A stretch of 20,516 nucleotides of DNA from Candidatus Sumerlaeales bacterium (GTDB lineage Bacteria > Sumerlaeota > Sumerlaeia > Sumerlaeales > Sumerlaeaceae), in NCBI GenBank assembly GCA_038243585.1, contig JBBSQY010000055.1, forward strand, positions 1 to 20,516, in the 5' to 3' direction. Shown here piece by piece: positions 1 to 20,516 of the stretch. Within the stretch, counting starts at the first letter, position 1. Each line of letters starts with the position of its first letter. Position numbers and translations under genes: made by a program. The notes beneath the pieces were generated by a model. It did no database searches and was not told the origin of the DNA. It was given only the letters and a program-made list of their open reading frames with translations.

Positions 1-98
1 GTTATATCAAGTGTAATTCCCGTCTGTCGCCGTATCAATGGAGTCTCAAGAACGTTTTGGGGACGCTCACTACTGTCTCCATTGACTTTGCATGCCAT

Positions 99-126
99 TT
101 GACCGGGTTATTTATCGATTTAAAGT
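99..126 (+). promoter_or_regulatory. Putative sigma70-type promoter for the candidate ncRNA
   Basis: TTGACC (99-104), 16 nt spacer, TAAAGT (121-126). The predicted start near 131-134 coincides with the 5' end of the predicted RNA rod. Confidence 0.35.
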
Positions 127-130
127 GCAA

Positions 131-310
131 GAGGGTCGCTGAGCGGACTTGAATTTCCATGCAAGACAAACGTTGAACCCGAAGGCCTGCTGGCTGCAAG
201 TTTCCTTTAGTCGGGTGAATCTGATTCGGCCGACCGAAGTGAAATTCGGTCGGCGGGATGCCGGCGGTCCAGTTAAATGCCATGCGCGCTGTATTTAAGT
301 CGGTCTCTGC
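131..310 (+). ncRNA. Candidate structured ncRNA with 6S RNA-like architecture
   Basis: Nested pairings found by eye: 146-154/293-301 (GACUUGAAU/AUUUAAGUC), 173-178/272-277, 184-187/266-269, 189-194/260-265, 202-205/255-258, and apical hairpins 209-214/221-226 and 229-238/245-254 (10 bp perfect). Large internal bubble 155-172 opposite 278-292. Several G-U pairs work only on the + strand. No credible ORF. Confidence 0.4.
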
Positions 311-344
311 CACTGCTTCATTTCAGCTATTTTTTTGTATCAGG

Positions 345-370
345 AAAAAGCCGACGCGTGCGCGGTTTTT
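345..370. terminator. Probable bidirectional intrinsic terminator
   Basis: AAAAAGCCG-ACGCGTGCG-CGGTTTTT: a GC stem flanked by an A-tract and a T-tract, 12 nt past the restored mazF stop and downstream of the candidate ncRNA. Confidence 0.5.
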
Positions 371-381
371 GTGTTCACTAT

Positions 382-728
382 TTACCGCACAGCCAAAACG
401 AGTTTCAACCCTTGATCAATCCGATCCATAGCCCGCTTTGGCAATTCCCCACTCTTCTCTGTAAGCGACTGTTTGTCCACGGCAAAATTTGAGTGAGGTT
501 GACGACAGTATCTTTGGGCAATCCTGACTGCTTGGCCGTAACCAACACAGCGCCCGGAGTATGTTCGCGAGTTAAGTTCGATGTGAAGATGGCTACTATA
601 ACAGTTTGTAGGCTGCTCCGGTTGAAGCTGTCTGCCTGTATGACAACTACGGGATGGTCAAAGCCGGGGCCTGACACTACAGGCGCTGGGAGCGATGCCC
701 ACCACACCTCACCACGTTGGATTACCAT
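382..728 (-). pseudogene. mazF: PemK/MazF-family endoribonuclease toxin, frameshifted
   Basis: MVIQRGEVWWASLPAPVVSGPG..PVVVIQADSFNRS..TVIVAIFTSN..SGLPKDTVVNLTQIL is typical MazF. Adding 1 nt at ~482 restores the family C-terminus VDKQSLTEKSGELPKRAMDRIDQGLKLVLAVR* (stop 382-384). The usual 'RP' catalytic Arg reads 'HP'. Confidence 0.85.
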
Positions 729-960
729 TCATCATATAGGCGCATGGAGGATGCCTGAACCGCAACGACTTATGGCTCCAGTTTGGAGTCTGCGTTATCA
801 TATGATTTGTTAAAGCTTCTGTGATCTGCTCATCCTCGCTTTCGCTCACATATTTTTCCATTGCGGCAGCATAGAGAGCGCTTCGACTCAACTTGCGCTG
901 GTGGGCCAAGCTATCGGCTTGTTGGAAAAGTTTGTCTGGAACGGAGATTGCAAATTTCAT
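722..960 (-). pseudogene. Ribbon-helix-helix (CopG-like) antitoxin with frameshift and internal stop
   Basis: MKFAISVPDKLFQQADSLAHQRKLSRSALYAAAMEKYV is an RHH motif. Adding one A at ~810 gives ITEALNKSYDNADSKLEP*VVAVQASSMRLYDEW*, whose TGG-TAA end (stop 722-724) overlaps the toxin ATG, as in intact pairs. Internal TAA at 770-772. As written, the ORF reads 83 aa (709-960) with an aberrant tail. Confidence 0.8.
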
Positions 961-974
961 ACTATAGGTATTAC

Positions 975-990
975 TTTGGTTATAACTAAA
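975..990. promoter_or_regulatory. Putative antitoxin autoregulatory operator
   Basis: Imperfect palindrome TTTGGTTATAACTAAA (core GTTATAAC, 979-986) 15-30 nt upstream of the antitoxin ATG. A related GGTATTAC lies at 967-974. Confidence 0.5.
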
Positions 991-1095
991 GTATTATCGG
1001 AGAGGTGGGGCACACCTGGCGCAACAAAATGAAGCCGGCCAAACCTTTTTGGGTTGGGGGGAGTCTTACTATTAAACCACCAGGAGGATAGGGAC

Positions 1096-1692
1096 ATGAT
1101 ACAGTGTTGGCGGAAAGTTAAATTGCTTCTGGTCGGTGCGATACTCGCGACCATCTGTGCAGGGGCCGGTGCGGCCCCTGGGGATGCGTTGGTGGTGGAG
1201 ACAGTGCTGCTAAATGCACTCACCAGTTCTTCCCTGGTGGAAACGCACAAGCAGACCACCGAGACGAAAGGATCCATATTGTTCCGCGTGGGGAAGGCCG
1301 CCGCATACCAGACTTCCTCCACTATCCTATCCGGCGTGAGGGGGCCGTTCACTGGTTTTCCCGCGGAAGCGAAGCAAGCGTTTCGTGAAGCGGCTGAGGA
1401 CGTGATGCGCCGGGTGAAGACGGGAGACGACCTTACGACTCCGGCGTTCTCCGATGCGCGCGTCAGGGTTTTCTCAGCTGGTGCCCACGGCGCGAAGCCT
1501 CCTTACTTCTGGGATCGTCCGCAGGTTTTTGGAGTTCTACCGCCGGGGTATTCGGCGTCTGGCGAGTATGCGTTGGTTCATGTGGGAACAACTTGGAGTG
1601 GCAATATGCATGGGATGGATCTGGTGTTTTATCTGCGGCGCACCCAGAACGGATGGACTGTGATTGACCGAGCGGAAATCCGTTATCTGTAG
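1096..1692 (+). CDS. Hypothetical exported protein (198 aa)
   Basis: SD AGGAGGA (1082-1088) 7 nt before ATG 1096, preferred over the track's 1054 start. Sec-like signal peptide (WRKVKLLLVGAILATICAGAGA). Beta-rich C-terminus (YALVHV..LVFYLRRTQNGWTV). Confidence 0.7.
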   Translation: MIQCWRKVKLLLVGAILATICAGAGAAPGDALVVETVLLNALTSSSLVETHKQTTETKGSILFRVGKAAAYQTSSTILSGVRGPFTGFPAEAKQAFREAAEDVMRRVKTGDDLTTPAFSDARVRVFSAGAHGAKPPYFWDRPQVFGVLPPGYSASGEYALVHVGTTWSGNMHGMDLVFYLRRTQNGWTVIDRAEIRYL

Positions 1693-1783
1693 GTGGGGAC
1701 GTTGGGGAACTTATTGGTGGCAGTGGTCGCATCCCAAAAGGGTTTAAAGAGCAAGCTTATGTTTTAAAAGGAGTATCTTTTTC

Positions 1784-2106
1784 ATGAAGGTGCATGGCAA
1801 AAGAAAAATCTGCGCTGTCTTGTTCGTGGGTTTGATAGTTTTTGTAGCGTTTATAGTTCATGGGAAAAACAGTGCGCGAAGAGATAGGTTTCTAGAACTG
1901 AATAACACCATCATGGTTGGGATGGATCGTAGTGAAGTTTTGGAACGCTTTGATAGAATTGGCTTAAACCTACAGAAGGGCCTCGTGCCATTTCTGCTAC
2001 TGCCCGTGTGGGTTTAGACATCTGGACGTTTCATGTTGTGTTTGATGAAACCGATATTGTAGAGCAACATGATATCTTCGACGCAGATTTAATCCTGTGG
2101 AGGTGA
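1784..2106 (+). pseudogene. Small membrane-anchored hypothetical protein, probably frameshifted at ~1966
   Basis: SD AAGGAG (1768-1773), N-terminal TM helix, then 'VGMDRSEVLE'. Adding one A to the AAA at 1966-1968 continues as KPTEGPRAISATARVGLDIWTFHVVFDETDIVEQHDIFDADLILWR* (stop 2104-2106), which resembles an SmpA/OmlA(BamE)-like pattern. Confidence 0.5.
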
Positions 2107-2318
2107 TCATAATTTAATTTGATCTGGGTGCTCAAAAGCCTTTTTGTTATTGGACTTATGGGGTTCTTGTGAAGAGCTTTCCGCTCAATTGCCAGGCGTG
2201 TCCACCTAGTCAGGTACGCTTTGCGGTAAATAACAATGGGTCAGCAGAATCAAGGGTTACATCGGGTGCGCGTCCCGAAACTGCTCCGGTTTAATAGGCG
2301 AGCATTCGGGCTGGGGCG

Positions 2319-3797
2319 TTACTCAGCGTTGGCGTCGGCACGGCGTTTACCGCGTTTGCCTTTGCCCTTTTTCTTTTCTGTTACCGGGACGGGGTCGGCA
2401 TTTTTGGTGGGGAAGAATTTGGCGAGCTTCTGTTTTACTTCGGCAAGGTCCGGTTTGGCGGCGAGGTTGGTTCGTTCTTTGGGGTCCGCTATTTCGTCGT
2501 AGAGCTCTTCGGTGCCATCATGGTATCGGATGTAGCGCCACTTATCTGTGAGGAGGGCGTGGTTCCCTTTTTGCATGGTGGAGAGGGAAGGGGTGGTCCA
2601 TTCGGCATTGGGGTTGGTGAGGAGTGGCTTGATGCTTATGCCTTCGACATGTTTGGGGATGGGGACGCCGGCTAGCTCGCAGATGGTGGGGTAGAGGCTC
2701 ATCAGGTCGACGCCTTTGTCGCAGAATGATGCGGCAGTGGTGAGGCCGGGGGCGACCCAGATCATGGGGGTGAGGGTGGCTTCGTTCCACAGGGTTACTT
2801 TGCCCCAGTGTTGTTTCTCGCCGAGGTGCCAGCCGTGGTCGCCGATGAATATGATGATGGTGTTGTCTTTGTGGGCAGACTTATTGAGGGCATCGAGGAG
2901 CTGGCCTACTTTGGCATCGGCAAAGGATACGGCGGCCAGGTAAGCGCGAACGCGGTCTTTCCAGAGGCCCAGCTCGATGATTTTCTCGTGGCTTGAGTTG
3001 CTGCCCTTGTAGACTGCAAACTCTTTGCCCTGGGCGGGTACGTCGTCCAGGTCGCCTGGCGGGGCTTCGGGGAGCTGGATGGATTCGAGGGGAAACTGGT
3101 CAAAGTATTTTTTGGGGATATCCCATGGGGTGTGGGGGCGATGTATGCCGCAGACCATGAAGAATGGGGCGGTGGTTTCTTCGTTGAGGCGATCGGAGCA
3201 CCATTTTACGCTTTTAGAGTCAGTGAGTTTGCTTTCCTGGCGCTGTTCCTCCCAGGGTTTCTCGGGTTTGCCTTCGGTAAACTCGCGGTAGCCGAGAGGG
3301 CCGGGCTTGCGGTTGGGCACGGGGTGGTTTGGCAGGGTGTCGTCGGTGGTGTAATCGAGTTTGTCCCATTCTTCTGTGCGATAGTTGCGGTAGTGGAAGA
3401 TCTTGCCGGCACCGAAAGACTGGTAGCCGCCTTTGCGGATGTAGTCGTTGATGCAGAGGCCAACGGGGATGTGGGGCATCCATGTGTGGTTGTTGTCGTA
3501 GATCCCGGTGGTCGAGGGACGCAGGCCGCTCATTAAGGCGGCTCGGGAGGGATTGCAGAGGGGGGCGGCACACTGGTTGTTGCGGAAGGTCATCCCGCGG
3601 GCGGCCAGTTTGTCGATATTGGGGGTCTTTGTTTGGGGATTGCCGTTCATGGGCCCGATCCAGTCGTTGAGGTCATCGGAGATGATAAGCAGGATATTGG
3701 GTTTAGAGGATGTGGTCTCGGCGGCGCGGGCGGCGGAGAAGGGGAGAAGGATAAGCAGGGCCAGATATATGGCGGCGGAAATCTTCTTAACTTGCAT
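2319..3797 (-). CDS. Secreted formylglycine-dependent (S1) sulfatase, iduronate/choline-sulfatase-like
   Basis: Signal peptide, then KPNILLIISDDL, TPNIDKLA, the C-x-P-S-R motif (CNPSRAALMSG), GKIFH, HRPHTP, GDHGWHLGEKQHWGK and ELYD..DP.E.TNLA. Confidence 0.93.
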   Translation of the reverse strand: MQVKKISAAIYLALLILLPFSAARAAETTSSKPNILLIISDDLNDWIGPMNGNPQTKTPNIDKLAARGMTFRNNQCAAPLCNPSRAALMSGLRPSTTGIYDNNHTWMPHIPVGLCINDYIRKGGYQSFGAGKIFHYRNYRTEEWDKLDYTTDDTLPNHPVPNRKPGPLGYREFTEGKPEKPWEEQRQESKLTDSKSVKWCSDRLNEETTAPFFMVCGIHRPHTPWDIPKKYFDQFPLESIQLPEAPPGDLDDVPAQGKEFAVYKGSNSSHEKIIELGLWKDRVRAYLAAVSFADAKVGQLLDALNKSAHKDNTIIIFIGDHGWHLGEKQHWGKVTLWNEATLTPMIWVAPGLTTAASFCDKGVDLMSLYPTICELAGVPIPKHVEGISIKPLLTNPNAEWTTPSLSTMQKGNHALLTDKWRYIRYHDGTEELYDEIADPKERTNLAAKPDLAEVKQKLAKFFPTKNADPVPVTEKKKGKGKRGKRRADANAE

Positions 3798-4085
3798 TTG
3801 CAGACCTCAAGGTATGATAGTTTTGAAATCGCAACAGGACACGTGACAAATACAAGTGGAAAATCACAACGGCTACGGAAAAAATTTGTGACTGGTATGG
3901 CCAGCGCTTCGGCTGTCTGCAAATTCCGCTGTAACTAATGTAAAGTAACCGCCCCTCCCATTTCGGAGCGCAGCCCACCTTAAATTTCATTCGGGAATCA
4001 TTTTGAATGCCGTATGGCAAGCTTCATCAGGACGATCAGCCCGGCTTGTGCAATCAGGACCGGAAATCCATTGTTTACAGAACGG

Positions 4086-4102
4086 ATTTGGTTTGACCAA
4101 AT
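4086..4102. promoter_or_regulatory. Perfect 7-3-7 palindrome resembling a FadR-subfamily GntR operator
   Basis: ATTTGGT-TTG-ACCAAAT matches the TGGT-N3-ACCA pattern and lies in the divergent sulfatase/rpoB intergenic region. Confidence 0.45.
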
Positions 4103-4138
4103 AAATGCTTGCGTTTCCTTGGCTTTGACGGAAATGTC

Positions 4139-4406
4139 CGGTGTAATTTAATCGACATCGAGCCGAACTGAGGGCTGCTGGTTCTTATCAGCAGCTGGGG
4201 GGTTGTGGTACGCATTGTCTGTGCCAGCGAGTTTCTTAAGAATACTCTGACGGTGTCGCGGGTAAGGTTACTTGCTTTGGAATCGGCCTGCCATGGGAGA
4301 CGTGCGTTTACACGCTTATGCGTAACGGCAGGCGCTTATCCAATGTCCACTGCAAAAACCCGCTGCGCCCGTGCTGTTCTGGTTATAACCAGACAGCCAA
4401 GGAGGA
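4139..4406 (+). promoter_or_regulatory. Structured 5' leader of rpoBC ending at the SD
   Basis: Hairpins at 4174-4195, 4206-4226 and 4229-4247; a long nested arm 4258-4363; hairpin 4373-4397; SD AAGGAGGA at 4399-4406. Confidence 0.5.
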
Positions 4407-4418
4407 ATCTGTATTAAT

Positions 4419-7400
4419 ATGGCTTCGAAAAATGGCAACCATCGCGACCCCAACAGCAACTATCGCATCAATTTCGCCCGCATCCCCGATACAATGGAGA
4501 TGCCTTATCTTTTGGAGACCCAAAAGAAGAGCTACGAGCAGTTTCTACAGTTTAACCTTCCGCCGGATGTTCGCGAGAACATGGGTCTGCAGGAGGCCTT
4601 TACCAGCGTATTCCCGGTAACCAGCGCCAGCACGCCATCGACGCTTGAGTTTGTTGAGTATAGCTTTGGTGCGCCTAAGTACTCGGAAAAAGAATGTATC
4701 GACCGCGGCATGACCTTCGCGGCGCCCTTGAAGGTAAAACTTCAGTTGATCGTGCGCGAGACGAACGTCGAGACCGAAGAAACCGACATTAAAGACATTA
4801 AGGAACAGGAAACATATATGGGGGAAATCCCCCTGATGACTGACCAGGGCACGTTTATTGTAAACGGCGCTGAGCGTGTTATCGTTTCCCAGCTTCACCG
4901 TTCACCGGGCGTTAGCTTTTCCTCCTCGATCCACCCGAACGGCAAAACCCTTTTCAGCGCGCGGGTCATTCCTTATCGCGGCGCATGGGTAGAATTTGAA
5001 GTCGACATCAACAACGTGATGTATGTCATGGTTGACCGTAAGCGCAAACTGCCGGCGACCACTTTCATGCGCTGCTTTGGTTTGATGGATGACGAGCAGA
5101 TCGTTCAGGAGTTCTTTGAGACCAAGGAAATCAAACTGGACGATTTCAGCAAGGGCGCCTCTAAAGTGAGCGACCTGGTTGAGAAGTTTCTAGGCAATGA
5201 GTTTATCGAAGAAGTGCTTGATCCTGAAACCGGCAAGATGCTTGTGCTGAAGGGCGCAAAGGTCACCAAAAAAGCGACTGAAGCTCTTAAGAGCCATGGT
5301 ATCACCGAGGTTCATCTGAACGTTGCTGTCGGGTATGAGCATCTGATCGGCCGTATCCTTGGCCGTGATGTTGTCGACCAGGACACTGGCGAGATCATGT
5401 CTGAAGTATTCGAGCGCATCACGACGACGATGCTGCGCAAGTTCGGCCAGGCCGGCGCGCGTAAGATCTATCTGGTTGAAGTGAACGAAGAAGAGCCGAA
5501 CGTGGTGATGAGCACGATGTCGAAAGACAAAGTGCGCACCTACGAGGAGAGCCTTATTGAGTTCTTTAAGCGCATGCGTCCCGGCAATCCTATCAGCCTG
5601 CAGAGCGCCCGTCGCCTGTTTGATGATATGTTCTTTAACGAGAAGCGTTATGATCTGGGAGCTGTTGGTCGTCATAAGATCAGCCGCCGGTTTAAGCTGG
5701 AAGACGAGACTTCGCGCACGCTGATCCTGTCGGACGTTGTGGCTATTGTTAAGCACCTTTCAAAGATCGCCCAGGAAGATCTGGACATCGACGATATCGA
5801 TCACCTTGGTAACCGCCGGGTGCGTAGTGTTGGTGAGCTCCTGCAGAACCAGGTTCGCCTGGGTCTGACCGAAATGGAAAAAACCGCCCGCGAGCGTATG
5901 GCCATTGTGGATCTGGAAAACCTTCTTCCGCACAATCTTATCAACGCCAAACCGCTTGTCAGCTCGGTCAAGGATTTCTTTGGTCGCAGCCAGCTGAGCC
6001 AGTTTATGGATCAGACAAACCCTCTCAGCGAGCTGACGCATAAGCGTCGTCTATCTGCATTAGGGCCCGGTGGTTTGAGTCGCGATCGCGCCGGTTTCGA
6101 GGTGCGCGATGTGCATCATACCCACTACGGCCGAGTCTGCCCGGTTGAAACGCCTGAAGGTCCAAACATTGGTCTGATTTCGTCGCTTGCCAGTTATGCC
6201 CGCATTAACGAATTCGGATTCATCGAATCGCCTTACCGCAAGGTAAACAACGGTGTGGTGACCAACGACAAGTTCTACCTGACAGCCGACGTTGAAGATG
6301 ATTTCATCGTGGCCCAGGCGTCAGAAGTCTCTGAAGATGGAACTGGCTTTAAGAGCGAAAGCGTTTTGAGCCGCCATCAGGGCGATTTTCCAAAAGTTAC
6401 TGTTAACGACGTTGCTTACGTTGATGTGAGCCCGAAACAGCTCGTATCGGTCTCCGCCGCTCTTATCCCGTTTCTTGAACACGATGACGCCAACCGCGCA
6501 TTGATGGGTTCGAACATGCAGCGTCAGGGCGTTCCATTGCTGTTTACCCGTTCCCCTGTAGTGGGTACTGGTATCGAGCATAAGTGTGCCATCGACAGTG
6601 GTTCGTGTGTCGTATCGAAGAACGACGGTGTCGTTGAGCGGGTAACAGCCAATGAAATTGTCATTCGCAATGAAAACGGGCAGATGGACACCTACCGCCT
6701 GACCAAATACAAGCGTTCAAACCAGAACACGTGTATTAATCAAAAGCCGATCGTGGATCAGGGCCAGAAGGTCAGCATGAACGAGGTCATCGCCGATGGC
6801 CCGGGCATCGAAAAAGGGGAGCTGGCCATTGGTCAGAACCTGCGCGTAGCCCTTATGCCTTTTGGTGGTTACAACTTCGAAGATGCTATTCTGATCTCTG
6901 AACGTGTCGTGAAAGAGGATGTATTTACTTCCATCCACATCGAAGAGTTTGAAGTGGACGCCCGCGATACTAAGCTGGGCAAGGAAGAAATCACCCGCGA
7001 TATTCCAAACGTAAGCGAAGAATCCCTGGCCAAGCTGGACGAAAGCGGCCATGTTCTTATTGGTACTGAAGTAACTCCCGGCGACATCCTTGTGGGTAAA
7101 GTCACCCCTAAGGGTGAAACTGAACTTACGGCGGAAGAGAAATTGCTCCGCGCGATTTTCGGTGAAAAAGCCGGCGATGTTCGCGATGCGTCCCTGAAAG
7201 TTCCTCCTGGAACCTACGGAACGGTTGTCGACATTAAAGCCTTCAGCCGCAAGGAACGGGGCGTCAAGAGCGACCGCGACGACAAGAACCGCATTGAATC
7301 TATCGAAAAAGACCGCGACAACGAACTGTCGAATGTTGAAATTGAGTTCACAGAAAGTCTGAAAGAACTTCTCAAGACGATTGAAAAACCAGTTACAAAC

Positions 7401-8549
7401 TTTGAAACTGGTCAGGTGGAATTGAAGCCTGGGCAGAAGGTTTCTGATTCGTCTGTCAACTACGTTAAACGCAGTCTTCGTACTGGAATGTTGCCTGTCG
7501 AAGGGGCAGCCGGTGCTGAGGTGAAGCGTCTTTATCAGAAGCATACGGCGCGAGTCGCAGAAATCGATGATATCGCACGCAACAAAGTTGACAGGATTAA
7601 GACTGGCGACGAATTGCCGCCGGGCGTGATCAAGCTGGTAAAGGTGTATGTGGCCGTGAAGCGTAAGCTTCAGGTGGGTGATAAGATGGCCGGACGCCAT
7701 GGTAACAAGGGCGTCGTGGCGAAGATTATGCCTGTTGAAGATATGCCTTACATGGCGGATGGCACGGCGGTCGACATCGTGTTGAACCCGCTGGGCGTAC
7801 CTAGCCGCATGAACATCGGTCAGCTCCTTGAAACTCATCTTGGCTGGGCAGCAATGGCTCTTGGTGTGGCCTACGCGACGCCGGTGTTTGACGGCGCCGA
7901 GGAAAAGGAAATCCAGGAAGAGCTGATCCGCGCACGCGAACACATTCTTAAAAACAATGGCGATAAGCGGAAGTTTGCGGACCTATCGGACGAAGAGAAA
8001 CTAATGGACGTAAATCCTACAGGTCAGGTTCTTCTGTATGATGCCGCCACTGGTGAACCCTTTGATCGCCTTGTAACAGTTGGCGTTATGTACATCCTTA
8101 AACTTGCCCATCTGGTTGACGATAAGATGCACGCGCGTTCCATTGGTCCGTACTCACTTGTTACCCAGCAGCCGCTGGGTGGTAAGGCACAGTTCGGCGG
8201 TCAGCGTTTCGGAGAAATGGAAGTTTGGGCGCTGGAAGCTTACGGTGCTGCTTACACTCTTCAGGAACTGCTAACTGTTAAATCCGACGATGTGCAGGGC
8301 CGTACAAAAATCTACGAATCGATCATCAAAGGCGAAAACCATCTGCAGCCTGGTATCCCGGAAAGCTTCAACGTGCTTGTGAAAGAACTACAAGCGCTGG
8401 GGCTTAACATGGAACTGCTGACTGAGGATGACTCAATAGTGGACGAAGACGAAGAAGAAAGCCCGTACGATTCTCTGCTTAGCAGCGTCGAAGACGACGT
8501 TTCATTTGCAGAGCGCGGCGGCGACGACCTCGACGACGAAGAGCTGTAA
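4419..8549 (+). CDS. rpoB: DNA-directed RNA polymerase subunit beta
   Basis: Motifs [78 protein letters not shown] and [19 protein letters not shown]. Strong SD. Confidence 0.99.
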
Positions 8550-8637
8550 CTTAAGAATCTGCAGCTCGTTACTTCCACTGTTTCACTGAATAAACCCAAC
8601 AGTTATATAGGCGACTCGGAAAGGCAGGACTACTACC

Positions 8638-11600
8638 ATCGCTATCAAGAAGACAACTAAAGCGGCGACCGCTGCGGCGGATTCACCGGTAAAAATAGCA
8701 AAAGCCAAGGCCACAAAGGCCCGCGTAACGAAGCGAGAATCCAAAACTCCTCGGGAGGTGCTGGCGTTTGAAGGCGTACGCACCCATGAAGAAAAAATAA
8801 AAACTCACTACCGCTCGATTCCTCTGGGGACTGAGCGCGACGACCAGGTTGATCTGAACTCTCTGAATGCGGTGGCGCGTATCACAATTGCGTCGCCTGA
8901 GCGAATCCTGCAATGGTCTCGTCGCAACAGCCGCGCTGCAGAACGCCGTATCGGTCTGAGCAGCAACCGCTTTGATGATATGGACTTGTCCAGCTTTGGT
9001 GAAGTGAAAAAGCCTGAAACGATCAACTATCGTACGTTTAAGCCGGAAAAAGATGGTTTGTTCTGCGAGCGTATTTTTGGGCCTACAAAAGACTGGGAAT
9101 GTGCCTGCGGCAAATACAAGCGCATCAAGTACAAGGGTATCGTTTGTGACCGTTGTGGCGTTGAAGTTATCGAGAGCAAAGTCCGTCGTACCCGCATGGG
9201 GCACATCAAACTTGCTGCGCCGGTCTGCCATATCTGGTTCTATAAAGGCACGTCCAGCCGCATCTCCAGCCTGCTTGATGTTTCTGTAAAGGATCTCGGC
9301 AAGGTCATCTACTTTCAGAATTTCATCGTTATTGATCCTGGTGATTCCCCTCTGAAAGAAAAACAGATTCTTACAGATGACGAAGTGCGTAAGTACCGCG
9401 AAGTTTATGGTGACAAGATCGATTTGCGCATCGGTGCAGAGGCTGTTCGCGAGATGCTTCGCAAAATTGACATCGACGAGTTGTCCACCCGCCTGGCTAT
9501 TGAAATGCGCCAGGCCACCAGCGCTCAGCGACGTAATAAAATTATCAAGCGCCTAAAGATTGTTGAAGCCTTCCGTGGTTCTGATAACGATCCGCAGTGG
9601 ATGGTTATGGAAATCTTGCCGGTTATCCCGCCGGAATTGCGTCCTCTTGTTCATCTGGATGGTGGGCGTTTCGCCACGTCAGATCTTAACGACTTGTACC
9701 GCCGCGTTATCAACCGTAATAATCGCTTGAAGAAACTTATGGAACTTAAAGCTCCTGAAGTGATTCTGCGTAACGAAAAGCGCATGCTTCAGGAAGCTGT
9801 AGATGCTCTGTTTGACAACAGCCGTCGCACACGTCCTACGAAGGGTCACAACAACCGTCCTCTAAAATCTTTGAGCGATATGCTCAAAGGCAAACAGGGC
9901 CGGTTCCGTCAGAATCTGCTCGGAAAGCGCGTTGATTACTCTGGCCGTTCTGTTATCGTGGTCGGACCCGAGCTGAATTTCAACGAATGCGGCCTGCCTA
10001 AGAAGATGGCTCTTGAGCTGTTTGACCCCTTTATCATTAGAGAGCTTGAGTCCCGCGGTTACGTTAATACTATCAAGGCAGCAAAGAAGATGATGGAGCG
10101 TGAAGCTCCGGAAGTCTACGATATCCTTGACGATATTATTAAAGACCATCCGGTCTTGCTAAACCGCGCACCGACACTTCACCGTCTGGGCGTTCAGGCT
10201 TTCATGCCGCGCCTGGTTGAAGGTAAGGCGATCCGTCTGCACCCACTGTCATGTACGGCCTTTAACGCTGACTTTGACGGCGATCAGATGGCTGTCCACG
10301 TGCCTTTGAGCACGGAAGCGAAGCTGGAAGCGATGAACCTGATGCTTGCGGAGAACAACATTCTCTCCCCTGCAAACGGCAAGCCGATCTCTACGCCCGC
10401 ACAGGACATGGTTCTCGGACTTTTCTACATTACCAAGCTTGTTATTAATGAAAAGCGCTACACTGGCGTAAAGACCGACGAAGAAAAGCAACGCCTGATG
10501 CCGCGCTTCTCATCTCGCGATGAAGCCATTATGGCGCTGAACCATAAGGTGGTAACTCTGCAGGAGGAAGTAATCGTTCGACTGGCGGATGGCCGTAAGG
10601 TCAAAACAACGCCCGGCCGCGTGATGTTCGCATCCATCCTGCCAGATGAAATCGACTTTTTCGACGAAAAGTCACCTATCGCCAATACCGTTATGACCAA
10701 GGGTCTCCTGGGTCAGGTTGCTGCGGTTGCGCATAAGCTGGTCGGTCCAAAGCGTACGGCCCGCATGCTCGATGCCATGAAGAACCTTGGATACCAGCAG
10801 GCTAAGGTGGCCGGTATTTCTATCTGCATCAGCGACATGGTCATCCCGCCCCGTAAAGGCGAGATTCTTGAAGCAGCCCGCAAAAAAGTCGATCAGGTCA
10901 TGAAGCATTACTCAAAAGGTCTGATCACATACGGCGAACGCTACTCGAAGATCATTCATGAATGGTCGCTTGCCACGGATGCCGTAGCCAGCGAAATGAT
11001 GAGCTTGATGCAGAAGGATCAGAAGGGTCTGAACCCGGTATATATCATGTCGCAGTCCGGTGCTCGTGGTAACGAAGCCCAGATTCGTCAGCTTGCCGGT
11101 ATGCGCGGTCTGATGCAGAAGCCAACCAAGAAGATCACTGGTGAGGTGGGTGAAATTATTGAAAGCCCGATCATCTCGAACTTCCGCGAAGGCCTAACAG
11201 TTCTTGAATACTTCATCTCCACCCACGGTGCACGAAAGGGTCTGGCTGATACGGCGCTGAAAACATCCGACGCTGGATATCTGACACGTCGGCTTTGCGA
11301 TGTGGCCCAGGATCTGATCATTACCCAGGAAGACTGCGGCACGCAGGACGGCATTACCGTCGGCGCAATCATCGAAGTAACGCGTACGGGTGAACGGGAG
11401 CTTGAACCACTGAGCGATCGTATCGCAGGACGTGTGGCTTGTAACCGGATCAAAGATCCGGAAACCGGCAAGGAAATCGTTAAAAAGAACGAAATCATCA
11501 CTGACGAACAGGCCAAACAGATTGAGCGGTCCGGCATCGGAACGGTTGCAATTCGTAGTGTTCTGACCTGTCAGACAAAGCGCGGCGTTTGTTGCAAATG

Positions 11601-13092
11601 TTATGGCCGCAACCTGTCGACAGGACGCGTCGTCGAATTGGGCGAAGCCGTCGGAATTATCGCGGCTCAGTCCATCGGTGAACCAGGCACTCAGCTGACC
11701 TTGCGTACGTTCCACATCGGTGGTACAGCATCGGTCGACGTTGAGGGTTGGTACCAGTCATCCGCGGACGGCATCATTAAGTTCCGCGATATGAAAACGG
11801 TCAGCAATACGGAAGATATCGCAATCGTAATTGGTCGCGGTGGTTCGATGGTTGTTGAGGATGAAGGCGGGAACGTCCTGCAGACTCTACCTATGATTCC
11901 TTATGGTGCTCGCATCCTCGTAGCAGAGGGCGCGCAGATCAGCCGTGGTGATCGTCTGGTGGAATGGGATCCTCACTTTACACCAATCCTGTCCGAACAG
12001 GCTGGTATCCTTCATCTGTCCGACATTGTAACTGGCATCACCTTGAAAGAAGAGTTCGACACACAAACGGAAATGACGCAGCGTATTATTTCCGAGCATA
12101 AGGACGAGCGTCATCCTTCCGTTCAGATCATGGACAAGAAGGGCGAATTGCTGGCCCAGTATGCGCTGAGCTCTGGAACAATTCTTAGCCGCGAAGTGGA
12201 AGACGGTCGTGCGGTGGGCGCTGGCGAAGTGCTGGCCCGTATTCCGCGGTCTCACACGAAGAGCAAGGACATCACCGGTGGTCTGCCGCGCATTGACGAA
12301 CTCTTTGAAGGCCGCAAGCCTAAGGATTCAGCAGTCATCGCTAAAATCGACGGCGTGATCCGCATCAAAGGCAGCGCCAAGGGAGCGAGAAAGTTCACAA
12401 TCACTGCGGAAAACGGTGACGAGATACTGGAGTCGATCCCGGTGAGCCGCCATCTGGTGGTTCGAGATGGCGAACGCGTCAATGCAGGCGATATCATAAC
12501 TGACGGAACCCCAAGCCCGCATGATGTGTTGGCGGTTAAGGGCGAGAAAGCGGTAATGGAATTCCTGCTCGGCGAAGTTCAGGAAGTGTATCGCCTCCAG
12601 AAGGTGAACATTAACGATAAGCACATCGAGAGCATCATCCGTCAGATGTTGAAAAAAGTGGTAGTCGAAGAGGTCGGCAACACCCGCTTCCTGTACGGGC
12701 AGCAGGTCGATCGCTGGGAGTTCATTGAAGAGAACCGTCTCACCGAAGAAAAAGGTGGAACACAGGCCAAGGGCAAACCGAAACTTCTCGGTCTTACCAA
12801 GGCATCTCTTGAGACGGAATCCTTTATCTCGGCAGCTTCCTTCCAGGAAACAACCCGCGTGCTTACCGACGCGGCCGTGCGTGGACGCTACGACTTCCTC
12901 CGCGGTCTGAAGGAAAACGTTATCATGGGTCTGTTGATTCCTGCAGGAACTGGCTTACCGGCATACCGTAACATCCACGTGAAACCTCACGAGGATGAAA
13001 TTGGTCCGGACGGTAACGACGAAGACTACAGCGGCGACGACGATGGTTACGACCAGGATGAAGCATTCGAAGATACTGCAAAAGAAGCGTAA
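8638..13092 (+). CDS. rpoC: DNA-directed RNA polymerase subunit beta' (start uncertain: ATC 8638 proposed; first canonical start is GTG 8758)
   Basis: Motifs [13 protein letters not shown], the zinc ribbon ([12 protein letters not shown]), catalytic [36 protein letters not shown] and [15 protein letters not shown]. The frame is open back to a TAG at 8608. Confidence 0.98.
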
Positions 13093-13133
13093 CCTTTTCT
13101 CGCATATCTGATTTATAACAACTTAAATTAATA

Positions 13134-13175
13134 AACCCCCGGTCATTCGTAAGATGACTGGGGGGCTTTTTTTTT
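13134..13175 (+). terminator. Intrinsic terminator of rpoBC
   Basis: CCCCCGGTCATT / GATGACTGGGGG stem (13136-13164) followed by T9 (13167-13175). Confidence 0.9.
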
Positions 13176-13330
13176 GGTGGGAGGGCCTAGAGAGAATTTG
13201 CAATTTGTTCAGCTTGAACAGTATTTCTGAATCGCCTTTCCGGCAGGCCAAAAACTGTCGGAACCTTACGGAACTCAGTTAAAAATTTCTGTGAAAGCAC
13301 TTTAGTAATGAGCGGCAATTATGCCGCAGT

Positions 13331-14005
13331 TTAATACAGATAGCTCGGGACGACGCCAAAGACTTCGCCGTTCTTCTGGGTCCTGATTATGTTTCCCCGA
13401 CTAATCGTGCCGTTTGTTGAATCATAATCAATCCATTGGCCCTGGCTTTTCATGCCGGTTCCTGTTACGGGTTCGTTGTAGTAACTGCGATCCGGGCCAT
13501 AGGAGAACATGGCATATTCCCCAGCATACTTCAGGGTATCCAAGTAGAATCCATAGCCTGGTAAACACTTAAGAGCAAACTCGGAATTGTGGTAAAAGTG
13601 CCGCCCCTGTACTGCTAAAATGGCCGAGCCAGGTGTCGCGCGGTGCGGTGGACTTACGGGCTTAAACGGATCAAGAGGAATATTGCTCAGATATGAAAGC
13701 GGAGTGGTCAGCGTGGACGGCACGTGCTCATGCCAGTCGGCTCTGGTATAATACACCCCGCCAGTATCAGCAAAAGCATCATAAGGGCGAGGGTATTTGT
13801 TATTGTCAATCTTGTAGGTTTCCAGGGCTGTGGACTCGGTTCGCATGTCGGCCCGTGCTCTGCTAATTTTTGCCCGTGTTTGCGCTTCCAAAAAGTTCGG
13901 CACCGCAATCGCAGCGAGGATTGCAATTATAGCCACTACAATCAGCAGCTCGATCAAAGTAAAGCCTGTCTGAAACTTCAAGCAGCATCTAGCACTCGTT
14001 CGCAT
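13331..14005 (-). CDS. Prepilin-type N-terminal cleavage/methylation domain protein (GspG/pseudopilin-like), paralogue 1
   Basis: G|FTLIELLIVVAIIAILAAIAVPNF class III signal, ALETYKIDNNKYP, LTTP..YL..IPLDPF, SYGPD and YDSTNGTISRGNI. SD AGGAGAGG upstream. Confidence 0.9.
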   Translation of the reverse strand: MRTSARCCLKFQTGFTLIELLIVVAIIAILAAIAVPNFLEAQTRAKISRARADMRTESTALETYKIDNNKYPRPYDAFADTGGVYYTRADWHEHVPSTLTTPLSYLSNIPLDPFKPVSPPHRATPGSAILAVQGRHFYHNSEFALKCLPGYGFYLDTLKYAGEYAMFSYGPDRSYYNEPVTGTGMKSQGQWIDYDSTNGTISRGNIIRTQKNGEVFGVVPSYLY

Positions 14006-14346
14006 GATACCTCTCCTATATTGATTGAGATTTCTTTATAATAATTGGGGCGTGAAGTCGTTTGCTGCGAAGTTCAAGTTGGTAAATGATCTATTGTTTT
14101 TAGAAAATCAATAAAGTTATAGTGTTTCCGACTTAACGCAAATCTACTTATATCCGCAGAGAAAGGCCAAATGGGGTCGGAGAACTTAGGAAAGCGGAAC
14201 TGTTCCGAAAGATAACTGTGAAGACACTGCCATTCGTATTATTTAGATGACCGGAATACGTCATATTCCGGGGGAACGGGAACGGCCTTACGGATATTTT
14301 TAGGAGTGCCAGTGGGGGGGCTTATATGGCAATGGGCATTGAACCA

Positions 14347-15084
14347 CTACAATGCGTTAGTATATCCCTTGGGGGAGCGTTGGGAATACATGATATTGCC
14401 CCAGCTCAAGGTTCCATTCGTAGGATCGTAGGGTTGCCACAAGATCAGAGGATTAGAGTTGCTGACGCCTTGCCAGCCACGATGAGGTGTGGGTGCGCCT
14501 GGATCGACGCCGTCAGGGCCTACGGCAAAGAGGAGGTAATCCCCAAATTCTGTTTGGAAATTTATAAAATTTGCATTTCGTCCCGCGCGGGCCGGGTCCT
14601 CCACAGGATCGAATTTAGTCCCGTAGATCGATTCGGTATTCCAGTATTTAATGTCATTCCACTGCCAGTAAGGAGCAGGTTGACCTCCAACAGTGGGCAT
14701 TGCTTTATTAAATGGGTCAGGAATCCGGCACGTATTAAGGTAGGCAACCGGTGTCGTTAAATTTTTTGAAATTCTATTGTGGTTATATTCCGTTGGGACT
14801 GGGTAGCCATTTGCACCGCGGATGTGAAAATATCCATCGTATGCACACACGTTGTAATCAATCCTGTAGGTTTCGATTCCGGTTACACAGGTTCTTATGT
14901 CTGCGTAATTTCGCGCTATTTTAGCGCGCGTTTGGGCTTCCAGGAAATTAGGCACCGCAATGGCCGCCAGGATCGCAATTATCGCCACGACGATAAGCAA
15001 TTCAATCAGTGTGAAAGCCCTGCAAAACCGGTTTGTTCTGAGCGTTTTCCCATGCATGATTTCTTTTCCCGTTTCTGCAGGCAT
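14347..15084 (-). CDS. Prepilin-type N-terminal cleavage/methylation domain protein, paralogue 2 (alternative start ATG 15057)
   Basis: A|FTLIELLIVVAIIAILAAIAVPNFLEAQTRAKI, IETYRIDYN, LTTPVAYL..IPDPF, AVGPDG and YDPTNGTLSWGNI. Confidence 0.9.
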   Translation of the reverse strand: MPAETGKEIMHGKTLRTNRFCRAFTLIELLIVVAIIAILAAIAVPNFLEAQTRAKIARNYADIRTCVTGIETYRIDYNVCAYDGYFHIRGANGYPVPTEYNHNRISKNLTTPVAYLNTCRIPDPFNKAMPTVGGQPAPYWQWNDIKYWNTESIYGTKFDPVEDPARAGRNANFINFQTEFGDYLLFAVGPDGVDPGAPTPHRGWQGVSNSNPLILWQPYDPTNGTLSWGNIMYSQRSPKGYTNAL

Positions 15085-15126
15085 CAGTTGTTTATCGGCG
15101 CCTGTTTTTGTATAAGTATTTAAAAG

Positions 15127-15156
15127 ATTATATTAATTAGGGAATCTCCAATTGAA
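15127..15156 (-). promoter_or_regulatory. Putative sigma70 promoter for the pilin-like genes
   Basis: On the minus strand TTCAAT, 18 nt spacer, TATAAT, within the AT-rich divergent intergenic region. Confidence 0.4.
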
Positions 15157-15205
15157 AAATCAAGCAAAACCATGGCAAGGCAAAAAATGAATTGGCGATG
15201 ATCCT

Positions 15206-16540
15206 ATGCCTATTAATGTATCAGTTTTTAACGTTTATTTCCCTCGGAGCCCTGCCTTGTCTGCACATCCCATAGATCAGCTCGAAGCCATTGCCGCTAA
15301 AGTCGGGACGCCGTTCTGGCTGTATGACGCTGCAACGCTCCGGCGTCGGATTGACAATGTGTTGGCGGTGTGCAAGCCGGGAGATGTGCAGCCGCGTTTT
15401 GCCATGAAGGCAAACAGCGCCACGAGGGTCCTGCAAGAGATGCGCGCCAAGGGTGTGTGGATCGACGCCGTCAGCGCAAATGAATGCCTTCGCGCCCTCC
15501 ACGCCGGGTATAAGTCCGGAGCAAACCCCCCGGAGGTAATGCTTACCGCCGATGTCTTCCGCGACAATGCCCTCGACGTCATCCGCGAACATCAGTTCCA
15601 AGTGAACATCGGCTCGCCCGGCATGGTTCGCGAGTTGGCGGAGGCCGGATACACCGGGAGTATAGCGGTCCGCCTAAACCCAGGCTTTGGGCATGGCCAT
15701 GTAAACGCCTGCGACACCGGGGGACCCAGCTCAAAGCATGGTATCTGGTGGTCACATGTTGCCCAGACCGTTAATCTTGCCAAAAAACACGGTATTAAGA
15801 TCAACGTCCTTCACGCCCACATCGGCAGCGGCCCCACAATGGAAGAACTGGTAAGCAATCTCACTCGCCTCGCAGAGGAATTCGCCCAGGTGGCCTCCGA
15901 TTTTCCAGACCTGGAGGCTATCAGCCTGGGTGGGGGCATCCCCCATAACTATCGGGAGGATCAGCCCGAGCCTGACCTGACAAAGCTAGCCGACGTTTTT
16001 GCTCATGCGCGTACAGCGCTTAACCGCGCTGTCGGACGCTCTATCCGCATAGAAATTGAGCCAGGCCGCTACTACGTCGCGCCAATGGGAACCCTTGTTA
16101 CCCGCGTCGCTGACATCAAGAAAACGGAATCCAACGAAAAAGGCAAAGGCCATGAGTTCGTAATGGTCGATGCTGGATTTGTCGATCTTGTGCGCCCGGC
16201 TATGTACGGCAGTTATCATCGCATATCCGTTCCGGGAAAAGAAGATCAGCCTCGGGAACCTTTCGTTATCGCGGGACCCCTTTGCGAATCCGGCGATGTT
16301 TTTACACGTGACGCCGACGAACTTCTCGCCCCCCGCCAGTTTCCGCGCCCCGTTCCCGGCGATTTGATGTGCCTGCATGACGGCGGCGCTTATGGCTATG
16401 CCATGGCGTCTAACTATAATTCCATTGGCCGCGCCCCGCAGGTATGGCTGGAAGAAGACGGTTCAACCACGCAAATCAGCCGCCGGGAAAACCTCGATGA
16501 CGTTTTGAAAGCGGAGATATCTGAGCCGCTGAGCGTTTAA
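15206..16540 (+). CDS. lysA: Diaminopimelate decarboxylase
   Basis: Motifs GTPFWLYD, the PLP-lysine motif RFAMKAN, GGPSSKHGI, HAHIGSG, LGGG, EPGRY, RPAMYGSYH, GPLCESGDVFT and GAYGYAMASNYN. Exact start uncertain (no clear SD). Confidence 0.95.
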   Translation: MPINVSVFNVYFPRSPALSAHPIDQLEAIAAKVGTPFWLYDAATLRRRIDNVLAVCKPGDVQPRFAMKANSATRVLQEMRAKGVWIDAVSANECLRALHAGYKSGANPPEVMLTADVFRDNALDVIREHQFQVNIGSPGMVRELAEAGYTGSIAVRLNPGFGHGHVNACDTGGPSSKHGIWWSHVAQTVNLAKKHGIKINVLHAHIGSGPTMEELVSNLTRLAEEFAQVASDFPDLEAISLGGGIPHNYREDQPEPDLTKLADVFAHARTALNRAVGRSIRIEIEPGRYYVAPMGTLVTRVADIKKTESNEKGKGHEFVMVDAGFVDLVRPAMYGSYHRISVPGKEDQPREPFVIAGPLCESGDVFTRDADELLAPRQFPRPVPGDLMCLHDGGAYGYAMASNYNSIGRAPQVWLEEDGSTTQISRRENLDDVLKAEISEPLSV

Positions 16541-16712
16541 CGTTAAGCACAGCGACACCACGTAAGGAGCGGAAGAAGGCTGATCTATATACTCACTGTT
16601 GTGTGATGGGTATACGATAGTTCATGTTGCGGAGCTCGTTGGAAGGCTCGTTTTACACCCGTTAAAATATTATCCGCAAATTCTCAAGCATGTAAAGTCG
16701 CGCACATTTCGT

Positions 16713-16750
16713 AAAACAGCGCCGCGAATCTTCGCGGCGCTGTTTTTTTT
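16713..16750 (+). terminator. Intrinsic terminator downstream of lysA (possibly bidirectional)
   Basis: Perfect inverted repeat AAAACAGCGCCGCGAA-TC-TTCGCGGCGCTGTTTT running into T8. Confidence 0.88.
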
Positions 16751-16980
16751 GGCATTTCTGCAGATATCGGGTGATCTTGATTGACCAAACTTGTAAGAAA
16801 AAATCCCCTTTAGAGCTTTTTTCTCCAGCAGCCCAAGTCCCTTACAATGTTGAACGAGTGAGGGTTAACCCGATAGGTAGCGGATTTGAGGGAGCTTGAT
16901 CCTGTAGGAATTAATTGTAAGCATAAAAAATGTGCATTTAGATGTTGCATTCTATCCACCAGCTATTGCAAAACATGACA

Positions 16981-17222
16981 GATCACTGCTCCAGCCACGG
17001 ACGTCAGTAAAGGGCCGTCGGGGTAAGTGACGAGGTTTGATCACTTCTATAGATTCGATAGAGAGAAAGGTCTAGATGCTCCATTTTCGGCATAAGCCGG
17101 GGAAGTAAAAAGCTTATAACTGTCTTCAGGACACCTTGGCGGGTACTCCTGAGAAGGCAAGATTCAAACCAAAACGGCCTGGCACACACCAGGCGAAAAT
17201 TCAACCCCTTATTCAGGAGGAG
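16981..17222 (+). promoter_or_regulatory. Structured 5' leader of the large surface-protein gene
   Basis: Consecutive hairpins 16983-17030, 17046-17062, 17084-17103, 17121-17159 and 17177-17194, then SD AGGAGG at 17215-17220. Confidence 0.45.
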
Positions 17223-17233
17223 CCACACTTACG

Positions 17234-20200
17234 ATGGCCAGTTTTAAAAGAAGTATAGGATTATTAGCCGCCGCAGCCTTTTCAATGGCCGCCGGCAGCG
17301 CAGACGCGGCGGGTTTCCAGACTATTATAACGCAGGCACCGACAGGGCCTGGAACGCCTGTGAAAGTGAAGCTTCATTACGATGGAGCGCCAGAACAACA
17401 GTTTTCAGCATTTTCGTTTCAGGTCAGTTTCGATTCAACCCAGGTGGAATTGGTTGGTGCCGACGATTTTGATTCAAACTCTGCTAATAATGCTAATGTC
17501 AGCCAGACTGCCAGCAACATAACTACTGGTGGCGGCATGATCCCGGGTTATAATGCCTACAAAGTCGTGGATGGCATCGATGATGTGAACCCATATACTG
17601 CTGTTAACGGTGACCTTGTTGAAATCGAGTTTTTAACCAAAAGCGGTTATTCCGGACCCATGAAGCTGGATATTCGTCCGTACGATGCCCCAGACGGGTT
17701 TATGGATGAAAACCAAGCTGAAATAGTAATCACTGACGTTACTGAACCTCCTCTCGTCTATGATTCTCCAGTTGTAACCTCAGTAACACCGGACGGCAGC
17801 TGGGTTGCCAACGACGATCTGGTTGTGACGGTCAACGGCAGCGGTTTTTATGACGGATCCAATGGCCAGCCATTGTCGCAGATCGTCATCGATGGCCTCG
17901 TCTATTCGAGCACCTATGTTTCCTTCAACCAACTGACTTTAGATGTTGATGACAACCTGGTGACGCTAGGGAACAAGGCCGTCTCTGTGGCGAACTCTGG
18001 TTCCCAAGTTAACCAGTCTGCAACTTCCGAAATCGTTGAAATTGTTAACCGAGACATTGTCTACGTGGACGACACATACGCCGGAAATTACAGCGAAGGG
18101 CAGTTTATCGCTTCTGGAACTCCTAATCAATATTTTGGTGCTAACGCTTTTGCGACAATCGCGGGCGGCGTTGATAAAGTTAACGCCACCAAACTAGTTA
18201 ACGTTGCTGACGGAACTTACCCAGAAAACGTGATTATTGCGAAGGCGCTAAACCTTGTTGGTAACGGGCCTAACACAAATCTTACGAATGATGACGCTGA
18301 AACAACTCAGGTTTTGCTCACAGTAAATGCGAACGACGTTCACATTTCCGATCTGACCTTTCAGGTCACTCCACAAGTTGGATCAGCGATCTACGCCTAT
18401 GCCAAAACCAACCTGTCAGTAATCGATTGTTTTTTTCACAGGAGCGGCGCGGCTGGCTTTGGGGGTAAGTTGCCCTCCTCGCTTATCGGATCTCTGGGTT
18501 CTAACTGGGGCTCACGTGGTATTACGTTTGGCGGCACTGGAGTAAACACAAGTCACGTAGTCCTGACCGGAAATGACTTCACCTCTGCAGGTGGAGCAGC
18601 CTTTATGTATGCCATGCAGGTTTATTTGTCAGAAGCCACCATTGGTGGAAGTTCCATTCTTGCAAACACGACTATTGCCGGTGGCGCATATCGCGATCTG
18701 GAATTCACTCAGGGCAAAGGCCAGATCAAATATAACAAGTTCGGTACAAACGTGGATGTAAGCAATGCCTACGGTTTGGTTGAGCTTGAAGAAAATGATT
18801 TCGGCGCAGGGGGGGATGGTGCTCCTTTACATAACGAAGCGGCACTGACCATTCGCGGAGCGCAAAATGTGAACGCAGATGTCCAGGTTAATACGAATCA
18901 CTTTAAACATACCGGTCGTGGAATCTGGGTTGGCGCTTCAAAAAACGTCACAATTGACGGCAATGACTTCATGCCCATGTATGGCTTCACCATTGATTTA
19001 GGTGATCTTGATTTTGCTAATGAGCCTGCTCTTGCACTATCAGCTACAGAATATACCCACATCCTGATCGACTCCCGGCCAGTTACAAGTAATGAACCAG
19101 GAGCTGATGTTGAAGTGGATGTGACGAACAACACGTTTAAAGACGTTTGGACTGTCGGAACCGCAATCAACCTGAAGAACACCAGGGGAAACAACTTCGA
19201 TCTAACCTTTACGGGCAACACGTTTGAGGCTCCGGGTGGGGAAGACCAGTTTTTCAAAATTGACAATAATTTTAATCAAGATATAGATATCAGCAACAAC
19301 AATTTTAGCGGTGTAGCTAATTCCGCCAATGTTACTCTTCCGGAATCATTCCTGCTGGAAAATCGTATCACGCATGGTATGGACAGCAACCGTGCGGCAG
19401 GCACCGGTATCGCTTACTGGACTCCAAACCAGGTCTTTGTCACAGATCCTGCTGACTTATCAGTTCTGCCTACTGGAGTTACTAGTTCAACAGACTCCAG
19501 CATCCAGCGCGCAGTTGACGTTTCAAATGTCGCTGGAACCATTAACGTGCAAGCTGGACTGTATCCTGAGTCAAACGGAGTAGACCAGGGTCTAGTTATT
19601 AACAAACAGGTAACAGTGCTGGGACCTAACTCCGCAAACGCCGGCGCAAGCTTGTCGCGCGCCGCAGAGGCTAAAATTGTTCCGGGAGTGCTGCTTAATA
19701 ATGGCACTGACGTGGCTAGTGATAATGCCGTAATTACGGTTACTGTTGCAGGGGTCGTTTTAAAAGGCTTCGCTATCAGTGGGGACAACACGAACATTTC
19801 TGGATTTAACCATGCGGGTATGAACGTTGATGCTGCCACCGGTATCCGTGTCGCTACCGATCTTGTCGATCCTGCGGCAGACAATGTTGTAATACAGAAC
19901 AACGTGGTGACTAACTTGACGTATATTGGTGTCTTCTTTGACGCTCATAACAACCCTCTTGGCGTCCAGTATCACGGATTGCGCGTACAGAATAACCTGG
20001 TTGAAAACGTGCAGGACTTGAGCATTGGTTATGGTTTCGGATTGTATCTTCAGGCCGCTTCTGGCATCGTAAGTGGAAACACGATCCGTAATGTCCGGAA
20101 CGGAATGCAGATTCAGCCGTATAAGGTCTCAACGGTTGTTGCAGGTGAAAACGAAGCAATTGATAATATTGTCTCAGGATGGCGAACGGGTATTTATTAC

Positions 20201-20516
20201 AACTATGCTGATGCCGAATCTTCACCTTGGATCGTCGGCTCATTGGGACATCCCAACACGATCACGGTAGCTTCCTTGCCTTCAGGCGGCCCAAGCGTGG
20301 TGTGGGATGGTATCTATGTTCAGACTATCCGCGCAGGCGCTGGTGGAACGCTGAGCTCCAATATCATCGACGGAACCAATGCTCCTACGTCTAATGGTAT
20401 ACGCGTCAATAACGTAGCTACACTTTCGAACAACCTTCTTTTCCAGGCTAACATAATTCGAAATGTGGGTACGGGTCTTTCCCACGAAGCACCTGGAAAC
20501 ATCACGTTCAACGGTA
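17234..20516 (+). CDS. Large secreted multidomain surface protein (signal peptide, cohesin-like domain, IPT/TIG domain, at least two right-handed beta-helix modules); truncated by the window end
   Basis: Hand translation from ATG 17234 stays open to the window end (~1094 codons). Signal MASFKRSIGLLAAAAFSMAAGSADA; then FSAFSFQVSFDSTQVELV..NGDLVEIEF; PVVTSVTP..VTVNGSGF..STYVSFNQLT; AFATIAGGVD..VNVADGTYPENVIIAKALNLVG; SIQRAVD..INVQAGLYPE..INKQVTVLGPN; and many xxNxF/NN strands. Confidence 0.9.
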   Translation, partial: MASFKRSIGLLAAAAFSMAAGSADAAGFQTIITQAPTGPGTPVKVKLHYDGAPEQQFSAFSFQVSFDSTQVELVGADDFDSNSANNANVSQTASNITTGGGMIPGYNAYKVVDGIDDVNPYTAVNGDLVEIEFLTKSGYSGPMKLDIRPYDAPDGFMDENQAEIVITDVTEPPLVYDSPVVTSVTPDGSWVANDDLVVTVNGSGFYDGSNGQPLSQIVIDGLVYSSTYVSFNQLTLDVDDNLVTLGNKAVSVANSGSQVNQSATSEIVEIVNRDIVYVDDTYAGNYSEGQFIASGTPNQYFGANAFATIAGGVDKVNATKLVNVADGTYPENVIIAKALNLVGNGPNTNLTNDDAETTQVLLTVNANDVHISDLTFQVTPQVGSAIYAYAKTNLSVIDCFFHRSGAAGFGGKLPSSLIGSLGSNWGSRGITFGGTGVNTSHVVLTGNDFTSAGGAAFMYAMQVYLSEATIGGSSILANTTIAGGAYRDLEFTQGKGQIKYNKFGTNVDVSNAYGLVELEENDFGAGGDGAPLHNEAALTIRGAQNVNADVQVNTNHFKHTGRGIWVGASKNVTIDGNDFMPMYGFTIDLGDLDFANEPALALSATEYTHILIDSRPVTSNEPGADVEVDVTNNTFKDVWTVGTAINLKNTRGNNFDLTFTGNTFEAPGGEDQFFKIDNNFNQDIDISNNNFSGVANSANVTLPESFLLENRITHGMDSNRAAGTGIAYWTPNQVFVTDPADLSVLPTGVTSSTDSSIQRAVDVSNVAGTINVQAGLYPESNGVDQGLVINKQVTVLGPNSANAGASLSRAAEAKIVPGVLLNNGTDVASDNAVITVTVAGVVLKGFAISGDNTNISGFNHAGMNVDAATGIRVATDLVDPAADNVVIQNNVVTNLTYIGVFFDAHNNPLGVQYHGLRVQNNLVENVQDLSIGYGFGLYLQAASGIVSGNTIRNVRNGMQIQPYKVSTVVAGENEAIDNIVSGWRTGIYYNYADAESSPWIVGSLGHPNTITVASLPSGGPSVVWDGIYVQTIRAGAGGTLSSNIIDGTNAPTSNGIRVNNVATLSNNLLFQANIIRNVGTGLSHEAPGNITFNG

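Follow-up and report, generated by a model that had tools for sequence, protein, structure and literature searches.

Where does translation of rpoC, the gene for the beta' subunit of RNA polymerase, begin in this Candidatus Sumerlaeales bacterium? The window, i.e. the whole stretch of 20,516 nucleotides that was analysed, belongs to a metagenome-assembled draft genome (G000; 99 contigs, 89.7% complete). A sequence-only reading of this DNA had proposed that rpoC initiates at a non-canonical ATC codon and thereby acquires a histone-H1-like basic N-terminal arm, and that this start could throttle the production of RNA polymerase. The analysis presented here likewise favors, as the likely overall explanation of the locus, an ATC start that is preceded by a strong Shine-Dalgarno (SD) sequence and followed by a basic arm. 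What such a start would mean for regulation is a separate issue.

The rpoBC locus and the 5' end of rpoC

All features described below are located on the + strand of the window. The rpoB gene (4419..8549), which encodes the beta subunit, contains the Pfam Rpb2 domains and starts with an ATG behind a strong SD (-11.8 kcal/mol). Of the family genomes, 12 yielded a match, and in every one of them rpoB starts with ATG. An ATT two codons 5' of the rpoB ATG, which has the better SD spacing, was dropped as a candidate; CTT is found in G002 and ATG in all relatives. On the + strand of the 88 nt intergenic spacer between rpoB and rpoC (8550..8637), nothing resembles a promoter or a terminator, and the RNA structure of the spacer is not significant (z = 0.16). 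In 13 of the 15 measurable family loci this gap comprises 79-232 nt; the remaining two loci, whose ORF calls are uncertain, have gaps of 311 and 25 nt. The re-annotated rpoC (8638..13092; 1484 codons plus stop) encodes Rpb1 domains 1-5. Its assignment is based on the presence of PF04997, PF00623, PF04983, PF05000 and PF04998 in this order (E-values from 1e-79 to 4e-19), on rpoB lying directly upstream, and on matches to solved beta' chains down to E = 3e-77.

The rpoC frame is closed by a TAG at 8608-8610 and open from 8611, and the first canonical in-frame codon is GTG 8758, with zero ATG, GTG or TTG codons in between. Such a gap of 49 codons is unremarkable alone, with a chance of (61/64)^49 or about 0.1; it is the strength of the SD and the conserved SD-ATC-GCT unit that lift this region beyond chance. 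The sequence AAGGCAGGA at 8621-8629 is followed by 8 nt and then by ATC 8638-8640 (8638..8640), the proposed initiation codon. The extended SD AAAGGCAGGA (8620..8629) can form 8 bp with the 16S tail CCUCCUUU if one C is bulged, while most relatives carry AAAGCGAGG, in which the bulge is moved by one position. Thus, the SD matches the 16S tail at a working distance of 8 nt from the ATC. With the anti-SD taken from the 16S tail of relatives (GGATCACCTCCTTTCT), as the 16S 3' end is unassembled in G000, the SD/anti-SD duplex before ATC 8638 has a predicted strength of -12.5 kcal/mol. A duplex this strong precedes only 1.1% of the 1928 predicted gene starts; among 3000 random positions, the first percentile lies at -11.7 kcal/mol. 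In contrast, the GTG that gene callers take as start (8758..8760) is directly abutted by GGGAGG with zero spacer, is unconserved in relatives, and has no usable SD (-1.1 kcal/mol). The coordinates given by the sequence-only reading for the SD-like sequence 8 nt before ATC 8638, for the open frame and for the GTG without a properly spaced SD could all be confirmed. The rpoC initiation region also provides GCT as second codon and an A-rich coding start and is devoid of secondary structure; apart from the ATC itself, it looks tuned to compensate for a weak codon.

Conservation of the start region among relatives

The ATC is shared by 11 sequences: 7 of 30 genome loci, representing seven species in six genera, and 4 of 5 loci on metagenome contigs. 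A further scan of genome contigs, dominated by universally conserved patterns, returned 80 loci from other phyla but none from the family and was left out. In all 11 sequences the arrangement SD-N8/9-ATC-GCT is retained (GCC in one), and the SDs follow the pattern AAAG(C)GAGG or AAAGG(C)AGG and are located 8-9 nt before the ATC. A beta' tree calculated from residues downstream of the trait places the 11 sequences in one clade (SH-aLRT 93), and its sister group consists of four ATG-start sequences from the same family. The ATG of the sister clade aligns at most 1-2 residues away from the ATC, which is therefore equivalent in position to a canonical start. An ungapped pairwise identity profile, anchored on the ATC, is low upstream of the SD (25% at -78..-48 and 32% at -48..-18), rises to 76% at the SD (-18..-9), and passes through 57% (-9..-1) to 100% at the ATC, before it declines to 82% (+3..+15) and 41% (+15..+45).

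ATC is the preferred Ile codon in rpoC, and its invariance is therefore weak evidence when considered alone: in 12 other invariant Ile columns of rpoC, it accounts for 104 of 132 codons (79%), and one of the 12 columns is all-ATC. A chance estimate for 11 out of 11 ATC codons that was derived from genome-wide Ile usage (42% ATC) was rejected in view of this in-gene control. Moreover, the 11 sequences share their ancestry and thus amount to about one evolutionary event, followed by retention. The predicted duplex has a median strength of -12.5 kcal/mol in the ATC clade (range -7.0 to -15.8) versus -7.7 kcal/mol in five ATG-start family members (range -7.2 to -10.0), a difference that constitutes a single contrast between the two clades. 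Database gene calls for the ATC clade place the rpoC start at scattered positions, e.g. P0001 begins with MLAFEGVR, as expected if gene callers are unable to see the true start.

Alternative origins of the N-terminus

Translation could instead begin at GTG 8758, with 8611-8757 serving as an untranslated leader that is conserved as an RNA element. This is improbable, even though the GTG is the first canonical codon, is positioned just ahead of the FEGVR block, and would agree with the poor codon-usage score of the arm and its rapid change between relatives. In five of the 11 clade members (L002, L003, L004, L126 and L127), the stretch from the upstream in-frame stop to the invariant FEGVR block is free of ATG, GTG and TTG codons, so that their conserved N-terminal coding sequence is unreachable from a canonical start. 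L002 belongs to the same genus as G000, yet GTG 8758 is absent and its first canonical codon lies inside a 10-residue stretch; in G000 the GTG, three codons ahead, is the sole canonical codon before the FEGVR block. The rpoC frame stays open through the length-variable arms of all 11 sequences (0 stops in 468 codons), whereas 16 stops occur in each of the other frames. An untranslated leader is also difficult to reconcile with the RNA fold of the region, which is not significant, and with the nature of its conserved part, which resembles an initiation site (SD, fixed spacer, ATC, GCT ACC AAG AAG).

It is still less probable that the arm is translated from another signal, such as ATC 8644 or ATA 8692, or that ribosomes enter it from rpoB or another upstream frame by a programmed frameshift or by read-through. 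The G000 arm does contain further near-cognate codons, and prfB of this genome uses a +1 frameshift. However, ATC 8644 is replaced by ACC, ACG or GCG in 10 relatives and ATA 8692 is unconserved. Between 8609 and 8640, neither of the two remaining frames contains an ATG. The rpoC frame is interrupted by TAG 8608, and rpoB ends with TAA 8549 in a different frame and 88 nt upstream. The low identity upstream of the SD (25-32%) also argues against a signal in this region.

The base calls were compared with independent contigs. Contigs from X1, the probable source run, are identical to the window over 8300-8640 and show 2 differences over 8616-9300, and a contig from X2, which derives from a separate study, shows 12 differences over 8340-8729, none of them within 8601-8675, such that SD and ATC are kept. 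The A6 run at 8792-8797 is free of indels in all three runs covering it. TTG 8768 and ATG 8786 are both out of the rpoC frame and run into TAA 8798, and T8787C in X2 and X3 removes ATG 8786. A search for RNA runs that contain the stretch returned none. C8640 as an assembly or sequencing error that conceals an ATG is exceedingly improbable, because, despite the draft metagenome assembly and the break of Logan contigs from the probable source run at 8616-8640, ATC is read by two overlapping X1 contigs, by the X2 contig, and at the same position in ten independently assembled relatives. The sequence-only reading had asked for C8640 and the A6 run to be verified and had named an ATG in the reads or an extra A in the run as findings that would count against it; the contigs from two studies read ATC, and neither of these findings occurred in the contigs checked.

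Aligning the rpoC 5' regions of relatives, which had been suggested as a further check, revealed in 11 of 11 sequences a conserved non-AUG codon, a basic arm and an open frame, and these 11 sequences of one clade provide strong comparative support for the proposal that rpoC starts at ATC 8638 with a basic arm. We conclude from these comparisons that rpoC translation very probably begins at ATC 8638. The 30S subunit would be positioned by the extended SD at 8620-8629, 8 nt upstream of the ATC, and the ordinary initiator tRNA would pair imperfectly with AUC, which would generate an N-terminus of formyl-Met followed by AIKK. The predicted product is a beta' subunit in which a 40-residue lysine/alanine-rich arm precedes a family-specific conserved module. 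It is awkward that an essential and abundant subunit would be produced from a codon that is worth 1-2% of AUG in E. coli reporters, while rpoB keeps its ATG. The GTG of G000, 40 codons downstream and just before the conserved block, could possibly give rise to a shorter isoform.

The basic arm and the conserved N-terminal module

The arm (8638..8757) consists of 40 K/A/T-rich residues with a net charge of +9 (9 K, 3 R, 10 A). The arms of the clade are K/A/P/T-rich and of low complexity, their net charges range from +3 to +14, and they are fast-evolving and length-variable between relatives. The arm obtained a score of 0 in a codon-usage screen (rank 1591 of 2575), which reflects its low complexity; the screen is unable to count such arms. 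In the refined screen, infC ranked 5th and the prfB frameshift was recovered. An earlier version, directed at coding sequence 5' of the first canonical starts, yielded mostly antisense shadow ORFs. In an AlphaFold2 model of the first 302 residues, calculated from a 16-row alignment and poor as a whole (mean pLDDT 47.5), the arm has a pLDDT of 36-40 and residues 1-86 are without secondary structure; the arm is probably disordered, as this model weakly suggests.

Lysine/alanine-rich basic tails are present in chlamydial Hc1, in the C-terminus of mycobacterial HupB, in Pseudomonas AlgP and in the C-terminal domain of eukaryotic histone H1. The beta' arm is similar to these tails only in composition and has no sequence-family relationship to them: a Pfam hmmscan with three arms gave no match at E <= 10, including the histone, Hc1 and HU families. 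Thus, the term "histone-H1-like" is appropriate for the composition of the arm but does not extend to a protein family. Unlike the tails of nucleoid proteins, the arm is attached to the N-terminus of beta'.

The arm is followed by a family-specific conserved module (8755..8859; EVLAFEGVR...YRxIPLGTE...DLN), which precedes the region of strong alignment to solved beta' subunits and contains the invariant residues F44, G46, V47, R48, Y58, I61, G64, E66, L73 and N74. Further downstream, a lineage-specific 25-residue insertion (8920..8994) is found between flanking stretches of 10 and 13 residues, and other families of the class contain a 4-Cys version at this site.

Possible consequences for regulation

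In G000, infC also lacks a canonical start and begins at an ATT behind GGAGGA; at the aligned position, 11 of 12 family genomes have ATT and one has ATC. G000 contains one initiator tRNA, which is standard in its 1:72 mismatch and in an anticodon stem with three G-C pairs, and one tRNA-Ile(GAU). The infC start in G000 and its relatives and the standard initiator tRNA make it plausible, by analogy, that rpoC initiation is IF3-sensitive. Extrapolating from AUU and AUC starts in E. coli, AUC initiation would remain below that of AUG, and IF3 would repress it selectively, as ppGpp and nutrient limitation probably would too. Synthesis of beta' would then become an adjustable and limiting step in RNA polymerase production. 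By this analogy, an IF3-repressed AUC start may make beta' limiting, a proposal to which we attach somewhat less than even confidence.

It is also possible, if on balance doubtful, that the ATC start is real but carries no regulatory meaning, i.e. that it was fixed once in the ancestor of the clade, was tolerated because of a stronger SD, and has been retained since. The single origin of the trait on the tree agrees with such a history, and the stronger SDs of the ATC clade in comparison to the ATG sister clade fit compensation. Genome-wide, strong SDs precede 3.6-5.2% of ATT, ATC, ATA and CTG codons versus a baseline of 4.1% (19545 codons); this lack of enrichment offers no hint that a wider near-cognate regulon exists. 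The linkage of ribosomal protein genes points in the same direction. The sequence-only reading had suggested that the ATC replaces a lost coupling of rpoC to r-protein operons, but the sister genera with an ATG start likewise have rplL unlinked from rpoBC; G007, a genome in one contig, has rplL at 0.86 Mb, with rpoC lying at 2.90 Mb. Uncoupling is thus no peculiarity of the ATC clade, and the suggested replacement is unsupported. On the other hand, a single transversion would convert ATC into ATG, yet this change is absent in 11 lineages that span at least 6 genera and are separated by beta' path lengths of up to roughly 0.4-0.5 changes per site, as estimated from the branch lengths of the tree. 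The absence of any reversion suggests that the weak codon is maintained. In addition, an AUC start is expected to be IF3-sensitive in the presence of standard IF3 and initiator tRNA, whatever its origin (PMC5499595).

If an IF3-repressed AUC start is assumed nonetheless, a more far-reaching model can be formulated, which we consider speculative and unlikely to hold in full. In this clade, beta' synthesis would be controlled by start-codon fidelity, with its output increasing under a shortage of IF3 relative to 30S subunits and decreasing in response to ppGpp or starvation. A limiting beta' subunit would thus match transcription to the translation capacity of the cell and act as a post-transcriptional substitute for growth-rate control, and the arm, located near the RNA-exit/upstream-DNA side, would contact nucleic acid.

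Significance and comparison with known near-cognate starts

All public gene calls examined for the ATC clade truncate or mis-start beta'. Alignments, trees and structural models of the Sumerlaeota RNA polymerase thus miss 40-120 N-terminal residues, including the conserved module. Most known examples of near-cognate AUU and AUC starts come from infC and from a small number of low-abundance genes. A weak start that has been kept for long on an essential, stoichiometric subunit, whose partner gene rpoB uses ATG, suggests that highly expressed genes can use weak starts if the SD compensates, and the level of RNA polymerase may be tied to initiation-factor status. Although these organisms are uncultured, the proposed rpoC start is open to simple reporter tests. 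Literature searches retrieved nothing relevant on rpoC with a non-canonical or AUC start and no reports on start codons in Sumerlaeota.

In E. coli, the codons AUA, AUC, AUU and CUG initiate at 1-2% of AUG, and an AUC-initiated product had an N-terminal Met (bioRxiv 10.1101/063800). The closest parallel is infC, in which AUU or AUC is the target of IF3 autoregulation and which is nonetheless present at thousands of copies per cell; ppGpp and nutrient limitation preferentially inhibit non-AUG mRNAs (both PMC5499595). Like rpoC in this clade, infC encodes a central protein of gene expression and has an SD-led AUH start, which relatives conserve and gene callers miss. In contrast to infC, rpoC does not encode a translation factor, and any effect of IF3 would be cross-regulation rather than autoregulation. 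The infC genes of the family mostly start with ATT, whereas the proposed rpoC start is ATC in all 11 members.

E. coli pcnB, which encodes poly(A) polymerase I, provides a second example in which an AUU-type start limits a nucleic-acid enzyme (cited in PMC4447247 and bioRxiv 10.1101/063800). Its product is of low abundance and non-essential, whereas beta' is essential, abundant and required at a 1:1 ratio with beta, whose gene keeps its ATG. Enterococcus faecalis ebpA resembles rpoC in having a lineage-conserved rare start, in its case ATT, and a wrongly annotated start further downstream, in its case ATG; its ATT lowers expression in comparison to an engineered ATG (PMC4447247). The ebpA gene encodes a pilus protein, and its start was verified experimentally within one species; the proposed rpoC start, in contrast, extends over a clade of genera and is supported by sequence comparison only. 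The rpoC ATC would therefore represent a near-cognate start of the infC/pcnB type, which is a known kind.

Sequence and base calls of the rpoC start region

The window corresponds to contig C55 of G000, a 3.43-Mb draft genome of 99 contigs (89.7% complete). The closest database proteins are those of "Candidatus Sumerlaeaceae bacterium" (64-78% identity) and "Candidatus Sumerlaea chitinivorans" (57%), names that indicate the family Sumerlaeaceae of the phylum Sumerlaeota (formerly BRC1). Pfam matches identify rpoB (4419-8549) and rpoC (frame closing at 13092) on the forward strand, and a sulfatase gene upstream of rpoB lies on the opposite strand. Three further forward-strand ORFs (1054-1692, 14326-14760 and 17234-20515) have no Pfam match; one of them exceeds 1094 residues and continues past the window end.

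The sequence-only reading had placed the rpoC start at ATC 8638, and its description of this region proved exact. After the TAG at 8608-8610, the rpoC frame contains no ATG, GTG or TTG until GTG 8758. The Shine-Dalgarno (SD) sequence AAGGCAGGA at 8621-8629 is followed by an 8-nt spacer and the ATC, and the 40-residue arm encoded by 8638-8757 includes nine Lys, three Arg and ten Ala. TTG 8768 and ATG 8786 are out of frame and both terminate at TAA 8798. Public sequencing runs agree with these base calls. Two overlapping contigs of X1, the probable source run, cross the site with 0 and 2 differences from the window, and a contig of run X2 from a different study (8340-8729, 12 differences) leaves 8601-8675 unchanged. 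No run has an insertion or deletion over the start region or in the A6 run at 8792-8797, a stretch spanned by X1, X2 and a third run, X3. None of these contigs shows an ATG at 8638 or an extra A that brings TTG 8768 or ATG 8786 into frame, and T8787C in X2 and X3 abolishes ATG 8786. Secondary structure of the start region is not significant (z = 0.16), and no promoter-like or terminator-like site was found on its forward strand. By our own arithmetic, 49 codons without a canonical start have a chance of about 0.1, which is not unusual alone; the case for ATC therefore rests on relatives, the SD and conservation.

Conservation and ancestry of the proposed ATC start

A six-frame search detected rpoC in 40 of 41 related genomes, and 30 loci were read. 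Seven of these, from six genera of the single family Sumerlaeaceae, have a K/A-rich arm that begins I-A-(T/I/A)-(K/R)-K, with ATC as the leading Ile codon in all seven, while an in-frame ATG precedes the conserved block in the remaining 23. When metagenomes were scanned with the aligned N-termini, five loci matched: four represent rpoC from the ATC group, each with ATC, and the fifth was rejected as an unrelated, weak match. The alignment of relatives proposed in the sequence-only reading thus revealed that both the non-AUG codon and the K/A-rich arm are kept in the ATC group. The unit common to the ATC sequences is AAAGCGAGG, 8-9 nt and ATC GCT ACC AAG AAG, with the SD variant AAAGGCAGG in the genus of G000 and GAAGAGGG in locus L003.

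A tree of 35 beta' sequences, for which only the part downstream of the trait was used, places the 11 ATC sequences in a single clade (SH-aLRT 93). Four ATG-start members of the family make up its sister, and a fifth ATG-start member sits on a long branch. In the protein alignment, the Met of the sister clade and the Ile of the ATC clade are no more than one or two residues apart (MAK... vs IATKK...). The 11 ATC sequences have common ancestry and count as a single origin followed by retention, not as 11 separate ones.

In five of the 11, the stretch from the preceding in-frame stop to the invariant FEGVR block lacks any canonical codon, and in L002, a locus from the genus of G000 (86% identical), the first canonical codon lies deep inside the conserved protein. 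The arms extend over 33-66 codons to FEGVR, and their frame contains no stop in 468 codons, compared with 16 stops in each of the other two frames. Pairwise identity is 25% and 32% in two 30-nt windows upstream of the SD, rises to 76% in the SD, 57% in the spacer, 100% at the ATC and 82% over the next four codons, and falls to 41% farther into the arm, a conservation island of the shape that would be expected for an initiation site. The uniform ATC itself adds little, because ATC also dominates where Ile is invariant elsewhere in the gene: at 12 such columns in these 11 sequences it accounts for 104 of 132 codons, and one column is all-ATC.

The 16S tail, read in relatives, is the standard GGATCACCTCCTTTCT, and CCUCCUUU pairs with both SD variants through 8 bp and one bulged C whose position is shifted between them. 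The SD duplex before the ATC has a predicted energy of -12.5 kcal/mol, equalled or exceeded by 1.1% of 1928 predicted starts, whereas GTG 8758 scores -1.1 kcal/mol because its GGGAGG abuts the codon. Taken together, these comparisons lead us to conclude that ATC is very probably the rpoC initiation codon in the ATC clade.

The predicted N-terminal arm of beta'

ATC-clade arms comprise 30-63 residues, are K/A/T-rich and have net charges of +3 to +14. Among the five ATG-start family members, four carry arms that are shorter and rich in Arg (28-30 residues, +5 to +8), and the long-branch member, L042, has an arm of 44 residues with a net charge of +1. A basic N-terminus, which the sequence-only reading had called histone-H1-like, is therefore not peculiar to the ATC clade. 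A Pfam search of the arm at E<=10 gave no match. Solved beta' chains align strongly from about residue 102-119 and weakly from about 62, and the first 60 or so residues thus have no structural counterpart; for residues 1-302, AlphaFold2 gave a model of low overall quality (pLDDT 47.5) that left residues 1-86 unstructured. In polymerase structures, the zipper and zinc-binding elements that follow the beta' N-terminus lie next to the RNA exit channel and the upstream DNA, which makes contact of the arm with nucleic acid plausible.

Farther downstream, a beta' insertion of roughly 25 residues (8920-8994) follows ASPE(R)IL(x)WS. It is seen in loci L011-L013, L016, L019, L020, L023-L027, L029 and L030; in other families of the class it carries four Cys (CRQTDRRGxCKCGK...C) and resembles a small zinc ribbon, and Sumerlaeaceae lack these Cys.

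Initiation machinery and possible regulation

G000 encodes three tRNAs with a CAU anticodon and one tRNA-Ile(GAU). One CAU tRNA is the initiator (1:72 mismatch, three G-C pairs beside the anticodon loop), and another shares its acceptor stem with tRNA-Ile(GAU) and is therefore read as a lysidine-type tRNA-Ile. With no sign of a special initiator, AUC would be decoded by the normal fMet-tRNA, as it is in E. coli reporters (bioRxiv 10.1101/063800). None of the first 51 codons of infC in G000 is ATG, GTG or TTG, and the gene starts at ATT, 8 nt after GGAGGA (L123:1483-1485, contig C17, about 62443-62445, forward strand). Among 12 family genomes read (13 fetched), 11 have ATT and one has ATC at the aligned position, and seven have an open upstream frame without a canonical codon. 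G000 thus seems to have a discrimination circuit of the E. coli type, based on IF3, which should act on an AUC-started rpoC.

In the E. coli literature, AUH codons reach 1-2% of AUG in reporters (bioRxiv 10.1101/063800), infC still attains thousands of copies per cell from AUU, and ppGpp and nutrient limitation preferentially shut down non-AUG mRNAs (PMC5499595). By analogy, the most likely consequence, and one close to the throttling by IF3 suggested in the sequence-only reading, would be that polymerase assembly is limited by beta' and not by beta, and that IF3 and the stringent signal influence beta' synthesis. All 12 family genomes in which rpoB was matched keep ATG as its start, and the rpoB SD is strong (-11.8 kcal/mol). 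The rpoB start region (about 4395-4421 in the window, and L150-L160) combines GGAGGA, about 11-13 nt and ATG across the family; the spacer, often TnTGTCTA, is unusually long yet fixed. The rpoB-rpoC gap of 79-232 nt in 13 of 15 measurable loci exceeds the reach of stop-start coupling; the outliers, 311 nt (L003) and 25 nt (L009), are suspect and probably reflect spurious upstream-ORF calls. In some genera (L004, L126 and L005) the rpoB-rpoC spacer carries a G+C-rich hairpin 20-45 nt upstream of the rpoC SD, e.g., GCCCCGCCCGCGGGGC, which is absent from G000 and could be an attenuator or processing site.

For this functional part, a serious rival is neutral fixation, with the SD making up for an ATC mutation that was kept thereafter. 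The median SD duplex is -12.5 kcal/mol in the ATC clade vs -7.7 kcal/mol in ATG-start family members, which fits compensation for a weak codon. The earlier proposal that the ATC replaced a lost coupling to r-protein operons finds no support, because ATG-start members have lost the linkage as well: rplL and rpoBC are on different contigs in every family genome with both genes, except in the single-contig G007 of an ATG-start genus, where rplL and rpoC are 2 Mb apart. G008, another related genome, has an extra weak L12-like match about 12 kb from rpoC.

Near-cognate starts are apparently not a general habit of G000. Among 19545 codons between upstream stops and the first canonical starts of well-scoring genes, a strong SD (<= -9 kcal/mol) precedes 4.4% of ATT, 5.1% of ATC, 3.6% of ATA and 5.2% of CTG codons vs a baseline of 4.1%, and the majority of strong-SD matches lie one or two codons off a real ATG. 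On the minus strand of contig C23, near reverse-strand 10233, a 900-codon ORF encodes the signal-peptide-like NKFTCLTTLVFLGVGVCGA 34 codons ahead of its first canonical start, after GGGGAGG-N6-CTG, and may start at CTG. On the minus strand of C52, a 494-codon ORF for an FAD/NAD-type oxidoreductase has codon 40 as its first canonical start, and its GxGxxG motif (VVIIGAGPAG) is encoded ahead of that codon; a CTG start or a frameshift may be involved. Contig C50 carries prfB (RF2) on its plus strand, with the usual split frame of programmed +1 frameshifting.

Comparison with known starts

A literature search on non-canonical rpoC starts and on Sumerlaeota start codons found no paper on this case. 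Its interest lies in the product, a core, stoichiometric and essential subunit, and in the public rpoC gene calls for the ATC clade, all of which would be wrong at the N-terminus. The rpoC ATC has all the sequence-level defining features of SD-led near-cognate starts, like infC and pcnB, and can be likened to the ebpA start of E. faecalis (PMC4447247).
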